DNA of 64,000 nucleotides from Patescibacteria group bacterium (lineage in GTDB: Bacteria > Patescibacteriota > Saccharimonadia > UBA4664 > SCTI01), in contig SCTI01000001.1 of the NCBI GenBank assembly GCA_004297735.1, forward strand, positions 51,467 to 115,466, written 5' to 3'. The position numbers and the translations under genes were made by a program. Of this stretch, positions 1 to 64,000 are shown in pieces. Numbering within the stretch: position 1 is the stretch's first letter; every line of letters begins with the position of its first letter. The notes under the pieces were generated by a model. The model did no database searches and had not been told where the DNA came from. It saw only the letters and a list, made by a program, of their open reading frames with translations.

Positions 1-67
1 CACCCAGTTTATGCACGAAGCGGCTCGCTACGTTATGGCTGAGCAGAAGAAAAATAATATTTCATAG
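1..67 (+). CDS. 3' end of an upstream gene truncated by the window edge (frame 2, ends TAG 65-67)
   Basis: Open frame from the window edge to a stop at 65-67. Too short to assign a function. Confidence 0.3.
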   Translation, partial: TQFMHEAARYVMAEQKKNNIS

Positions 68-82
68 TTAAAAACAGAGAAC

Positions 83-106
83 CCACCGAAGTGAGTCCTC
101 GGTGGG
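83..106 (-). terminator. intrinsic terminator hairpin (CCCACCGA/TCGGTGGG) for the minus gene ending at 108
   Basis: 8-bp GC stem. On the minus strand it is followed by a T-rich run (revcomp of aaaaacagagaa). Confidence 0.5.
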
Positions 107-107
107 T

Positions 108-557
108 CTAGGCGGTGGTGATGGTTGCTGCTGGGTCTGCGTTTGGCAGAGGGTCTTTCTTGCCGTCAACCCTAGCCTTGATTCGGGTGCATTTGTCGTC
201 GGCGTTGATGAACCAGTGACCGTGATGTAGGTCGGCGGCTCCCTTGCATAGCAGGGTATTGGTGGCATTGCCGCGCCGAACGTCGATCTTGTAGGTCACG
301 TAATCGTAATCCTCATGAGGATCGACGTCGTACCACCGTGGGTGATACTGCTCGATGAAGGCCAGCTTTTCGCGTTCATCGGCTTGAATCTGTGCTGCGT
401 GCTCTTGTTCGCTCGCCTCATCGCTGAGGTAGGGCGCGCGCATGATCAAGACGGCCATCACTATCGCTGTGCAAGCTACTCCAAACAGCAGGAGGATAGT
501 GCCCCTGTATTGACCCTGCGTATTCGGCTTTTGTCCGCTCGGATCCACTTTCACCAT
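108..557 (-). CDS. hypothetical membrane-anchored/secreted protein (149 aa)
   Basis: ORF with one N-terminal hydrophobic helix followed by a Cys-containing soluble domain. I recognise no family. Confidence 0.55.
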   Translation of the reverse strand: MVKVDPSGQKPNTQGQYRGTILLLFGVACTAIVMAVLIMRAPYLSDEASEQEHAAQIQADEREKLAFIEQYHPRWYDVDPHEDYDYVTYKIDVRRGNATNTLLCKGAADLHHGHWFINADDKCTRIKARVDGKKDPLPNADPAATITTA

Positions 558-653
558 AGCTATCTCAGTTTCTATCTCACTCGAGCGTGGAGATCAGACG
601 CATCTGTAAAAGATTAGTAACAATACCATTAAGTTATATATTTTACAAGTAGA

Positions 654-673
654 AGGCCCGCCGAAGCGGGCCT
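654..673 (-). terminator. GC hairpin (AGGCCCGC-GAAG-GCGGGCCT) downstream of the minus gene 678-1079
   Basis: Perfect 8-bp stem. The downstream T-run is weak. Confidence 0.35.
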
Positions 674-677
674 GTAA

Positions 678-1079
678 TCACTCAATGTGCCAGTTGGTCA
701 GTAGGCCGGTGTACCACTCATCGTTGTCGACAATCCACTTGGCGAACGTAACAATGTCGATGTGGCTGAAGTCCATGGTGTCAACAATTGGGGACAAGGT
801 GCTCAGTACGGCAAACCGAAGGAAGTCCTTGATCACCTCTCGGCAGGCCGGGTGGGCAAAGAAGGCTTTCAGCTCCTCCTCGCGCGGATGAAACTCGGTG
901 ACTTCTGGTGGCGACAGAATGCTGACTTCTTGCTCCGGGTGCTCCTTGGCGACCCGAATTGCGTCTTTCGCTCGATTGAGGGCCTCTTCCCCGCCTTCCG
1001 GGAACTGAGCCGGGTGAGTCTCGGCTCGTCGAATCAGTAGCTCAAGATCTTCAACCGAAATAGTGACAGCTTCAGTCAT
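678..1079 (-). CDS. hypothetical protein (about 133 aa)
   Basis: ORF 678-1112. I chose the internal ATG (MTEAVTISVEDL...) as start; the upstream start would be TTG. Confidence 0.5.
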   Translation of the reverse strand: MTEAVTISVEDLELLIRRAETHPAQFPEGGEEALNRAKDAIRVAKEHPEQEVSILSPPEVTEFHPREEELKAFFAHPACREVIKDFLRFAVLSTLSPIVDTMDFSHIDIVTFAKWIVDNDEWYTGLLTNWHIE

Positions 1080-1464
1080 TGTTATCGTCTTTCTGTGGGT
1101 ATTGGCTTTCAATTAGCTGATCAAGCTGGGCTATCTCGCCTTGGAGCTGTGTGGACGGCACGAGAAAGTAGACCCAGACGCCATGGCCCTTTTGGGCGCT
1201 TGAACGACCAAACTCCTTACGTCGGTCAAGAATCCCTTTGTGACGAAGCAGTTCAAGGGTTTGATAGGTGGTTTGCCAGCTCCATACCTTAAAGCCGGTC
1301 TCTCCATAGATGACATCGGTTTCTTCGTTTGGGTAGCCGCGGTTGCTGCCGTGTAGGACTGGGACTTCAGCGTGCAGTTCTGAGGCGGTCATATCCCGGC
1401 CATCCATCATTTCTAGAATGATGCTGCTCCGCTCTTCACTCGACATGCTCTGACGGCTTGCCAT
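1072..1464 (-). CDS. winged-helix transcriptional regulator, PadR/BlaI-like
   Basis: Start chosen at M39 of the ORF, with GAGG 5 nt upstream. The motif W-x-TTYQTLELLRHKGILD resembles the PadR/BlaI recognition-helix and wing region. Confidence 0.45.
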   Translation of the reverse strand: MASRQSMSSEERSSIILEMMDGRDMTASELHAEVPVLHGSNRGYPNEETDVIYGETGFKVWSWQTTYQTLELLRHKGILDRRKEFGRSSAQKGHGVWVYFLVPSTQLQGEIAQLDQLIESQYPQKDDNND

Positions 1465-1531
1465 TTTGACCTCGGTGCTCGTAGTTGTACGCACATCTGT
1501 TATAACACGCTTAAATGGTAGAATATAGTCA

Positions 1532-3019
1532 ATGAAAGTTACCGAAGCGGTTAAGGAAAAGTTAAAACAACTTCCCAAGGAGCCCGGCGTCTACTTTATG
1601 AAGGACGAGGCGGGGAAGATTATTTACATTGGCAAGGCGGCGATTTTAAAGAACCGAGTCAGTTCATATTTCCAGACTCGCAAGGATCGTGACGTAAAGA
1701 CCGAGATCTTGGTAGGCAAGATTGCCAACTTGGACTGGATAACGGTTGATAGTGAGGTTGAGGCGCTCTTTTTGGAGTCCGAGTTCATTAAGCGCTACAT
1801 GCCGCAGTACAACATCGACCTGCGTGATGATAAGCATTTTTTGTACATCCGGATTCCGATGAAGGATGAGTGGCCGGTGATTAGTTTTGTGCGCCGCCCG
1901 CTGGATGATGGAGCCGATTACTTTGGGCCGTACACTGGTGGCGGTGACGCGATCCGCAAGGCGATGCGTCAGCTGCGCAAGGTGTTCCCGTACGTGACTC
2001 ACCCAGTGAGCCCAATGCCTAAGCGGGGTTGCTTGCAGTTCCATTTGGGATTGTGTCCGGGGCCGGAGGAGAACGCAATTAGCTCGAGTGATTATAAGCG
2101 TAGTCTACGCCGGCTAATGATGTACTTTCGCGGTGAGAAAACCAAGTTGATGAAAGATCTTGAAAAGGAGATGCAGCAGGCGGCCAAAAAGAAGGATTTT
2201 GAGTTGGCCGGGGAGCGGCGAGATCAGCTGCGGAATTTGGAAGCGCTGGGTAGGCAGATGATATTTGGTGACAAGGAGACCTTTGATCTGACGCTGGACC
2301 AGGCTCTGGTTGGCTTGTCGGATCGATTGGGCCTTAAAGGGATGCCACGGCGGATGGAGGCCTATGATATCTCGCATTTTCAGGGCACCGACAACGTGGC
2401 CAGTATGGTGGTGTTTCAAGATGGGGTGCCGAACAAGGAGGAGTATCGTCGGTTCAAGATGCGAGTTCCCGGTAATGACGATTTTGCTCACATGCGCGAG
2501 GTGATTCGGCGGCGGTTTAGCGGTAAGAACCTGGAGAAATGGCCAAAGCCCGATTTGGTGTTAATTGACGGTGGTAAGGGGCAGCTGGGGGCTGCACTGG
2601 GTGTGATGGATGAGCTGGGAATTGATATTCCGGCAATTGGTTTAGCTAAGCGCGAGGAAGAGATTATTCGCCGAGGCGATGGTTCTCGGATTGATCCGGA
2701 TAAGGCCGGTGACGAAAGGTGGGTGGAGCAGCATGTTAAGTACGAGCTGATTGTGTTGCCGCATAGTTCGCACGTGTTGCAGTTGCTACAGCGGATTCGC
2801 GACGAAGCGCACCGGTTTGCGGTGACCTACCATAGCCTGCTGCGTGGTAAGCGGCAGACCAGCTCGCTACTAGATGGTATCCCGGGCGTGGGGCCGGCAA
2901 CTCGAAAACTACTAGTTAAACGATTTGGCAGCGTGGCTGGGGTTAAGCAGGCTAGTTTTGAGGAGTTGGTCGCGGCGGTTGGTCGATCGCGAGCCGAGTC
3001 AATATCGCGCCATTTATGA
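1532..3019 (+). CDS. uvrC: excinuclease ABC subunit C (UvrC), short form
   Basis: N-terminal GIY-YIG motif (GVYFMKDEAGKIIYIGKA). UvrC-type central endonuclease region. C-terminal HhH (LLDGIPGVGPATRKLL). TAGAAT -10 box 7 nt before the ATG, so leaderless. Confidence 0.9.
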   Translation: MKVTEAVKEKLKQLPKEPGVYFMKDEAGKIIYIGKAAILKNRVSSYFQTRKDRDVKTEILVGKIANLDWITVDSEVEALFLESEFIKRYMPQYNIDLRDDKHFLYIRIPMKDEWPVISFVRRPLDDGADYFGPYTGGGDAIRKAMRQLRKVFPYVTHPVSPMPKRGCLQFHLGLCPGPEENAISSSDYKRSLRRLMMYFRGEKTKLMKDLEKEMQQAAKKKDFELAGERRDQLRNLEALGRQMIFGDKETFDLTLDQALVGLSDRLGLKGMPRRMEAYDISHFQGTDNVASMVVFQDGVPNKEEYRRFKMRVPGNDDFAHMREVIRRRFSGKNLEKWPKPDLVLIDGGKGQLGAALGVMDELGIDIPAIGLAKREEEIIRRGDGSRIDPDKAGDERWVEQHVKYELIVLPHSSHVLQLLQRIRDEAHRFAVTYHSLLRGKRQTSSLLDGIPGVGPATRKLLVKRFGSVAGVKQASFEELVAAVGRSRAESISRHL

Positions 3020-3032
3020 TATTATTAAAGCC

Positions 3033-3404
3033 ATGAGCGCACCTGTAGTTTACGTAATTGATGATGATACCGCCCTGCGCACAGCTTACGCTTCGGCGTT
3101 ACACAAGCTGGGTCTGGAGGTTGAGACCGGTACCGATGGTCTTGAGGCTAAGGAGCTGGTTCAAAAGGCGACACCCGACATCATGCTTCTTGATATGTTG
3201 ATGCCAAACATGGACGGTTTAACCTTTTTGCATTATTTGCGGGAACACGCTAAATATGACGATGTTTTGGTAGTGGTGGCCAGTAATTTTCCGACCATGC
3301 CAGAACTGGACGGCTTGAGGGTATCGAAGTTTCTGCCAAAGCAAAAACACACACCAGAACAGGTGGCCGAAGCCGTAGCGGAAATTGTAAAGGCCAAGGT
3401 ATGA
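3033..3404 (+). CDS. single-domain response regulator (CheY-like receiver)
   Basis: Acidic pocket VIDDD... and LLDMLMP phospho-acceptor Asp region with a conserved K. No output domain. Confidence 0.7.
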   Translation: MSAPVVYVIDDDTALRTAYASALHKLGLEVETGTDGLEAKELVQKATPDIMLLDMLMPNMDGLTFLHYLREHAKYDDVLVVVASNFPTMPELDGLRVSKFLPKQKHTPEQVAEAVAEIVKAKV

Positions 3405-3769
3405 TTCGAACCTTCTTGCTGCGCTGGATGATAAACTTTTTAGGTTTGTGGGCGGCCGCCTCAATCCTTTCGGGAGTGAACTACCAGGGGGAGATTCAGG
3501 TGGTGGTAATTGCGGCTCTAATTTTTTCGATCATCAATGCTTTTATTCGCCCTTTGGTGGTTTTACTGGCGCTACCGGCCATTGTGTTGACATTAGGGCT
3601 CTTTACCTTGGTGGTAAATGCCTTTATGCTGTATCTGGTTACAGTATTTTACGATTCGTTCCAGGTTAGCTCGTTCTGGCAGGCCCTAGTGGCTGTTGGC
3701 ATTGTCTGGATCGTCAACTATCTGTTCACTGATTTAATTGAAGGAGGCAAGCGTGCGAACGCTGTTTAA
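3401..3769 (+). CDS. phage holin family 4 / YvlD-like 4-TM membrane protein
   Basis: Motif INAFIRPLVVLLALPAIVLTLGLFTLVVNAFML is typical of the Phage_holin_4_2 family. Four TM helices. Confidence 0.6.
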   Translation: MIRTFLLRWMINFLGLWAAASILSGVNYQGEIQVVVIAALIFSIINAFIRPLVVLLALPAIVLTLGLFTLVVNAFMLYLVTVFYDSFQVSSFWQALVAVGIVWIVNYLFTDLIEGGKRANAV

Positions 3770-3977
3770 CTACATTAGCGTTATTTCGGGGCTATTGATG
3801 ATTGCGACCATTTTGTTGCAACAGCGTGGCTCAAGCCTGGGAGCTGGTTTTGGTGGTGGCGATACCGCTCTTTACCAAACCAAGCGAGGCGCCGAGAAGG
3901 TGTTTTATTACAGCACCATCTTTTTAGCGGTTATCTTTGTGGTATCGGTAGTGTTAAGTATTTTGGCTAAACGCTAA
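3753..3977 (+). CDS. secG: preprotein translocase subunit SecG
   Basis: GTG start after a GGAGG RBS. LLQQRGSSLGAGFGGG...RG...T..LA..F pattern of SecG. Two TM helices. Confidence 0.7.
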   Translation: MRTLFNYISVISGLLMIATILLQQRGSSLGAGFGGGDTALYQTKRGAEKVFYYSTIFLAVIFVVSVVLSILAKR

Positions 3978-3986
3978 AACCAAGCT

Positions 3987-5744
3987 ATGCTCACCTATCT
4001 CAAGTTTAAATGGCAACGAGTGGCTCGTAGGTGGTGGCGCAACGGCTTAAAGTCGATCACCACCGGTCGGGCCTACCTGCGATATCGAGTGTGGGGACGC
4101 TGGCAGCAGCTAGCCATGATTCGCCGCTTTGTGGTGGTTTGGTGGGCGATAGTTTTGGTTTGCGGCGTGGGTCTGTTGTGGCAGACGCGTCACGTGGTGG
4201 CCGAAAGCGCGGTGTTAAAGCCGTTAGCCGGCGGACGCTATACCGAGGCGGTGTTTGGGGATATGACAACAATCAATCCGATTCTGCCAACCACTAGCGC
4301 TGGGTCTGATGCCAGTCGCTTGGTGTTTAACGGCTTGACCGCTTTTAACACGCAGGGGGAGCTTAAGGGTGACTTAGCCGAACGCTGGGATGTTAGCCCG
4401 GACGGCAAAACCTATACCTTCCACTTACGCCAGGGCGTAACTTGGCACGATGGGGTGCCGTTTACATCGCAAGATGTGTTGTTTACACTAACCGCGATTC
4501 AGAACCCCGATACGCGTTCGCCGCTGGCCCCAACCTGGAAGGGTGTTACCGCCGAGGCGCCCGATGATCAAACGGTGGTGTTTAAGCTGCCCAAGCCGTA
4601 TACGCCTTTTGTTAACGCTACTACCGTTGGTATTTTGCCGCGGCATAGCTTGGAGCGGACCGAACCGCGGCTGCTGCGAATCAGTGATTTTAATCAGCAC
4701 CCAATCGGAACCGGTCCGTACCGAGTCCGCCAGCTGTATGCCGAGCGAGGAGAGCTAGAGCTGCAGGCTAATGGTGATTACTTTAAGGGTCAGCCCTACA
4801 TCCAAGCCATAGTCCTGCGTAGCTATGAGAGTTCTGATGATGCGCTCCAGGCCTACCGCCGCCGTCAGGTTATGGGCATTGCTCAGCTGCGCCCCGGACA
4901 GGTGTCAGAGGCCGCCGAAACAGGTACGCTTAAGCTGCACGAAGCCGGTGTTCCCGACAGAGTGGGAGTCTTCTTTAAAACTAAAAGCGGTATTACGTCA
5001 GATAAGGCGGTGAGAGCGGCATTAGCGCTGGCTACCGACCGGGGAGAGATCGTTAAGAACGAGTTTGACGGCTACGCCAGTACGGCTAGCAGCCCTTTAA
5101 TTGCTCCTAAAATGAGCTCGGTTGGCTTGGCTCAGCCTTCTCGCACCAATATTGAGGCGGCCAAAGCCAGTTTAGAGGCGGCCGGCTGGAAGGTTGGTGC
5201 CGATGGTGTAAGAACCAAAAACGGTCAGCCTTTGACGCTTAAGCTGGTTACTCAGTCACAAACCGCCTATGGCGCGGTAGCTCATCGGCTGCAAGAGCAG
5301 TGGCGGGCGGCAGGAGTAAAGCTGGAGGTAGAGGAGGTGTCGGCCGAAACCCTGCAACAAAGCCATATCCGCCCGCGCAACTACGATGTTTTACTCTACG
5401 CCATTAATCTTGGTGCCGACCCCGATGTTTATGCTTTTTGGCACAGCTCGCAGGCGGCTGACCCGGGCCTCAACCTGTCGACCTACAATTCGAAAACCGC
5501 CGATGCGGCCCTGGAGGCCGGCCGGATCGTGCGCGACGGCCCAACCCGCGCGGCCAAATACCGCAACTTTATTCAAGCTTGGGTCCAAGACACGCCGGCG
5601 ATTATGCTGTACACGCCTACATACATATACGCGGTTGATCGGGAGGTTAGGGGGATCGACATCAAGCGATTGGTCTACCCGTCGGATCGGTTTGACCAAG
5701 TTGAGCGGTGGTCGGTTCGGGTTCAGCCGGTCGCAGCCCGTTAG
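3987..5744 (+). CDS. ABC transporter substrate-binding protein, family 5 (peptide/nickel type), N-terminally membrane-anchored
   Basis: 585 aa with a DppA/OppA-like SBP_bac_5 architecture. Single N-terminal TM. Confidence 0.8.
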   Translation: MLTYLKFKWQRVARRWWRNGLKSITTGRAYLRYRVWGRWQQLAMIRRFVVVWWAIVLVCGVGLLWQTRHVVAESAVLKPLAGGRYTEAVFGDMTTINPILPTTSAGSDASRLVFNGLTAFNTQGELKGDLAERWDVSPDGKTYTFHLRQGVTWHDGVPFTSQDVLFTLTAIQNPDTRSPLAPTWKGVTAEAPDDQTVVFKLPKPYTPFVNATTVGILPRHSLERTEPRLLRISDFNQHPIGTGPYRVRQLYAERGELELQANGDYFKGQPYIQAIVLRSYESSDDALQAYRRRQVMGIAQLRPGQVSEAAETGTLKLHEAGVPDRVGVFFKTKSGITSDKAVRAALALATDRGEIVKNEFDGYASTASSPLIAPKMSSVGLAQPSRTNIEAAKASLEAAGWKVGADGVRTKNGQPLTLKLVTQSQTAYGAVAHRLQEQWRAAGVKLEVEEVSAETLQQSHIRPRNYDVLLYAINLGADPDVYAFWHSSQAADPGLNLSTYNSKTADAALEAGRIVRDGPTRAAKYRNFIQAWVQDTPAIMLYTPTYIYAVDREVRGIDIKRLVYPSDRFDQVERWSVRVQPVAAR

Positions 5745-5796
5745 GGTATAGCTCTAGCCGACAAAATAGGGTATAGTGGTGAGTCGTAGCCACCAA

Positions 5797-5882
5797 GGGC
5801 GAGTGGTGAAATGGTAGACACGCTAGATTCAGGTTCTAGTGAGCGCAAGCTCGTGGAGGTTCAAGTCCTCTCTCGCCCACCA
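5797..5882 (+). tRNA. tRNA-Leu(CAG)
   Basis: Acceptor GGGCGAG/CTCGCCC. Anticodon arm CTAGA-TTCAGGT-TCTAG. Long variable arm. T-arm GGAGG-TTCAAGT-CCTCT. Encoded CCA. Confidence 0.9.
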
Positions 5883-5936
5883 TTGCACTTATGCTTACCG
5901 TGTGAGATTATTTGAAATAATAAACATGGTTGCCAA

Positions 5937-6641
5937 ATGCTAAGAAAACAAAATGGGTTTACGGCCGTAGAAGGCGTCTTAGTAGTGTTGCTAATTGTAG
6001 CGATCGGCGCCGCCGGCTACTTTGCTTACCAAGTCAGAACTCAATCATCCGATCCAACCAGCCAGTCGCAGCCAAAAGCTAAAGCGGCACCCAAGGTCGA
6101 GCTAACGACTTATAGCTCAAAAACAATGCCTGGTGTCAGCTTTCAATATCCGCAAAACTGGAAGGTTGAGGAGAAAGTTGCCGGCGACCCAGGGAATGAG
6201 GGTGATGTTCCGTCTGCCGAAAAACTTACTCTAAGTAGTCCATCAGGAGCGGTTAAACTTACTTGGACTTCTGGGCTTGTTGGTATCGGCGGAGCTTGTA
6301 ATGATGGCTCCTATCCCGGTGATGATTTAGCTCTGTGCACCCTATATGAAGTTATTAACAGCCATAAGCTAAAAAATGCCAACCTATACTCTGTATCAGG
6401 TGTTTACACGCAGGTTGGCGATAGCCCGACGGCCTACCTGGCCATACAGGCAAGTGATGGCGTCATTAAGACGCGCCGCAGCTTTTCGGGCGAGTTAGTT
6501 AGCGGCGGCGAGGCGGGGGCTTACATGCTGGTAGTGTCACCTGTAGCAAAGTCTGCTACCAAGGCCGAGGCAGAGGCTGCACTCAAGAGTAGCGACATGG
6601 TTACCGGCCAAGCCATTATCGATTCATTTACTAAAAAGTAA
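5937..6641 (+). CDS. type IV pilin-like protein (class III signal peptide)
   Basis: N-terminus MLRKQNG|FTAVEG with a G at the prepilin cleavage site, F+1 and E+5, followed by a hydrophobic helix. Confidence 0.55.
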   Translation: MLRKQNGFTAVEGVLVVLLIVAIGAAGYFAYQVRTQSSDPTSQSQPKAKAAPKVELTTYSSKTMPGVSFQYPQNWKVEEKVAGDPGNEGDVPSAEKLTLSSPSGAVKLTWTSGLVGIGGACNDGSYPGDDLALCTLYEVINSHKLKNANLYSVSGVYTQVGDSPTAYLAIQASDGVIKTRRSFSGELVSGGEAGAYMLVVSPVAKSATKAEAEAALKSSDMVTGQAIIDSFTKK

Positions 6642-6733
6642 ATTTTAAAAGGCCCGACCTCCAAAAAGACTTGACACCACAAATAGTGGGTGTAGGGTAA
6701 ACGTAAGCACTATAAAATAAAAAGTTGCTATAA

Positions 6734-9076
6734 ATGCCCAAAAAATCAACAGGACTACTTAGAAGACGGCGATTTCGCAAGCGTGATCTGTTGTTCGTGG
6801 CGGCATTATTTTCGCTGGTTGGCATGCTGGCAATTATTAGCACCTTTGCAGCCACCTTTACTACGGTTGAGGCCGGCACTCTAAAGTACAACAAAGTAGC
6901 TAATATTGCTGGTCAAAACGGCGGCAGAGCGGCAGCCATGTACTGGGGCGCTACCGGCACCGGCAATGTTAGTTTGCCCACCAAAACTACCAGTGTAACG
7001 GTTTACGCTCGCGGCGATCAGTGTCAGGGCGCTCCGCAGATGACGTTAACGATTGACGGTCAACAGGTGGCTAACCAGGCGGTTACCGCCACCGGGTGGA
7101 AGGCTTACACCGTACCGGTAAATATTGAGGCCGGCAGTCATGCGCTAGCGGTTGGGTTTACCAATGATGCGGTGGTGGCAAATGGCAACAAAAACAACGT
7201 CACGACCTACTGCGATCGTAACCTGTACGTTGACCGTTTAGTATTTACCGGCCTGGACAAGCCGGCCACCTTAAGCACCAATGTAGAGGCGGAAATAATG
7301 AGCTCAAACTTGAGTCAGGTGGTAGATGGCTCGGTTAAGGACGGTAAGGCTCGAGCCTTTTACCAAAACGCGACTGCCAGTACCGGTGTGATACTGCCAA
7401 ACGCGGTCAACCAGATCAAGCTGGTAGCTAAGGGTGATCAGTGCCAGGGCGCACCAAACGTAAAGGTGACGGTTGATGGTAAGTCGGTGGTTAGTCGAGC
7501 CGTTACGGGGCGAAACTGGGGTGAGTATGTCTCGACGGTTAACATTCCAGCCGGTAGCCACAAGGTTGGCATTGAGTTTACCAATGATGTTTATATTGCC
7601 GCCACGCGCTGTGATCGCAACCTGTACGTTGACCGCTTGGTACTAACCGGACCGGCACCGGCACCAAAACCTCCAGTGGCTCAACCAGCCGCTAGTAAGC
7701 CGCCGACACCAACGGTGCCAACCACTCCAGCCGCTCAATCGGTAGCAACCTACAGCCCAACGGCACCGTATACCATCATCATGATTGGTTGGCGGCCGTA
7801 CGAAAAAGAGTATGCCCAGCTGGCGAATACCAAGACCAACTTGGTTTATCGATCGATTGAACGTACACCAAACGGCCAAGGCAAGTGGCCCAAGCTGGAT
7901 CAGTGGGAGGCAGCCAACTACCGTTACTACAACAATGTGGCTGGATCCGACTGGGCTTCGAGCGGGGCCGGTGGTGCCTGTAAGAACATCAACCTGGCCT
8001 ACATGGACCAGCGTTACAGCGACGAGTTGCTCCAGCGTAAAGGCAATATTGGCTACTATATGCACGAGATGGTGGCGCTGAATGCGGCTTGTAACGGCTG
8101 GAACTGGACGGCGGCGGCTCAATCAATCGACTGGGCCAGGATTAACAACTGGATGCTGCAAGCTAAGGCGCAAAACAAAAAGGTGATATGGTCGGAGCCG
8201 GCTCAGGGCTGGAACGCCATCCGCTCAAACCCGACCTTCCAGGCGGTAGCGCCGTACTGGAAAGAGTCAATGGTGCCAATGTTTGCCACCAACTTCCGCA
8301 CCCCATCTTTCAATCATGTGCCATACGCTCGCGATGGAGCCACGGCGGTGGCGCGACAGTTTGGCACCCCAGTAGGTGAAAGCGTGCAGTCCTGGTACTT
8401 CCGTGAAGGCTACAACGACTTAACCACCAGTGCTACGGTCGGCTTGGCCAACTACGGGCTAGAGGTTGGTTCAACCTATTACCAAATTGAAGGTACCTAT
8501 GGCGATATGGCTTGGGGCACCGACTACATGAAGGGCATTCTGGCCTTTAGCAAAACATTAGGTCCGGCCGGCAGCCCGGTGCCTGCTCCCGTGGTGGTTG
8601 TGCCTCCGGTGGCGGCGTCGCAGTCAACCGTCGCTAAAAAGCCGCTCTACCAGCTTTGGAACAACGTTACTTCGGACCACATGTACACCACTAGCGAGAC
8701 CGAAAAGAATCAACTTATTGCCACTAAAGGTTACGTCGACCAAGGTATCGCCGGGTACGTTTACGAAAAATCGGTACCAGGCAGCGTACCGCTATATCGC
8801 CTTTATTCGGCTAATTTAACCGATCACTTTTACACCAACAGCGAAACCCAGCGCAGCCAGGCTAAAGCCGGCGGCGGCCGGTATGTCGATGAGGGTATAA
8901 CCGGGTACGTTATGACCAGCCAGGTATCTGGTACCACACCACTGTACCAACTTTATAGCGGCGGGTATCCGGATCACTTTTACACCACTCAAACCTGGTC
9001 GCGTGATAGCGCCAAAGCCTCGTTCCGCAAGTATGTTGAGCAGGGCAATGCCGGCTACGTCTTTGTTAAACCCTAG
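6734..9076 (+). CDS. large secreted multidomain protein: two duplicated beta-sandwich (CBM-like) modules, a Pro-rich linker, a central domain and three C-terminal DUF5648-like repeats
   Basis: An internal module of about 130 aa containing CDRNLYVDRLV is duplicated. Linker PAPAPKPP. Three repeats of PLYxLYS...DHFYTTS...GYV. Signal anchor at the N-terminus. Confidence 0.7.
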   Translation: MPKKSTGLLRRRRFRKRDLLFVAALFSLVGMLAIISTFAATFTTVEAGTLKYNKVANIAGQNGGRAAAMYWGATGTGNVSLPTKTTSVTVYARGDQCQGAPQMTLTIDGQQVANQAVTATGWKAYTVPVNIEAGSHALAVGFTNDAVVANGNKNNVTTYCDRNLYVDRLVFTGLDKPATLSTNVEAEIMSSNLSQVVDGSVKDGKARAFYQNATASTGVILPNAVNQIKLVAKGDQCQGAPNVKVTVDGKSVVSRAVTGRNWGEYVSTVNIPAGSHKVGIEFTNDVYIAATRCDRNLYVDRLVLTGPAPAPKPPVAQPAASKPPTPTVPTTPAAQSVATYSPTAPYTIIMIGWRPYEKEYAQLANTKTNLVYRSIERTPNGQGKWPKLDQWEAANYRYYNNVAGSDWASSGAGGACKNINLAYMDQRYSDELLQRKGNIGYYMHEMVALNAACNGWNWTAAAQSIDWARINNWMLQAKAQNKKVIWSEPAQGWNAIRSNPTFQAVAPYWKESMVPMFATNFRTPSFNHVPYARDGATAVARQFGTPVGESVQSWYFREGYNDLTTSATVGLANYGLEVGSTYYQIEGTYGDMAWGTDYMKGILAFSKTLGPAGSPVPAPVVVVPPVAASQSTVAKKPLYQLWNNVTSDHMYTTSETEKNQLIATKGYVDQGIAGYVYEKSVPGSVPLYRLYSANLTDHFYTNSETQRSQAKAGGGRYVDEGITGYVMTSQVSGTTPLYQLYSGGYPDHFYTTQTWSRDSAKASFRKYVEQGNAGYVFVKP

Positions 9077-9363
9077 TTAGTTTTATCGGAGTCTTTCGGT
9101 TTGTCTTTGTCTGGACGATGGATTTGTACGTCTTGCTTTAACGCCTTGGTGGCCTGCTGGGCCATACGTTCAATATGGTTGCGTGTGTGATGCAGCCAGC
9201 GCCGGGCCCATTCAAACTCAAGCGCTAAAATAGCCAAGCCGGCAGCTATCACCACAAAGCCGGGACCGGGCAGGGGGATTAGGGCAATTCCGATGGCAAT
9301 AACCGGTATGCCAATGGTTAAAATTAGGATTCGCTTGCTAAACTGATAAATTCGCCTGCGCAT
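9073..9363 (-). CDS. PGPGW-motif small transmembrane protein
   Basis: LIPLPGPGFVVI motif between two TM helices. Start MRRRIYQF. Confidence 0.55.
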   Translation of the reverse strand: MRRRIYQFSKRILILTIGIPVIAIGIALIPLPGPGFVVIAAGLAILALEFEWARRWLHHTRNHIERMAQQATKALKQDVQIHRPDKDKPKDSDKTN

Positions 9364-9391
9364 AGCTGTATTGTATCGTATAATACAGCTT

Positions 9392-10957
9392 ATGCAGCCA
9401 CTACCATTATCTTCTGACGGCGATAAGCTAGTTTCACTTTTGCAGTCGGCCCCACCCGAACCGACCACCGCGCGTGATGTGGTGCATGTGGACGGAGTGG
9501 CCGGTCGCATCTATTTTGCCTATGAACAGCTTCGTAATGCCGCCGAGTACGGAGAACAGCACTTACTGTTACGCCGATCGATTGAGCGCTTTTTGCAGCG
9601 CAGCCTAAACTTTAATCATCCCGAAAAGCTAGCATTGGAGCTGGTGATTGAGCTAACACAAGCTCGTTACCTTAAAAACGATAGCGTGCCGCGTGAGGTG
9701 CTTAAGCAAATCGATGAGACCATTGCTGGTTTTTGTGAGGTTTATAAGCATACGCTGGCTGGTGGCCACCGCGAGCGGGCGACGGTGCGCATCTGGGTGT
9801 TGCAATCGGCCTCGGTTTACATTGAGCAGTTGATTTCGCCACAGCCGCGGACTCGGGCTTTTGTCGACTTTGCCTTCCAGCACTACCTGGAGTCGATTGA
9901 AGGCACCGACATCCGCCAAGGTTTAAGTGATCAGCAGTATGAAATCGCGGTGTACTGCGCCACTCACCGGGCCATCATGAAGTCCGACATTGCCACCGCT
10001 CGGGCCTATGCCGCGGCCAGTCGGATCGCCGCCGACACCAAGCAGGGTGATATGGAGTATTTTGTAACGATTAACAGCTATATCGACGAGCTGTTTAACG
10101 GCAAGGAAACCAACCGAATTATGCGCATGATTGGCCAGTATGGCGCCCCGATGCGCATTTTACGCGAAATGGTGGTGCCAAACCCGCAAGCCGAGAGTCT
10201 GTTGCATGATCGACCAAGCTTAATTGGCCGTTCGCGAGCGACATTGCAAGAGCAGTACTCGCTGACTCGCTCTCGCTTAAATAACGGTATTGTTCGTAGT
10301 GTGGCGTTTGTGGCCATTACTAAAATCTTAATTGGGCTGGTTTTGGAAATCCCGTATGACTTAATTCGCCACGGCGCCATCGTCTGGCCACCATTGATCA
10401 TGAACGTGCTGTTTCCGCCACTATACATGGCAACGTTGGGTCTGAGCATTCGCCCGCCGTCGCAAAAGAACTCCGAGATTGTGGTGGGGTATATCGACCG
10501 CATTTTGTACCAAACCGGCCGTTCACCCATAAAGTACCGCTTACGACGACGGGTGAGCTCAGCCGCGCTTAACCGCACCTTCAACCTGCTTTACGGTGTG
10601 GTAGTGGTTAGCTGGGTGGTTATTTTAACCTGGATTTTGGCCCAACTTGGGTTTAACTTAATGAGCGGCATCATCTTCTTTGTCTTCCTGTCGACGGTCA
10701 GCTTCTTGGGCTTCCGCTTAACTCAAACCGCTCGCGAGTTCGAAATGATTGAGGGCCGCCGCAGCTTCTTTGGCCTATTATCCGACTTCTTTTACACTCC
10801 GTTTATTCGGATTGGTCACTGGCTGTCCGACCGCTACGCTAGGGTCAACGTGGTGGCGCGAATCCTCGACATCTTAATTGAGATGCCCTTAAAGTTTGGT
10901 CTGCGCTTCTTGCGTGAGTGGATGGGCTTTTTACGCGACAAGCAGGAAGAGCTTTAA
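9392..10957 (+). CDS. hypothetical polytopic membrane protein (522 aa)
   Basis: Soluble N-terminal half followed by several TM helices. TATAAT box 7 nt upstream of the ATG, so leaderless. Confidence 0.65.
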   Translation: MQPLPLSSDGDKLVSLLQSAPPEPTTARDVVHVDGVAGRIYFAYEQLRNAAEYGEQHLLLRRSIERFLQRSLNFNHPEKLALELVIELTQARYLKNDSVPREVLKQIDETIAGFCEVYKHTLAGGHRERATVRIWVLQSASVYIEQLISPQPRTRAFVDFAFQHYLESIEGTDIRQGLSDQQYEIAVYCATHRAIMKSDIATARAYAAASRIAADTKQGDMEYFVTINSYIDELFNGKETNRIMRMIGQYGAPMRILREMVVPNPQAESLLHDRPSLIGRSRATLQEQYSLTRSRLNNGIVRSVAFVAITKILIGLVLEIPYDLIRHGAIVWPPLIMNVLFPPLYMATLGLSIRPPSQKNSEIVVGYIDRILYQTGRSPIKYRLRRRVSSAALNRTFNLLYGVVVVSWVVILTWILAQLGFNLMSGIIFFVFLSTVSFLGFRLTQTAREFEMIEGRRSFFGLLSDFFYTPFIRIGHWLSDRYARVNVVARILDILIEMPLKFGLRFLREWMGFLRDKQEEL

Positions 10958-11724
10958 TTTTTAGCGATTAGGACCGGTTCGGGTAGCTCAATCACCTTTG
11001 CTACGCCATTGGTGTAGTAGGAGTCTCCATTTGGGTCTTTAGCTGGCTTATCTTTATGAATTGGCTGGTTGAACTGGTAGCTCTCGCCTAGAATGCCACC
11101 ATGCTTTAGTAGCTCTTCAACAATATAATCGCGTTCCCAGTCGATGTCGGGGTCCTTAAAGTGGTGCACAAACGGCGGGCGAAACTTAAACTTAAACGAT
11201 TTTTCGAAGGTGGCGGCACCAACCCATACCCGCTGACCACTGCGTAGCACATGCCGCGTCCGCCACAGCCGAATATGATGCCGCTGGGCATAGCCATTAT
11301 CGGTTATTTTTTGAAAGGATATATCCTGCAGTCCAACGCTAATAAACAGCGGCATAAAGGGGCCCTTGCGGTAGTTTTTATTAAACAGGCTAGAAGCAAA
11401 ACCCAGCGTTACGTGGATTGGGGTGGAGGGGTGAGCCCCATCCCAGCCGGCTTCGGCAAAGGCGTGATTAATGGCTTTTTCTGAACCCACAAAAACCAGG
11501 TTGATTGGATCCATTTTGCGGCCAAAAATGGTTTGGCAGTAGCGCGGTAGCCGGTCAACAATATCCTGGCTAATGACGTGATGCTTGGTTTGGCGAAAAT
11601 CACGGGGCTTATACAGTTTTTCGAGGGTGGTAACGTGGAATAAGGTGGATAACAATCGGGCCGAAGTGATGGCCGCAAACCCAATGGTGATTCGAACTAA
11701 CCAGTTTTTATATACGCGTTTCAT
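10954..11724 (-). CDS. membrane-anchored hypothetical protein, possibly LssY C-terminal-domain-like
   Basis: N-terminal TM helix. The family assignment is by recollection only, so low confidence on the name. Confidence 0.55.
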   Translation of the reverse strand: MKRVYKNWLVRITIGFAAITSARLLSTLFHVTTLEKLYKPRDFRQTKHHVISQDIVDRLPRYCQTIFGRKMDPINLVFVGSEKAINHAFAEAGWDGAHPSTPIHVTLGFASSLFNKNYRKGPFMPLFISVGLQDISFQKITDNGYAQRHHIRLWRTRHVLRSGQRVWVGAATFEKSFKFKFRPPFVHHFKDPDIDWERDYIVEELLKHGGILGESYQFNQPIHKDKPAKDPNGDSYYTNGVAKVIELPEPVLIAKN

Positions 11725-11799
11725 GTGGATGTATTATGCCTGATAACCTCGCAGTAGTCGAGGCTAGCGACAGGGAAACAAAGCTGTTATGCTAATACC

Positions 11800-13434
11800 A
11801 TGAAGCAAGCTCAAATCAAGGAACTACGATCACAGATTCACGGGGAGGTTACCGACAGCAAGGAGGCTCGTGAATATTTTTCGACCGACGGCAGTATTTT
11901 TAAGATTATGCCCAGCGCGGTGGTTTACCCAAAATCTACCACCGACGTGCAGCATACGGTAGCGCTAGCGGCTAAATCGGCCGACAAGCCAAGCAAACGG
12001 TTTAACATTGTTGCTCGCGGCAAGGGCACCGATCAGGGTGGAGCGGCGTTGGGCGACGGCGCCATGGTGGTGTTCCCGGCCCACATGAACAAGCTGCTCC
12101 GCCTCACCAAGGATACCGTCACGGTGCAGCCGGGCATGCTGTTTGGCACCCTGCAAAAGATTCTGCACAGCCATGGCCGCTTTTTGCCGCCTTACCCTTC
12201 GTCAATCGATTACGCCACTATGGGTGGAGCGGTGGCCAACAACACCTGTGGCGAGATGACCTACAAGTATGGTTCAACCGCCGACTGGGTAGAAAGTATG
12301 AAAGTTGTTTTAGACGACGCCTCGGTAATTGAGACCAAGCGACTCAGCCGCCGTGAGCTCAACCGCAAAAAGGGCCAGATGACCCGTGAGGGCGATATTT
12401 ACCGCGGTATCGACGGCTTGTTGCACGATAATGCGGCTCTAATCGCTTCGAGCCAGCCTCGCACTAGTAAAAACTCGGCCGGTTACCGACTCAGCCACAT
12501 TAAGGGTAAGGGAGGCTCGTTTGATCTGAGCCAACTGTTTATTGGCGCTCAGGGCACCCTGGGAACGGTTACGCAAATCACCTTCCGTACCGCTCCGTAC
12601 CAGGCCCATACCACCCTAACGGTAGGCTATTTTGATAACCTTGATAAGGCCAGCGAGGCGGTGCTTAAAATCCAAAAGCATAAACCGGCCGCCATGGAGG
12701 TGGTCGACTATTATCTGCTCAAATTCCTCAAGGAGCATCAACCCGAAACGCTAGAAGGCCTGGTGCCCGAAGGCGACCTGCCGAAGGCGGTGATCCTGAT
12801 TGAGTACGACAACCAGTCGCATCTGCGCCAAAACATTCTTAGCCGCCGTACCGAAAAGATTCTGTCTAAACTAGCCACCAGCCACGTTACCACCACCAAT
12901 CCGCGAACCGAACACCGCTTGTGGGCGATCCGCCATAGTGCGGCCGCGGTTATATGGATGAACAATGGCCCCAAAAAAGCTCTACCAATCATCGAAGACA
13001 GCTGTGTGCCGGTTGAAAAAATGCCGGAATTCCTTGATGGCGTCTACAAAATTCTCAACAAGCATAAACTGGAGATTGCGGTTTGGGGTCATGCCGGTGA
13101 TGCCAACTTCCACATGCAGCCGTTTATGGATCTGTCAAAATCCAAGGATCGCAAAAAGGTTTTCCAGGTAATGGATGAGTTTTACACCCTGGCGATTAAG
13201 ATGGGCGGCACCACCGCCGGCGAACACAACGACGGTTTACTTCGCGCCCCTTATCTCGAAAAGTTGTATGGTAGAGATATGTACGACTTGTTTAAAGAGG
13301 TTAAAAAAATCTGCGATCCCAAGGGTATCTTTAATCCACGAATCAAGCTTGATGTTAAAAAGAAAGATTTGGAGTCGATCGTGCGTCATGAATATTCGAT
13401 GAAGCACCTGTACGATCACATGCCAACCACCTAA
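11800..13434 (+). CDS. FAD-binding oxidoreductase (GlcD/D-lactate dehydrogenase-like, PCMH-type FAD domain)
   Basis: FAD_binding_4-like N-terminus (VVYPKSTTDVQHTVALA...RGKGTDQGG) plus a C-terminal FAD-oxidase domain. Confidence 0.85.
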   Translation: MKQAQIKELRSQIHGEVTDSKEAREYFSTDGSIFKIMPSAVVYPKSTTDVQHTVALAAKSADKPSKRFNIVARGKGTDQGGAALGDGAMVVFPAHMNKLLRLTKDTVTVQPGMLFGTLQKILHSHGRFLPPYPSSIDYATMGGAVANNTCGEMTYKYGSTADWVESMKVVLDDASVIETKRLSRRELNRKKGQMTREGDIYRGIDGLLHDNAALIASSQPRTSKNSAGYRLSHIKGKGGSFDLSQLFIGAQGTLGTVTQITFRTAPYQAHTTLTVGYFDNLDKASEAVLKIQKHKPAAMEVVDYYLLKFLKEHQPETLEGLVPEGDLPKAVILIEYDNQSHLRQNILSRRTEKILSKLATSHVTTTNPRTEHRLWAIRHSAAAVIWMNNGPKKALPIIEDSCVPVEKMPEFLDGVYKILNKHKLEIAVWGHAGDANFHMQPFMDLSKSKDRKKVFQVMDEFYTLAIKMGGTTAGEHNDGLLRAPYLEKLYGRDMYDLFKEVKKICDPKGIFNPRIKLDVKKKDLESIVRHEYSMKHLYDHMPTT

Positions 13435-13445
13435 AAGGAGTCAGT

Positions 13446-13784
13446 ATGTTATTTATTCACCGCCGCACACCCAAAGCCAGATTTGTTAGCTGGGCCTTCT
13501 TTTGTCTGCTAATCTTGTTTCTTGCCATCGCTACGCAGCGACCGCAGGTTGGCTTAGCCGGTGCCGGCGCTATTTTAATTTTGCTGGCCCTAACCGTTGA
13601 GGCCAACAAGGAGCGAATCTGGAAGGATTACAAAAAGGGCTATAAGTACAAAAAGGGGAGCTGGTTGCCAAAAGCTTGGACCGAGCCAACTCAAACCTAC
13701 TACAACCTCAACGTTTACGTCTTGTGGCCAGCGGTGTTTGTGGTTGGATTTGTTGCAATCGCCACCGCCTACTTTATTAGCTAG
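13446..13784 (+). CDS. small membrane protein (3 TM)
   Basis: AAGGAG RBS. Hydrophobic segments. Confidence 0.5.
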   Translation: MLFIHRRTPKARFVSWAFFCLLILFLAIATQRPQVGLAGAGAILILLALTVEANKERIWKDYKKGYKYKKGSWLPKAWTEPTQTYYNLNVYVLWPAVFVVGFVAIATAYFIS

Positions 13785-13819
13785 ATTAGGCGTGCTACAA
13801 TTTGACGGTTCAAACCCAC

Positions 13820-13906
13820 GCGGATGTGGTGGAATGGTAGACACGCCAGCTTGAGGGGCTGGTGGCCGTATAGGTCGTGGAGGTTCAAGTCCTCTCATCC
13901 GCACCA
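13820..13906 (+). tRNA. tRNA-Leu(GAG)
   Basis: Acceptor GCGGATG/CATCCGC. Anticodon arm CCAGC-TTGAGGG-GCTGG. Long variable arm. Encoded CCA. Confidence 0.9.
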
Positions 13907-14039
13907 GGAATTATTAAGATCGAACCAATGTGATTATGCTTGCAAAGCAGCTTAAAATGCCTCATAACTAATGCAACTTCTCGTGTCCGCAAATCTGCGT
14001 GCTGCTCAGTACGCAGCGAGCGACCACGAGGAGACGCAC

Positions 14040-14489
14040 ATGCCGCAGCACACTATCTTTCTTGCCAAGATCACACAGCTGAACCATCTCAGTAAGTCGG
14101 AGACGGTCGAGGTTGAGATCGATGCTCTCGATCCCGAGGCCGTGGAGTGGGACAACAACACGATTCACTTCACGCTCCATGCCCTGCAGTTCGCCGTCCC
14201 GGATGGACCCAAGCCTGAGAGCGTTGAATACGCCAACGGTCAGCTGCGTTGGGGTAGCTACAGCTGCTTCCCGTTCGCCCGCCACGATCCAGCTGAGGTC
14301 TACTTCACCGAACCGCTGATGTGGACGCTCAAGAAGGCCATGTGCGAAGGAACGGCTTCGTATGCTCAGGCCCGGGCCTGGATGAGGGAACATGGTCTCA
14401 CTGAGGCACTACAGGCCGGGGACCGCACTTTCTACGACCCTGCCAATCCTCGGTTCATCATTCTCCAGCCCGTGACCACCTTCGCGTAG
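14040..14489 (+). CDS. hypothetical protein on a GC-rich islet (149 aa)
   Basis: GAGGAG RBS 8 nt upstream of the ATG. Composition is clearly GC-richer than the flanks. Immediately downstream of tRNA-Leu(GAG). Confidence 0.5.
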   Translation: MPQHTIFLAKITQLNHLSKSETVEVEIDALDPEAVEWDNNTIHFTLHALQFAVPDGPKPESVEYANGQLRWGSYSCFPFARHDPAEVYFTEPLMWTLKKAMCEGTASYAQARAWMREHGLTEALQAGDRTFYDPANPRFIILQPVTTFA

Positions 14490-14508
14490 ATCACCCGTGT
14501 TGTACTTA

Positions 14509-14544
14509 GACCCCGTCTCGTCAAGAGGCGGGGTCCCTCGTTTT
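14509..14544 (+). terminator. intrinsic terminator (GACCCCGTCTC...GAGGCGGGGTC plus TTTT)
   Basis: 11-bp stem followed by a T-run. Confidence 0.6.
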
Positions 14545-14589
14545 GCTACTCGATTTTACCCCCATTTTATGGTACTCTTATCCATTGCC

Positions 14590-15483
14590 ATGAATATCAA
14601 ACATATTGCCATCATCTATAACCCCAAGAGCACCGGCGACTCGACCGCAGCCTCGCAGCAGCTTTACCACGACGTCCGCGAGCACCTGCCACATACCGGC
14701 GTGGAGCTAATGCCCACCAAATATCGTGGTCATGCCGCCGACTTAACCGAGATTTTGGGTCAAACCCGCACTGGCGTGGTGGTGGTTTCGGTTGGTGGAG
14801 ACGGAACTTATAACGAGGTGATCAACGGGGCGATGCGAGTGGCGCCAAGCCGCCGCCCTGTTTTGGTGCCATTTGCGGCTGGTAACGCCAACGATCACAG
14901 TCGCGAGCTACTAGGTGACGCCAAGGTGATGAGCCAGTTGATTGCCGGTGACACTCAGGTTATCGATTTGCTGCGCTTGTCGGTTCACAACCCTACCGGC
15001 GACGATGTTTTGCTGCACGCCCATTCTTACATCGGCTTTGGTGCCAGTGGGCGAGTGGCGCGCCTGTTGGATGAGCGCAACTTTGGGCCGATTAGCGAAA
15101 AGCTGATAGCGCTGGGTGAGATCTTGAGCCCGAGCGAGTTTAGCGCGGTGGTTAACGGGCACAGTAAAAAGCTGTATAGCATCGTGTGTAGCAACGTGTC
15201 GGTAATGGGCAAGTACTTAAAGGTAAGCCACCAAGCCGACTTGAGTGACGGCCACTTTGAGGTGGTTGAAACCGAGGCCCATTCACGTTTGGAGCTACTA
15301 AAAGAGGTTAGTCAGACCGCTACCGGTCAGCCGGCCGCAACCAAGAGAGTGCAAAGTTACAGCATGATGCTGATGGACGGAGTTCAGGCTCAGTTGGACG
15401 GCGAGCCAATCAGTTTGTCTAAGGCCTCAACGGTGTTTGTTACGGTTGAGCGCGAGGCGATTCGAACCTTAGCGGGTGAGTAA
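14590..15483 (+). CDS. diacylglycerol/lipid kinase catalytic-domain protein (YegS/BmrU family)
   Basis: IAIIYNPKSTGD...GGDGTYNEV DAGK_cat signature. Confidence 0.75.
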   Translation: MNIKHIAIIYNPKSTGDSTAASQQLYHDVREHLPHTGVELMPTKYRGHAADLTEILGQTRTGVVVVSVGGDGTYNEVINGAMRVAPSRRPVLVPFAAGNANDHSRELLGDAKVMSQLIAGDTQVIDLLRLSVHNPTGDDVLLHAHSYIGFGASGRVARLLDERNFGPISEKLIALGEILSPSEFSAVVNGHSKKLYSIVCSNVSVMGKYLKVSHQADLSDGHFEVVETEAHSRLELLKEVSQTATGQPAATKRVQSYSMMLMDGVQAQLDGEPISLSKASTVFVTVEREAIRTLAGE

Positions 15484-15543
15484 ATTACCAATTTTAGCCA
15501 CAAGTGTTTACACGTTAACTAATGCGTCTTATAGTGGTTATAT

Positions 15544-16302
15544 ATGTCAAAAGCATTAATAACAGTAGATGATGTCCGTAAGGATTATGATGATTTTCAG
15601 GCAGTCCGTGGCGTTAGCTTTGAGGTAAAGCGCGGCGAGGTGTTTGGTATTTTGGGGCCAAACGGCGCCGGCAAAACCACCACGCTGGAAATGATGGAGG
15701 GCCTACGCGAGATTTCGAGTGGTAGCGTAGTGCTAGATGAAATAGATGTTAAAAAGCACCCATACGATGTTCGCAAGATTATTGGCGTGCAGCTGCAGTC
15801 CTCATCCTTTTTTGAAAACAGTACGCTGGTTGAGCTGCTAACCGCTTTTGCCGCCATGTACAATCAGCGGGTTGAGCCAATCAAGTTGCTAGAGAGAGTC
15901 GGACTGGCCGAGAAAGCCAAGAGCTACCCGGAGCACCTGTCGGGTGGCCAGCGCCAACGCTTTAGTATCGCGGTGGCCTTGGTGCACGAACCGAAGGTGC
16001 TGTTTTTGGATGAGCCAACCACCGGTCTTGACCCGCAGGCTCGTCGCAACCTGTGGGAGCTGGTGCAGGAGATCCAAAAAGATGGCATTACCGTTATTTT
16101 GACCACTCACTATATGGAGGAGGCGCAGGTGCTGTGCGACCGCATTGCCATCATGGATGAGGGCAAGATAATTGCGCTAGATACACCGGACAAGCTAATA
16201 AAAGATCTGCTCAAGCGTGGCTTTAAGCCGCACGTCGAGGTGCAAAAGGCCACGCTTGAAGACGTCTTTATTGATTTAACCGGCAAGGATTTAAGGGATT
16301 AA
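15544..16302 (+). CDS. ABC transporter ATP-binding protein
   Basis: Walker A GPNGAGKTT, signature LSGGQRQR and Walker B LFLDEPT. Confidence 0.9.
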   Translation: MSKALITVDDVRKDYDDFQAVRGVSFEVKRGEVFGILGPNGAGKTTTLEMMEGLREISSGSVVLDEIDVKKHPYDVRKIIGVQLQSSSFFENSTLVELLTAFAAMYNQRVEPIKLLERVGLAEKAKSYPEHLSGGQRQRFSIAVALVHEPKVLFLDEPTTGLDPQARRNLWELVQEIQKDGITVILTTHYMEEAQVLCDRIAIMDEGKIIALDTPDKLIKDLLKRGFKPHVEVQKATLEDVFIDLTGKDLRD

Positions 16303-16303
16303 T

Positions 16304-17410
16304 ATGCGCGGGTACCTGTTTACAATCAGCCAGCTAACCAAGCTACTGGTGCGGCGCTACTTCCGTAGTCGCATAGCCATCTTCTTTTCGGTGTTCTTCC
16401 CGCTATTACTCTTGTTTGTGTTTGGCTTTTTATACAGCAACAACAAAGACGTGTCGTTTAAGGTGGCGCTATTTAATAACTCAAACACCGAGTTCGCTAA
16501 ACAGTTTGCTACCAACTTAGACCAAGTAAAGGCCTTGAGCATCCAAAAAGATCTCACCGATATGGACGCGGCTAAAGAAAAAATGAACCGCAGCGAAATC
16601 GATGCCATTATTGAGCTGCCACCCGAGTTTGGCCAGATCAACAGTCAGAACTTCCCCAGCGGACAGGTTAAGGTGCTGTACTCGCAGAACAGCCAGCAAG
16701 CTGGGCAGACCATTGGCTCGGTACTGCAGGGCATTCTGGATGGCGTAAACGTGCAGCTAACCAAGATACAGCCGCCGCTTACAGTTAAGGCGGAGTCTAC
16801 AGCCGACCAGGGCCTCACCGCCTTCGACTACGCCTTCCCTGGGCTGATTGGGTTCTCGTTGCTGGGTCTGGGCATCTTTGGTCCGCTCAACATGCTCCCG
16901 GCCGAAAAGAAGACCGGGGCGCTAACTCGTTTGCGGGTGACGCCGCTTCGCCCATCTCAGTTCATCATCTCGTACATGTTCTCATCGCTAGCAACCGGAG
17001 TGCTATCCATTACGGCCATGTTCTTGGTGGCGATTACCTTGTTTGAGTTCCACCTGGTCGGTAATCTGCTGGTCTTTGCTCTGTTCACCATCTTTGGCGC
17101 GATCATGATCTTTGGTATCGGTGTCGGCGTCGGCGGCTGGGCCAGTGACGAAAAGCAGGCGGCTCCACTAGGGAACATCATAACCTTCCCAATGATGTTC
17201 CTGTCCGGTATTTTCTTCCCCCGTTACCTAATGCCGGAGTGGCTACAGGGCGTAACGCAGTTTATTCCGCTAACTCCGGTGATTGATGGCATGCGCCTGA
17301 TCTTAACCGAGGGCAAAACCTTTATTGATCTTGGTCCCCAGTTGGGCTTGATGGCCATCTGGACGGTGGTGGTTTACACCATTGCCTTCCGCGTCTTCCG
17401 CTGGGATTGA
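16304..17410 (+). CDS. ABC-2 family transporter permease
   Basis: Translationally coupled to the ATPase. Six TM helices in the C-terminal half. Confidence 0.8.
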   Translation: MRGYLFTISQLTKLLVRRYFRSRIAIFFSVFFPLLLLFVFGFLYSNNKDVSFKVALFNNSNTEFAKQFATNLDQVKALSIQKDLTDMDAAKEKMNRSEIDAIIELPPEFGQINSQNFPSGQVKVLYSQNSQQAGQTIGSVLQGILDGVNVQLTKIQPPLTVKAESTADQGLTAFDYAFPGLIGFSLLGLGIFGPLNMLPAEKKTGALTRLRVTPLRPSQFIISYMFSSLATGVLSITAMFLVAITLFEFHLVGNLLVFALFTIFGAIMIFGIGVGVGGWASDEKQAAPLGNIITFPMMFLSGIFFPRYLMPEWLQGVTQFIPLTPVIDGMRLILTEGKTFIDLGPQLGLMAIWTVVVYTIAFRVFRWD

Positions 17411-17427
17411 AAACTCAGTAAAAGGCG

Positions 17428-17805
17428 CTACTTTACCATGATGGTGTCGTTGCCATCGCGGTTGGGTGCACCGGTAATCAACACCTCCAAGCCATCATCG
17501 CCGGCTGTAAGCGTGCGAACCACCTCTGGGCCAACTCGTACCGCATCAAGCGGTTTAAGCTCAACCACCTCATCATCCAGTAGCATCTGGCCGCTACCAC
17601 TCAGCACAATAAACACCTCTTCTTGGTATTCGTGTTTGTGCTTAAATGGGATGTTGCGATTAGGCAAAACCTTTTGATACCCCAGTCCCGACTCCGTTAG
17701 GTTGAGCGGCTTGGTAGCAAACCGCGCCTCCATGTCTTTATCGTGACCATACTTAGGTGACATGTTTTCGAGTTCGGCGAGATTGAGATGAGTGTAGTTA
17801 GACAT
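17428..17805 (-). CDS. cupin domain protein
   Basis: Cupin_2-like motifs H-x-H...E and G...P. Confidence 0.65.
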   Translation of the reverse strand: MSNYTHLNLAELENMSPKYGHDKDMEARFATKPLNLTESGLGYQKVLPNRNIPFKHKHEYQEEVFIVLSGSGQMLLDDEVVELKPLDAVRVGPEVVRTLTAGDDGLEVLITGAPNRDGNDTIMVK

Positions 17806-17873
17806 ATGACGATTTTAGCACGCGGTTCAAAACAGGCGTATAATAGAGGTATAGCTTAGCGAAAGGTCTTGCC

Positions 17874-18572
17874 ATGGCCGACCAGAACATTACAACCACC
17901 AAAACCAACACACTCGCAATTGCGGGCTTAATAACGGCCTTCTTTTTACCACTGGTCGGTCTGATCTGTTCAATAATTGGCCTGACGCAAATTAACAAAC
18001 GTAAAGAACGTGGTAGGGGTTTAGCGATCTCGGGCATTGTGGTGTCGATTTTGGTTGGTATAGCCCAGCTAATCACACTGGTTATCGTTGTGGCGGCGAT
18101 GAACTCCGGCGTAACGCTTACGACCTACCGCGACAACACCATTGGTTACAGCGTAAAGTACCCTGAAGGCTGGAATATTGCCCCGCAAAATGTAGAGGGC
18201 GTTCAGGGCATAATCATAAAAAAAGAGTATAAGCAGACCGGCAAATCTTACGGCCAGATTGAGGTTGGCTACTTTGCTCCGCCGGCCAACGGATACAGCC
18301 AAGACATCTTACAAGCCACCGCTGACGGAATTAAAAAGAGCAACAAAAACACCACCGTACTGTACGAAAACAAAAGTAGCGCGAACGGTTTAAGCACGCT
18401 AACATTGCTGACGACTTACGATGGCGAGACCGGAAAGATAAAGGCTAAGACCACAATTATGCTCAAAAAAGACAACGCCTTGTTTGTAATATCAACGCAG
18501 GCGCCAGAGGAAAACTGGGATAAGTACTCAGATAGCTTTGACGAGATTCATAACACCTTTACGCCAAATTAA
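17874..18572 (+). CDS. membrane protein with a DUF4190-like N-terminal TM pair and an extracytoplasmic domain
   Basis: Two TM helices, then a soluble domain. Confidence 0.55.
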   Translation: MADQNITTTKTNTLAIAGLITAFFLPLVGLICSIIGLTQINKRKERGRGLAISGIVVSILVGIAQLITLVIVVAAMNSGVTLTTYRDNTIGYSVKYPEGWNIAPQNVEGVQGIIIKKEYKQTGKSYGQIEVGYFAPPANGYSQDILQATADGIKKSNKNTTVLYENKSSANGLSTLTLLTTYDGETGKIKAKTTIMLKKDNALFVISTQAPEENWDKYSDSFDEIHNTFTPN

Positions 18573-18655
18573 ACTAAATAATAACTAAAGTGAGAACGGG
18601 GCGGTGCGTATAGTGCACCACCCCGTTTGACAGCGTCGGCGCTAGGCGCCTAGGC

Positions 18656-18976
18656 TTACGACCAGCGGTCGAGAGCCGACTGGGCGGCCTGCTGGACCCG
18701 TGGGTCCAAGTCCTCCTTGGCCATCTTGCGCAGCTCGACCTTGTATTCCGGTCGGCAGCGCGGGATGCGCTCCTTGATTCGGATGCAGGTGTTCAGGCGC
18801 AGAACGGAACTGCCATCGCGCAACCACTTCAGAGAAGTAATTGTGCCGGAAACCGCGTCGAAGCTGGAGTCCTCGAGCTCCACAATGCCCTCGAAGAGGT
18901 CATCGAGCTCCTTGTCGGTCAGCGGCTCCTGCCAGTCGTCGAACTTCCGAGCGAGCGCTTCGATACGATCGTTCAT
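18656..18976 (-). CDS. hypothetical protein on a GC-rich islet (106 aa)
   Basis: ORF. GC-rich composition. Divergent from the ORF at 19191. Confidence 0.5.
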   Translation of the reverse strand: MNDRIEALARKFDDWQEPLTDKELDDLFEGIVELEDSSFDAVSGTITSLKWLRDGSSVLRLNTCIRIKERIPRCRPEYKVELRKMAKEDLDPRVQQAAQSALDRWS

Positions 18977-19024
18977 GTCTCTCCCTGATGGGTCGAAGAT
19001 GGACTAAAGTCTTAAGCTGTCAAT

Positions 19025-19046
19025 ATCCTCATCTATTTCTGAGGAT
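19025..19046. promoter_or_regulatory. 7-bp perfect inverted repeat ATCCTCA-N8-TGAGGAT in an AT-rich divergent promoter region
   Basis: Read directly. Candidate operator. Confidence 0.3.
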
Positions 19047-19190
19047 GTTACATAATAGCATAAGTAGTATAAAAAGTCAATAGTACCTTGAATATTATGA
19101 TCTGTTGAGGCATTAATGCCATCTGGAATTGTAAAAACTGATCTGAAGTCGTATACTGGGCCCACGTTCCAGATACGAAAGGACGTTGAC

Positions 19191-19997
19191 ATGAGTCAGC
19201 AGAAGACCAGCCGTCTGATCATTCAGGGTCAGCCGGATGACATTCGTCGTCGGTATCACCTCGATATCGACTTCCCGTTCGGCCACATCAACTTGAGCCC
19301 AGGGAAGCCAGACTCCGGCGGGTTGGTCCACTTCACCTACGGCTCCTTCGTTGGCTACTGGGCCAGTGCTTACCCAAGTCATTCCCAGATTCCGGGTCGC
19401 TTGCATCACATCATCAGCCAGATCGCTCGGGCCAGGTGGAGCAGCAACCTGCCGCTAGCTGGTGGGATTGCGGTACGTACCAATCACATGCGCGTGTTCA
19501 TCAACAAGCGCATTCCCGCTAATAAGCGCCGCTCCGCTCTCCACCATCTCGACAATGTTGTCATCAAGGCGCTCGGCGCAGATCTGCGGCCGGATTACGA
19601 CAGCGGGCAGATGTGGTACAACGACCCAGGGCCTCAGGTCGATGTGGTTCGCCCGGACTGGCAAGCTGGGGTTAACGTGTCCGATCCGGAAGGGGATCGT
19701 CGGATCAGGCTTGACCCTGACGTCAACTGGAAGACCTTCAGCGGCGAGCGTTTCGTCAACGTCAAGGAGCAGTTCTCGATCCATCGGATCCGTAGCTGGC
19801 CGAAGGAACAGATTGAGCTTCTGCATACGCTGTTCTGGTCGCAGGGGAGCGAGTCGTGCGACATCTTTCCTCCGCTCACTGGCAGCGGCATGGAGTTGAC
19901 GTTGCGCAAGGGCTTGGCCTGGACGTGGGCGGACGTCAACCGCGAGTGGACCAATCGGTTCGCCACCGGCGTTGACCTGCGCGCCCTCGCGGCTTAG
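19191..19997 (+). CDS. hypothetical protein on a GC-rich islet (268 aa)
   Basis: ORF 19116-19997. I chose the internal ATG (MSQQKTSRL...) after an AAAGGA RBS. Confidence 0.5.
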   Translation: MSQQKTSRLIIQGQPDDIRRRYHLDIDFPFGHINLSPGKPDSGGLVHFTYGSFVGYWASAYPSHSQIPGRLHHIISQIARARWSSNLPLAGGIAVRTNHMRVFINKRIPANKRRSALHHLDNVVIKALGADLRPDYDSGQMWYNDPGPQVDVVRPDWQAGVNVSDPEGDRRIRLDPDVNWKTFSGERFVNVKEQFSIHRIRSWPKEQIELLHTLFWSQGSESCDIFPPLTGSGMELTLRKGLAWTWADVNREWTNRFATGVDLRALAA

Positions 19998-20011
19998 CCG
20001 TATCTAGAACA

Positions 20012-20050
20012 AAGAGGCCGAGCGTCATGCTCGGCCTCTAAGCGTTTTTA
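20012..20050 (+). terminator. strong intrinsic terminator (AGAGGCCGAGC-GTCAT-GCTCGGCCTCT plus TTTTTA)
   Basis: 11-bp perfect stem followed by a T-run. Confidence 0.75.
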
Positions 20051-20066
20051 TTACTGGTAGCTAGTG

Positions 20067-20255
20067 TTACTTCCAGCCGAAGGTCTGGCCTAATATCCAC
20101 ACGGTAATCGCAATGGAAATAAAGAACAGACCTAGACCTACTGGGCTACCCCAGCTGAACCACGAGCCCCACGAGCGCCAGTGCTTGAGGCTCTCGACGT
20201 GGCTCCAGTCGTACTCTTTTTCGTAGTCTCTGGGACTTTTACTTTCGTTTGCCAT
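20067..20255 (-). CDS. small membrane protein (62 aa)
   Basis: W-rich N-terminus and one TM helix. Confidence 0.4.
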   Translation of the reverse strand: MANESKSPRDYEKEYDWSHVESLKHWRSWGSWFSWGSPVGLGLFFISIAITVWILGQTFGWK

Positions 20256-20466
20256 GGTTTTCTTTGTTATTTAATGAGAGTCTGTCGCCAAACGGAGTCG
20301 ACTATGTCCGTGCGGTGCAGGCTTACCCATTCATTTGCAGGGGTCTTTGCGTCCGTCCATGGTGTTCGCCGAATGAGTGGCGCATGGATGCAAGGGACGA
20401 CCCGATGCTGATATTTAAGCAAGAAAGTAGGGGAGTTTCAAGCGTTTACGGGTATAAGCGCAATAG

Positions 20467-20703
20467 CTAGTCACTAACTGTATGTATTGGCGGAATCGTT
20501 AGAGTAACGTCCATTAGGCTTGCGTACAGAATGGCAGTACGGAGTAGTTCTGGCTCATGAGCGAATGCGCCAAAGGTAAACATTGCGTAATCTAGCTTAT
20601 TTTTCCTGGCGTCTTGAATGAAGTCAATGTAGGTCCCAGCGTCATTTTCTTTTAGGTAGGCTTCACAGTCTTCTATGTTGTTGGGTAAATCAATTGAGCT
20701 CAT
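20467..20703 (-). CDS. hypothetical protein (78 aa)
   Basis: ORF with an upstream GGATAAC RBS-like sequence. Confidence 0.4.
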   Translation of the reverse strand: MSSIDLPNNIEDCEAYLKENDAGTYIDFIQDARKNKLDYAMFTFGAFAHEPELLRTAILYASLMDVTLTIPPIHTVSD

Positions 20704-20723
20704 ACTACTAGTTATCCTTTCGG

Positions 20724-21326
20724 TTAAAACGACCCTGTTTCTACCTTACCAGCCCGCTTGTAATTGGCAAAAATTACACCTTTGGGCGAGATCTTGGAAT
20801 CGGTCAGCTTAAACGCCGCCGGCATGGTGCCCTCGGCAAATAAACGCTTGCCTTCACCAAGGGTAATGGGGAAGACCTTGAGCCAGAACTCATCTACCAG
20901 GTCGTGTTTCAATAACGTCTGAATCATGTTCCCGCTACCGTGAACCTGCAGTACCGGTCCATTGCTCTGCTTCAGCTTCTTAAGCTTAGCAACCACATCG
21001 CCAGCAACCAGCACCGAGTTTTCCCATTCCAGTTTGGGCTTAGAAGCTGATAGTACGTACTTGGTCGCCTTATTAAAGGGCGCACCCAGCGTGTCCGGAC
21101 CCTGCTTCGGCCAATAATTGGCAAAAATATCGTAGGTCTTCCGGCCAAGCAGTAGATCATACGATCCATTCATTTGCTGGCTCATAACCTCACCAGAAAA
21201 ATCGTCCCAGTATGGAACAGTCCAGCCACCATACTTAAAGCCGCCACTGGTATCTTCGTCTGGCCCGCCCGGTGCCTGCATAACCCCGTCGAGGCTAAGA
21301 AAGGTGAGTACAATAATCTTTCTCAT
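20724..21326 (-). CDS. dihydrofolate reductase family protein (RibD C-terminal domain, YwjB-like)
   Basis: MRKIIVLTFLSLDGVMQAPGGPDED...VHGSGNMIQTLL pattern. GGAAGGAG RBS. Confidence 0.8.
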   Translation of the reverse strand: MRKIIVLTFLSLDGVMQAPGGPDEDTSGGFKYGGWTVPYWDDFSGEVMSQQMNGSYDLLLGRKTYDIFANYWPKQGPDTLGAPFNKATKYVLSASKPKLEWENSVLVAGDVVAKLKKLKQSNGPVLQVHGSGNMIQTLLKHDLVDEFWLKVFPITLGEGKRLFAEGTMPAAFKLTDSKISPKGVIFANYKRAGKVETGSF

Positions 21327-21330
21327 ATAC

Positions 21331-21753
21331 TTACTCCTTCCATAATATCTTGCTGATAGGCCCGTTTTTAGACAGTAACTTAATATGGTCATACGACTGC
21401 TGCAAAATCTGCTCTAAGATTGGCAGCTCTACATCGCTCAGCTGCTTAATGTACAAACAGTACCCAGTAGAGGCATGCTTACCGAGCTTAGCCAGTAATT
21501 CGGAGTAGCGAGCAGTTCCGTCCATAAGGTAAACTGTAATCTTATTTTTTCTGGGGTAGAAGCCAATGACCAAGCCGTCACCTTCGCGCCCGCTGTCGTA
21601 CTTGTAATGATAGGTATCAAACCCGAGCGTGCCGGCATTCCATAGCTTAGGCTCATGTCCACTTATCCGTTGCATCATATCAGCTAGAACCGCGGAATCT
21701 TTGGCGGTCTGCTCATTAAGCGCCGCGAAGTACTTTTCGACTTTATCCTTCAA
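21331..21753 (-). CDS. DUF1801 (YdhG-like) domain protein
   Basis: KLWNAGTLGFDTYHYKYDSGREGD core resembles DUF1801. Assigned by recollection only. Confidence 0.45.
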   Translation of the reverse strand: MKDKVEKYFAALNEQTAKDSAVLADMMQRISGHEPKLWNAGTLGFDTYHYKYDSGREGDGLVIGFYPRKNKITVYLMDGTARYSELLAKLGKHASTGYCLYIKQLSDVELPILEQILQQSYDHIKLLSKNGPISKILWKE

Positions 21754-22123
21754 CTGCTACCTCAAACCCTCCATATGCCATTTTCTTCATATCAACCGGC
21801 ATGGAAAAATCGTTTTGTTCTTTATATTTTTCGCTCATTTCTTCCATTGCCTTTTTGTTTACTTCGTCGCGGTGCTCCTTGGAGTTGAAAACAATAAAAG
21901 AGAACCATACATTTTCATCATCACCGGCGTCGGCCATGTCGGCAAAAGCGCGTGATTTTTCGTCACCCACCACTTGCTGCTTGAGGTCATCACCGCGACA
22001 CTCAAAATACTGAAGCGCACCATGCTTCATCCAAGCGTCACGCCCATCCTCGGCCATTTTCTCATACTCTGTTTCTTTGCCCTTAGGCACTACCAGTACA
22101 AAACCATCAACATATTTAGCCAT
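21743..22123 (-). CDS. DUF1428 family protein
   Basis: N-terminus YVDGFVLVVPKGKETEY...HGALQYFECRGDD matches the DUF1428 (YbaA-like) pattern. Confidence 0.65.
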   Translation of the reverse strand: MAKYVDGFVLVVPKGKETEYEKMAEDGRDAWMKHGALQYFECRGDDLKQQVVGDEKSRAFADMADAGDDENVWFSFIVFNSKEHRDEVNKKAMEEMSEKYKEQNDFSMPVDMKKMAYGGFEVAVEG

Positions 22124-22213
22124 CCCCACACTCCTTTTTTATAAAGTGACCTTCTTAAATAAGTTTAACATTTACTCCATATACTTTGCATATTGGAGGT
22201 AAACAAAAAGAGT

Positions 22214-22239
22214 ACCGAAGTGCTCGATAATTCCTGGTG
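22214..22239. repeat. left copy of a 26-bp imperfect direct repeat (ACCGAAG-N6-ATAATTCCTGGTG) bounding the AT-rich islet
   Basis: 21 of 26 nt identical to 23993-24018. The last 13 nt are identical to the tRNA-Gly 3' trailer. Confidence 0.6.
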
Positions 22240-22371
22240 TTAGCGACTCAGTAAGCGAGGCGTCATTGCCTTTGGCTGAAGTTTATTTTGAGTAGCTGTG
22301 TTCGTGGGCCAATTGTACGCCCGTGACAATCGTGTTGTGCATGGAGGTAAAAATTAACAAAATATTTCAGC

Positions 22372-23448
22372 TTATGCTTGTGCTGGTCCTCTCCATCGAT
22401 AAGCTCGTCTAAATCCAGCATCCTCAGCCTCCTTAACCGTCTTGGCATAGAATTCACCTCGTTTTGGGGTGATTTTTGCCTTGTCATATTGTTGGTCAAA
22501 CGGCAAGTGGTATATCTTGTCTCGCTTATTAGATATATTGCACTTGATGCAGGGGTAGTTCTTGTTCATTTTAAAGTTTTCTTTTAATTCAATTTTTAGC
22601 TCTTTTGCAAATCTTTTTGCTAAATCCGATAGTGTTGTCGATGTTGCGAAAACAGCTTTAACGGACCTGCCCTTATTTGCATCTCGATACTGGAAAACTG
22701 TGCCAAAAAACTGAAATATATGCTTTTCATAAATGACTTTGAATTTTGACCAATTCTTGCATTGTACGACTACTATTTCATTTTCCTTGCTTGCAATAAT
22801 ATCCCTGCCCAAATCTTCCAGCCCCTTGAATATGCCGACATATTCAACCTCATATCCTTTAGATTCGTAAGTATAGCCTACGTATCTTTCATACATCTTC
22901 CCGATTTGCCATTTGCTTTTTGGCCTGCTCCAATATCTATCAAGAGCCAATTGATTCCTCTCCGTGGTGCTTAGTTTTCTGTACTCCTTTTTTGAAACAT
23001 AATTAGTAACCTTATCTTCCAGCTCCTCCTCGCTGTAGTCCGCAAGAATCCTCCTATCTTCTTCGGATATATTGTCAACCTCTTCCTTGAGGTCGATAAG
23101 AAAAGGGGCAACACTTTCATAGTACGCAACAAGGTACTCAAGAATCTTTTTGTCTGAGATTGCCCTTCTCCTTTCCCGCGCCATATTTGCGACTACCTCG
23201 CTTGCCCGAACTGCGGGTACGTGCTTGTATTTTAAGAAGTCAACCAAATTTTGATCTTGAAGTTGCTGGTAATACTCAAATGCACTTGCTAAAGTAGGAA
23301 AACCAATCTGCCTCTCCTTTATAATTTGCTCTAAGTCTTTCTTTTGGTCTCGGATATGCTCTAAGTATTCTTGTGCTTGTTCGCGAACTTCATGCCATTC
23401 ACTTATTGTCTGCTGCAATTCTGCCCGTACATCTTCGTAGTACCCCAT
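22372..23448 (-). CDS. coiled-coil protein with a C-terminal Mrr-like PD-(D/E)xK restriction-endonuclease domain
   Basis: The N-terminal 170 aa or so are heptad-rich. C-terminal GYEVEYVGIFKGLEDLGRDIIASKENEIVVVQCKNWSK is an Mrr_cat-type D...D-x-K/QCK core. AT-rich codon usage. Confidence 0.7.
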   Translation of the reverse strand: MGYYEDVRAELQQTISEWHEVREQAQEYLEHIRDQKKDLEQIIKERQIGFPTLASAFEYYQQLQDQNLVDFLKYKHVPAVRASEVVANMARERRRAISDKKILEYLVAYYESVAPFLIDLKEEVDNISEEDRRILADYSEEELEDKVTNYVSKKEYRKLSTTERNQLALDRYWSRPKSKWQIGKMYERYVGYTYESKGYEVEYVGIFKGLEDLGRDIIASKENEIVVVQCKNWSKFKVIYEKHIFQFFGTVFQYRDANKGRSVKAVFATSTTLSDLAKRFAKELKIELKENFKMNKNYPCIKCNISNKRDKIYHLPFDQQYDKAKITPKRGEFYAKTVKEAEDAGFRRAYRWRGPAQA

Positions 23449-23903
23449 TATTTATATGCCTTTTCGAAATCTTCAATAAATAAGTCATTATAATAGGCTT
23501 TAATGTCCTTTTTAGCAGTAACGTTTACCCATTCCTTGTCTCTGGTGCATGAGCAATTAGGGTATCTGTTGCAACCCAAGAATTCACCATACATCCCGTC
23601 CCTTTTAACCATATAGCCTGTCTTACATTCAGGACAACTCCTATTTATCCTATGTATGCTTTTAGCAATTTTGGCTTCCTCGTATTCGTACGAATTTACA
23701 TATTCGTCACGCATTGATTCAATCTCTTTTTTAAGCTCCGCTAGAGATGTTGATGAAATGAAATTAGTTTTCAATAACTCTCTAGTAAGAAGTGACTTCT
23801 TTTTTTCATGGCGCCTTTTAGCATACTCGTCGAATAAGTCTATTAGCCAGCCTATTATTGTTAGGATTAGGAAAATACCTATAAGTATGATAAAAGGCTC
23901 CAT
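23448..23903 (-). CDS. membrane-anchored protein with a C-terminal topoisomerase-type C4 zinc ribbon
   Basis: Start at MEPFIIL with GGAGG 7 nt upstream. One TM helix. CPECKTGYMVKRDGMYGEFLGCNRYPNC is a zf-C4_Topoisom pattern. The stop overlaps the start of the downstream nuclease gene (TAATG). Confidence 0.65.
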   Translation of the reverse strand: MEPFIILIGIFLILTIIGWLIDLFDEYAKRRHEKKKSLLTRELLKTNFISSTSLAELKKEIESMRDEYVNSYEYEEAKIAKSIHRINRSCPECKTGYMVKRDGMYGEFLGCNRYPNCSCTRDKEWVNVTAKKDIKAYYNDLFIEDFEKAYK

Positions 23904-23992
23904 ACCGCTTCCTCCAAGATAAATATACCACTGTATCACGCTTTAAAGTTGGTTTTTAAGCAAGATTAACCGGTGGAATACTAGATGTAATC

Positions 23993-24018
23993 ACCGAAGC
24001 GTCAAATAATTCCTGGTG
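23993..24018. repeat. right copy of the 26-bp direct repeat, overlapping the 3' end of tRNA-Gly
   Basis: See 22214-22239. Confidence 0.6.
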
Positions 24019-24089
24019 CGGGTACAGGGACTCTAACCCTGGGCCTCTTCCTTGGCAAGGAAGCGCTCTAACAGCTGAGCTACACCCGC
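24014..24089 (-). tRNA. tRNA-Gly(GCC)
   Basis: Revcomp GCGGGTG TA GCTC AGCTGTTA GAGC G CTTCC TTGCCAA GGAAG AGGCC CAGGG TTAGAGT CCCTG TACCCGC A CCA. Confidence 0.85.
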
Positions 24090-24097
24090 ATGTAATT

Positions 24098-24173
24098 TGG
24101 TGGCGAGACTCGGACTCGAACCGAGGACACGAGGCTCTTCAGGCCACTGCTCTACCAACTGAGCTATCTCGCC
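24098..24173 (-). tRNA. tRNA-Phe(GAA)
   Basis: Revcomp GGCGAGA TA GCTC AGTTGGTA GAGC A GTGGC CTGAAGA GCCTC ...TTCGAGT... TCTCGCC A CCA. Confidence 0.9.
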
Positions 24174-24235
24174 AGGGCTGGTATGACCTCAGTATTCTAG
24201 AGGAAAAAACGGTTTAATTCAACAGTTTTGGGAGA

Positions 24236-24637
24236 CTAGCTAACCTTAACGCCGCAGTGCTTACAGCGCTTAGCTTTGGCTGGGATCATACTCAGGCATT
24301 CGGGGCACTCTTTTTCGCCCGTACCGACCTCCTGGCCGCGCTTGGCTCGGTTGATTAGGTGATTCATTGGCTTAACCACGCCAAAAAAGATAACAGCGGC
24401 AATTATAAGGAAGGCGATGAGGGCGTTGAGGAACTTGCCGTACATGATGGCGCTGCCGTTAATGGTGAGCTTGAGGGCGGAGAAGTCGGGTTGGCCGCCA
24501 ACCGCGGCGATCAGCGGGGTGATGACGTCTTCGACCAGGCTGGTCACGATGGTGCCAAAGGCGGCACCAATAACGACACCGACGGCTAGGTCGACCACGT
24601 TGCCACGGAGTAAGAACTGTTTGAACTCTTTAAGCAT
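24236..24637 (-). CDS. mscL: large-conductance mechanosensitive channel MscL with a C-terminal Cys4 zinc-ribbon extension
   Basis: MLKEFKQFLLRGNVVDLAVGVVIGAAFG is the canonical MscL N-terminus. C-terminus ...CPEC...CKHCG. Confidence 0.8.
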   Translation of the reverse strand: MLKEFKQFLLRGNVVDLAVGVVIGAAFGTIVTSLVEDVITPLIAAVGGQPDFSALKLTINGSAIMYGKFLNALIAFLIIAAVIFFGVVKPMNHLINRAKRGQEVGTGEKECPECLSMIPAKAKRCKHCGVKVS

Positions 24638-24664
24638 GAGTTTAGTATAGCGCAAAATAAGGAC

Positions 24665-24741
24665 TGGTGGGCGCTGAGGGACTCGAACCCCCGACCCTCT
24701 CGGTGTAAACGAGATGCTCTAGCCAACTGAGCTAAGCGCCC
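24665..24741 (-). tRNA. tRNA-Val(TAC)
   Basis: Revcomp GGGCGCT TA GCTC AGTTGGCTA GAGC A TCTCG TTTACAC CGAGA ... TTCGAGT ... AGCGCCC A CCA. Confidence 0.9.
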
Positions 24742-24853
24742 GGGTCGATTACGACCAGGGAATAGTAGCAAATATTGGGGCAATAATCAATCCTGGCTGG
24801 TTAAAATGAAGCGCCACCCTCCGAATCCGTTCAGAGGGTGGCGTGAGCCGCGG

Positions 24854-25258
24854 TTAGGCGGCGACGAGTTCGGCCTCGAGCTTCTTGTTGCGGGGAGGGT
24901 GGGCCGCGGTGATCAGCTTGCGGAACATCTGTTCGATGCTACGCCGGTTGCTGGTGTCGCTGCAGCGGTCGAAGAGATCGGCGGTCATCAGGAACTGGGG
25001 GCGGTTACCCCGGTGTAGACGCACCGGCATGCCGTCGGCGCGAGTCAGGGTGCCAGAGACGAGAATTTCGTCACCTGGCACTCCCACAATGATGCGGCCA
25101 GTCCCTCGGCCCGCGATTTCGAAAACGAAGCTGACTTGGTTGTCGGTACCGCTCGCTTCATCTGGCTTGATCTCCGTCTGGAGATCCTCGGCGGCCAGAA
25201 TGGCCAGCCGGATGAGGCGTTCGCTACGGGTTTCTGCTTTGCTCGTCGGTGTGGGCAT
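24854..25258 (-). CDS. hypothetical protein on a GC-rich islet (134 aa)
   Basis: Start MPTPTSK with an AGGAGG RBS 5 nt upstream. GC-rich. Confidence 0.5.
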   Translation of the reverse strand: MPTPTSKAETRSERLIRLAILAAEDLQTEIKPDEASGTDNQVSFVFEIAGRGTGRIIVGVPGDEILVSGTLTRADGMPVRLHRGNRPQFLMTADLFDRCSDTSNRRSIEQMFRKLITAAHPPRNKKLEAELVAA

Positions 25259-25388
25259 GTTGCCTCCTGGCGAGTTGGGAACAGTATCTGTATAATGACA
25301 TATTGACTCAAATTGCGCAAGTCGATTTGGGGTTGCTGACAACAGGTTAGAACCCATGTATAATTTGGGAGTTCCTCGAAAAGCTTAT

Positions 25389-25462
25389 GGCACCTTGGCG
25401 GAGTGGTTACGCAGAGGTCTGCAAAACCTTTTACACCGGTTCAATTCCGGTAGGTGCCTCCA
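25389..25462 (+). tRNA. tRNA-Cys(GCA)
   Basis: Acceptor GGCACCT/AGGTGCC. Anticodon loop CTGCAAA. Discriminator U73. Encoded CCA. Confidence 0.85.
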
Positions 25463-25487
25463 TTAATTATATTGTCCGGGAGAGTGG

Positions 25488-25563
25488 TGGAATGGTATAC
25501 ACGACGGACTTAAAATCCGTTGCCTTTACGGGCTTGAGGGTTCGAGTCCCTCCTCTCCCACCA
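25488..25563 (+). tRNA. tRNA-Leu(TAA)
   Basis: Acceptor GGGAGAG/CTCTCCC. Anticodon arm ACGGA-CTTAAAA-TCCGT. Long variable arm. Encoded CCA. Confidence 0.9.
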
Positions 25564-25598
25564 GGAATTATTCATTAATTGCGATTGCAGGCTGCATA

Positions 25599-25653
25599 TA
25601 TTAAGGTAGAGCTACTTCTAACATTCTAGGTGAGAGAAAGTTGGTGGAGCACA
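25599..25653 (+). repeat. copy 1 of a perfect 55-bp direct repeat (TATTAAGGTAGAGCTACTTCTAACATTCTAGGTGAGAGAAAGTTGGTGGAGCACA) ending at the start codon of ORF 25653
   Basis: Identical to 27485-27539. Contains a putative promoter and RBS (GGTGGAG). Confidence 0.9.
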
Positions 25654-26210
25654 TGAGCTACCGGCTCACGGAAGATCAGTGGCGCATTGTGCTGCTGATT
25701 TGGGATCGCAAAAAGAAGGGTCGGCATCCAGCGCAACCCTTTGACTTGGCCGCCCAGCTTGGCCTGAGCCGAATGAGCGTGTTACGCGATCTTGGATATC
25801 TGGTAAGTCTCGAAATCGTAAAACAAGATGTCGGCTATCAGTGTCACCCAGCAAAGCGTTGGCCTTCCGAAGAGATGTTGTGCCTCATGGAGGCTTGGCG
25901 AGTTGGAGTGAGCATTGACGAACAGGGCGAGGCCGACGTGGTCGCGGTGTATCTCACACAGCAAAATCAACTTCGGTTTCAAAATGGGCAAAAAATGTTT
26001 CGAGGATTTGTCGCTCAAGCTATAGGCGAAACTAAACGGGCTGAAAATCCACTCGAACATCTTGTCCAGCAGGCGGCCATTCAGCCATCATGCCCGGCTG
26101 ACATTGTTCGTCGAGCAGCTTACCAGGCGGCGATTGAGTACTGGCAGATTAGGCCGCTGCCTAATGGCACGGTTTTTGACAGCGCGGAAGGTGGAGCACA
26201 TGGCGTTTAA
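25653..26210 (+). CDS. winged-helix DNA-binding protein (hypothetical, GC-rich islet)
   Basis: FDLAAQLGLSRMSVLRDLGYLVSLEIV HTH-like segment. Start ATG immediately after the 55-bp repeat. Confidence 0.5.
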   Translation: MSYRLTEDQWRIVLLIWDRKKKGRHPAQPFDLAAQLGLSRMSVLRDLGYLVSLEIVKQDVGYQCHPAKRWPSEEMLCLMEAWRVGVSIDEQGEADVVAVYLTQQNQLRFQNGQKMFRGFVAQAIGETKRAENPLEHLVQQAAIQPSCPADIVRRAAYQAAIEYWQIRPLPNGTVFDSAEGGAHGV

Positions 26211-26793
26211 GCTGAATAAGGGTTACGAAGCAATCCTGGTAGCGATAGATCAGCAGCGCCGACCACTAAGCTTAAAAGAGCTTGAACTGCTGACAAACTT
26301 AAAGCCTCAGTCTCTCAGGGCGTACTGCAAGAAGCTGGTTAGAGAGAAGTACCTGGTGTATAACCACGCAACCCTTCGCTACTCAGAGGGTGAGCTCTTT
26401 CCACCCGTTATCAAGATGGAAAAAATAACGAAGCGGTTGGAGGCTTGGCGGGAGCAGGACCCCAGCTTCCATCCCGTAGCCTTTGAGCTGATGTTCAAGC
26501 ACGGTGGTGGATACGACTACGACTTGCGTCAGGATTTTCTGCGGCGACTGCGCGAACTGCTGCGTCCAGCGGAGGTGGCCGGATATGAGCCTGATTCGCT
26601 AGGCGAACCGCTCGTGCCGGCAGGCTGCAGTCCAGAGACCGAGCTGGTTTACCGGCGCGCTCACGAAGTGGTAAGCGATTGGCTGAGTCAGCGAATTGAC
26701 GTGGGTTCCGGGTTAGATCATGACCCCGGGCCGGAAGACGCGCCGCTGCGTGACGACGAGCCATGGTTCCCGGTTCCGCTGGAAGAAGAGTGA
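26200..26793 (+). CDS. winged-helix (MarR-like) hypothetical protein with an acidic C-terminal tail
   Basis: Start context GGTGGAGCACATG shared with the repeat genes. LSLKELELLTNLKPQSLRAYCKKLVREKYLV. Confidence 0.45.
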   Translation: MAFKLNKGYEAILVAIDQQRRPLSLKELELLTNLKPQSLRAYCKKLVREKYLVYNHATLRYSEGELFPPVIKMEKITKRLEAWREQDPSFHPVAFELMFKHGGGYDYDLRQDFLRRLRELLRPAEVAGYEPDSLGEPLVPAGCSPETELVYRRAHEVVSDWLSQRIDVGSGLDHDPGPEDAPLRDDEPWFPVPLEEE

Positions 26794-26887
26794 CGAAAGG
26801 CGGCCTCGCATAGTCTGTGAGGCCGCCAGGATTGCAATTATTTTATTTGATGGTACTTTATAAAGCATCAGTATCAACCTTCTACAG

Positions 26888-27202
26888 ATGGGTAAGAAGA
26901 TGATTCGACGACTGATTGACAACGTGTTGGTGCATGTCTTTTGCACCGCGGCGGTCGAGGTTTGCTTGGAGGCTTACGACGGGCGCGCACACCCCGACTA
27001 CTTGGGCCCGCTGCAGGCCAGGCTGCTGCGCCCGATGACCCGCTTGAATCTGCTTGTCTACGAGATGAACTGCAGCAACGAGCGCATGGAGTGGTCCCAG
27101 GCGGAGTTCCCGTACGGCAACGAGGAGCTGCGAAGGCGCCTCTTTGATTCCAGCTTCTGGGCTAAGGATCTGGCGTTTCGGGTTCGCTTGGCGTTCGCAT
27201 GA
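26888..27202 (+). CDS. hypothetical protein (104 aa)
   Basis: ORF in the GC-rich islet. Confidence 0.4.
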   Translation: MGKKMIRRLIDNVLVHVFCTAAVEVCLEAYDGRAHPDYLGPLQARLLRPMTRLNLLVYEMNCSNERMEWSQAEFPYGNEELRRRLFDSSFWAKDLAFRVRLAFA

Positions 27203-27417
27203 GTGTGCCGGAGTTGGCCGAAGGACATCAGCTCATCCTTAATGAGCTTAAAGAAGCGGGCAGCTGCGGCCGTCGGCTTACCGAGCTCGTTAAGTTGTTC
27301 GACGGTGATTTTGAGACGCTTGTTCGGTGCCGAGACCAGCTTATTGAATGGGGGCTGGTAAGGCGAGAAGGTGACTGCTCCACATCGAGCTTCGTACTGT
27401 CGGATAACGGCAAGTGA
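27199..27417 (+). CDS. small winged-helix-like protein (72 aa)
   Basis: Start overlaps the upstream stop (ATGA). LTELVKLFDGDFETLVRCRDQLIEWGLV. Confidence 0.4.
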   Translation: MSVPELAEGHQLILNELKEAGSCGRRLTELVKLFDGDFETLVRCRDQLIEWGLVRREGDCSTSSFVLSDNGK

Positions 27418-27484
27418 CCCCGGCGATTGGGCCGGGGTCGTTTTACGGAATTATATGGTTTTTGTTGTTTGCATCCAGTAGTTG

Positions 27485-27539
27485 TATTAAGGTAGAGCTA
27501 CTTCTAACATTCTAGGTGAGAGAAAGTTGGTGGAGCACA
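27485..27539 (+). repeat. copy 2 of the perfect 55-bp direct repeat, ending at the start codon of ORF 27540
   Basis: Identical to 25599-25653. Confidence 0.9.
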
Positions 27540-28370
27540 ATGCAGGAACGACTTTGGCTCAAGGTTACGCATCTGCGTCTCTTCGACTGGCTGCTGCATG
27601 ACTACGGGGGCGGGGCGACCCACATCCTGTTCACGCTCAGCCTGGGAGACTTCCAGACCAGGAAATTCCATCTGACGCCGTCCGGAGTCGGGGTGGACGC
27701 CTTTGGCACTCCGAACACCGGTGGTTCAGGCGATCACATCGGTGCTGTGCCGGCGGACTACAAGCTCGCGGGTGTGCCGGTGCCAGATCTCATTCTCGGC
27801 GACCTTCTTGTCGAGGCGATCTGGAGACACTTCAGGCAGCCCCAGAATTGGGGTCAGCTACGGGAGTACTACAACGGTGGCCAGACGCCTTACGAGGTCA
27901 TCATCGCGCCAGAGCAGTGGGGCGGCCAGGCGTTGTGGATTCCGGTCGACTTCGTCGAGATCTTCAACCTGTTGCCGGCTTCGACCGGCTTGTATGCCGA
28001 TATTCGAATGGGTCATCACCTGCTCTTCCGGGAGCAGCTGCTTGACCGCCGCTACAAGTCGACGGTGATGGAACGGCCGCATCCGGGCGACTGGCAGACG
28101 ATCGATCGGCTGGCCCGCAGCGAAGAGGAGCTTTTTGAGGAGGCTCTTTTGCGCCGAACCTTCACGAATCCTCGAGTCAATGAGCTGATCGAGGCGGCGA
28201 CACAGCACGCCTGGGACAGTGGTATGTGGCGGGAATACAACCGTCTACGGTTCGGTCACAGCAAGGGTCGTGAGCACTACCTCTACGGTGTGCCGGGTGT
28301 CGATCCTGGTTCGGTGGCCCCGGGTCTGGTCATGAACCTCAGTCCGCCCCCGTCGGTCGTGGCGGCGTAG
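27540..28370 (+). CDS. hypothetical protein (276 aa, GC-rich islet)
   Basis: ORF 27516-28370. The ATG at 27540 follows the duplicated leader. I recognise no family. Confidence 0.5.
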   Translation: MQERLWLKVTHLRLFDWLLHDYGGGATHILFTLSLGDFQTRKFHLTPSGVGVDAFGTPNTGGSGDHIGAVPADYKLAGVPVPDLILGDLLVEAIWRHFRQPQNWGQLREYYNGGQTPYEVIIAPEQWGGQALWIPVDFVEIFNLLPASTGLYADIRMGHHLLFREQLLDRRYKSTVMERPHPGDWQTIDRLARSEEELFEEALLRRTFTNPRVNELIEAATQHAWDSGMWREYNRLRFGHSKGREHYLYGVPGVDPGSVAPGLVMNLSPPPSVVAA

Positions 28371-28482
28371 TTCAATCTTTCGGGCGGCTCTGGCTTAACG
28401 GTCAGGGCCGCCGAGTTCGCAATTATCTCTCCCAAAAACCAATCAAAAATGCTACAATAGAGCCAAAATAAAGGGTAGCCGA

Positions 28483-29037
28483 ATGACACTTTGGATTATT
28501 TTAGGAATTGTGGCGGTTGTGGTGATCGCATTGATCTTGATTTATAACGGTTTGGTTACCGCCAAGCAGCGAGTTGAAGAGGCTTGGAGTGATATTAACG
28601 TGCAGCTTAAGCGCCGCTATGATTTGATCCCAAACCTGGTATCAACGGTCCAGGGCTACGCCAAGCACGAGTCAAAGGTGTTTGAGGACGTAACCAAGGC
28701 GCGCACCGCGGCTATGGGCGCACAAGACGTTCACGCCAAGGCCGAGACCGAAAACCAGTTGGCCGGTACGCTCAAAAGCTTGTTTGCGGTAGCCGAGGCC
28801 TACCCGGATTTGAAGGCCAACCAGAACTTTAAGGCGCTGCAGGATGAGCTAGTGGATACAGAAGATAAGATCCAGGCGTCACGTCGGTTCTACAATACCA
28901 ACGTGCGAGACTTTAATATCAAACTGGGAGTGTTCCCCAACAACTTAATTGCCGGCATGCTTGGGTTTAAGCCACGCGAGTTTTTTGAGGCCGATAATCA
29001 AGCCGAAATTAATGAACCGGTGGCGGTTAAGTTTTAA
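28483..29037 (+). CDS. lemA: LemA family protein
   Basis: N-terminal TM followed by the LemA pattern (NGLV...W...RRYDLIPNLV...YAKHE). Confidence 0.85.
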   Translation: MTLWIILGIVAVVVIALILIYNGLVTAKQRVEEAWSDINVQLKRRYDLIPNLVSTVQGYAKHESKVFEDVTKARTAAMGAQDVHAKAETENQLAGTLKSLFAVAEAYPDLKANQNFKALQDELVDTEDKIQASRRFYNTNVRDFNIKLGVFPNNLIAGMLGFKPREFFEADNQAEINEPVAVKF

Positions 29038-29062
29038 CTAAAAGTTAAGGAACGGTTAAGCA

Positions 29063-29494
29063 GTGCTCGAAAACGTTACTAAAACCTACGCCTGGCAAGA
29101 AGCGATGGAGCTGTCGCGCGAGCTGACACGGTTGTGCGAGGAGTTTAGCGACGGTGATCGTAATGTGCTGGTTGGCCATCTACGCCAAGCGGTGGTTGAG
29201 ATTCCGGCAACGGTAGCGGTTGATATTACGCTGGGCCGGCCGGCAACGCTGGAGCCGGCCATTCGTTTGGCAACCGAGCTGGAGCTGGTGCATCGAATTT
29301 ACCCAGCCATTGAGACCGGTACCGCGCCGCAGAAGCTAGAGGATTTATTGCGGCGGATGCGCTCAAACAATTTTACAGAGCAGGAGCCAGCCTCAGTCGA
29401 TGAGGCTGAAGAAGAGCAGCCCGCGCCCGAGCCAAACGAGGCTAGTCCAGCCGCCCCAACCTCAATTCCGGTTACCCCACAGCAAGAGGATTAA
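29063..29494 (+). CDS. four-helix-bundle protein (23S rRNA-intervening-sequence protein family-like) with an acidic tail
   Basis: YAWQEAMELSRELTRLCEEFSDGDRNVLVGHLRQAVVEIPATVAV resembles the TIGR02436-type motif. GTG start. Confidence 0.5.
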   Translation: MLENVTKTYAWQEAMELSRELTRLCEEFSDGDRNVLVGHLRQAVVEIPATVAVDITLGRPATLEPAIRLATELELVHRIYPAIETGTAPQKLEDLLRRMRSNNFTEQEPASVDEAEEEQPAPEPNEASPAAPTSIPVTPQQED

Positions 29495-29496
29495 AT

Positions 29497-30381
29497 ATGT
29501 ACACCGCCGTTAGTTCGAACAAGCGTAAAACCGTGCTATTAATGGCTCTGTTTGTGGCCTTTATCGCGACTTTGGGTTATGTGGTCGGGGTGATTAGCGA
29601 TAGTCCCGGGCTGCTTTACTTTTTTGGGATTGGGGCATTGGTGTACTCGATCGTAACCTACTTTTTGTCGGCTAAAATAGCGCTGGGAATGTCGGGCGCC
29701 CGCGAGATTAAAAAGTCGCAAGCTCCTGAGCTGTATCGGCTGGTCGAGAACTTGAGTATTACCGCCGGTTTACCAATGCCAAAGGTGTACATTATTGAAG
29801 ATAGCTCGCCCAACGCCTTTGCGACCGGGCGCGACCCCAAGCATGCCGCGGTTGCGGTGACCAGTGGGTTGCTAGAACGCCTGGAAAAGGATGAGCTGCA
29901 GGGAGTCTTGGCGCACGAGATGGCCCATGTTGGTAACTATGATATTCGGCTAATGAGCGTGGTAACCGCGCTGGTGAGTATTGTGTCGATTATTAGCGAC
30001 CTGCTGTTTCGAGTGAGTTTGTTTAACGGAGATGACGATAGCCCCAATCCATTGATGCTGGCAGTGGGGATTGTCCTAGCGATCCTAGCGCCGTTAATTG
30101 CTCTGGTGATTCAGCTGGCAATTTCGCGTCGGCGTGAGTATTTAGCAGATGCTACCGCGGTGCAGCTAACCCGTTACCCCGATGGTTTGGCCAAGGCGCT
30201 AGAAAAAATATCGCACGGCGAGCCAATGCACCGGACCTCGTCGGCCACCGCTCATTTATACATCGCTAATCCGCTAGGTGGTGGCAAGGGTATTGGCGGA
30301 GCGGTAGCAGGACTGTTTAGTACTCATCCACCAATCGAGGATCGAGTGGCACGCTTAAGACAGATGGGAGATGTGGTATGA
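29497..30381 (+). CDS. htpX: zinc metalloprotease HtpX (M48)
   Basis: HEMAHV zinc-binding motif. Four TM helices. Confidence 0.9.
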   Translation: MYTAVSSNKRKTVLLMALFVAFIATLGYVVGVISDSPGLLYFFGIGALVYSIVTYFLSAKIALGMSGAREIKKSQAPELYRLVENLSITAGLPMPKVYIIEDSSPNAFATGRDPKHAAVAVTSGLLERLEKDELQGVLAHEMAHVGNYDIRLMSVVTALVSIVSIISDLLFRVSLFNGDDDSPNPLMLAVGIVLAILAPLIALVIQLAISRRREYLADATAVQLTRYPDGLAKALEKISHGEPMHRTSSATAHLYIANPLGGGKGIGGAVAGLFSTHPPIEDRVARLRQMGDVV

Positions 30382-31127
30382 GTCAAAAGTTTAGTAGTCC
30401 GTTGCAGCTGGCCAAGGCCAGTTGGCAGCAAGGTCGCCAGCATTTAAAGCTGTTGTTGGGTATATCGGCGGTGGTCGGCATTCCTTCAACCCTTGCCAGC
30501 ACTTACCTGGTTGACCCAACCGCCGATAGTTCAATTTCGGCCTATATCGCCTTTGCTCAGCTGGCAATGAACGCGGCTTTAATCTATGCCGCAATCCAGC
30601 TGGCCAAAAGTAAGAAGGTGACGATTCGGCAGGCCTACTACCAGGGTTCCACTTTGTTGGTGCGCCTGGTGTTGTTCTCATTCTTGATGTTGCTATACGC
30701 TATTCCGCTGATGCTTGGTTTGCTGATGTTGTCGTTTGGGGTGTTTGCGCCCGGTTCAACCCTAACTTCGGTTGAATCACTGATTATTGGCGGCGTGGCT
30801 CTATTGATTACCATTCCTGGGCTGGTGCTACTGGTCAAGGGGATGTGGGGTGCCTTTGTGATTGGTGAGGGCAAGGCAGGCCCGATTGAGGCCTTGATTC
30901 AAAGTCATCGCCTAACCAAGGGTAAGGTCCGCAAAAGCTTGGCTCGCCTCTTAGCCTTGGCGGCAATTTTGGCGGTAAGCGTGGCAATACCGGCTGGGTT
31001 GCTGGTCGCTCTGGCGGCGCTGACCGGGATTCAAGCGCTGTCGGCCTTGGTGCAGTTTTTGGTGGTGGTAACGGTTGTACCTTACAGTACGCTGTACCTG
31101 TATAAGATGTACGTGGAACTTAAGTAG
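30378..31127 (+). CDS. hypothetical polytopic membrane protein
   Basis: About six TM helices. Overlaps the htpX stop. Confidence 0.6.
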   Translation: MSQKFSSPLQLAKASWQQGRQHLKLLLGISAVVGIPSTLASTYLVDPTADSSISAYIAFAQLAMNAALIYAAIQLAKSKKVTIRQAYYQGSTLLVRLVLFSFLMLLYAIPLMLGLLMLSFGVFAPGSTLTSVESLIIGGVALLITIPGLVLLVKGMWGAFVIGEGKAGPIEALIQSHRLTKGKVRKSLARLLALAAILAVSVAIPAGLLVALAALTGIQALSALVQFLVVVTVVPYSTLYLYKMYVELK

Positions 31128-33140
<2,013 letters not shown>

Positions 33141-33554
33141 TCGCGCAATTTATAAGGCCTAAATAGCTAAGCGGCGACGCAAATGGTATGAACTCTTCCC
33201 ACCGAAGTGGGCAACTGTTACCATTCGCGCCGCCGCATCTCGCCCGGATTGTCGCGAGGAGGGACTAGGCGAGAAGTTGAAAGCTGTCGGTTGTCTAGGG
33301 GGTAGACCTGACTGTGCGTGGTGGGTCAACCGGCGACCTGCGCCCGCAACCCTACGTCTCGCTCAGCAAGCAGCTCCGACAGCAAGAGACCCGATGGGTT
33401 TTGCCCTGGCATTCTCTTTCCCTTGGCTGCACAAGGATTTTGGGGACGTCCGCTTGATGGGTGGGGGTTCCCTCGCACGGAAGTATTTTTACAATAGGCT
33501 TATTGATTGATGTTGTCAATTGGTGGTAACTATATAAATTATTGTAATAATGCA

Positions 33555-33580
33555 CAAAAAAGCGCTACCGAAGTAGCGCG
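33555..33580 (-). terminator. intrinsic terminator on the minus strand (GCGCTAC-CGAA-GTAGCGC followed by TTTTTTG)
   Basis: Hairpin with a run of six T's when read on the minus strand. This implies a minus-strand transcript crossing 33580-33850 where no ORF is credible. Confidence 0.5.
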
Positions 33581-33899
33581 TAGCTTAAGCGAAGCCTAGG
33601 CTGTAAGTTGGTGACCCGGGTGGTGCCGGCGATGCAAGGACAAGTCCAAGAATCGACCGACACCACCTGAGCGTCTCCCTCCCCTGGGAGGCCCGCTGGG
33701 CGGGCACGCTTGTGAAGTTTTGTGCACCCCGGGGCGGCTCTTGGGAGAGGCTCCCCGGGGTGCTGATCGAGGTGTCGGGCGAGTGGCCGGGAGCTGTTCA
33801 AGAACTCGGTGCTCGCTCGAGACTCACTCATTTTGCCTCTAAGTGCCATTTACTGTCAACCCTTTGCTCAATCTGGCTGCCATCAGGTACAATATGTTT

Positions 33900-34187
33900 A
33901 TGTCGAAAATTACCCCGGACGAGGTTCGCCGCGTCGCTGAATTAGCCCATATTGGCTTGGCCGAGGATCAAATTGATCACTTTGCGCGCGAGTTAGATCA
34001 AATCGTTGGCTTCGTTGAACAGTTACAAAAAGTTGATGTTAGTGGCATAGAACCAACCGACCAGGTTACCGGTTTAGTGGATGTATGGCGTGAGGACGAG
34101 GTTAAACCCGGTCTGTCTCATGATGACCTCAAGCTCAATGCTCCCGATTGGAAAGACGGACAGTTTAAGGTAAAGAGGGTGCTATAG
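33900..34187 (+). CDS. gatC: Asp/Glu-tRNA amidotransferase subunit C
   Basis: MSKITPDEVRRVAELAHIGL... is a GatC pattern. TACAAT 6 nt before the ATG. Confidence 0.8.
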   Translation: MSKITPDEVRRVAELAHIGLAEDQIDHFARELDQIVGFVEQLQKVDVSGIEPTDQVTGLVDVWREDEVKPGLSHDDLKLNAPDWKDGQFKVKRVL

Positions 34188-35638
34188 TGGCCGATCTTAA
34201 GCGACCAATTGCCGAGTTGGCCGGTGAGGTGCAAGCCGGCAAGCTAACAGCGGTTGAGTTGGTCAAAGCCAGCCTGTCAGCGATTGACGGCGCCGAAGAT
34301 CATCACGCCATCCTCGAAAAGAACGAGGAGGCGTTGGCGCGCGCCCAAGAGATTGATGAGCGTGTTAAAAAGGGCGACAAGGTCGGCCGCTTAGCCGGTA
34401 TTCCCTATATCGCCAAGGATAACTTTTTAACTAAGGGTACGCATACCACCGCTTCTAGCAACATCCTAAAGCCATTCAAGGCGCCATATCAGTCAACCGT
34501 TATAGAGAGGTTGGAGGATGAGGGAGCAGTCATGGTTGGTAAGGCCAACCTGGATGCGTTTGCGCACGGCTCTTCAACCGAAAATAGCGATTTTGGCCCC
34601 ACCAAAAACCCGCACGATGCAACGCGAACTCCGGGCGGTTCCTCCGGTGGCTCAGCTGCCGCCGTGGCCTTGGGTCTGGCCTGCTTTGCGCTGGGTACCG
34701 ATACCGGTGGTTCAATCCGTCAGCCAGCGGCCTTTACCGGCACGGTTGGGCTCAAGCCAACCTATGGCTTGGTTAGTAGGTATGGAGTTGTGGCGATGGG
34801 TAGCTCGGTAGACGTAATTGGTCCGCTGACCAACTCGGTCGCAGACGCGGCGCTGGTGCTAGATGTTATGGCCGGCCAAGATTCAGCCGATGCCACTACC
34901 ATTGAGCGTGATTCGGAATCCTACACTCGGATCAAAGGCGACCTTAAGGGTAAAAAAGTCGGTTTGATAAAGGAGTATCTGGGTGAAGGAATTGATCCAA
35001 AGGTAAAGGCTTCAATTATGCAGGCCGCCGAGCAGATGAAGCAGGCGGGAGCCGTAGTCGAGGAGGTTTCGCTGCCATCGACCGATTTGGGCCTGGCTGC
35101 ATACTATATTTTGGTTCCAGCCGAGGTTAGCTCAAACCTGGCCAGATACGATGGGATTCGTTATGGTCACAGCTCAAAGGATGCTACCACCATGCACGAC
35201 ACCTTTCTTAAAAGTCGCAATGAGGGATTTGGCGACGAGGCTAAGCGCCGCATTATGATCGGCACCTATGTGCTATCTAGCGGTTACTATGATGCCTACT
35301 ACAAACGGGCGCAAAAGGTTCGCACCGTGCTACGAAATGAGTTTAACCAGGCGTTTGAGCGCTACGATTTGCTGCTTGGGCCAACCACGCCAACACCGGC
35401 CTTTAAGCTGGGCGAAAAAAACCACGATCCGCTATCGATGTATCTGTCGGATGTTTACACCGTGGTGGTGAACCTGGTCGGTTGTTGCTCGATCAGTCTA
35501 CCAAGCGGCTTGGTTGATGGCCTACCGGTGGGCTTACAGCTGATTGGCCCACAACTGGGCGAGCGAGAGCTACTTGGCTCAGCCGTAGGGGTTGAAGAGC
35601 TATTGGGTGAAAACTCCGCTAAGGAGGTGACGCTATGA
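34187..35638 (+). CDS. gatA: Asp/Glu-tRNA amidotransferase subunit A
   Basis: Amidase signature (GGSSGGSAAAVA), Ser-cisSer-Lys triad context. Confidence 0.9.
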   Translation: MADLKRPIAELAGEVQAGKLTAVELVKASLSAIDGAEDHHAILEKNEEALARAQEIDERVKKGDKVGRLAGIPYIAKDNFLTKGTHTTASSNILKPFKAPYQSTVIERLEDEGAVMVGKANLDAFAHGSSTENSDFGPTKNPHDATRTPGGSSGGSAAAVALGLACFALGTDTGGSIRQPAAFTGTVGLKPTYGLVSRYGVVAMGSSVDVIGPLTNSVADAALVLDVMAGQDSADATTIERDSESYTRIKGDLKGKKVGLIKEYLGEGIDPKVKASIMQAAEQMKQAGAVVEEVSLPSTDLGLAAYYILVPAEVSSNLARYDGIRYGHSSKDATTMHDTFLKSRNEGFGDEAKRRIMIGTYVLSSGYYDAYYKRAQKVRTVLRNEFNQAFERYDLLLGPTTPTPAFKLGEKNHDPLSMYLSDVYTVVVNLVGCCSISLPSGLVDGLPVGLQLIGPQLGERELLGSAVGVEELLGENSAKEVTL

Positions 35639-36078
35639 TTTGGATGCTAATCGCGGCCTTAGCGCTTGGCTTGTTGCTGATTGCTGTAATCAGTGCCGAC
35701 CAGTCTAAAAAGCCGAAAAAGCGCAACGGTAAACGTCGTTACGCCAACCGGATCGGGTCGGTCGACAAAGAGTTTGTGCAAACTCGTTGGGTGGCCATCG
35801 AGGGTATGGCCAGCGGCGGGGGCAGCTTGCGCGACGCCGTCAGCGAGGCCGATAAGCTGGTTGATTATGTGCTCAAGCAGTCTGGAGTACCTGGTGAGAC
35901 TATGGGCGAACGGCTTAAGAGCGGTGGCGACCGGTTTAGCGACATTAATGCTATCTGGCGGGCTCATAAGCTGCGCAATGCCTTGGCGCACGAGGCCAAG
36001 TTCGACCTGGTTCCAAGCATGGCCCGCGAGGCCATTGCCGACTTCCGCCAAGGCCTTAAAGATCTGGGGGCACTATGA
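35635..36078 (+). CDS. hypothetical membrane-anchored protein inserted between gatA and gatB
   Basis: N-terminal TM, basic stretch, then a soluble domain. Confidence 0.5.
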   Translation: MIWMLIAALALGLLLIAVISADQSKKPKKRNGKRRYANRIGSVDKEFVQTRWVAIEGMASGGGSLRDAVSEADKLVDYVLKQSGVPGETMGERLKSGGDRFSDINAIWRAHKLRNALAHEAKFDLVPSMAREAIADFRQGLKDLGAL

Positions 36079-37520
36079 GTAAATACGAAGTCGTTATCGG
36101 CATTGAGACTCACGTGCAGTTGAGAACTAAGACTAAGTTGTTTTGTAGTTGTAATAACGACGCCCGAGATGAAGCTCCAAATAAGTATGTCTGCCCGGTA
36201 TGTACCGGTATGCCTGGAGCGCTACCGGTGCTCAATAAGCGAGCGGTGGATCTCTCGTTGCAGGCCGGCCATGCACTCAATGCGTATGAGAACACTACAG
36301 AGTTCCACTCTAAGTTCGACCGCAAGAACTACTTTTATCCCGACAGTCCAATGAACTACCAGATAACTCAGTTCGATGAGCCAATCGTGGGGAAGGGTTA
36401 CGTTGAGTTCCCAGTCAACGGTGAAACCAAGCGAGTTGGCATTACGCGAGCTCATCTGGAGGCCGATGCCGGTAAGTTGACTCACCCAGCCGGCACCGAC
36501 TACTCCTTGGTCGACCTCAACCGCGCCGGTACTCCACTGCTCGAGATTGTCAGCGAGCCGGATATGCGCAGTGCGGCTGAGGCTAAGGCTTACGCCCAGG
36601 AGCTGTATAACCTGATGCGCTACGCCGGCGTGAGCGACGCCAACTTGTATTACGGCAACATGCGTTTTGACGTAAACGTTAGCTTACGCCCGATTGGTAG
36701 CAAAGAGTTTGGCACTCGCACCGAGAGCAAGAACCTTAACTCCTTCCGCGCTGTCGCCGGAGTGGTTGAGTATGAGACCAAGCGCCAAACCGAGCTGCTG
36801 GATAAGGGTGAGAAGATCATTCAGGAAACTCGCGGCTGGGATGAGAATAAAAATGTGACCTTCAGCCAGCGCTCCAAAGAAGAGGCACATGACTACCGTT
36901 ACTTCCCAGAGCCGGATATCCCACCGCTCGTGGTTACGGAGAAGATGCTCGGTGAGGCTAAGGGAGGTTTCAATATAATGCCAAAAGATATACGTGAAGC
37001 TCTCGCGGAAGCTAAAATTAAATCAAATGAGATGGAGGCGCTTATTGGCGACCCTGAGGCCTCTCGCTTTTGGCTACAAGTTGTGGCTGAAAATCCTGCC
37101 TACGCCCATTTCGCATTTAATTGGTTGATTGGAGATCGTATTAGGCTCGAGGATGATAAAAATGAAAGCCTCGCCGAATCCGCAGTTGATGTAACGACGT
37201 TGACGGGAGTTGCTAAGCTGATCGATTTAGGCAAGATTAGCTCGACCAACGCTAAGATTTTACTCGAGAGGTTATGGGATATAGATGAAGACCCTCTTGT
37301 AGTTGCGGATCAAAACGACCTCCTCCAAAACTCCGATACCGGTGAGCTCGAGAAGATCGTGGATGAGGTTATTGCCGCCAATCCCGGTCCGTGGGAGCAG
37401 CTTAAAGCTGGCGAGACAAAAGTCCTGGGCTTTCTGGTAGGTCAGGTTATGAAGGCCTCAAAAGGACAGGCCAATCCGCCAATGGTTAATGATATACTAA
37501 AGAAAAAGTTAGGAAGCTAG
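36075..37520 (+). CDS. gatB: Asp/Glu-tRNA amidotransferase subunit B
   Basis: GatB N-terminal (VIGIETHVQL) and C-terminal GatB/YqeY domains. Confidence 0.9.
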   Translation: MSKYEVVIGIETHVQLRTKTKLFCSCNNDARDEAPNKYVCPVCTGMPGALPVLNKRAVDLSLQAGHALNAYENTTEFHSKFDRKNYFYPDSPMNYQITQFDEPIVGKGYVEFPVNGETKRVGITRAHLEADAGKLTHPAGTDYSLVDLNRAGTPLLEIVSEPDMRSAAEAKAYAQELYNLMRYAGVSDANLYYGNMRFDVNVSLRPIGSKEFGTRTESKNLNSFRAVAGVVEYETKRQTELLDKGEKIIQETRGWDENKNVTFSQRSKEEAHDYRYFPEPDIPPLVVTEKMLGEAKGGFNIMPKDIREALAEAKIKSNEMEALIGDPEASRFWLQVVAENPAYAHFAFNWLIGDRIRLEDDKNESLAESAVDVTTLTGVAKLIDLGKISSTNAKILLERLWDIDEDPLVVADQNDLLQNSDTGELEKIVDEVIAANPGPWEQLKAGETKVLGFLVGQVMKASKGQANPPMVNDILKKKLGS

Positions 37521-38078
37521 GTGACTTCACTCGATCTATCATTTGAAAGCTTACTTGATCCGGTTACGCAGGCCTTAAACGAGATTTTACCCAAAATACC
37601 GCTAGCTATTTTGATATTGCTAGCTGGTGTTGTAGCTATTCGAATTATTTCTTGGGTGATGCGGTGGCTGATAAATCAGTTTAATGTACCCAAGGGCCTG
37701 CAGGGCATTATCATGTCGCTGTTTAACTCCCTGCTGCTCATCTTTTTGGTGATTGTCTTCCTGCAATCGCTGGGCTTGAGCAATGTCGCCTTTATCTTTT
37801 CGGCAGCGGTGGCCGCTACCGGCTTGGCGATCGGTAATGGTTCGGTAACCTTAATCAGCGACATCATATCTGGTATTTATTTGGCGCGTGATCGTAACTT
37901 TTCGATTGGCGACATTGTTCGCGCCGGTGAGGAGCCGGTTGAGGGGGAGATTATTGGTATGGATATGCGCCGGACTCGGATTAAGGACGCTAGCGGGCAC
38001 GTTCATAGTCTGCCCAACTCAGTCGTTGAGCGTAAGGCATACGTACTGATTACTAAAAAACGCGACCGCAAGCTGTAA
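37521..38078 (+). CDS. small MscS-family mechanosensitive channel-like protein
   Basis: TM helices followed by the MscS beta-domain pattern (SIGDIVRAGE...GEIIGMDMRRTRIKDASGHVHSLPNS). Confidence 0.65.
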   Translation: MTSLDLSFESLLDPVTQALNEILPKIPLAILILLAGVVAIRIISWVMRWLINQFNVPKGLQGIIMSLFNSLLLIFLVIVFLQSLGLSNVAFIFSAAVAATGLAIGNGSVTLISDIISGIYLARDRNFSIGDIVRAGEEPVEGEIIGMDMRRTRIKDASGHVHSLPNSVVERKAYVLITKKRDRKL

Positions 38079-38145
38079 GTAACGGTATCCAGGCTTGCCA
38101 GCCACCCAAAAAAGCGGGATAATAAGGTTATAACGGGTACCAATT

Positions 38146-38403
38146 ATGCAAGATGTACAAGCGGTTTTGGTTACGATTCTAGGTATTGGCTTTGCCGTAT
38201 TTTTAATCATGGCCATTATTACCGTTTCGATTGCGATTAAGATTTTAACCAACATCCGCCACATCACTCAGCGCTTGGACGAAACCACCACCAGTGCCAG
38301 CGAGTTTATGAAGTACTTTGGTAAGAGCGTCGGACCGGCGGCGGCTTCGGCAGTAGCGTCGGTAGTGGCTCGTAGCATTAAGAACGGTTTTAAGAGGAAA
38401 TAG
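38146..38403 (+). CDS. small membrane protein (DUF948-like)
   Basis: One TM then a helical region. Family recalled, not verified. Confidence 0.45.
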   Translation: MQDVQAVLVTILGIGFAVFLIMAIITVSIAIKILTNIRHITQRLDETTTSASEFMKYFGKSVGPAAASAVASVVARSIKNGFKRK

Positions 38404-38405
38404 CG

Positions 38406-38894
38406 ATGGCAAAGGAGGTAAAGGTGAAGGATCATAGCAAGGGATTTTTAAAGGGCAGTATGATTGGCGCCGCGATCGGAGCGGTAGCGGCGTTGCTGCT
38501 GGCGCCCAAGAGTGGCAAAGAGACGCAGGCCGATATTAAAAACACCGCTAAAAAGGTGGTGCGTGACGCCGATGTTAAGATTGCAGATCTTGAGCGAGAG
38601 CTTGATGGGCGGATCGACAACCTTAAGATTGCCGCCAAGGAGCTGCACGGCGAGGCTTACGAAGAAAGCCAGCGCCTAATTACGCGAGCCGAGCTGCTCA
38701 AGCAGGACCTACAGGATTCGGCAACACGTATCGCCAAAGAGGGCAAAGAGGTTCATAGCGACGCCATGACCGACGCCAAGCGACTGTTAAATGAAGGAAG
38801 TGCGGTGTTGAGCGAGCTAGAGCGAACCACCAAAAAGATTGTTGGCTCAGCTAAGAATAAGGCAAGTGATCAGTTCAAAAACAATGACCGATAA
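38406..38894 (+). CDS. YtxH-like stress protein
   Basis: GFLKGSMIGAAIGAVAALLLAPKSGKETQADIKN is a YtxH N-terminal pattern. Coiled coil follows. Confidence 0.55.
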   Translation: MAKEVKVKDHSKGFLKGSMIGAAIGAVAALLLAPKSGKETQADIKNTAKKVVRDADVKIADLERELDGRIDNLKIAAKELHGEAYEESQRLITRAELLKQDLQDSATRIAKEGKEVHSDAMTDAKRLLNEGSAVLSELERTTKKIVGSAKNKASDQFKNNDR

Positions 38895-39156
38895 GCCGCA
38901 AAAACCAACCGCTGCCGATTACGAAAAACTGGGTCGAACCATTGAAGGAATGTTGATCAACGATTATTTGGATCTGCTGGGCAATCCGCGCCGTCAGCTA
39001 CGCAGCGCTTTTGTACGCGGGATTTTTACCGGCTTAGGCACGGTTTTGGGCGCGACCTTGATTGTAGCCTTTGTGGTGTGGGTGCTGCATATGCTGGGTG
39101 GTTTACCGGTGGTCGGTGAGTATCTGCAAGGCGCCGGTAACACCATTCAGCAGTGA
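38884..39156 (+). CDS. hypothetical small membrane protein
   Basis: ATG within ORF 38839-39156. One TM helix. Confidence 0.45.
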   Translation: MTDKPQKPTAADYEKLGRTIEGMLINDYLDLLGNPRRQLRSAFVRGIFTGLGTVLGATLIVAFVVWVLHMLGGLPVVGEYLQGAGNTIQQ

Positions 39157-39231
39157 CACAATAGCGGCTCATTTCAAGACTTAACCGCTTATGCTAAGCG
39201 GTGGTATACTTAGGTCAGATAGGGGAGATAC

Positions 39232-42200
39232 GTGAGTACAAAAACTGCCGAGGCGGCACCTAAATCAGTGTCGTCAGCCACGCAATTTGTGCATTTGCAT
39301 AACCATGGCCATTACAGCTTACTGGATGGCCTGCAAAAGGTGCCGCAGATGCTGGATCGCGCTAAAGAATTAGGTATGAACGCGATTGCGATGACCGATC
39401 ATGGCACGTTGTCGGGCATTGTAGAGTTTTACAGCGAGGCCAAAAAACGCGACATCAAGCCAATAATTGGACTTGAGGCGTATGTGGCTCCGCGGCGAAT
39501 GCACGATAAAACCGGCAAGGCCGACGCCAATCCGTATCACTTGATCCTGCTCGCCAAAAACCAAAAAGGCTACCAAAACTTGATGCGGCTGTCGACCAAG
39601 GCTCACCTAGAGGGGTTTTATTACAAGCCACGAGTTGACCGCGAGCTACTTGAGGAACTGCATGAAGGTATTATTGCGCTGTCCGGCTGTGCTAGCGGCG
39701 AGGTAGCGCGCCACATTTTGAATGGCGCTATGGATGAGGCTCAGGCCACCATTGAGTGGTACCGCGACACCTTTGGCAAGGATAACTACTACTTGGAGCT
39801 GCAGGACCACGAGGAGTGGGAGCCGCAAATCCGGATCAACAAGGCCCTGATTGAGCTCAGTAAAAAAACCGGAGTGCCACTGGTGGTGACCGCCGACTCT
39901 CACTACACCTGCCGCGACGATCGCGAGGCCCACGAGATCCTACTGTGTGTTCAAACCGGCAAAACCATTGGTGATACCGACCGGATGGAGATGGACATGG
40001 CGCTGTTTATCTCTCCCCCCGAAGAGATAGCTAAGCGCTGGGAGCACGTGCCGGAAGCGGTTAGCAATACGGTAAAGATTGCTGAGGCTTGTGAGGTCGA
40101 GTTGGAGTTAGGCAAGATTTTGATTCCGACCTTCCCGACCCCCGATGGCAAGACCGAAAAGCAGTACCTGCACGAGCTGTGCTGGCAGGGAATGATGTGG
40201 CGTTACGGCGACATTCCTAAAGAAGACATGCACCTGGTAGAAGAGGCTAAGGCGCGCAAACAGCTTGATTCGACGTTGATAGAACGGCTTGACTACGAGC
40301 TTGAGGTTATCGACAAGATGGGCTACGAGGGCTACTTCTTGATTGTGGCCGACTTTATTAACTGGGGTAAGAACCAGGGCATTATTTTTGGTCCAGGGCG
40401 TGGCTCGGCGGCCGGTTCAATTGTGGCCTACGTGATGAACATCACCGATCTTGACCCGATGAAGTATGACTTGCTGTTTGAGCGCTTCCTCAACCCCGAT
40501 CGTATTAGCATGCCGGATATTGATATTGATATCCAAGATACTCGTCGAGGCGAGGTGATTGATTACGTTACCGAAAAGTATGGGCAGGACAGAGTGGCTC
40601 AAATCATCACCTTTGGCACCATGGCGGCTCGCAACGCCGTGCGTGATACCGGTCGGGCGCTGGGCATGAGCTACGCTGAGGTTGATGCAATCGCTAAAAA
40701 GGTGCCACAGCCGGTTCAGGGGCGGCACATACCGCTTAAAAAGTCGGTGGTTGATGATCCGGAGTTGCGCGAAGAGTACAACAGCAACCCTCGTGCTAAA
40801 AATCTGATCGATCTGGCCCAAAAGCTCGAAGGTACCATCCGCAGCAACGGCGTTCATGCCGCCGGCGTGGTGATCGCGCCCGATGAGATTGTAAAGTTTA
40901 TTCCGTTGCAGCGCGCTCAAAAGGGCGGTATCTGTACTCAGTACTCAATGAACCCGGTTGAGGACTTGGGGCTGCTTAAGATGGACTTCTTGGGTCTATC
41001 CAACCTGACCATCATTAATGACGCGCTAAGAATTATTAAAAAGGTATACGGCAAAAACATTGACATCGCCGACATCCCGCTAGACGACCCCAAAACCTAT
41101 GAGCTGTTTAGCCGTGGCGATACTACCGGCGTGTTCCAGCTGGAGTCGGCCGGCATGAAGCGCTACCTTAAAGCCCTACAGCCGAGCAAGTTCGATGATA
41201 TCGTGGCGATGGTGGCGCTGTATCGTCCCGGCCCAATGCAGTTTATTGATGACTTTATTGACCGCAAACATGGTCGCAAGGAGGTTCGGTACGATCACCC
41301 AGGCATGGAGGCGGCGTTGGGTAATACCTACGGCATCTTGGTCTACCAGGAACAGTTTATGCAGATCAGTAAGGATATGTGTGGCTTTACCGGTGGTCAG
41401 GCCGATACCTTGCGTAAGGCCATTGGTAAGAAAAAGCGCGACGTGATGGCCAAAATGAAGACCGCCTTCATTGATGGCATGGTTGAGCATAGCCAGGTGA
41501 GTCAGGCCTTTGCCGAAAAGTTTTGGGGCCAGCTCGAAGCTTTTGCCGATTACTGTTTTAACAAGAGTCACTCGGCCTGCTACGCGCTAATCGCGGTGTG
41601 GACCGCCTACCTTAAGGCAAACTACCCCAGCGCCTTTATGGCCGCGCTCATGACCAGCAACTCCGACAACATCGATAAGATCTCAATGGAGATCAACGAG
41701 TGCCGCCGCATGGGTATTAAGGTGTTGCCGCCGGACGTTAACCACAGCTTTCTTGAGTTTAGCGTCATGCCGGAAACCAACGACATTCGCTTTGGCTTGA
41801 GCGCGGTTAAGAACCTGGGAGTTGGCCCGATCGAAGCAATCATTGCCGCGCGCGAAACCAAGGGTTCATTTAAGACCGCCGAGGACTTTGCCAAGCGGGT
41901 TAACGCCCAAGAGGTCAATCGTAAGGGATGGGAGGCCTTAATTAAGGTGGGCGCCATGGATAGCTTTGGCGCCGAACGCGGCACCCTACTCTACAACCTC
42001 GACACCATCACCGGATATGCCTCTAAAGCCCAAAAGCATGCTCTTAGCGGCCAGATCGACATTTTTGGTTCGCTCGGCATGGAGGATGACATGCCTGGTT
42101 TGCGGCTGGACATTCCGCCAACCACCGTTAGTAACCGCGAGCAGCTGGCCTGGGAGAAGGAGCTAATTGGTCTATACCTGTCGAGCCATCCGTTAGACGA

Positions 42201-42927
42201 TTATGCCGCCTACTTAAACGACAAGGTGGTACCCCTGGGCTTAATTACCGGCAAGCATGAGGGCAAGTCGGTTCAGGTTGGCGGTTTAATCACCACGGTG
42301 CGTAAGATCACCACCAAAAACAACGCTATGATGGCCTTTGTTGGGATCGAAGACAAAAGTGGTGATTTGGAGCTAATCGTCTTCCCCAAGGCTTACGAAA
42401 AAAACCCCGAGCTATGGCAGCCCGACACAGTGGTTGAGGTTAATGGCAAAATCAACACCAAAGATCGTGACGGCAAGCCCGGCGGCGAGATTAAGATTAT
42501 GGTTGATGAGGCCAAGGTGATCGACTACGACAAGGCCAAGGCCTACAAGCCAAGTGGTAAGCCCAACGCGCTTAAGATCGTATTTGAGCGCAGCGCCGGG
42601 GTGCCAAAGGAGGAGGTAGAGGGTGAGATGATTGGGGCCGTACCGCTAGGCGCACCGGAGCTGGCATCGGTTGTGAGCGAGGCTCCAGCTAAGAATACTG
42701 CGCTGATGATTAAGCTAAATAAGATTTCAAGTACCGAGGTGCTGACTAGTATTAAAACGATTATTGCCGGCGCCCCGGGAACCGATCCAGTATTCCTAAT
42801 CATGCCTGGCGAGCCACCCAAGAAAATTAAGCTACCGGTCACCGTGCAGGTTGATGACGACCTGATTAGCCGACTCAAACAGGTGGTTAATGAAGGTGTG
42901 GTTGCCCGCGCGACATACAGCGTTTAG
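39232..42927 (+). CDS. dnaE: DNA polymerase III alpha subunit
   Basis: PHP domain (HLHNHGHYSLLDG), palm and fingers, OB fold. 1231 aa. GTG start after a GGGGAG RBS. Confidence 0.95.
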   Translation: MSTKTAEAAPKSVSSATQFVHLHNHGHYSLLDGLQKVPQMLDRAKELGMNAIAMTDHGTLSGIVEFYSEAKKRDIKPIIGLEAYVAPRRMHDKTGKADANPYHLILLAKNQKGYQNLMRLSTKAHLEGFYYKPRVDRELLEELHEGIIALSGCASGEVARHILNGAMDEAQATIEWYRDTFGKDNYYLELQDHEEWEPQIRINKALIELSKKTGVPLVVTADSHYTCRDDREAHEILLCVQTGKTIGDTDRMEMDMALFISPPEEIAKRWEHVPEAVSNTVKIAEACEVELELGKILIPTFPTPDGKTEKQYLHELCWQGMMWRYGDIPKEDMHLVEEAKARKQLDSTLIERLDYELEVIDKMGYEGYFLIVADFINWGKNQGIIFGPGRGSAAGSIVAYVMNITDLDPMKYDLLFERFLNPDRISMPDIDIDIQDTRRGEVIDYVTEKYGQDRVAQIITFGTMAARNAVRDTGRALGMSYAEVDAIAKKVPQPVQGRHIPLKKSVVDDPELREEYNSNPRAKNLIDLAQKLEGTIRSNGVHAAGVVIAPDEIVKFIPLQRAQKGGICTQYSMNPVEDLGLLKMDFLGLSNLTIINDALRIIKKVYGKNIDIADIPLDDPKTYELFSRGDTTGVFQLESAGMKRYLKALQPSKFDDIVAMVALYRPGPMQFIDDFIDRKHGRKEVRYDHPGMEAALGNTYGILVYQEQFMQISKDMCGFTGGQADTLRKAIGKKKRDVMAKMKTAFIDGMVEHSQVSQAFAEKFWGQLEAFADYCFNKSHSACYALIAVWTAYLKANYPSAFMAALMTSNSDNIDKISMEINECRRMGIKVLPPDVNHSFLEFSVMPETNDIRFGLSAVKNLGVGPIEAIIAARETKGSFKTAEDFAKRVNAQEVNRKGWEALIKVGAMDSFGAERGTLLYNLDTITGYASKAQKHALSGQIDIFGSLGMEDDMPGLRLDIPPTTVSNREQLAWEKELIGLYLSSHPLDDYAAYLNDKVVPLGLITGKHEGKSVQVGGLITTVRKITTKNNAMMAFVGIEDKSGDLELIVFPKAYEKNPELWQPDTVVEVNGKINTKDRDGKPGGEIKIMVDEAKVIDYDKAKAYKPSGKPNALKIVFERSAGVPKEEVEGEMIGAVPLGAPELASVVSEAPAKNTALMIKLNKISSTEVLTSIKTIIAGAPGTDPVFLIMPGEPPKKIKLPVTVQVDDDLISRLKQVVNEGVVARATYSV

Positions 42928-43194
42928 CTACGCAGCTTGAGGAGTTAAAGCTCTAATACTCCAACTTTGGGATGATTTTCTTGCTTCAACCAGAGGCCGC
43001 CTCGCTTTCCGCAGGAAGCCAATCCGAAGGCTTTCTGCGTTAAATTCCTGATCGTCGTCAACCGTAATTACAACAGTAGCCTTGTTTGGAATGTCGTCAT
43101 AAAGTTCCGGATGATCAAGGAGGTATGTATCAAATTCCTTGATTAGGCGGATGTTTTTATCGATGTATTCTCGTGTGCTCATTTTCATTCTCAT
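42928..43194 (-). CDS. hypothetical protein (AT-rich two-gene cassette, downstream gene)
   Basis: ORF of 88 aa in an AT-rich segment. Confidence 0.45.
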   Translation of the reverse strand: MRMKMSTREYIDKNIRLIKEFDTYLLDHPELYDDIPNKATVVITVDDDQEFNAESLRIGFLRKARRPLVEARKSSQSWSIRALTPQAA

Positions 43195-43201
43195 AGTATA
43201 C

Positions 43202-43537
43202 CTACTTTCTCTTTAATGCTAACTCGTAGATTCTTCTAAAATCTCGAAAACTTTCCTCTATGTTTTCTTGGCCCCAAGTTAGAGCCTCATTGGCATTTAT
43301 ATGGGGCAAATTATGTACAGTTTCACCACGCCTTGGATGGTATCTGTGGATGTGAGGAGCTTGGCCATGAGCGTTATCAATTTTGATGATTAACCGCCAT
43401 TTACCCTCAATGAGCGCCTCGTACATAATCGCGAACTCCTTAACGACTCCCCTGTAGGTAACGATGCGGCGAATCTCGCGATCTTGCACTGTTAGGGTTA
43501 CATTGAACTTTCTGCTCCGCAGATTCGTGCCACTCAT
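43202..43537 (-). CDS. hypothetical protein (AT-rich two-gene cassette, upstream gene), His-rich motif HIHRYHPRRGETVH
   Basis: ORF of 111 aa. Family not recognised. Confidence 0.45.
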   Translation of the reverse strand: MSGTNLRSRKFNVTLTVQDREIRRIVTYRGVVKEFAIMYEALIEGKWRLIIKIDNAHGQAPHIHRYHPRRGETVHNLPHINANEALTWGQENIEESFRDFRRIYELALKRK

Positions 43538-43661
43538 TTATCGCAACTTACTTTTGAGCATAAGCCGAACTGTAACAGACTTACATTAACAAAAGATTAA
43601 CGCCCGTTAGCCACTTTAACTTCTTGATCTGTTCAACAGATTGTGTTACATTACTTGGGTT

Positions 43662-44303
43662 ATGCATCCCGCAATTACCAAATTAGAAGCAGCATCGCGT
43701 AAGCCGGCCATCGCCCAAGTGCAGTCCGGTGATACCGTGCGTGTTCATCAACTGATTCGCGAAGGCAGCAAGCAGCGCGTTCAGGTTTTTGAAGGCGTGG
43801 TTATCCGTACCGACCGTATGGGCAGCACCACCGCTTCGATTACCGTTCGCCGAATCGCCAGTGGTGTTGGTGTCGAAAAGAGCTTTTTAATGCATTCACC
43901 AAACGTCGAAAAGGTTGAGGTAATTCGCCGCAGTAAGGTGCGCCGCAACTTTATGAGCTTTTTACGTGATCGCCGCGGTAAGTCGGCCCGCCTCAAGGAG
44001 GTTTCGTTTGATCGTACCGCCGCTAACGTCCAGCCGGTTAAGGATGAGGTGGTAGCTGAGGATCCCCTAGCTAGCGACGAAGAGCTTGATGCCGAGGTGA
44101 CTGAGTTGAACGTTGAGGAGACCCAAGAGGTTCACCCAGAAACCTCAACCGAGGAGATTGCCAAAGAAGAGGAAAAGGCCGCCGCTGCCGATGAGCCAAG
44201 CGCTGATGATGGTGATGGCGACGAGTCGGTAGCCGAGCAAGAAGAGGCCGAGAGTGGTGCCGACCGCGCTGAGGCCGAGGAAGACCGCGAGTCGACCAAG
44301 TAA
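43662..44303 (+). CDS. rplS: 50S ribosomal protein L19 with an acidic C-terminal extension of about 100 aa
   Basis: L19 core (TVRVHQLIREGSKQRVQVFEGVVI...). Tail rich in E/D/A. Confidence 0.85.
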   Translation: MHPAITKLEAASRKPAIAQVQSGDTVRVHQLIREGSKQRVQVFEGVVIRTDRMGSTTASITVRRIASGVGVEKSFLMHSPNVEKVEVIRRSKVRRNFMSFLRDRRGKSARLKEVSFDRTAANVQPVKDEVVAEDPLASDEELDAEVTELNVEETQEVHPETSTEEIAKEEEKAAAADEPSADDGDGDESVAEQEEAESGADRAEAEEDRESTK

Positions 44304-44325
44304 TTTATTACCGATAAAAAAATAA

Positions 44326-44347
44326 GCCGCCCGAAAGGGCGGTTTTT
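44326..44347 (+). terminator. intrinsic terminator GCCGCCC-GAAA-GGGCGG plus TTTTT
   Basis: Read directly. Confidence 0.7.
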
Positions 44348-44361
44348 GGTATGCTGGGATA

Positions 44362-44991
44362 ATGAAAGCGCTACCAACCAACCAGCTTGAACTCGAGATT
44401 CAGACTCAGGGTTACAATCTGGTCGCCGGTATCGATGAGGTTGGTCGTGGTCCGGCGGCTGGGCCGGTAACAATAGCGGCGGTGATCTTGCAGCCAGATG
44501 CGAAGTTTGAGGGCCTGCAAGATTCCAAGCTGGTTTCGCCTAAACGCCGGCTTGATCTGGATCGCCAAATTAGGCAGCAGGCCATAGCGATTGGTATTGG
44601 CTGGGCTAGTAGTCGTTATATCGATGAAAAGGGAGTTACTGCTGCATTAAGATTTGCTGGTTCTCAAGCCATAAATCAGCTTTCTGTGTCACCAAATGCC
44701 CTAATCTTAGATGGAGTACATAATTATTTAATGTTGCCGTGTCACACTGTAACTATGGCAAAAGCAGATCAAACCTCAACCTGTGTGGCCGCGGCTTCAA
44801 TTATTGCTAAGGTGGCGCGCGATCGTTATATGGAGCTACTCCATGAGTCTTATCCGCAGTATGGCTTTGCCGGTCATAAGGGCTACTTGGCGGCTAGTCA
44901 CATGGAAGCGTTAAGGCAATATGGTCCATCCCCTCATCACCGCTACAGCTGGGCGCCGGTGAGGGAGGTGGCGCGTGCCTTCGACCACTGA
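44362..44991 (+). CDS. rnhB: ribonuclease HII
   Basis: GIDEVGRGPAAGPV is the RNase HII DE...D active-site N-terminus. Confidence 0.9.
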   Translation: MKALPTNQLELEIQTQGYNLVAGIDEVGRGPAAGPVTIAAVILQPDAKFEGLQDSKLVSPKRRLDLDRQIRQQAIAIGIGWASSRYIDEKGVTAALRFAGSQAINQLSVSPNALILDGVHNYLMLPCHTVTMAKADQTSTCVAAASIIAKVARDRYMELLHESYPQYGFAGHKGYLAASHMEALRQYGPSPHHRYSWAPVREVARAFDH

Positions 44992-45340
44992 GACCGGCCG
45001 TTGGGCCGAACAACAGGTTGCCAATCTGATAGTTAGGCGGGGTGGAGTTATTTTAGCGCAAAACTGGCGCACCAGATGGAGCGAGATCGATATTGTAGCC
45101 ACCGGTCGCTACGGAATTAGATTTATTGAGGTAAAATACCGTCGTTCAACCCTGTATGGGAGTGGTTTTGAGGCAATCCTGCCAGACAAACGGCAAAGAC
45201 TTGTTCGCGCTGCCCGAGCCTGGCTGATGATTAATGGCCGGTCGGATGGCTGGGCGATTGATGTAGTCTCGGTTTTTGGCTCAACCAAGCAGTTTGAGAT
45301 CGAATATATGGCTAACGCGATTCAGGGCGATACGCTATAA
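44975..45340 (+). CDS. yraN: YraN family (UPF0102) PD-(D/E)xK endonuclease-like protein
   Basis: GR-x-AE...EIDIV...FIEVKYR is the UPF0102 pattern. Overlaps the rnhB stop. Confidence 0.75.
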   Translation: MPSTTETGRWAEQQVANLIVRRGGVILAQNWRTRWSEIDIVATGRYGIRFIEVKYRRSTLYGSGFEAILPDKRQRLVRAARAWLMINGRSDGWAIDVVSVFGSTKQFEIEYMANAIQGDTL

Positions 45341-45348
45341 TACCCAAG

Positions 45349-47145
45349 ATGACTAAACTCGATACCAGTAAAACCGAATGGGACCTGTCGCCGTTACTAG
45401 CGGGCGATGATGACCCTAAGATCGAGGAATACCGCAAGGCAGTTACCGAAAAGGTTGATGCGTTTGTTGAGAAATGGCGCGATCGGGACGACTACCTGAA
45501 AGATCCCAAGGTGCTACGCGAGGCACTGGATGAGTATGAGAGGCTTCATGCCATGCCTGGTCTTGCCTATGATGATCTTTATTTTCATTTACGCACCCGA
45601 GTGGAAACTCAAAACAAAGACTTAACCGCAAAGCTTCAGTTAGCAGAAGATTTTGCACTTAGTATCTGGAATAAAATGCAATTTTTCTCGCTAAAAATTG
45701 GTCAAATACCTGAAGACGTGCAGAAGTCGTTACTGCGAGCCGATGAGTTAAAGACGTATTATCACTGGCTAGATAAGGTTTTTAGGGCTGCTCGCTACAA
45801 ACTCAGCGAAAAAGAGGAAGCAATTTTAAACCTCACATCAACTGCCAGTTATAGCAACTGGGTAAAAATGCTTCAGCGATTTATCAGCAAAGAGGAACGG
45901 AAAGTGCTCTTTGCCGATGGATCAACTGGGAAGGCTAACTGGGAGATGCTATCCTCGCTAGCTGGCGACGATTCTGTCAAGGTTCGCCAAGCGGCTAAAG
46001 TAGCGATTGAGGATATTCAGAACAAATATGTAGACGTCGCTGAGGCTGAGCTTAATTCTGTGTTACAGAATCAAAAGGTAGGAGACGAGCTGCGGGGTCA
46101 CAAGAGGCCAGATCAGCATCGTCATATGAATGATGACATCGATAGCGATGTCGTGGATGCAGTAGTCAAGACGGTTGAGTCGCGTAATGACCTTTCAAGG
46201 CGCTTCTTTGATTTAAAGGCTAAGTTGCATAAGGTGGATCATCTTGCCTATAGCGAACGCGCGGTTGGGTATGGAGAGGCCACCGCCGAGTACCCTTATG
46301 ATCAAGCCGCGAACCTGGTAGGCGAGGTATTCCAAGAGCTCGATCCAGATTTCTATGACATTTACAGTAATATGTTGGCGACAGGCAGAGTGGACGCTTT
46401 GGCGCGCAAAAACAAAAGTGGAGGGGCTTTTTGCATTAGTATAGGCCCTCAACATCCAGTGTATGTGATGCTCAATCACACCAACACAATGCGAGATGTT
46501 GCTACCATCGCTCACGAGATGGGTCATGCTATTCATAGCACCTTAAGTATTCGGGCTCAAAACGCCCTCAACTGCGACTACCCTACTTCTGTAGCCGAAG
46601 TGGCCAGCACCTTTATGGAAGACTTTATCTATCAGCGGCTTCTCGAAGAGGCAGATGAAGAAACTGAGCTAAGTTTGCGCGTAGGCCTGCTGAATGATCT
46701 TATTGCTAGTTGTCACCGTCAAATTGCTTGTTATCAGTTTGAGCAAGATATTCATCAAGGATACAGACAAAAGGGGTATCTCTCTAAGGACGAAATAAAC
46801 GATCTATTTAATGCCCGTATGGAGGGGTATCTTGGAAAGCATGCTGAGGGTTCTGATAACTTCTGGGTGGCTTGGCCTCATATTCGTAACTACTTTTATG
46901 TCTATTCATATGCCAGTGGGATATTAATTTCTAAAGCGCTTCAGTCTAAAGTGAAGAAGGATAAAGCGTTTATTTCAAAGGTAAAAGAGTTCCTTTCCGC
47001 TGGCTCGTCAAAGTCGCCAAAAGAGATCTTTGCTGATATGGGGATAGATATTACCGATAAGGCGTTTTGGCAAGAGGGCTTAAAAGAGATTGAGCAGCAG
47101 CTCGATGAAACCGAAAAGCTAGCCAAAAAGCTCGGCAAAATTTAG
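45349..47145 (+). CDS. pepF: oligoendopeptidase F (M3B family)
   Basis: HEMGHAIH zinc motif. About 600 aa. Confidence 0.85.
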   Translation: MTKLDTSKTEWDLSPLLAGDDDPKIEEYRKAVTEKVDAFVEKWRDRDDYLKDPKVLREALDEYERLHAMPGLAYDDLYFHLRTRVETQNKDLTAKLQLAEDFALSIWNKMQFFSLKIGQIPEDVQKSLLRADELKTYYHWLDKVFRAARYKLSEKEEAILNLTSTASYSNWVKMLQRFISKEERKVLFADGSTGKANWEMLSSLAGDDSVKVRQAAKVAIEDIQNKYVDVAEAELNSVLQNQKVGDELRGHKRPDQHRHMNDDIDSDVVDAVVKTVESRNDLSRRFFDLKAKLHKVDHLAYSERAVGYGEATAEYPYDQAANLVGEVFQELDPDFYDIYSNMLATGRVDALARKNKSGGAFCISIGPQHPVYVMLNHTNTMRDVATIAHEMGHAIHSTLSIRAQNALNCDYPTSVAEVASTFMEDFIYQRLLEEADEETELSLRVGLLNDLIASCHRQIACYQFEQDIHQGYRQKGYLSKDEINDLFNARMEGYLGKHAEGSDNFWVAWPHIRNYFYVYSYASGILISKALQSKVKKDKAFISKVKEFLSAGSSKSPKEIFADMGIDITDKAFWQEGLKEIEQQLDETEKLAKKLGKI

Positions 47146-47176
47146 TCTATAATCTGTAACAACAATCATAAGCGCA

Positions 47177-47205
47177 TTGACAAAATTGACATTTGATGCT
47201 ATTAT
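47177..47205 (+). promoter_or_regulatory. near-consensus sigma70-type promoter: TTGACA-N17-TATTAT
   Basis: -35 at 47177-47182, -10 at 47200-47205. Followed by a hairpin leader at 47218-47241 and a GGAGGAG RBS. Confidence 0.5.
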
Positions 47206-47282
47206 GGCGCTTATATCCTGATGAGGCGAAATCCTCATTAGAACCCTCTGACAATCTATCACTACAATCTCCGGGAGGAGAT

Positions 47283-47735
47283 ATGAAGAGCATGAAGCGC
47301 AATGCAGCACGTCTGCTGCTGTTCGCCTTCTTCGTGGCGGGACTCGTTTTCGTCGCACTGCAGGTGCCGAAGGAAGCAGTCTTCGTGACGATTCTGGCCG
47401 CCATCACCGTCTTCGGGGTGATCAGTGCAATCATCTCGCACAAGCGGTTCGGCGCGGGCGCGGAAGTCGTTCGGGAGACGAAGAGTCTCCAAATCGATCA
47501 CGATGATTTGATCGACCAGATCAAGGCGTACAGCAACGCCGCCCGTCGGGCTGACGCCCGGAGCGACCTCGCCTACAAGCAGCGTTCGCATCCGGGCCGC
47601 TGGTTCGCCCGTGCGTTTGGGCTGCCGGACTCGAGCTCCTTGTCTATCGCCGATGGCGACATCAGGGAGTACAGGTCTCGGCGACCCATCGCCGTCACTC
47701 GGCTGACCGAGGCCGGGCCGGAGGTCGTCCGGTGA
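47283..47735 (+). CDS. hypothetical membrane protein (GC-rich islet)
   Basis: ATG after GGAGGAGAT. Two TM helices then a soluble tail. Confidence 0.5.
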   Translation: MKSMKRNAARLLLFAFFVAGLVFVALQVPKEAVFVTILAAITVFGVISAIISHKRFGAGAEVVRETKSLQIDHDDLIDQIKAYSNAARRADARSDLAYKQRSHPGRWFARAFGLPDSSSLSIADGDIREYRSRRPIAVTRLTEAGPEVVR

Positions 47736-48064
47736 CCCGGCGGCGCTGGATTCCGATCCTGATGCCGTTCGCGGTTGTCGGCGGGCTTCTGCTCGCTCGG
47801 AGGCTGCTCACCCCGGTCCCGTGGCACGAAGTGCCGCAGGAGTGGGTGCCCGGTGTATCCGATTATGGCGATTCGTCGACCATCGTCGAGGATCCGGCTC
47901 GCTCGGGGGAACCGGATCCGGATGCGCCCTGGGTGTCATTCGGGCCTCCTCTCAAGCCGACCACCCTTGGGGGTCATCGAGTTCTGGATTCCCGCCGACC
48001 CGGCGGCGTGATCTGGCTCGAAGATGCCGAGATGCCGAGAGGCCACGGCCTCGATCGGCCCTAA
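47732..48064 (+). CDS. hypothetical membrane-anchored protein (GC-rich islet)
   Basis: GTGA stop-start overlap with the upstream gene. One TM helix. Confidence 0.45.
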   Translation: MTRRRWIPILMPFAVVGGLLLARRLLTPVPWHEVPQEWVPGVSDYGDSSTIVEDPARSGEPDPDAPWVSFGPPLKPTTLGGHRVLDSRRPGGVIWLEDAEMPRGHGLDRP

Positions 48065-48230
48065 GGGCCACACTCGTCCGTTCGGACGGATCTCACTGTA
48101 AAAGGTGGGGTCCGTCCGGCGGGCGGTTTTACTTTTTAGCCATTATTTGCTAGTATAAGCGTATTCGGTCGACTGGTTGTCGGCCATTTTGTTAGAAAAA
48201 TTGAATAACAACTGAATAGAGAGAAACAAT

Positions 48231-49568
48231 ATGAACGCACAATTTTTACCAGCTATTAATCAAATTGCTGACGAAAAAGGCCTACCTCGAGATACCATTA
48301 TCGAGGCGGTTGAGGCTGCCCTGGCCGCTGCCTACAAAAAGGATTATGGCGAGAAGGATCAAGACGTCCGCGTATCGCTCAACCAAGATAGCGGTGACAT
48401 CCGCGTATTCATCCGCAAAGAGGTGGTAGCCGACGCGGACGCTAACGACGAGGAGTTTAATGAAAACGCCCAAGTGACGCTTAAGGAAGCCAAAAAAACC
48501 GATAAGGACGCCAAGGTTGGTACCGAGGATGAGCCGTACGTAGTGGAATACGAGGTTGATCCGGGCGAAGGTTTTGGACGTGTCGCCGCTCAAACCGCCA
48601 AGCAAGTGATCATCCAGCGTTTGCGCGAAGCCGAGCGCGAAATCATCTTTAACGAGTACACCGATAAGGTCGACACGTTGCTTAACGGTACGGTCCAGCG
48701 CATTGACGGTAATGTGGTTTACGTTGATATTGGCAAGACCAACGGAGTGCTGTTCGGTGGCGAGCAGATCCCGCACGAGCGCTACTACATTGGTCAGCGT
48801 CTTAAAGTGTACTTGGTGCGAGTTGAGCAGACCGCTCGTGGCCCACAGGTGGTACTAAGCCGGGCTCATGCCACGATGGTAGAGCGCTTGTTTGAGCTAG
48901 AAGTACCCGAGATTGAGACCGGTATGGTTGAGATTAAGGGCGTATCGCGCGAGGCCGGTACCCGCAGCAAGGTGGCGGTCAAGTCCAACAGCGACAGTGT
49001 TGATCCAGTGGGCACCTTTGTTGGTGGGCGCGGAGCTCGCGTCCAGGCCGTTATGGGTGAACTGGGCGAAGAGAAGATCGACATCATTCTATACAGTGAT
49101 GACCCAGAGACCTACATTATTAACGCGCTATCACCAACCAAGGTTATAAGTGTTGAGCTAGATGAAGATGAGCACAAAGCGGTGGTTAAGGTTCCGGAAG
49201 ATCAGCTGAGTCTGGCAATTGGTAAGCAGGGGCAGAACGTGCGCTTAGCCGCCAAGCTAACCGGTTGGAATATCGATATTGTAAGCGCGGATGAGTCCAA
49301 GGTTGAGGCGGTAGCCGAGGCCGCTGATGGTGATGAAACCGAGGCCGGTGAGCCTAAGTTGGCCCCTAAGAAGGGTAACAATCTTGAGGATTCGCTAATT
49401 GCCGCGGTGCAAAAGCAGGAAGGCGACAGCGACCCAGTTGAGACCGCTAAGGACGTGGCCGACGAGGTGGTTGCCTCCGGTGATACCACCGAGACTCCCG
49501 ATGACGAAACGGCGGGTGACGACGGCGAGACCGAGGCCGGCGACTCAGCCGATCCCGACGCAGCTTAA
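48231..49568 (+). CDS. nusA: transcription termination/antitermination factor NusA
   Basis: N-terminal NusA domain, S1 and KH domains. Acidic C-terminal tail. Confidence 0.9.
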   Translation: MNAQFLPAINQIADEKGLPRDTIIEAVEAALAAAYKKDYGEKDQDVRVSLNQDSGDIRVFIRKEVVADADANDEEFNENAQVTLKEAKKTDKDAKVGTEDEPYVVEYEVDPGEGFGRVAAQTAKQVIIQRLREAEREIIFNEYTDKVDTLLNGTVQRIDGNVVYVDIGKTNGVLFGGEQIPHERYYIGQRLKVYLVRVEQTARGPQVVLSRAHATMVERLFELEVPEIETGMVEIKGVSREAGTRSKVAVKSNSDSVDPVGTFVGGRGARVQAVMGELGEEKIDIILYSDDPETYIINALSPTKVISVELDEDEHKAVVKVPEDQLSLAIGKQGQNVRLAAKLTGWNIDIVSADESKVEAVAEAADGDETEAGEPKLAPKKGNNLEDSLIAAVQKQEGDSDPVETAKDVADEVVASGDTTETPDDETAGDDGETEAGDSADPDAA

Positions 49569-49603
49569 ACGCTTAAGTTCATTAGCAATCGCTCTATGAG
49601 CCA

Positions 49604-49630
49604 AAAAACCACTCTTTTGGGTGGTTTTTT
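49604..49630 (+). terminator. intrinsic terminator AAAAAACCAC-TCTTTTGG-GTGGTTTTTT
   Basis: Read directly. Confidence 0.7.
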
Positions 49631-49714
49631 GATGGATTCACACCCAGCCGGTGCTACAATACGATTAAGCAACCATGCGGCTGAGTGCACTCACATCTGG
49701 GATCGGTAAAACTA

Positions 49715-49741
49715 TTGGCACTCTATGCATGAGAGTGCTAA
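49715..49741. promoter_or_regulatory. CIRCE-like inverted repeat TTGGCACTC-N9-GAGTGCTAA upstream of clpC
   Basis: One mismatch to the CIRCE consensus TTAGCACTC-N9-GAGTGCTAA. 60 nt upstream of the clpC ATG. Confidence 0.5.
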
Positions 49742-49802
49742 AATAGTAATAATATGACCAAAAGCATAGGGTACAGCTAAGTTAAGGGAAGGAGCTGCGT
49801 TT

Positions 49803-52286
49803 ATGGCAGTTGAGTTTGGTCCAGAGTTTGACCGTTTTACCGAAAATGCAAAACAAAGCCTGGTGCAGGCCGATGCAATTGCGCGGTCGATGTCGTCAAG
49901 TTATATTGGCACCGAACACATTTTGATGGGGGTGTTGCAGCAAGAGGGCTCAATTGGCTCAAAGATCTTGCGTAACGCCGGCGTGACCATGGACAAAGCC
50001 CACATGGTACTGAGTTTTTCACCCAAGATTATCACCCACGGACATAAAGGGTTGAGCCAGCTGGCCAAGAATACCTTGACGTTGTCGTGGCGAATCGCCC
50101 GCGAGTTTGGTCAGCCCTACTCCGGTACCGAACACATTCTATACGCTTTACTAAGCCAAAAAACCGCTCGATCAAACACAATTTTGCGCGAAATGCAGGT
50201 TGACCCTAACGTGATTCGCTCCGAGCTGGAAGGCTTTTTAAGTAGCCAGCAGTTTGCCGCCGAAGAGGCTCAATCTAGTAGTCGACGGTCAAACTCTAAG
50301 ACTCCAGCGTTGGACAGCTTTGGCGTGGACATGACAGCTAAGGCGGAGGCTGGTAATCTCGACCCAGTAGTGGGGAGAGAGCGTCAGATCGGCCGAGTTA
50401 TTGCGATTTTGAACCGTCGTTCTAAAAACAATCCGGTCTTAATTGGCGAGCCCGGTGTCGGTAAAACCGCCATCGTGGAGGGCTTGGCTCAAAAGATTGT
50501 GGCCGACGAGGTACCCGAGATGCTGCAGGATAAGCGCATCATCATGCTTGATCTTGCTAGCGTGATCGCTGGGACCAAATATCGTGGTGAGTTTGAGGAG
50601 CGACTGAAGAAGCTGCTTGACGAAGTGAAGGCCAATAAAGAGGTTATCTTGTTTATTGACGAGCTACATACGGTGGTTGGCGCCGGCGCGGCCGAAGGTG
50701 CAATTGACGCAGCCAACATCTTAAAGCCGGCTTTGAGCCGCGGCGAAATTCAAGTTATTGGCGCCACCACCTTAGAGGAATACCGCAAGCATATCGAAAA
50801 AGATTCGGCTTTAGAGCGGCGTTTTCAGTCGGTTCAGGTGCCCGAAGCAACGGTCGAGGAGACGATTCAGGTTTTGTACGGCTTGCGACCACGCTATGAG
50901 GATCATCACCGGGTTGAAATTACCGATGAGGCGATTGAGCAGGCGGCTAAGCTGGCCAAGCGCTACGTGGCCGATCGTTTTCTGCCCGACAAGGCGATCG
51001 ATCTAGTCGACGAGGCGGCAAGTTTGGTGCGGATTAAGCGGGGTGCCAGCAGTAAGCAGTTGCGCAACTTGCAGCGCCAGCTTTCGAGTATCCAGGAACG
51101 GATTGAAGATTCGGTGAACGAGCAGGACTTTGAGGAGGCTGCCCGGCTTAAAACGCGGGCTAGCGTACTCGAACAAAAGATCACCGCGGCCAAGGTGCGT
51201 GAAGGTCTAAATGATAATGATCTTAAGATTACAGCTGAGGATATTGCCAATGTTATTAGCGTAATGACCGGCATCCCGGTAACTCGCTTGATTGGTGTCG
51301 AAATGGAGCGCTTGATGCAGTTGGAGCGCCGTTTAAGTCAGCGCGTGGTGTCGCAACCCGAAGCGGTGTCGGCCATTGCTAAGGCGATTCGTCGTAGCCG
51401 AACCGGTATTAGTGATAGCCGCCGGCCAATTGGCTCATTCATCTTTTTGGGGCCGACCGGAGTGGGTAAGACCGAGCTCGCCAGAGTGTTGAGTGAGGAG
51501 ATGTTCCATAGTCGCGATGCGATGATTAAAATCGACATGAGCGAGTTCATGGAAAAACACAACGTTGCTCGATTGGTAGGCGCGCCAGCTGGATACGTGG
51601 GTTATGACGATGGCGGGCAGCTAACCGAGCGAGTGCGACGTAACCCGTACAGCTTGATCCTGTTTGACGAGATCGAGAAGGCTCATCCAGATGTATTCAA
51701 CATGCTGCTGCAGATACTAGAAGACGGCTACGCCACCGACGCCAAGGGTAAGCGGGTTGATTTTCGAAACACCATCATTATTATGACCAGCAATGTTGGT
51801 GCCGAAACCATGTACAAGCAGGCCAAGCTTGGGTTCCAGGCCGAAACCAAGAAAGAGGAGCAGGAACTGGATCGTCACCACGAACACGTTAAAGAGCAGG
51901 TTATGGGGTCACTTAAAAAGACCTTTCGCCCCGAGTTTTTAAACCGGATTGACGATGTGGTGGTGTTCCGCCCGCTGAGCAAGCTTGATATTAGGGAGAT
52001 CCTTAATTTACAGTTAAGCGATCTAGCCGGCCGCCTCGGTGAGCAAGGCTTAAGTATCCGCGTGTCTTCAACCGCTAAAAGTCTATTGATTGATAAGGGC
52101 TACAATGTCGATCAGGGCGCTCGTCCGATGCGTCGAGCGATTCAAGATATGATCGAGGATCCGCTGGCCATTGGCGTTCTTAAGGGTGAGTACAAAGAGG
52201 GCGATACCGTTAGTATTACTGCCAAGGGTGACGAGCTGGTGCTAAAAACGCTAGCGCCAAAGCCAAAAAGCGCCAAAGTCGCCTAG
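49803..52286 (+). CDS. clpC: ATP-dependent Clp protease ATP-binding subunit ClpC
   Basis: Two Clp_N repeats. Two AAA+ modules ([15 protein letters not shown]; [12 protein letters not shown]). Short UVR-type middle domain ([18 protein letters not shown]), which argues ClpC rather than ClpB. Confidence 0.9.
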
Positions 52287-52364
52287 CTTACTTTTAGGTA
52301 GTTAGAATTAAGAATTTTTTAATCTTTAGCTGCTATGCTGATAAAAATAAAGAGGGAGTTTAGC

Positions 52365-52640
52365 ATGGCAGGATTTACAAAAGAACAAAAACAAGAGTTG
52401 GTAGACATCGTAAAGCCCATGATCGATGAGCTAGCTCTCCAGATGGGGAAAGGCTTTAATGAGGTAACCGAACGATTCGCACGAATGGATGACCGGTTTG
52501 ACCGAATCGAGATTCGATTAGATAGGGTAGAGGGACGACTCGATAGTCTGGAATATAAGTTTGATCTAATGGACCAAAGGGTAACAAAGACCGAGGCAGC
52601 CGTAATTCACCATCGGCTGGTAGCTCAGGCAAAAGCTTAG
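52365..52640 (+). CDS. hypothetical small coiled-coil protein
   Basis: AGGGAG RBS. Heptad-repeat sequence. Confidence 0.4.
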   Translation: MAGFTKEQKQELVDIVKPMIDELALQMGKGFNEVTERFARMDDRFDRIEIRLDRVEGRLDSLEYKFDLMDQRVTKTEAAVIHHRLVAQAKA

Positions 52641-52688
52641 TTCGCTTTTTGTTCGCTTTTAAATTCAAGCTATGCTAGCATAGAAACA

Positions 52689-54029
52689 ATGGCAAAAACG
52701 GTTACTCAGTATGTTTGTCAAAACTGCGGCGCTACTTATTCTAAGTGGGCGGGTAAGTGTGATCAGTGCGATAGCTGGAACAGCTTGGTGGAATCGGTAG
52801 CGACGGTAGCCGGTGCAACCACCAAGAAGGGTAATGCGGTTGCCGCCCTGCGCCCCGAAAAGCTAAGTGAGGTGGCCACTAAAAAGCTGCCACGAATTAG
52901 TGCCGGCGTCGAAGAGGTTGATCAGGTTTTGGGTGGCGGAATTGTACCTGGTTCGGTACTGCTGCTTTCGGGGGATCCAGGAATTGGTAAGTCAACGCTG
53001 GTGCTACAGGTTGCTGCCGCCATCGCCGCAAATAAATCGGTACTGTATGTTAGCGGCGAGGAGTCAACCAGCCAGGTCAAGTTGAGAGCTGATCGCTTAG
53101 GAGTTGCCGCCGAGCAGCTGGCTTTGCTGTCCGAAACCAACGTCGATGGTATCGCGGCAACTATGGCTAGCGGTGAATACGACCTGGTTATTATCGACTC
53201 AATTCAAACCATGGCAACCGACGATCTGACCGGTAGCCCAGGTACGGTGGGTCAGATTACAGCCTCGGCGCAGCGGTTACAGCAGGTGGCTAAGGCGCAG
53301 CACGTGGCAACAATTATTATCGGTCACGTTACCAAGGAGGGGACAATTGCCGGGCCTAAGATTTTGGAGCACCTGGTTGACGTTGTACTCTATCTGGAGG
53401 GTGACCGGTATGGCTCGTTTAAGGCTTTGCGTGGCATAAAAAACCGGTTTGGTTCAACCAGCGAGGTGGGTATTTTTGAGATGGGCGATAAGGGTTTAAT
53501 ACCGGTACCGAACCCCTCCGCCGCTCTTCTGGCTGAACGCCAGGAGGCGCCCGGATCGGCGGTACTGGCTACAGTTGAGGGAACGCGTCCGATTTTGGTC
53601 GAGGTTCAAGCTTTGGTGTCAAAATCGGTATTTGGTTATCCCAAACGAACCGCCTCCGGATTTGACCTTAATCGCCTTAATTTACTGGTGGCGGTGCTTA
53701 CTAAACGAGCTGGTTTAAACTTGAGTGATCAAGACATTTATGTTAATATAATAGGCGGATTGAAAATCACTGAACCGGCAGCTGATCTAGCAATTATTCT
53801 GGCGATCGCCTCGGCGTTTAAGAATACGCCCATCGCTCATAATCTTATTGCTTTTGGCGAAGTTGGCCTAAGTGGTGAGATCCGTTCGGTGAGTAATGTA
53901 TCAGCCCGACTGGCTGAGGCAAAAAAGCTCGGTTTTCGATATGCAGTTGGCCCATCGCGCCAACCAACCAAAGATATGAGTCAAGTTAAGACCATTAAAC
54001 AAGCAATCGAAGCCGCCTTACCGGCATAA
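52689..54029 (+). CDS. radA: DNA repair protein RadA
   Basis: C4 zinc finger (CQNCG...CDQC). RecA-like Walker [15 protein letters not shown] motif. Lon-like C-terminal domain. Confidence 0.9.
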
Positions 54030-54091
54030 CAATAGGAACTTATAACATAATAGCGGCTGACCTATTGCAGCCAAGGAGATATATTGTACCT

Positions 54092-55009
54092 ATGATTTTT
54101 AAACGTAATTCTGATAAATCCGACGAACCGAGCTCTATCCCATCCGCTCAAAGCGGTGCCGCTTTGGTTGATACCTCGGTTATTATTGACGCCCGTATCG
54201 CTGACATCGCCAAAGCCGGTTTTGCTCCAGGCAAGCTACTGATCCCACGCTTTGTATTAGCTGAGCTGCAGAACATTGCCGACTCAAGTGACGCCATGCG
54301 TCGTGGACGCGGTCGTCGCGGGCTAGAGACGCTCAACACCATGCGCGACAACGGTGTAGACATGGAAGTGATTGAGGATGATGTTTCGGATATCCCCGAA
54401 GTTGACGCTAAGTTGGTGCGACTTGGTCGTACTCATGGCGTGAGCGTCCTTACCACCGACTACAACCTTAACCGCGTGGCCAGCATTGAAGGTGTGCGAG
54501 TGCTTAACATTAACGAGCTAGCTAATGCGGTGCGACCGGTTATTTTGCCAGGAGAGCATATGCAGATCAAGGTGGTTCAGCCGGGCAAGGAGCGCGGCCA
54601 GGGTGTTGGCTACCTAGCCGACGGTACCATGGTGGTGGTTGATAGCGGCGATAAGCTGATCGGCCAGGAGGTTGATGTCGAGATCACCCGGGTGTTCCAA
54701 ACCGTTGCTGGGAAGATGCTGTTTTCGGTACCTCAGGGTGTTAAGCCCCAGGGTGACGGCAAGGCTTCGCGCAAGCTAACTAAGGCCGAGATTCCGCAGC
54801 AACCAAGCAATGGCCGCAGTAATGGAGATCGCCCCAAGCGTGGCCCCAAGCCAGATAATGGCAAAAACGGTCGCCCACAGGGACCTAAGGCACAGACAGA
54901 CTCAAGGCCACAACCAAACAAGGATCGAGCAGAACGTCGTCCGCGTAAACGAGTTAGCCCAACTCAGCGGCTAGAAGATAGCTTGCTTGAGATGACCAAG
55001 GCCGAGTAA
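54092..55009 (+). CDS. PIN and TRAM domain protein (YacL-like) with a long basic disordered tail
   Basis: PIN ([11 protein letters not shown]...) plus TRAM ([12 protein letters not shown]...). The radA-yacL order matches Firmicutes synteny. Confidence 0.75.
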
Positions 55010-55052
55010 ATAATCTGGCTGTCCAAAGCCGAAACCATTCAAGCCATAAAGC

Positions 55053-55316
55053 TTATTGCACCACAAATATTCGAGTAGGCGTGGTGGACCCGCCAGAATC
55101 TACGTTCCAAGTATAAGTCCCTTTGGTGAGGGGCGCGTTAACTGTGACCGAGGTACTTTTGAGGTTTGGGTAGCTCGGGCTGCCTCCGGGACCGCTAATA
55201 TGTAGACGGTATACGCCATTACCCCCGGGCGACCAGCTAAAGGTCGTTGCTGCGCCGCTATGGAGTTTGGCCTGGTTGGCAGGGCTGATTACCACAAAAG
55301 GAGGCGCCGCCGGCAC
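55053..55316 (-). other. possible frameshifted continuation of the PBP1A C-terminal Ig-like region (second Ig-like module in another frame)
   Basis: The alternate frame encodes a beta-sandwich-like sequence (TFSWSPGGNGVYRLHISG...TYTWNVD) resembling the preceding module. The overlap is at a G/C-rich run. Confidence 0.3.
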
Positions 55317-57912
55317 TACCCCCAGAGGCCACGGTTACGGTTGTTTCACTACTGCCGCTATAAAGTGCGGCGTCGGTTACGACTGCTCGCAGCGTGTAGC
55401 TGCCGGCTGGTGGAGAGTTGGTAAAGTTGTAGGTGGTTGAGCCGCTAATCTCCTGGGTGGAAATTATTTGGTCGTTAAGATACACCGTTAAGCTTTTAAG
55501 CGGGTGTGTCCCCTGGACCACGTTCACGCTAATTTGAATTGGTCCGGTTCCGGTAGCGCTAATCTGGGCGGTCGGTTTAATATCGGTACATTTGTGGACG
55601 TCATCTTTGTCGACTGGGATGGCTCCACCGCTGGTGTAACCGAGCGTACGCGCCAGGGCAGCAATCGGAGGAAACCACTTACTGTACTGTGGGTCGCTGG
55701 GCGGAACCTCGGCGCTAATCTGGGCGGTCGTAACGGTCTCAACCGCTTCGGGTGGGGTACATTCGGTTGCGAGCTTGCCGCTAACTTTATCAACCTGACC
55801 GGTTTGGGTGCCCGCAACGTTTTCTGGTCGATACCAGCTAGGGAAGATGTCGGTGCGGCGCTGCTTGGTTGAGGCGGTTGGGAGCTTACCGGTATTGGCA
55901 TCCAGGGTTACCTCTTTAATACCGCTTGGTTTGGTGAACTCCTTGTTAGGGTACCCCTGCAGGGCTGACTTCATATAGGTGTTCCAAATCGGCGCCGATA
56001 CCGTGCTGGCCGACGAGGTCATTGGTTTGTTGTTGTTATTTCCGGCCCAAACGCCTGTTACTAAATCGGGGGTATAGCCCATAGTCCAGGCATCATTGTA
56101 GTTTTCGGTGGTACCGGTTTTAGCTGCCACGGTCCGCCCCGGAATAACCAGCGGGTTGTTGGCGCCAAAGATGTAGCTGCGAGCTTTGTTGTCGCTCAGG
56201 ATACTAGAGATCAAGTAAGGAATTTGAGGATCAAGCGCTTTTTTACCCTTTGGCTTTTCGTTATCTTCAACCACCTTATTGTTGGGGTCGGTTACCTTTA
56301 GGATTGGGGTGGCATCGTAATGGGTGCCGCCGTTAGCGAAACTTTCGTAGGCATTAACCATCTCGTTCAGCTTAACCTCGCCCGAACCAAGTACCAAGCT
56401 CAAGCCGTAGGTGCTTGGGGACTCATTGAGCGTGGTGATGCCCAGGTCTTTAGCGGTTTTAAGCGATTCAGGAATACCGGCCAGCCAGAGCATCTTAACC
56501 GCTGGGATGTTGAGCGAGCCAGCCAGCGCGGTACGAACCGACTGGACCCCATAAAACTTGCCGGTGTAGTTTTTTGGCTTATAGTTACCAAAGTCGGTTT
56601 GAACGTCGTAGATGGTACTGCCGGGCCCCCAGTTCTTTTTAAAGCCGGTGGCGTAAACAATTGGCTTAAAGCTAGAACCAGGCTGGCGCTTGGCCAGAGC
56701 GACGTTAAAGTCTCCATAATCCGGGTCGTTATAGTCATACGAGCCAACCATGGCTAAGACCTGGCCGGTCTTAGGGTCGGCCGAGACCAAAGCAGCATTT
56801 GATCCGCCGAGCCGCCGCACATTGGTCATATTCTTTTTAATAGCTTCCTCGGCCTGCTTTTGCTTTTCGATATCAAGTGAGGTGATTACCTTGAGCCCAC
56901 CATCCTCTACCTGCCGAACGCCATACTTGGCCTCCAGATACTCTTGAGCGTAGCGGGCAAAGTGAGGGAAGTCGGTTTTTTGGGTGGCAATCTTGGGGAC
57001 CGGCGATAGGTTCAGTTTGGCAACCAGGTTGTCCAAAGATGGCCCGCCCTGAATCTTGGCGGCATCGGCCTCCTGCTGGCTAATCTTCTTTTGCTCCACC
57101 ATGCGATCCAGTACGGTGTGCTGGCGAGCAATTAAGGCGTCACGGTTCTGGCCGTAAGGTGAGTAGTAGGTGGGCAGCTGCGGTATCGAAGCTAGGGTAG
57201 CCGATTGGGCTAAAGTCAGGTTTTTGGCACACTTGTCACCTTGAATATTTTGAGGGAAGTAGGTGCGACAGGCCGACTCAACCCCGTAGGCCTGTGAGCC
57301 GTAAGGGATCTCATTGAGGTATAGCTTAAGGATGTCATCTTTTTTATAGAGCTGTTCAATCTCGAAGGCTAAAATTAGCTCTTTGATCTTGCGAGTATAG
57401 GATCGCTCAGGTGTAAGCAGAGCGTTCTTAACGTACTGCTGGGTGATGGTTGAGCCACCGCCCCTAGTTGGATCGCGGAACAAAATCCCAGTAAAGGCGC
57501 GACCAACTCCCATAAAACTAAAGGCACCGTGCTTGTAAAAATCCTTGTCCTCAATTGCTACGGTGGCGTCCTTAATGCTCTGCGGCATTTCCTGGAACTC
57601 GATTACCTTACGGTTCTTGTCGCCGTGGACCTCAAAAATCTTGGTCTGACCGGTGCGATCATAAAAAACGGTGTTTTGGGAGCCGATCCGAGCGTTAATT
57701 TTTCCGGGGCTAGGAAGATCTTTGGCAAAGTAAGCCAAAACCAGGAACATAGCCAAAAAACCGGCCCCGGCAATCTTGCCGGCCCGCTTGGCGCCCTCAG
57801 CGTTTAGCCAATAGCGCTTAAAGTTACTAGGAGTTAAGAAAGACGCCCCGAAGCGCTTGGCGCGGCCGGCAAAGCTGCGATCACTGGAGCGGATAACCCG
57901 TCGTTTAGCCAT
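55258..57912 (-). CDS. penicillin-binding protein 1A (bifunctional glycosyltransferase/transpeptidase) with a C-terminal Ig-like extension
   Basis: GT51 motifs (EDKDFYKHGAFS; RGGSTITQQ). Transpeptidase SxxK (SSFKP), SxN and KTGT. N-terminal TM. Confidence 0.9.
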   Translation of the reverse strand: MAKRRVIRSSDRSFAGRAKRFGASFLTPSNFKRYWLNAEGAKRAGKIAGAGFLAMFLVLAYFAKDLPSPGKINARIGSQNTVFYDRTGQTKIFEVHGDKNRKVIEFQEMPQSIKDATVAIEDKDFYKHGAFSFMGVGRAFTGILFRDPTRGGGSTITQQYVKNALLTPERSYTRKIKELILAFEIEQLYKKDDILKLYLNEIPYGSQAYGVESACRTYFPQNIQGDKCAKNLTLAQSATLASIPQLPTYYSPYGQNRDALIARQHTVLDRMVEQKKISQQEADAAKIQGGPSLDNLVAKLNLSPVPKIATQKTDFPHFARYAQEYLEAKYGVRQVEDGGLKVITSLDIEKQKQAEEAIKKNMTNVRRLGGSNAALVSADPKTGQVLAMVGSYDYNDPDYGDFNVALAKRQPGSSFKPIVYATGFKKNWGPGSTIYDVQTDFGNYKPKNYTGKFYGVQSVRTALAGSLNIPAVKMLWLAGIPESLKTAKDLGITTLNESPSTYGLSLVLGSGEVKLNEMVNAYESFANGGTHYDATPILKVTDPNNKVVEDNEKPKGKKALDPQIPYLISSILSDNKARSYIFGANNPLVIPGRTVAAKTGTTENYNDAWTMGYTPDLVTGVWAGNNNNKPMTSSASTVSAPIWNTYMKSALQGYPNKEFTKPSGIKEVTLDANTGKLPTASTKQRRTDIFPSWYRPENVAGTQTGQVDKVSGKLATECTPPEAVETVTTAQISAEVPPSDPQYSKWFPPIAALARTLGYTSGGAIPVDKDDVHKCTDIKPTAQISATGTGPIQISVNVVQGTHPLKSLTVYLNDQIISTQEISGSTTYNFTNSPPAGSYTLRAVVTDAALYSGSSETTVTVASGGSAGGASFCGNQPCQPGQTP

Positions 57913-58054
57913 GTAATGGTGTGCTCATAATTGTAGAGCTATTATACCGTTTTGGCGCTCACCAGCCAAGCCAATATGCTTAAGGTTGCAATCGGGTGCA
58001 GAGATTGTAAAATTGGTCCAAGTTCTTCAACAACTACCTAGGGGATAATCTTCC

Positions 58055-58393
58055 TTGAGCCATACGACAAGTATTGATCTTTCGGCAGGCCCGACCGAGA
58101 TTCGCCAACATCACGTCAACACCGAGGTGGCCGGCTGGACAGTTCGAGTCTGGGCATTCGGCTCCGATGCAGTTACGCCGCGATGTGTTGCCCTGCTCAT
58201 CGAGTCCGCGAACGGTGATCGGGAGGTTCTCGATTTCACTCAGCCGGGCATGCGCCGGGCAATTCAGCTGGCGTCAGCTCCGACTCAGGCTTTCACCGAA
58301 GAGGCCTTCAACGAGTGGCGCGATAACACGCGGCGGCTCCCGGGTGTCACTCCGCTCGATGTCATCCTCCCATCCACCGCCTCTCAGCGCTAG
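58055..58393 (+). CDS. hypothetical protein on a GC-rich islet (TTG start uncertain)
   Basis: ORF. GC-rich. Hairpin plus TTTT downstream. Confidence 0.35.
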   Translation: MSHTTSIDLSAGPTEIRQHHVNTEVAGWTVRVWAFGSDAVTPRCVALLIESANGDREVLDFTQPGMRRAIQLASAPTQAFTEEAFNEWRDNTRRLPGVTPLDVILPSTASQR

Positions 58394-58446
58394 CTGAGGG
58401 GCGGTTGCCCTTTTAACCCAAGAAGATCAAAGTCAACCGCTATGCT

Positions 58447-59643
58447 ATGATAAAAACCATGAAAGACGTTATTTTAAGCCGCGCCCAAGACATTATCGTC
58501 AAATCAGAAGTCGAACAGGCATTATCCAGCGACCAAAAACTTCGTATTAAACTTGGTATCGACCCAACCGGTCCGGTACTTCATTTGGGGCGGGCATCAG
58601 TTGTTCGCCGCCTAAAGAACCTACAAGATATGGGTCACCAGATCGTTCTGATCGTGGGCGATTTTACCGCTAAGATCGGTGATGCTTCCGATAAAACCAG
58701 CGAGCGTCAGGTACTCAGTGACGATGTCATTAAGGCCAACATGGCCGACTATAAGGCTCAGCTCGGCCAAATTCTCGATATGAGCAAGGTTGAGTTTCAT
58801 TACAACTCGGAGTGGCTGAGCAAAATCCCGCTCGATAAGTTTATTGAGTTGGCCCAGCAGTTTACGGTGGCGCAGATGATTGAGCGCGAAAACTACGCCA
58901 TTCGGTTTAAAGAAAATCGACCGATTGGCCTACATGAGTTTCTCTACCCAATTCTGCAGGGTTATGACTCGATTGCGGTTAAGGCGGATATTGAAATTGG
59001 CGGCACCGATCAGCTGTTTAACCTAATGGCTGGGCGCACCATGCAAAAGAACGCCGGCCAAAAGCCTCAAAGCGTGCTCACCTTTGAGCTGCTGACCGGT
59101 CCAGACGGCCGCAAGATGTCGACCAGTTGGGGTAACGCCATCTATATTACCGACGAGCCAAACGACATGTACGGCAAGTTGATGCGTATTAATGATGAGT
59201 TAATTGCCGAGTACTATCGGATCTGTACCGATGTGCCACTTGATGTGATTGAACAGGTGGTAGACGATATTGCCGGTGGCGCCAACCCGCGTGACACCAA
59301 GGCCTCGCTCGCGCGCGAGATCGTGACGATTTACCACGGCGAAAAGGCCGCGTTTGCAGCTGAGGAGGCGTTTAACGCTCAGTTCCGCGAGGGCAAGTTG
59401 CCTGAGGATATGGCCGAGGAGACCGTCAGTAAGAGTAAATGGCAGCCGATAGAGTTGTTAGTGGCGCTGAAATTAGCTGAGAGTAAATCTGATGCTAGAC
59501 GATTATTGGAACAAGGAGGAGTTCGCCTGAATGGCGTGCAGATCAAGCAGGAGCGTACGAAAACCTCTGAAATTACTGTTGAGCCGGATGACGTCATCCA
59601 GGTTGGTAAACGCCGTTTCGTGAAGCTTCGGGTTAAGGGCTAG
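58447..59643 (+). CDS. tyrS: tyrosine--tRNA ligase
   Basis: HLG-type motif (VLHLGRA), KMSTS, C-terminal S4 domain (RLLEQGGVRLNGVQI). Confidence 0.85.
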   Translation: MIKTMKDVILSRAQDIIVKSEVEQALSSDQKLRIKLGIDPTGPVLHLGRASVVRRLKNLQDMGHQIVLIVGDFTAKIGDASDKTSERQVLSDDVIKANMADYKAQLGQILDMSKVEFHYNSEWLSKIPLDKFIELAQQFTVAQMIERENYAIRFKENRPIGLHEFLYPILQGYDSIAVKADIEIGGTDQLFNLMAGRTMQKNAGQKPQSVLTFELLTGPDGRKMSTSWGNAIYITDEPNDMYGKLMRINDELIAEYYRICTDVPLDVIEQVVDDIAGGANPRDTKASLAREIVTIYHGEKAAFAAEEAFNAQFREGKLPEDMAEETVSKSKWQPIELLVALKLAESKSDARRLLEQGGVRLNGVQIKQERTKTSEITVEPDDVIQVGKRRFVKLRVKG

Positions 59644-59650
59644 TTTTTCT

Positions 59651-60055
59651 TTGGGGGTTAAAAATCGTACCGGTACGATTATTATTCCGCCTGGGGTTTT
59701 TGTAGATGTTCATGAGAAAATGACGGCTGATTTTCTTGCCACCAAGTTAAGTTATGACGTGACATTCCTTGTGCCGAATAGGAGAAGGGGAGCAAAAACT
59801 CCAGATATTGAAATGAATAATCTACGCTGGGAAATTAAAAGCCCGTCTGGTAAAAGTTCTCGCACAATAGAAAATAATTTACGTACTGCTCTCCGGCAGT
59901 CCCCAAATATCATACTTGATGTGCGCCGTATGGACGGTCGAATTCCAGGTAAAAAGTTATTGGATGAAGTTGAGCGCCAATTTAATCACGCAGCGGCAAT
60001 AAAGCGTATAATTGTCATTCTTCGGCAAGATGTACACATTGAATTTAAGCGTTAA
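59651..60055 (+). CDS. small hypothetical protein with a PD-(D/E)xK-like motif (TPD...EIK)
   Basis: Motif spacing P-D-x8-E-I-K typical of the restriction-endonuclease fold. The TTG start is uncertain. Confidence 0.45.
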   Translation: MGVKNRTGTIIIPPGVFVDVHEKMTADFLATKLSYDVTFLVPNRRRGAKTPDIEMNNLRWEIKSPSGKSSRTIENNLRTALRQSPNIILDVRRMDGRIPGKKLLDEVERQFNHAAAIKRIIVILRQDVHIEFKR

Positions 60056-60170
60056 ATTTGCTATCTTAATTATAGAAACGCGGGACGCCGACACTGGATA
60101 GAGTCGGCCAGCCCGCTTTCTTCCTTTATGGGGGGCGAGAAAGCTATTATTTTTAGGGTACAATAGGGTG

Positions 60171-62207
60171 ATGAATGTGGATGTCAGAGTTGAAACGCTC
60201 AAGGGCGTGGGGGCGGCGATGGCGAGCAAGTTGGAGCGCCTGGGGATTGTGACGGTTGCTGATCTGCTCAATCATTATCCGCGTAGATATGATGATTTCT
60301 CGGAAATTATTTCAATTCGCCAAATGAAGCCGGGCGCGGTGACCTTTAGGGGTAAGGTAGTTAACATCGCCTCGCGCCGGGCGCGTGGTCGCAAGTTGAC
60401 CATTACCGAGGCGGTGATAGCCGATGGAACCGGCACGGTTAAGGCAATTTGGTTTAATAATCCTTATTTGGTTAAGCAGTATCCAGTTGAAACCTCGGTA
60501 ATGGTGTCGGGTAATCTAGAGTTTCGTAACAACGATTTGGCTTTGCGGGCTCCGGCAATCGAGCTGGACAGCGATGATTCGATGCATACCGGCCGGATCG
60601 TGGCGGTGTATCCTGAGACTCACGGGCTGACCAGTAAGCAGCTGCGCACCGTTATTCGGCCGGTATTGGAGCGCCTTGAGGGGTTACCGGAGACGCTGCC
60701 AAAGGAGATAATTAAAGAGGCGAGTTTGGTATCGCGGCAGCAAGCCTTGAGTGAGTTGCATCTGCCAACCAGTCGCCAGGCGCTAGATAAGGCGCGTCAC
60801 CGACTGGCTTTTGAGGAGCTGTTCTTTATTATTGCGGCTTCGTTACGACTTAAAAGCCAGCTGCAGGATGAATCGGCGCCGGAGATCGATTTTAACGTAG
60901 AGGTGGCGCAGGAGTTTGTTAAGTCTCTGCCGTTTGCGATTACCAATGCCCAGCGCCAGTCGGCCTGGCAGATTTTAAAAGATATGGCGCAGCCTCACCC
61001 CATGAATCGATTGCTCGAAGGTGATGTTGGTAGCGGTAAAACGGTGGTGGCCTTTATGGCGGCAACCATGGCGGTACGGGCCGGGTATCAAGCGGCGTTA
61101 ATGGTGCCAACCGATGTGTTGGCGCGTCAGCATTTTAAGAATGCAACTAGCTTGCTGGATGATCTTGGGGTGCCGGTGGAGCTGGTGTTGAGCAAGCAGC
61201 CGGCTGCGGATAAGGCGCCGGTGCTGGCGCGAATTAAGGCCGGTCAGCCGGGTTTAATTATTGGCACGCATGCACTACTTGGGGAGTCGGTTGAGTTTAG
61301 CAAGCTCGGTCTGGTAATTATTGATGAGCAACATCGCTTTGGTGTTAATCAACGCCAGCAGCTTAAAACCAAAAGTCGATTCTTCCCGCATTTGCTGAGC
61401 ATGACAGCTACTCCAATTCCGCGTAGCTTAGCGCTAACCGTTTATGGCGACCTGGATGTATCGATTATTGATGAGCTCCCGGCCGGTCGCAAGCCAATTG
61501 CTACCAAGGTAGTTAGTGGACGCGACAAGGAAGTGGCGTATGGTTTTATTGATGGCCAGATCAAGCTTGGCCGTCAGGTGTTTGTGGTTTGCCCGTTAAT
61601 TGATGATTCTGACAGCCTGGATGCCAAAAGCGTTAATACCGAAGTGGAGCGGCTGCGGTCGGGCCTGTTCCGCCATCGTCGGATTGAGGCGCTCCACGCC
61701 AGGCTGACTCCGCCAGAACGCCAAAAGATTATGGAGCGGTTTGTGGCTGGCGATATTGATATCTTGGTCTCAACCACTGTGGTCGAGGTGGGGGTGGACA
61801 TTCCCAACGCTACCGTCATGTTGGTTGAGGGGGCGGAGCGATTTGGTCTGGCAACTTTGCACCAGCTGCGCGGCCGAGTTGGTCGAAGCCAGCACGATTC
61901 GTACTGTTTTTTGGCAAGCGACAGCAGTGCCCCTGGCGCTAGAGAGCGGCTTGAGGCGATGGAGCGGACCCAAGATGGTTTTCGGCTGTCGCAAATCGAC
62001 CTGGAGCTGCGCGGACCCGGCCAGATTTATGGCAAGCGCCAGCATGGACTACTTGATCTGCGCCTAGCCAATCTAACCGATACCAAGTTGGTGAGCGAGG
62101 TGCGCGCAGCCGCCCGCCGCTTTGTTGATGATCCGGCGATCATGGTACAATATCCACAGATAACCGAGCGCATTCAGCGGCTTCAGGCGATTACCACTCT
62201 CGATTAA
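60171..62207 (+). CDS. recG: ATP-dependent DNA helicase RecG
   Basis: Wedge and OB N-terminus. Walker A GDVGSGKT. DEQHRFG. TACAAT 6 nt before the ATG, so leaderless. Confidence 0.9.
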   Translation: MNVDVRVETLKGVGAAMASKLERLGIVTVADLLNHYPRRYDDFSEIISIRQMKPGAVTFRGKVVNIASRRARGRKLTITEAVIADGTGTVKAIWFNNPYLVKQYPVETSVMVSGNLEFRNNDLALRAPAIELDSDDSMHTGRIVAVYPETHGLTSKQLRTVIRPVLERLEGLPETLPKEIIKEASLVSRQQALSELHLPTSRQALDKARHRLAFEELFFIIAASLRLKSQLQDESAPEIDFNVEVAQEFVKSLPFAITNAQRQSAWQILKDMAQPHPMNRLLEGDVGSGKTVVAFMAATMAVRAGYQAALMVPTDVLARQHFKNATSLLDDLGVPVELVLSKQPAADKAPVLARIKAGQPGLIIGTHALLGESVEFSKLGLVIIDEQHRFGVNQRQQLKTKSRFFPHLLSMTATPIPRSLALTVYGDLDVSIIDELPAGRKPIATKVVSGRDKEVAYGFIDGQIKLGRQVFVVCPLIDDSDSLDAKSVNTEVERLRSGLFRHRRIEALHARLTPPERQKIMERFVAGDIDILVSTTVVEVGVDIPNATVMLVEGAERFGLATLHQLRGRVGRSQHDSYCFLASDSSAPGARERLEAMERTQDGFRLSQIDLELRGPGQIYGKRQHGLLDLRLANLTDTKLVSEVRAAARRFVDDPAIMVQYPQITERIQRLQAITTLD

Positions 62208-62227
62208 CATTAAAGAATGATTAAATT

Positions 62228-63061
62228 ATGTATTCTGGCTTTGTAAGCTCAAAGCGAACCGTTTCGGCCCTTGGTGTGCACCAGCGATTTGATACGGTGG
62301 CCTATCGTTTAACTCAGTCTTATTTTCACCCCCAAACCTTTCCGAATCTGGCCCAAATACTGCATTTTGAGGGCATTAACGGTCCAGACGGCATGAAGGT
62401 TAAGTCGCCCGGTAAGGGGGAGGTGGGTCACCTTTATGATCCATTAACCGAGCGCGGTGCCATACCTGATTTGATCGAGCAGCATTACCAGGGGCTGGTG
62501 CTAGCACTGCAAAAAAACAATCAGGTGCGGGCGGCGTTTGAGGCGGCCTGGTTGGCTCACTACGTTTGTGACGGCTTAACACCAGCTCATCACTTTCCGC
62601 TGGACGAAGAGCTGGCTAAGCACCGGTTAACTAAAACCGACAAGAACCGCTACAAGGTGCGCCAGGCCGGTGAGCCGGCGCGTGAAACGCTTAAAAAGGG
62701 GTGGGCTGTCTGGGGTGGTAAAGGTCTTTTGACCACTCACGTCAACTTTGAGATGGGCGTAATGGCGGCTTTGGTCGGGCAAAAAATTAAGGTACAGCTG
62801 GATGCTAGTAAGCTGGCTCATGCTCGCCAGGTTGGACCGGTTGAGTTCTTTAAGCAAGAGGCGCGCGAGATCGCCAACTTGCAGATGTATGAGCGCTTTT
62901 ATAAGCAGGGATGGAGTATGAGCCTGGGGCGCGAGGTTAAGTCGATTTTGGCGCCGGTTAGCGTCCAGGCTATCGCGATTATTTGGCTGCTTGCTTATTT
63001 AGAGAGCGGCCAACAGCTAGCCGAAGCGGCGCATCGGTCTAAAGCGGTTGCCGAACTGTGA
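62228..63061 (+). CDS. hypothetical protein (possible metal-dependent hydrolase; His/Asp-rich AHYVCDGLTPAHHFP)
   Basis: ORF. No family identified with confidence. Confidence 0.5.
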   Translation: MYSGFVSSKRTVSALGVHQRFDTVAYRLTQSYFHPQTFPNLAQILHFEGINGPDGMKVKSPGKGEVGHLYDPLTERGAIPDLIEQHYQGLVLALQKNNQVRAAFEAAWLAHYVCDGLTPAHHFPLDEELAKHRLTKTDKNRYKVRQAGEPARETLKKGWAVWGGKGLLTTHVNFEMGVMAALVGQKIKVQLDASKLAHARQVGPVEFFKQEAREIANLQMYERFYKQGWSMSLGREVKSILAPVSVQAIAIIWLLAYLESGQQLAEAAHRSKAVAEL

Positions 63062-63585
63062 GGATTGTTTCTGGATCACTTGGTGGCAGAACCTTGACTA
63101 TGCCGTCAACGCGCAATACTCGGCCAATGACGCATAAGGTGCGCGCGGCACTTTTTGATATGCTTGGTCCGATTGATGGCTTGCGCGTGCTCGATACCTA
63201 TGCCGGCAGTGGCGCACTTGGCTTTGAGGCGCTGAGTCGTGGTGCAGCACACGTTGATGCGGTTGAATTGGCAGGGCCAGCGCTCAAGGCGATTCAAACT
63301 AATATTGAGGCGCTCGGAGTGAAAAGTCAGTACAAGGTCTTTCCAGTGCGCGTGGAGTCATGGCTTGAAAGCTTCAAATCTATTTATGACCTTATCTTCG
63401 CAATGCCTCCATATAGTTTTATTGACAAGGAAATTTTAGCTAAAATTGGGGAGCGTCTAAAAAAAGATTCAATTATGGTTATTGAGTTTTCGCGTCACTC
63501 TCGGCCGATGGAGCTAAAAGGGCTGAACCTTATTAAGCAAAAAGACTATGGAGATCAAATTTTAGCAGTATACCGTAAGCTTTAG
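63058..63585 (+). CDS. rsmD: 16S rRNA (guanine966-N2)-methyltransferase RsmD
   Basis: SAM-binding VLDTYAGSGALGFEALSRGA. DPPY-like MPPY motif. Confidence 0.85.
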   Translation: MRIVSGSLGGRTLTMPSTRNTRPMTHKVRAALFDMLGPIDGLRVLDTYAGSGALGFEALSRGAAHVDAVELAGPALKAIQTNIEALGVKSQYKVFPVRVESWLESFKSIYDLIFAMPPYSFIDKEILAKIGERLKKDSIMVIEFSRHSRPMELKGLNLIKQKDYGDQILAVYRKL

Positions 63586-63648
63586 CTTGCAACCGGTATT
63601 AAAAATTGCTAATCTAGCTCTAGTTAAGTTTGGCGAGACTTGCTGCCA

Positions 63649-63670
63649 GGTGGCCATCGGGCCACCTTTT
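63649..63670 (+). terminator. intrinsic terminator GGTGGCC-ATCG-GGCCACC plus TTTT
   Basis: Read directly. Confidence 0.6.
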
Positions 63671-63675
63671 GCGTC

Positions 63676-63747
63676 TGGTGGAGCTATCGGGAATCGAACC
63701 CGACAGTCAAGTTTGGCGAGACTCAATGCCGCACCAGCGGTAGCCCC
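63676..63747 (-). other. tRNA-like element lacking a canonical anticodon arm (possible pseudo-tRNA or att remnant)
   Basis: Revcomp has acceptor GGGGCTA/TAGCTCC (one G-U pair), T-arm TCGGG-TTCGATT-CCCGA and encoded CCA. No 5-bp/7-nt anticodon stem-loop can be drawn. Confidence 0.3.
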
Positions 63748-63819
63748 CTGCCACTTAACGTGCTACACCAGACAAAACCGAGCTTAACAAACAAATATTA
63801 ACGAATTCTAAATCCACTT

Positions 63820-63905
63820 GGGCGAGTGGTGAAATGGTAGACACGCTAGCCTTAGGAGCTAGTGGGGGAAACCCCGTGGAGGTTCAAGTCCTCTCTCGCC
63901 CACCA
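63820..63905 (+). tRNA. tRNA-Leu(TAG)
   Basis: Acceptor GGGCGAG/CTCGCCC. Anticodon arm CTAGC-CTTAGGA-GCTAG. Long variable arm. Encoded CCA. Confidence 0.9.
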
Positions 63906-64000
63906 GGAATTATTGTAAAAACGCTAATTTGTGTTATAATTAAGTCATTGATACGCAGTCAAGCACGCAAATCGACTAGGGGGATGATGTCAGAGCAAGT

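Follow-up and report, generated by a model that had tools for sequence, protein, structure and literature searches.

In the CIME/ICE 'accretion-mobilisation' model, islets adjacent to tRNA genes arise by tandem accretion of integrase-less elements flanked by att sites. The cassettes of integrons, by comparison, are usually promoterless. For Campbell-type recombination between direct repeats, a length of 55 bp is close to the minimum at which RecA-dependent exchange is efficient. In T4-type phages, promoter-early stem-loop (PeSL) cassettes mediate the same kind of indel as that described below and form mini-circles (Arbiol et al. 2010, PMC2839356; Comeau et al. 2014, PMC4122927). Here we describe a 55-bp repeated element, X, in a 64-kb window (the whole stretch of DNA analysed) of a Saccharimonadia MAG (Saccharibacteria, CPR) from Oak Ridge groundwater. 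X is best read as an analogue of the PeSL cassettes, and cassette-bounded gene gain and loss in a tRNA-adjacent hotspot is in this sense precedented and not wholly new.

The islet carrying X lies in a chromosomal context, with tRNA genes, lemA, htpX, ligA and gatCAB nearby. It is composed of three transcription units, each of which closes with a strong terminator-like hairpin followed by the tRNA-trailer motif GSAATTAT. In its GGAATTAT form this motif also follows the CCA of 4/8 window tRNAs. Its features are as follows.

25336..25364, + strand: sigma-70-like promoter of the tRNA-Cys/tRNA-Leu unit, CTGACA-17-TATAAT (11/12 match)
25389..25563, + strand: tRNA-Cys(GCA) (25389-25462) and tRNA-Leu(TAA) (25478-25563), the conserved left anchor of the hotspot
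25564..25571, + strand: tRNA 3' trailer motif GGAATTAT, directly after tRNA-Leu, left boundary of the islet
25572..25598, + strand: spacer S1, with a candidate -35 TTGCGA at 25579-25584
25599..25653, + strand: X copy 1, with candidate -10, 5' UTR, Shine-Dalgarno sequence (SD) and the A of ORF1's ATG
25653..26210, + strand: ORF1, 185 aa, predicted N-terminal winged helix and helical C-domain
26190..26202, + strand: third, 13-nt copy of the X 3' end, GGTGGAGCACATG, an exact match
26200..26793, + strand: ORF2, 197 aa, putative wHTH protein
26799..26827, + strand: terminator-like hairpin, end of unit 1 (-25.7 kcal/mol, z -4.7)
26834..26841, + strand: GCAATTAT after hairpin 1, then followed by an AT-rich ORF3 promoter region
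26888..27202, + strand: ORF3, 104 aa, ORFan
27199..27417, + strand: ORF4, 72 aa, small wHTH-like protein
27416..27439, + strand: terminator-like hairpin, end of unit 2 (-22.1 kcal/mol, z -4.2)
27447..27454, + strand: second GGAATTAT, 38 nt upstream of X copy 2
27455..27484, + strand: spacer S2, with a candidate -35 TTGTTT at the same offset as in S1
27485..27539, + strand: X copy 2, immediately 5' of ORF5's ATG
27540..28370, + strand: ORF5, 276 aa, function unassigned, with a single homologue, in a relative
28383..28412, + strand: terminator-like hairpin, end of unit 3 (-26.7 kcal/mol, z -4.6)
28419..28426, + strand: GCAATTAT after hairpin 3, right edge of the islet

The promoter of lemA, TGCTACAAT, follows at 28450-28458, and lemA itself at 28483-29037. 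An earlier note on this DNA had listed five ORFs, the upstream tRNA-Cys and tRNA-Leu(TAA), and a terminal hairpin at about 28385-28415; all of these are real, the ORFs as described and the hairpin at 28383-28412. The same note had put the GC content at 60-65% by eye. The computed value for 25564-28420 is 56.1%, against a window mean of 51.8% (sd 2.4%), which ranks at the 99.5th percentile among equal-sized windows. Only ORF5 (GC 61.4%, GC3 0.75) and ORF3 (GC3 0.80) are compositional outliers, the GC3 of ORF1, ORF2 and ORF4 being ordinary. The hairpin at 27416-27439 sits 45 nt upstream of X copy 2, and copy 1 has tRNA-Leu upstream instead. Because no hairpin follows tRNA-Leu, read-through from the tRNA promoter, which shows a 40-nt run identical in a close relative (L002/L003), could extend into ORF1.

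ORF1 overlaps ORF2 by 11 nt, and ORF3 overlaps ORF4 by 4 nt. ORF1 is the founding member of a small protein family whose N-terminus reads MSY[QR]LT[AE]DQWRIVLL, and ORF1, ORF2 and ORF4 constitute a recurring module of winged-helix-like proteins that is linked in two unrelated metagenomic samples (L085 and L086). The ORF1 homologues there show 33-38% identity; ORF2 is 48% identical to the gene 3' of the ORF1 homologue in L086, and ORF4 is 54% identical to the gene 3' of that in L085. A tail-spike-like beta-helix gene lies upstream of the module homologues, and this neighbour, the sole contextual hint, weakly suggests a link of the module to phages. ORF3 has no homologue in the collections searched with it, namely Pfam, PHROGs, NCBIfam, PADLOC, PDB and the fetched loci. 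The only homologue of ORF5 is that of the relative (80% amino acid identity; dN/dS 0.17, pS 0.45). Searches of Pfam, PHROGs, NCBIfam and PADLOC revealed no Rep, relaxase or integrase domains in ORF1-5, T4SS or partition domains were not found in the islet proteins either, and tblastn against 72,556 plasmids (PLSDB) and 50,697 phages (INPHARED) gave no matches.

X occurs exactly twice in the 64 kb, at 25599-25653 and 27485-27539, as direct copies with 100% identity. The repeat is maximal, the flanking bases differing at both ends, and none is expected by chance (100 shuffles). The perfect duplication therefore stands as the earlier note had reported it, and its copies precede different, unrelated genes, ORF1 and ORF5. 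The further statement that each copy ends exactly at an ATG needs amending for copy 1, which takes in the A of ORF1's ATG; copy 2 stops one base before that of ORF5. The shorter version that had been seen in front of the gene at 26200 is the exact 13-nt GGTGGAGCACATG, which supplies the SD and start of ORF2 within the 3' end of ORF1. The arrangement GGTGGAG-CAC(A)-ATG is present at both X copies and again at ORF2. We found no further copy of X in the window, 86 fetched loci, GTDB representative genomes, JGI metagenome contigs or IMG/VR, and X is thus not a dispersed repeat in anything searchable. Because only two full copies are visible, the designation of X as a portable cassette rests on two genes and the diverged leaders of L085 and L086.

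The candidate -10 of copy 1 is TAAGGT (25602-25607), with a probable transcription start near 25614. The predicted 5' UTR of ~40 nt contains three GGTRRAG purine boxes, and the SD is GGTGGAG. TTGCGA-17-TAAGGT is a weak match to the promoter consensus, and a consensus promoter scan called no promoter in or at X; the geometry TTGnnn-17-TAAGGT/TATCTT is common to copy 1, copy 2, the relative, L085 and L086. A 30-nt segment consisting of S1 and the last 3 trailer bases matches the spacer of the relative at 19/30 positions (1 of 20000 shuffles as good), the ORF1-homologue promoter of L086 at 16/30 with a fixed offset (61 of 20,000 shuffles as good) and that of L085 at 12/30. S2, its candidate -35 aside, resembles none of S1, the relative, L085 and L086 beyond the chance level (7-10 of 30). 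The L085 and L086 modules are preceded by a homologous yet diverged promoter/leader, and the blocks that their upstream regions have in common with X are ATTGC(-35), 17 nt, TGTATTAAGGT, CTAGGTGA and GGAGCA-ATG. We infer that X is a promoter-proximal (-10)/5'-UTR/SD expression cassette heading unrelated genes, with presumptive promoter activity. The promoter/RBS cassette of the earlier note is to this extent supported, as a candidate promoter-proximal/RBS element.

In the relative, tRNA-Cys and tRNA-Leu(TAA) are followed by a 46-nt spacer, one copy of the leader and the ORF5 homologue, in lemA/htpX synteny and with the hairpin of unit 3 retained. ORF1-4 are absent. Since the relative keeps one leader and the ORF5 homologue without ORF1-4, the X copies of the window bracket a 1,886-bp indel of four genes. 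The recombination boundary that the earlier note had suspected agrees with this single X in front of the ORF5 homologue, without the intervening 1,886 bp; its view of the islet as a single unit does not, as ORF5 and its leader are common to the relative and ORF1-4 are not. Between window and relative, 40 consecutive leader bases are identical, compared with 81% identity for the ORF5 DNA and 57-69% for the spacers. The identical run starts 7 nt past TAAGGT, the expected position of the transcription start. This indicates that X is under strong purifying selection and (nearly) invariant. Given such selection, the recent event or gene conversion that had been read from the perfect identity of the copies is possible, but is not required.

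The comparison of loci further indicates that the gap from tRNA-Cys/tRNA-Leu(TAA) to lemA is a hypervariable hotspot. tRNA-Leu/lemA synteny is seen in 58-59 of 80 Saccharimonadia loci; the gap from tRNA-Leu to lemA measures 62-170 bp in 28 genomes and 603-4,798 bp, with unrelated ORFs, in 28 others. Singletons account for 44/59 of the gap ORFs, the five of the window counted in. The segment itself is not conserved, ORF1-5 being missing beside lemA in 80/80 other Saccharimonadia loci.

We consider it moderately probable that X is a portable expression cassette that doubles as a homologous-recombination substrate and so caused the 1,886-bp gain or loss. X would head two of the three transcription units in an accessory-gene array at the tRNA-Leu(TAA)-lemA hotspot. 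Because selection would keep X (nearly) invariant, its copies would offer 55 bp of perfect homology, and homologous recombination between them, the presumed mechanism of the indel, would lead to gain or loss of the intervening DNA. The unit exchanged here would be the 1,886 bp with ORF1-ORF2 and ORF3-ORF4, encoding three winged-helix-like proteins and one ORFan, and the relative would represent the single-copy state, with X directly 5' of ORF5. ORF1-2 and ORF5 would thereby share promoter-proximal and translation-initiation signals, and the wHTH-like proteins of the module might themselves control the X-headed units. As to direction, a circular intermediate may have inserted at X, or an X-by-X deletion may have occurred in the relative. 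The likeness of S1 to the promoters of ORF1 homologues inclines us slightly towards deletion. If a foreign circle had simply inserted by the Campbell route, the copies would not be identical at the 14 nt at which they differ from the relative; identity at those positions needs selection, gene conversion or a donor of the same lineage.

The presence of GSAATTAT at every unit boundary may point to a second, site-specific process as the actual mover of the units. Integration at the 3' end or trailer of the tRNA gene, with an att-like core (CACCA)GGAATTAT and a recombinase encoded elsewhere, is an alternative that we judge unlikely. Small integrase-less cassettes would have accreted in tandem, X would merely be the leader that each happens to share, and X-by-X recombination would be relevant only to a secondary deletion giving the arrangement of the relative. 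GGAATTAT does stand right after tRNA-Leu and again at 27447, at near-equal offsets from X (35 nt upstream of copy 1 and 38 nt upstream of copy 2), GCAATTAT follows close behind the other two hairpins (within 6-9 nt 3' of hairpins 1 and 3), and GSAATTAT is over-represented (12 occurrences vs 4.7 expected; 0/100 shuffles reach 12). The likeness of S1 to the ORF1-homologue promoters, and of S2 to nothing, fits a cassette that arrived as S1+X. Moreover, a 1.78-kb low-GC Mrr-endonuclease islet at tRNA-Gly(GCC) in the window is flanked by a 13-nt (13-14-nt) repeat, CACCAGGAATTAT, and the relative has four CACCAGGAATTAT-type repeats and a duplicated terminator at this site. However, the repeats at tRNA-Leu are just 8 nt long, two belong to the GC variant, and the CACCA of the tRNA is missing from all of them; no repeat of the tRNA end of at least 9 nt occurs at this islet. 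GnAATTAT is a native trailer of tRNA-Leu(TAA) in several other genera. Lying ~45-50 nt upstream of the inferred starts, GSAATTAT may have a function in processing or as an upstream promoter element, and not be an att scar. The domain searches found no integrase in ORF1-5, scanning the window crudely for tyrosine-recombinase motifs gave nothing, other occupied hotspots are without tRNA-end duplication (L073 is the sole exception), and integration leaves the identity of the two leaders unexplained.

A bolder reading, which we regard as quite unlikely, is that Saccharibacteria have a new integron-like cassette system, integrase-less (or served in trans), recombined through leaders, delimited by (CACCA)GGAATTAT and situated 3' of tRNA genes. 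Its units, consisting of promoter, conserved leader, one or two ORFs and hairpin, would be self-expressed and accumulate in tandem, and leader recombination would shuffle them between loci, strains and phages. If true, a single mechanism would underlie both the tRNA-Leu islet and the tRNA-Gly arrays.

We hold it to be very unlikely that X is a cis-regulatory RNA (an attenuator, a tandem-Trp leader peptide, or a protein- or ligand-binding 5' UTR) that was duplicated for co-regulation, the indel being incidental. The 5' UTR is far more conserved than its neighbours and has the three GGTRRAG boxes, and a short frame in copy 1, GTG-AGA-GAA-AGT-TGG-TGG-AGC-ACA-TGA, overlaps ORF1's ATG. Yet the predicted fold of the leader is insignificant (-7.4 kcal/mol, z -0.4), and a search of Rfam gave no match. 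The short frame is without an SD of its own and is unconserved: in copy 2 it continues in frame into ORF5, and the relative has it out of frame. The edges of the indel are, moreover, exactly those of the repeat.

It is unlikely that the arrangement is an assembly artefact. In the specific form that we weighed, which appears highly improbable, the chromosome would read tRNA-Leu/X/ORF5, and ORF1-4 with X, as a 1,886-bp circle or from another strain or phage, would have been threaded into the contig via the shared repeat. The default largest k of metaSPAdes is 55. In the k=31 Logan graph, two paths enter the X node and two leave it; the ORF1-4 segment stands as its own contig of 1,891 bp with 30 nt of X at each end, the ORF5 contig begins 30 nt inside X, and the graph fits both topologies. 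Against this, the Logan assembly is an independent assembly of the same reads and reproduces every base, and the MAG was assembled from 2x151-nt reads with IDBA-UD at k = 31 to 121 in steps of 10, values that do not include 55 (PMC7137472). Because k-mers of 61-121 nt span the whole of X with both flanks, the order of the contig junctions is read-supported. Even if two replicons were involved, their perfect identity over 55 bp would be real and would call for the same biological explanation. The earlier note's proposal that 25564-28420 as a whole is a regulatory or replication remnant of a plasmid or ICE at a tRNA, with the repeat as duplicated promoter or att, accommodates the tRNA-adjacent site and the variability of the segment between genomes, but is no less improbable given the negative searches for Rep, relaxase, T4SS, partition and integrase domains and for PLSDB or INPHARED matches, the different distribution of ORF5 and ORF1-4 in the relative, and the tail-spike-like gene, not plasmid genes, beside the module homologues.

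Compared with known systems, the islet shares with Campbell-type repeat recombination the direct repeats that flank a segment exactly absent elsewhere, where one repeat is left; X differs in being a candidate expression signal and not an IS element or an rRNA or tRNA gene. Integron arrays are likewise series of small, mostly ORFan units at a fixed chromosomal site, each ending in a hairpin, with content that differs between close relatives. However, the islet has neither IntI nor attI, the 17-30 kb part of the window shows no integrase, and the array directly adjoins the tRNA genes; its repeat heads the units at their 5' end instead of closing them at the 3' end, and the units carry their own candidate promoters and leaders. 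CIME/ICE accretion resembles the locus in the variable DNA immediately 3' of tRNA genes, in islets without their own integrase and, at tRNA-Gly, in tRNA-end/trailer repeats that flank small islets in series. It differs in that the only long repeat at the tRNA-Leu islet is the leader, not the tRNA end, and that the att-like motif there is 8 nt long, degenerate in part and perhaps a functional motif native to the site.

PeSL cassettes belong to the genomes of T4-type phages, at about 50 copies per phage and with encapsidated mini-circles, whereas X resides in a bacterial (CPR) chromosome beside tRNA genes, with two full copies and one 13-nt copy in 64 kb. A PeSL consists of a consensus sigma-70 promoter and a stem-loop; X conserves the -10 region, 5' UTR and SD, and the -35 regions of its two copies are unrelated. 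Each is a short, repeated intergenic cassette that combines promoter elements (candidate ones in X) with an SD and the start codon of the gene it heads. Most of the genes so headed are ORFans, a terminator stem-loop (in X a terminator-like one, before copy 2) closely precedes the cassette, and the surrounding region is hyperplastic. X and the PeSL cassettes also agree in marking the ends of indels that distinguish close relatives, and recombination between neighbouring copies predicts mini-circles of gene plus cassette.

The 55-bp sequence that the earlier note had described as perfectly duplicated within the islet downstream of tRNA-Leu(TAA) (25564-28420) was recovered with 100% identity at exactly two places. 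We refer to this repeat, TATTAAGGTAGAGCTACTTCTAACATTCTAGGTGAGAGAAAGTTGGTGGAGCACA, as X.

25599-25653: X copy 1, in front of ORF1; 0 mismatches to copy 2
27485-27539: X copy 2, in front of ORF5; 0 mismatches to copy 1

The repeat is 55 bp in full, with neighbouring bases unlike at either end, and its last 13 nt, counted with the ATG (GGTGGAGCACATG), recur as an exact match at the start of ORF2 (26190-26202). Allowing 3 mismatches in the 55-mer, or 8 in a 40-nt core, gave no third full X within the window (0 expected from shuffles). A 22-27-nt core pattern had no matches in GTDB representative genomes or IMG/VR, and a gapped three-block pattern, which would also catch the leaders of two metagenomic contigs with ORF1 homologues (L085 and L086), had none in JGI metagenome contigs or IMG/VR. 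A dispersed repeat is rejected within the window and the GTDB representatives, JGI metagenome contigs and IMG/VR searched. ARAGORN and Rfam confirmed tRNA-Cys(GCA) (25389-25462) and tRNA-Leu(TAA) (25478-25563), and the five islet ORFs of the note were likewise recovered. The islet does rank as GC-rich, at the 99.5th percentile, but the note overstated the excess, with 56.1% GC where the window averages 51.8% (s.d. 2.4%, equal-sized windows). Only ORF5 (61.4% GC, GC3 0.75) and ORF3 (GC3 0.80) are compositional outliers; GC3 is ordinary in ORF1, ORF2 and ORF4.

Retrieval by lemA assigns the source genome to Saccharimonadia/TM7. ORF5 (NCBI protein EPO04_00535, from a 'Patescibacteria group bacterium' MAG) has a single homologue among 5.8 billion clustered proteins, with 80% identity, found in one close relative that is represented by a 163-kb ENA scaffold (L002) and a Logan contig (L003). 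The relative has the order tRNA-Cys, tRNA-Leu(TAA), a 46-nt spacer, one leader copy, the ATG of the ORF5 homologue, the conserved hairpin, lemA, htpX and ligA, and its tRNA-Leu(TAA)-to-lemA gap is missing ORF1-4 (the module). Since the relative contains a single leader without ORF1-4, the two X copies bracket a 1,886-bp indel. The parts of the locus differ in how well they are conserved.

Identity between the window and the relative
Leader, last 40 nt: 100%
ORF5 DNA: 81%
Flanking spacers: 69%
X, first 14 nt: 57%

The identical 40-nt leader run equals in length the runs seen in the tRNAs and the tRNA promoter in the same comparison. A dN/dS of 0.17 marks ORF5 as a genuine gene kept by purifying selection. 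At synonymous sites it has diverged less from the relative (dS 0.68, window 27540-28370) than lemA and htpX have (dS ~2, 28483-30381), which is compatible with lineages having exchanged the ORF5 cassette more recently or with a strong codon/GC3 bias. The relative also contains a 4.5-kb insertion between ligA and gatC (L002 15565-20052) that is not in the window and that codes for a 563-aa protein and an ABC transporter pair. The N-terminus of the 563-aa protein resembles the tail-fibre-like N-terminus of a beta-helix protein on L085 (49% over 79 aa).

An artefact of metaSPAdes, which has 55 as its default top k, was considered for a repeat of this length and set aside, as the assembler was IDBA-UD. 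The reads (SRR8426595) derive from Oak Ridge groundwater, and each sample was assembled from 2x151-nt reads with k raised from 31 to 121 by 10 at a time (PMC7137472). The k=55 concern is inapplicable because k-mers of 61-121 nt span X plus both flanks. An independent Logan k=31 assembly of SRR8426595 contains the islet sequence identical base for base and breaks exactly inside X: one contig of 1,891 bp corresponds to window 25624-27514, and a second begins at 27510. The Logan graph alone cannot separate an integrated module from a circle plus an empty site, whereas the IDBA contig can. We regard the locus as genuine and not artefactual, a small-scale case of CPR genome plasticity that is suggestive as to mechanism.

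Upstream of their ORF1 homologues, L085 and L086 can be aligned to X as the ordered blocks ATTGC(r), TGTATTAAGGT, CTAGGTGA and GGAGCA-ATG, with a constant spacing between the first two. The geometry TTGnnn-17 nt-TAAGGT is common to copy 1, copy 2, the relative, L085 and L086 (TATCTT in the relative). The TAAGGT at 25602-25607 gives an expected transcription start at ~25614, and because the perfectly conserved run begins there, we infer that X probably consists of a -10 element, a 5' UTR of ~40 nt and a Shine-Dalgarno sequence (GGTGGAG). The spacers upstream of the two copies (S1 and S2), which carry the candidate -35 regions, were compared after anchoring on TAYTAW, with S1 taken as the 30 nt upstream of copy 1, including the last 3 trailer bases.

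Identity between spacers
S1 and the relative's spacer: 19/30, equalled in 1 of 20,000 shuffles
S1 and L086: 16/30, equalled in 61 of 20,000 shuffles
S2 (upstream of copy 2) and all others: 7-10/30, chance level

A generic promoter scan called no promoter at X, and copy 1 could alternatively be transcribed by read-through from the strong tRNA promoter at 25336-25364. The 5' UTR of X has no significant fold (-7.4 kcal/mol, z -0.4), no Rfam match and no conserved small ORF. A structured RNA or riboswitch was rejected on the first two counts, and a leader peptide (MRESWWST) because its reading frame is not conserved across the two copies and the relative.

Searched exhaustively with HMMER against 1.84 billion representatives, ORF1 gave two relatives (33-38% identity), with the N-terminus MSYQLTADQWRIVLL almost invariant; none of the family was found in JGI metagenomes or IMG/VR. 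The ORF1-like gene is followed by an ORF2-like gene (48% identity) in L086 and by an ORF4-like gene (54% identity) in L085. ORF2 had no relatives by word-indexed search, and ORF3 matched nothing in Pfam, PHROGs, NCBIfam, PADLOC or the PDB, nor did any of the fetched loci contain a relative of it. ORF5 matched no family, PDB entry, phage or plasmid, and its AF2 model was unusable (pLDDT 33). ORF1 and ORF2 were rejected as recent tandem paralogues (BLASTP E 0.86; 18% identity with a shared architecture in MAFFT), and on sequence they would at most be ancient ones. In both L085 and L086, the gene upstream of the module homologues encodes a right-handed beta-helix protein (Pfam Beta_helix; PHROG tail spike E 5e-17). 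Seven IMG/VR contigs share the C-terminus of this protein, and an ORF1-4-type module is absent from all of them. The module proteins had no significant match in INPHARED, PLSDB or BFVD; the BFVD fold search returned generic wHTH matches only, and the one weak match in INPHARED was to the tail-spike-like gene, with none to ORF1, ORF2 or ORF5. The plasmid or ICE remnant proposed in the earlier note thus found no backing in PLSDB or INPHARED. The tail-spike-like neighbour in L085 and L086 is the one feature that weakly hints at a phage origin of the module. The ORF1-like proteins with the MSYQLTADQWRIVLL N-terminus, together with the ORF2-like and ORF4-like proteins, form small unannotated families and are candidate regulators of the cassettes.

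The islet contains three strong hairpins (-22 to -27 kcal/mol, z below -4).

26799-26827: hairpin at the end of unit ORF1-2
27416-27439: hairpin at the end of unit ORF3-4
28383-28412: hairpin at the end of unit ORF5

ORF1-2, ORF3-4 and ORF5 are accordingly listed as three predicted transcription units, each ended by one hairpin. The tRNA-trailer-like motif GSAATTAT is located 6-9 nt past each hairpin (26834, 27447, 28419) and directly after tRNA-Leu (25564), at the left edge of the islet, and it occurs 12 times in the window versus 4.7 expected. Right after the CCA end, GGAATTAT(T) forms the 3' trailer of four of the eight window tRNAs (13907, 24006, 25564, 63906), and GnAATTAT trails tRNA-Leu(TAA) in several other Saccharimonadia (L006, L010, L028, L058, L067). 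This may be a conserved tRNA 3'-trailer, processing or promoter-upstream motif. The likeness between the terminator regions of ORF2 and ORF5 (26799-26841, 28383-28426; L002 10836-10880) goes beyond the hairpin, with GGCGGC...GCCGCC stems and then (A/G)(G/A)G(A/T)T(T/C)GCAATTAT. This looks like a degenerate form of the CCAGGAATTAT tRNA-end/trailer into which 4-5 nt have been inserted.

We propose that X is an expression cassette, maintained by selection and common to otherwise unrelated units, and that the ORF1-4 polymorphism has its breakpoints within X, whichever direction the event took. Two histories fit. By insertion, a tRNA-S1-X-ORF5 chromosome recombined at X with a circle (X-ORF1...ORF4-hairpin-GGAATTAT-S2), which needs fewer events. 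By deletion, a cassette of S1, X and ORF1-4 arrived beside the tRNA, before S2-X-ORF5, and the relative later lost ORF1-4, S2 and one X by X-by-X recombination, which fused S1 and X to ORF5; this accounts for the resemblance of S1 to the promoters of the ORF1 homologues and of S2 to nothing. Under both histories, selection or gene conversion is required for the two copies to agree over the first 14 nt of X, and selection is plausible because 11-12 of these 14 nt are identical in L085 and L086.

Among 80 GTDB Saccharimonadia loci, the tRNA closest to lemA on its upstream side is tRNA-Leu(TAA) in 58, and in one further locus tRNA-Leu(TAA) comes second. The gap between this tRNA and lemA measures 62-170 bp in 28 genomes, 263-304 bp in 3 and 603-4,798 bp in 28. 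An "empty" gap (62-170 bp) typically contains the tRNA terminator hairpin and a TGCTAnAAT promoter. The ORFs in filled gaps are unrelated, 44 of 59 being singletons (the five window ORFs included), and no relatives of ORF1-5 were found among the other filled gaps. The tRNA-Leu(TAA)-lemA gap is a hotspot, empty in many genera and occupied by unrelated ORFans in others. The tRNA-Cys/tRNA-Leu(TAA) spacer also varies, from 15 nt in the window (25463-25477) and 33 nt in the relative (L002 9797-9829) to at most ~1.1 kb in other Saccharimonadia, which suggests a second insertion point between both tRNAs.

Site-specific accretion at tRNA ends is a second candidate mechanism, for which a further islet is informative.

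22227-24018, minus strand: low-GC (39%) islet of 1.78 kb, directly 3' of tRNA-Gly(GCC)

Genes for a Zn_ribbon_Top1 protein and an Mrr-like restriction endonuclease lie in it, and no integrase is present between 22227 and 24018. A direct repeat of 13 nt, CACCAGGAATTAT, made up of the tRNA 3' end and its trailer, flanks the islet, and the native tRNA-Gly terminator (GAGCACTTCGGTACTC-TTTTT) is displaced to the far side of the islet. In the relative, four CACCAGGAATTATT(T) copies lie downstream of tRNA-Gly(GCC) (L002 3304-7727) and the 32-nt terminator is duplicated (6280-6311 and 7680-7711, 91% identical), and these repeats and terminators delimit tandem small integrase-less islets of 0.7, 0.7 and 3.0 kb. 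The att-type duplication at tRNA-Gly(GCC) is clear, and it is what brings accretion into consideration. At tRNA-Leu the evidence is weaker, as the motif is only 8 nt long and other genera have it as a native trailer, and occupied tRNA-Leu hotspots in general contain no tRNA-end duplication, except for one 13-nt case (L073). We consider a tRNA-linked cassette system improbable.

The genomes of Saccharibacteria and other CPR bacteria are tiny; to our knowledge, few mobile elements have been recognised in them and their gain and loss of accessory genes is poorly documented. The present locus is a base-pair-resolved case, with a 1.9-kb module present or absent and bounded exactly at a conserved, putative expression cassette. 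Saccharibacteria genetics is emerging through natural transformation and homologous recombination, and if the cassette works as proposed, it would be a compact native promoter/5'-UTR/RBS element of ~55-90 bp that is possibly useful there. The source study noted a low representation of prophages in these genomes (PMC7137472). We do not recognise the locus as an integron, as an integrative element or as what is left of a plasmid or ICE. The closest described analogue of X is the promoter-early stem-loop (PeSL) cassette of T4-type phages (PMC2839356, PMC4122927), from which X differs in genome type, copy number and conserved part. Thus, we do not call X a PeSL member, but it may work like one, and in that case the PeSL principle, a regulatory cassette serving as a recombination handle, would reach from T4-type phages to a CPR chromosome.

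Follow-up and report, generated by a model that had tools for sequence, protein, structure and literature searches.

What occupies the 759 bp that separate the end of ligA (33140) from the start of gatC (33900) in the window, namely the whole 64-kb stretch of DNA analyzed here? CPR genomes are ~1 Mb in size and comprise very little non-coding DNA. The initial annotation described the gap as GC-rich and devoid of a credible ORF, in a genome in which spacers are otherwise tens of bp, and proposed structured non-coding RNA(s) or a decayed islet as its content. The median spacer is indeed 64 bp, albeit several other gaps of 200-700 bp appeared in a crude ORF map of the window. The high GC content applies to two blocks (0.59-0.67 versus 0.52 in the window) but not to the AT-rich spacer of 70 bp between them. 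The absence of a credible ORF was confirmed, as no coding signal was detected and the six-frame ORFs had no Pfam match. In the six-frame comparison, the similarity of the gap ORFs to the homologous regions switched between frames and was scattered over all frames of both strands. The gap sequence was not repeated, even in part, elsewhere in the 64-kb window, and neither tandem nor interspaced repeats were found within the gap, ruling out a TIGR or CRISPR-like array.

Judging from the sequence comparisons described below, we regard the gap as very probably composed of two back-to-back genes on the minus strand, both for structured non-coding RNAs, here termed RNA A and RNA B. The predicted features are as follows.

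33864..33893, plus strand: gatC promoter; -35 TTGCTC 33864-33869, 18-bp spacer, -10 TACAAT 33888-33893
33830..33859, minus strand: RNA A promoter (promoter scan); -35 TTGACA 33859-33854, 18-bp spacer, -10 CAAAAT 33835-33830
33556..33823, minus strand: RNA A, ~268 nt; 5' end predicted from the promoter
33724..33763, minus strand: GC-helix hairpin of RNA A; covarying stem, constant apical CCUCUCCC
33556..33723, minus strand: conserved 3' core of RNA A; consensus fold, covariance model R1
33491..33519, minus strand: RNA B promoter; -35 TTGACA 33519-33514, 17-bp spacer, -10 TATTGT 33496-33491
33155..33484, minus strand: RNA B, ~330 nt; 5' end predicted from the promoter, 3' end from the T-rich tail
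33421..33436, minus strand: RNA B hairpin CCUUG-UGCAGC-CAAGG; conserved hexaloop (U/A)G(C/U)AGC
33240..33278, minus strand: RNA B hairpin CUUCUCGCC...GGGCGAGAUG; internal loop presenting UCCCUCCUC 33264-33256
33171..33236, minus strand: RNA B terminal hairpin; long, with a UUCG-capped inner stem and the T-rich tail 33170-33156

The early reading of the gap as structured RNA is supported by compensatory changes, conserved promoters, and terminators, while the second, separately promoted gene in the left half (RNA B) had been overlooked. The decayed-islet alternative did not survive the comparison, in which there was neither frame conservation nor a protein family and the helices displayed compensatory changes. 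Comparative sequence analysis supports the predicted strand, promoters, and terminators, as well as the non-coding nature, the conserved structure, and the restricted distribution of the two RNAs, and we infer that both are transcribed. The minus-strand fold of 33550-33830 had a z-score of -5.2 (0 of 200 shuffles equally stable), and that of 33141-33490 had a z-score of -3.3 (0 of 100). Promoter-like sites amounted to nine on both strands of the whole 64-kb window, and two of the nine are located within the gap.

The arrangement of A and B upstream of gatC was detected in the window and at the loci L081/L162, L161, L163, and L167/L168. In the four additional lineages, LigA is ~83% identical to that of the window or, for L167, GatC is 89% identical. 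Homologues were located solely by walking from the relatives of LigA and GatC. Across these loci, the promoters, including the -35/-10 spacing of B, were kept and the flanks have diverged; likewise, the helices were kept despite the divergence of the sequences. Promoters, terminators, the absence of an ORF, and a common layout in five lineages together correspond to stand-alone sRNA genes ending in intrinsic terminators.

The promoter of RNA A is placed back to back with that of gatC. Its counterparts at the same place read TTGACG-17-GAAAAT in L081 and TTGACG-17-CAAAAT in L167, and the -35/-10 pair is kept in three lineages (the window, L081/L162, and L167). From its 5' end, RNA A comprises a variable domain of hairpins, the hairpin with CCUCUCCC at its apex, the conserved 3' core, and the terminator; homologues were recognized in L081, L162, L161, L163, and L167. 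Its length is ~268 nt in the window and ~480 nt in L167, with hairpins gained or lost in the 5' half. The 11-bp GC helix reported initially is formed by GCACCCCGGGG (33724-33734) and CCCCGGGGTGC (33753-33763), and extends to 18 nt at 89%. Its stem is GCACCCCGGGG in the window, UACCUCCGGGG in L081, and GCGCCACCGGG in L167, each accompanied by a matching 3' arm, and CCUCUCCC is kept at the apex wherever that segment was available.

The core of RNA A begins with a hairpin, in which the relatives have a GNRA loop, followed by an unpaired purine tract (GGGGAGGGAGA, 33684-33674; GAGGGGAGGAGAA in the relatives), a long hairpin of ~24 bp (about 33612-33669), and a small hairpin preceding the terminator. 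The last of these is the minus-strand terminator noticed in the initial annotation: GCGCTACTTCGGTAGCGC with a UUCG loop (33579-33562) and then T6, or U6 in the RNA (33561-33556), identical in sequence in all five lineages. The transcript of ~280 nt that had been expected to run from near the gatC promoter to this terminator corresponds to RNA A, which is ~268 nt long and has a conserved promoter and terminator. The covariation analysis with related genomes, which had been suggested as a check, was conducted on alignment A6 fitted to covariance model R1; 95.5% of the cells were paired and 28 of the 54 pairs were changed on both sides, in statistics that cover few sequences and five independent lineages possessing both A and B. 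None of 500 shuffles was paired equally well, and slid controls were ~40% paired. In the A core, 45 G·U cells were found versus 7 A·C cells, an excess showing that the RNA is read from the minus strand. U-tracts following hairpins were found on the minus strand only. The R1 model also matched L164/L165 (37.8 bits) and L166 (29 bits). Two further candidates in A were rejected. One is a small peptide encoded after the SD-like tract, of which the frame (33 codons in the window) is not conserved since it stops after four codons in L081, and the other is a long-range pairing of 33653-33664 with 33771-33782, which is not kept in L081.

RNA B is predicted to start ~70 bp beyond RNA A from a promoter inside the AT-rich spacer (33485-33555), and its terminal hairpin adjoins the stop codon of ligA. 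In the five lineages, this promoter reads TTGAC[AG], 17 bp, and then TATTGT, TATCGT, TATTCT, or TAGTAT (for L167, a regular expression gave the -35, and the -10 was picked out by eye). The helices of B bear compensatory changes across the homologues; for instance, 4 of the 6 pairs in the CCUUG-UGCAGC-CAAGG stem were changed on both sides. RNA B may also contain a pseudoknot, in which the loop GCAGC pairs with GCUGC (33374-33370). The two segments are 100% paired in six sequences with one compensatory change, that in L161 (GUAGC with GCUAC). The CU-rich UCCCUCCUC loop is kept in four of the five lineages (the window, L161, L163, and L167) but absent in L081/L162. The 18-bp imperfect helix described initially (33171-33188 with 33219-33236, 89% complementary) and the hairpin CCCAC-CGAA-GTGGG inside it (33198-33211) were both recovered. 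What had been missed is that this helix probably acts as the terminator of RNA B; a comparable long hairpin is present in every B homologue, where it precedes CUUUUUU, CUUUUAC, or CUUUUUAC.

A and B are, in our view, real new families of non-coding RNA of a familiar kind, limited to a narrow clade. Neither matched a described RNA family. An Rfam search had been recommended for this gap; when the whole window was searched at the gathering threshold and the gap at E≤10, only tRNAs were found, all of them elsewhere. Among the related loci searched against Rfam (29 at the gathering threshold and 10 at E-value thresholds), the matches in the gaps were limited to sub-threshold ones driven by terminators and to RsmW (see below). 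The missing Rfam match is one half of what the initial annotation named as refuting its reading, the other half being absent transcription; we consider that the comparative evidence outweighs it. Searching 80 genome loci with the gap by blastn and nhmmer yielded no match, and the nhmmer profiles of A and B matched only the six loci used to build them. A mobile-element origin was rejected, as no blastn match was found in phage and plasmid collections and the A-core motif had no exact match in viral contigs.

All of the close relatives examined possess an ORF-less region with promoter and terminator signals on the minus strand upstream of gatC, and the occupant of this slot ranges in our sample from one to three units and from ~420 to ~1300 nt. 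In the relatives with LigA 68-73% identical to that of the window, the RNAs at the same spot bear no detectable sequence similarity to A and B, which speaks against an essential role with deep conservation. The R1 model matched L001/L002 at 20-21 bits, mostly through the terminator and the penultimate hairpin, and an alignment of B to the single RNA of L001/L002 was discarded as unconvincing evidence of homology. The RNAs next to gatC appear to have been replaced rapidly at a fixed genomic position, which poses a small evolutionary puzzle.

To our knowledge, no regulatory RNA has been characterized in CPR bacteria. RNAs A and B, which occupy about 1% of the 64-kb stretch, can be put forward as concrete candidates for post-transcriptional regulators in Saccharimonadales and would supply two new seed alignments to RNA family databases. 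Spurious hypothetical ORFs are called on such RNAs, and recognizing the RNAs would mend the annotation. According to one TM7x transcriptome paper, TM7x has no validated small RNAs, and our search of the literature for small or structured RNAs of CPR bacteria or Saccharibacteria returned nothing relevant.

How, then, could the two RNAs work? The explanation that we prefer, with slightly more confidence than doubt, is that the two genes encode trans-acting regulatory RNAs and are transcribed away from gatC. RNA A would start at a sigma-70-type promoter and end at the intrinsic terminator with the UUCG loop, and RNA B would start at its own promoter in the AT-rich spacer and end in the long terminator hairpin. 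The CU-rich loops (CCUCUCCC of A and UCCCUCCUC of B) would pair with purine-rich Shine-Dalgarno regions and block the translation of target mRNAs, and the purine tract of A would provide a second interaction site for RNA or protein. Each of the two RNAs consists of a series of GC-rich hairpins, of which the stems are maintained by compensatory substitutions, and the parts constant in sequence are mostly unpaired, namely the CU-rich apical and internal loops and the purine tract. Shine-Dalgarno sequences such as AAGGAGGUGA are found at some genes of the window. Since GC-rich RNA commonly contains short CU-rich or purine-rich runs, the motif argument is weak by itself, and the anti-Shine-Dalgarno pairing is put forward here as a tentative mechanism. 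The conserved purine tract in A is likely a second functional site. A sponge-like pairing between the purine tract of A and the CU-rich loop of B was unsupported, given the B homologues of L081/L162 without this loop, and RNAduplex on the whole of A and B was uninformative because full-length duplexes were returned. We know of no RNA chaperone in this group.

The closest precedents for the pairing mechanism are RNAIII and RsaE of S. aureus and RoxS of B. subtilis, base-pairing sRNAs of Gram-positive bacteria with C-rich loops. They are similar to A and B in being stand-alone genes with their own promoters, intrinsic terminators, and several stable hairpins, and RNAIII is also long with many hairpins. 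Their conserved unpaired loops of the UCCC type are complementary to the Shine-Dalgarno sequence, and the loops of A and B are CU-rich. On the other hand, A and B display no sequence or covariance-model similarity to these sRNAs, their host is a CPR bacterium, and the CU-rich loop is not shared by all B homologues.

Alternatively, the RNAs may be real and act via a protein, either like CsrB/RsmZ or 6S/Ms1, as decoys, sponges, or scaffolds, or as the RNA of a small ribonucleoprotein, with the purine tract and the GNRA/UUCG hairpins as sites of protein or tertiary contacts. We consider this reading possible but rather doubtful. It is consistent with the modular architecture of many hairpins, including the changing set of hairpins in the 5' half of A, with the conserved unpaired purine tract between hairpins, with GNRA loops that vary between GGAA and GAAA as tetraloops should, and with the candidate pseudoknot in B. 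CsrB, RsmZ, and RsmW (Rfam clan CL00106) are also multi-hairpin, fast-evolving, stand-alone RNAs, in which the number of hairpins varies among relatives, and weak RsmW-like matches were found in L161 and L167 (25 and 26 bits; E of 2.9 and 0.63). However, these scores are far under the gathering score of 52, and the matching segment is absent from RNA A of the window. Neither were GGA motifs, typical of a Csr-type sponge, enriched (A had 4-11 per 315-553 nt and B 2-7, near a rough estimate from composition), and the loops are of the GNRA or UUCG types. 6S RNA and Ms1 resemble A and B as structured, stand-alone RNAs of the abundant type (180-300 nt) with little sequence conservation between phyla, whereas the MFE and consensus folds of A and B are strings of separate local hairpins instead of a single long irregular helix opened by a central bubble, and no Rfam match to 6S RNA was found. 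No gene for a partner protein is linked to the locus.

In a bolder reading, which we regard as improbable, B and possibly A would represent a new compact class of pseudoknotted RNA with many GNRA/UUCG loops and with an activity of its own or a dedicated partner specific to host-dependent ultra-small bacteria (e.g., as part of a ribonucleoprotein, or as an RNA that is delivered to the host or senses it). In that case, the position beside gatC would be a conserved "RNA locus" with a repeatedly replaced occupant; among the genomes with LigA 68-83% identical to that of the window, the occupants bear no detectable sequence similarity to one another. OLE, ROOL, GOLLD, and the raiA motif resemble A and B in their GC richness, extensive structure, occasional pseudoknots, and length of several hundred nt, and in having been found by comparative genomics with their functions unknown at discovery. 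A and B differ from them in the absence of an Rfam match, smaller size, lower sequence conservation, and occurrence in a narrow clade only.

It is very unlikely that one or both units are an extremely divergent housekeeping RNA (RNase P RNA, SRP RNA, tmRNA, or 6S RNA) that covariance models failed to recognize. The sizes (270-560 nt across lineages) and the strong-looking promoters fit such an RNA, as does the ORF-less region with minus-strand signals that is present here in all close relatives that were examined; a 10-nt identity, GCAGCCAAGG, to E. coli 4.5S RNA is attributable to chance. Nevertheless, the remark that RNase P, tmRNA, and SRP motifs were not recognizable by eye held up against both Rfam (E≤10 in 33000-34000) and ARAGORN. 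The RNaseP_bact_a/b models had no match at E≤10 in 33000-34000 and none in the gaps of the relatives, and strands of the P4 type (GGAAAGUCC / ACAGAAnCCGGCUUA, the P4-strand consensus of RNase P) were not seen by eye. ARAGORN found neither tmRNA nor tRNA in 32900-34100, with no tmRNA match in Rfam either. For SRP RNA, there was no match at E≤10, and the GCAGCC of B lies in a hairpin hexaloop, not in the internal loop of domain IV. In the gaps of the relatives, nothing reached the thresholds, and such housekeeping RNAs stay recognizable between genomes with LigA 70-83% identical.

Equally hard to maintain is a non-functional gap composed of decayed protein genes, such as an ABC-transporter pair, or of accumulated GC-rich palindromes. 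The ligA-gatC junction is variable, an ABC_tran and ABC2_membrane pair being present there in relatives, and hypothetical ORFs have been called in the homologous regions. The relatives with the ABC pair, however, retain A and B, which lie between that pair and gatC; thus, the gap is not a leftover of the ABC genes. A protein remnant, named in the initial annotation as the finding that would count against its reading, was detected neither by the six-frame comparison nor by Pfam, and no reading frame is conserved. Also at odds with decay are the compensatory changes, the conserved spacing of the promoters, the invariance of the terminator, and the lack of a second copy of any gap segment in the window.

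A plus-strand leader regulating the gatCAB operon in cis (as a riboswitch, T-box, or attenuator) has the least to commend it and is scarcely credible: the gap lies directly upstream of gatC and its plus strand folds well (z = -4.5), as would the reverse complement of any structured RNA, but the left half on the plus strand folds no better than shuffles (z = -1.8), no T-box or riboswitch model matched, the terminator U-tracts and the G·U excess place the structure on the strand opposite gatC, and the conserved gatC promoter leaves no room for a leader. With exactly 6 nt between the -10 of this promoter and the ATG (33900), the gatC mRNA is predicted to be leaderless, and the gap cannot be its leader. 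The initial annotation had rightly placed a transcript start near the gatC promoter region but missed this leaderlessness. The same pattern of a -10 hexamer, 6 nt, and ATG was found in L081, L001, and L002, and a matching -10-like hexamer is present at the gatC-proximal edge of the gap in L164, L169, and L173. Between the window and L081, the gatC promoter block is almost invariant.

The gap of 759 bp between ligA and gatC comprises two blocks with GC contents of 0.59-0.67 and an AT-rich spacer of ~70 bp between them, in a window of 0.52 GC overall. An 18-bp helix, a GC helix and a minus-strand terminator had been marked in the initial annotation, and all three were found where it had placed them. 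On the minus strand, the predicted folds of both blocks were far more stable than those of dinucleotide-shuffled sequences (33550-33830, z = -5.2; 33141-33490, z = -3.3); plus-strand folding of the left block was unremarkable (z = -1.8). No repeat of the gap sequence was found elsewhere in the 64-kb window. Altogether, we regard the gap as harboring two predicted minus-strand RNA genes, A and B, laid out as follows.

31128-33140, plus strand: ligA, left flank
33171-33188 and 33219-33236: 18-bp imperfect inverted repeat enclosing the CCCAC-CGAA-GTGGG hairpin
33484 to 33155 (approximate), minus strand: RNA B
33519-33491, minus strand: predicted promoter of unit B, TTGACA-17-TATTGT
33579-33562, minus strand: terminator hairpin GCGCTACTTCGGTAGCGC, six T directly after
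33724-33734 and 33753-33763: GC helix
33823 to 33556 (approximate), minus strand: RNA A
33859-33830, minus strand: predicted promoter of unit A, TTGACA-18-CAAAAT
33864-33893, plus strand: predicted gatC promoter, TTGCTC-18-TACAAT, back to back with the A promoter
33900-34187, plus strand: gatC, right flank

The scan for known RNA families suggested in the initial annotation was run with Rfam 15, which detected only tRNAs in the whole window at gathering thresholds and nothing over 33000-34000 at E≤10. ARAGORN found no tRNA or tmRNA in the gap region, Pfam matched none of the six-frame ORFs of the gap, and no relative of the gap DNA was present in phage and plasmid collections. ORF similarity among the homologous regions occurred in all frames of both strands, switching frame from genome to genome, and the lengths of their alignment gaps were not multiples of three. 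Judging from these sequence patterns, the RNAs predicted in the gap are non-coding. Gene callers annotated hypothetical proteins of 73-179 aa over the RNA regions of relatives (loci L162, 4540-4761; L167, 2616-2924; L173, 2283-2822; L169, 2698-2955), all without a Pfam match; the 94-aa minus-strand ORF of the window (33565-33849) is an artefact of the same kind.

LigA placed the window in Saccharimonadales (Patescibacteria/CPR), with uncultured Saccharimonadales MAGs as the best genome matches (72-73% identity), and direct blastn and nhmmer searches of the gap against the loci of these MAGs returned nothing. Closer relatives were obtained by a metagenome scan (L081, LigA 83%) and by exact-protein look-ups of LigA and GatC relatives. 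The layout of the window was common to five independent lineages, namely the window, L081/L162, L161, L163 and L167/L168. In L161, L163 and L167, a pair of ABC-transporter genes lies upstream of the RNA region, directly after ligA in the former two. Thus, the RNA region keeps company with gatC rather than ligA, and is not the wreck of transporter genes. An ABC_tran and ABC2_membrane pair between ligA and the RNA region was seen in some close relatives (L161, L163 and L164-L168).

Across the whole window, both strands included, only nine sites reached comparable promoter quality, and two of them lie inside the gap. The unit A promoter recurred in the same place in relatives (TTGACG-17-GAAAAT in L081; TTGACG-17-CAAAAT in L167), and the unit ends in a UUCG terminator that is sequence-identical across the five lineages, although identity in the RNA around it is only 55-70%. 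Unit B retained a -35 element plus a -10-like hexamer 17 bp downstream in all lineages, and its end is marked by a long hairpin with a T-rich tail behind it. For gatC, the -10 hexamer (TACAAT, TAGAAT or TAAAAT) is located exactly 6 nt from the ATG in the window (33864-33902), L081 (~5790-5828), L001 (~6480-6523) and L002 (~6455-6499), and no Shine-Dalgarno sequence precedes gatC in these four; in L164, L169 and L173, the edge of the gap carries a matching -10-like hexamer. The promoter block, whose spacer holds a small palindrome (TGGC-N-GCCA), is nearly invariant between the window and L081. As this arrangement recurs in relatives, gatC is very probably leaderless, and a gap upstream of a leaderless gene cannot be its 5' UTR.

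We fitted an alignment of the conserved 3' core of RNA A to a covariance model built on it (R1); in these seven sequences only, 95.5% of cells were paired and 28 of the 54 pairs had changed on both sides. None of 500 shuffles paired as well, and slid controls paired at ~40%. The alignment contained 45 G·U versus 7 A·C cells, a bias that only a minus-strand RNA would be expected to produce. The 5' hairpin domain of A is variable, with extra hairpins in relatives (~480 nt in total in L167), and the GC helix corresponds to a covarying stem in A (GCACCCCGGGG, UACCUCCGGGG, GCGCCACCGGG) with a constant apex CCUCUCCC. Compensatory changes were also found in the helices of B. The predicted elements, in 5' to 3' order, are listed below.

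A core, 1: hairpin, with a GNRA loop (GGAA/GAAA) in relatives
A core, 2: unpaired purine tract GAGGGGAGGAGAA, in the window GGGGAGGGAGA
A core, 3: long hairpin, ~24 bp
A core, 4: small hairpin
A core, 5: terminator
B, 1: 5' hairpin
B, 2: hairpin with conserved hexaloop (U/A)G(C/U)AGC
B, 3: multibranch domain with closing helix CUGUCGG / CCGACAG
B, 4: hairpin whose internal loop presents UCCCUCCUC, in four of the five lineages (missing in L081/L162)
B, 5: the 18-bp helix, as predicted terminator hairpin

The GCAGC of the B hexaloop is complementary to a GCUGC ~50 nt downstream in the window, and farther away in relatives. Both sides changed together in L161 (GUAGC and GCUAC); since this is a single compensatory event, the pseudoknot is a candidate only.

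R1 detected the A core in L164/L165 (37.8 bits) and L166 (29 bits), where it lies at the 3' terminus of one longer RNA (~560 nt); these genomes (LigA 80-82% identical to the window) lack RNA B. The matches in L001/L002 were weak and came mostly from the terminator and the penultimate hairpin, and none was obtained in 100 more distant Patescibacteria loci. In L001, L002, L169 and L173 (LigA 68-73%), the same slot is GC-rich (0.50-0.60) and ORF-less and shows promoter and terminator signals on the minus strand, but no sequence similarity to either A or B could be detected, and Rfam gave no match. By eye, one unit of ~420 nt was apparent in L001/L002, one of ~530 nt in L173, and, in L169 (1613-3000), three successive RNA-like units, each with promoter and terminator, packed into 1388 bp. 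The junction in more distant groups contained proteins, tRNA genes (L058) or only tens of bp. The ligA-gatC junction is a variable slot. In L058, a Parcubacteria genome, the tRNA genes are two on the minus strand (6611-6829), one apparently intron-containing.

From these comparisons it can be concluded securely that A and B are two predicted ncRNA genes, each standing alone, structured and ending in a terminator, and that both are restricted to a narrow clade. As RNA families they are new, but the kind of system they represent is already familiar. For the mechanism, the most useful clue lies in what is conserved without being paired, namely the CU-rich loops of both RNAs and the purine tract of A. 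Several regulatory RNAs of Gram-positive bacteria work through CU-rich loops that are complementary to ribosome-binding sites of the GGAGG type, and some of the genes in the window genome have sites of this kind (e.g., AAGGAGGUGA upstream of a 147-aa ORF and AAGAGGA upstream of the one at 29497). On these grounds, we tentatively favor that A and B would act in trans as translational repressors, their CU-rich loops pairing with the Shine-Dalgarno sequences of mRNAs. A protein-binding, scaffold or decoy role is the main rival and only slightly less plausible. A divergent housekeeping RNA is unlikely, as are decayed genes, against which stands the persistence of the RNA region beside gatC in relatives carrying the ABC pair, and a leader of gatC, itself very probably leaderless.

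To our knowledge, no RNA regulation has been characterized in CPR bacteria, and A and B are concrete, well-delimited candidates for it. Comparative pipelines routinely produce many such candidates, and the narrow clade limits the value of these two RNAs of putative regulatory function. It is curious that RNAs have been replaced again and again at a single slot next to gatC.

Besides the gap, an ORF of ~143-148 aa without a Pfam match is conserved between gatA and gatB (window, 35635-36078; L167, 4742-5188; L169, 4697-5128; L173, 4720-5160), so that the gatCAB operon is interrupted in this clade; some relatives have an additional hydrolase or His_Phos_1 gene there. The second-largest stretch of the window without a long ORF (19998-20723) contains only short minus-strand ORFs of 62 aa (hydrophobic-looking) and 78 aa, and no Rfam match. 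A perfect 55-nt direct repeat (25599-25653 and 27485-27539, 1886 bp apart), starts 39 bp past a tRNA gene (25478-25560). The ORFs between its two copies (189, 243, 104 and 72 aa) have no evident function, and the repeat resembles the att sites of a small element inserted next to the tRNA. Several tRNA genes of the window encode CCA followed by an identical short flank, GGAATTATT (5882-5891, 13906-13915, 25563-25572 and 63905-63914; reverse complement, 24005-24016), which could serve all of them as a signal for processing or termination.
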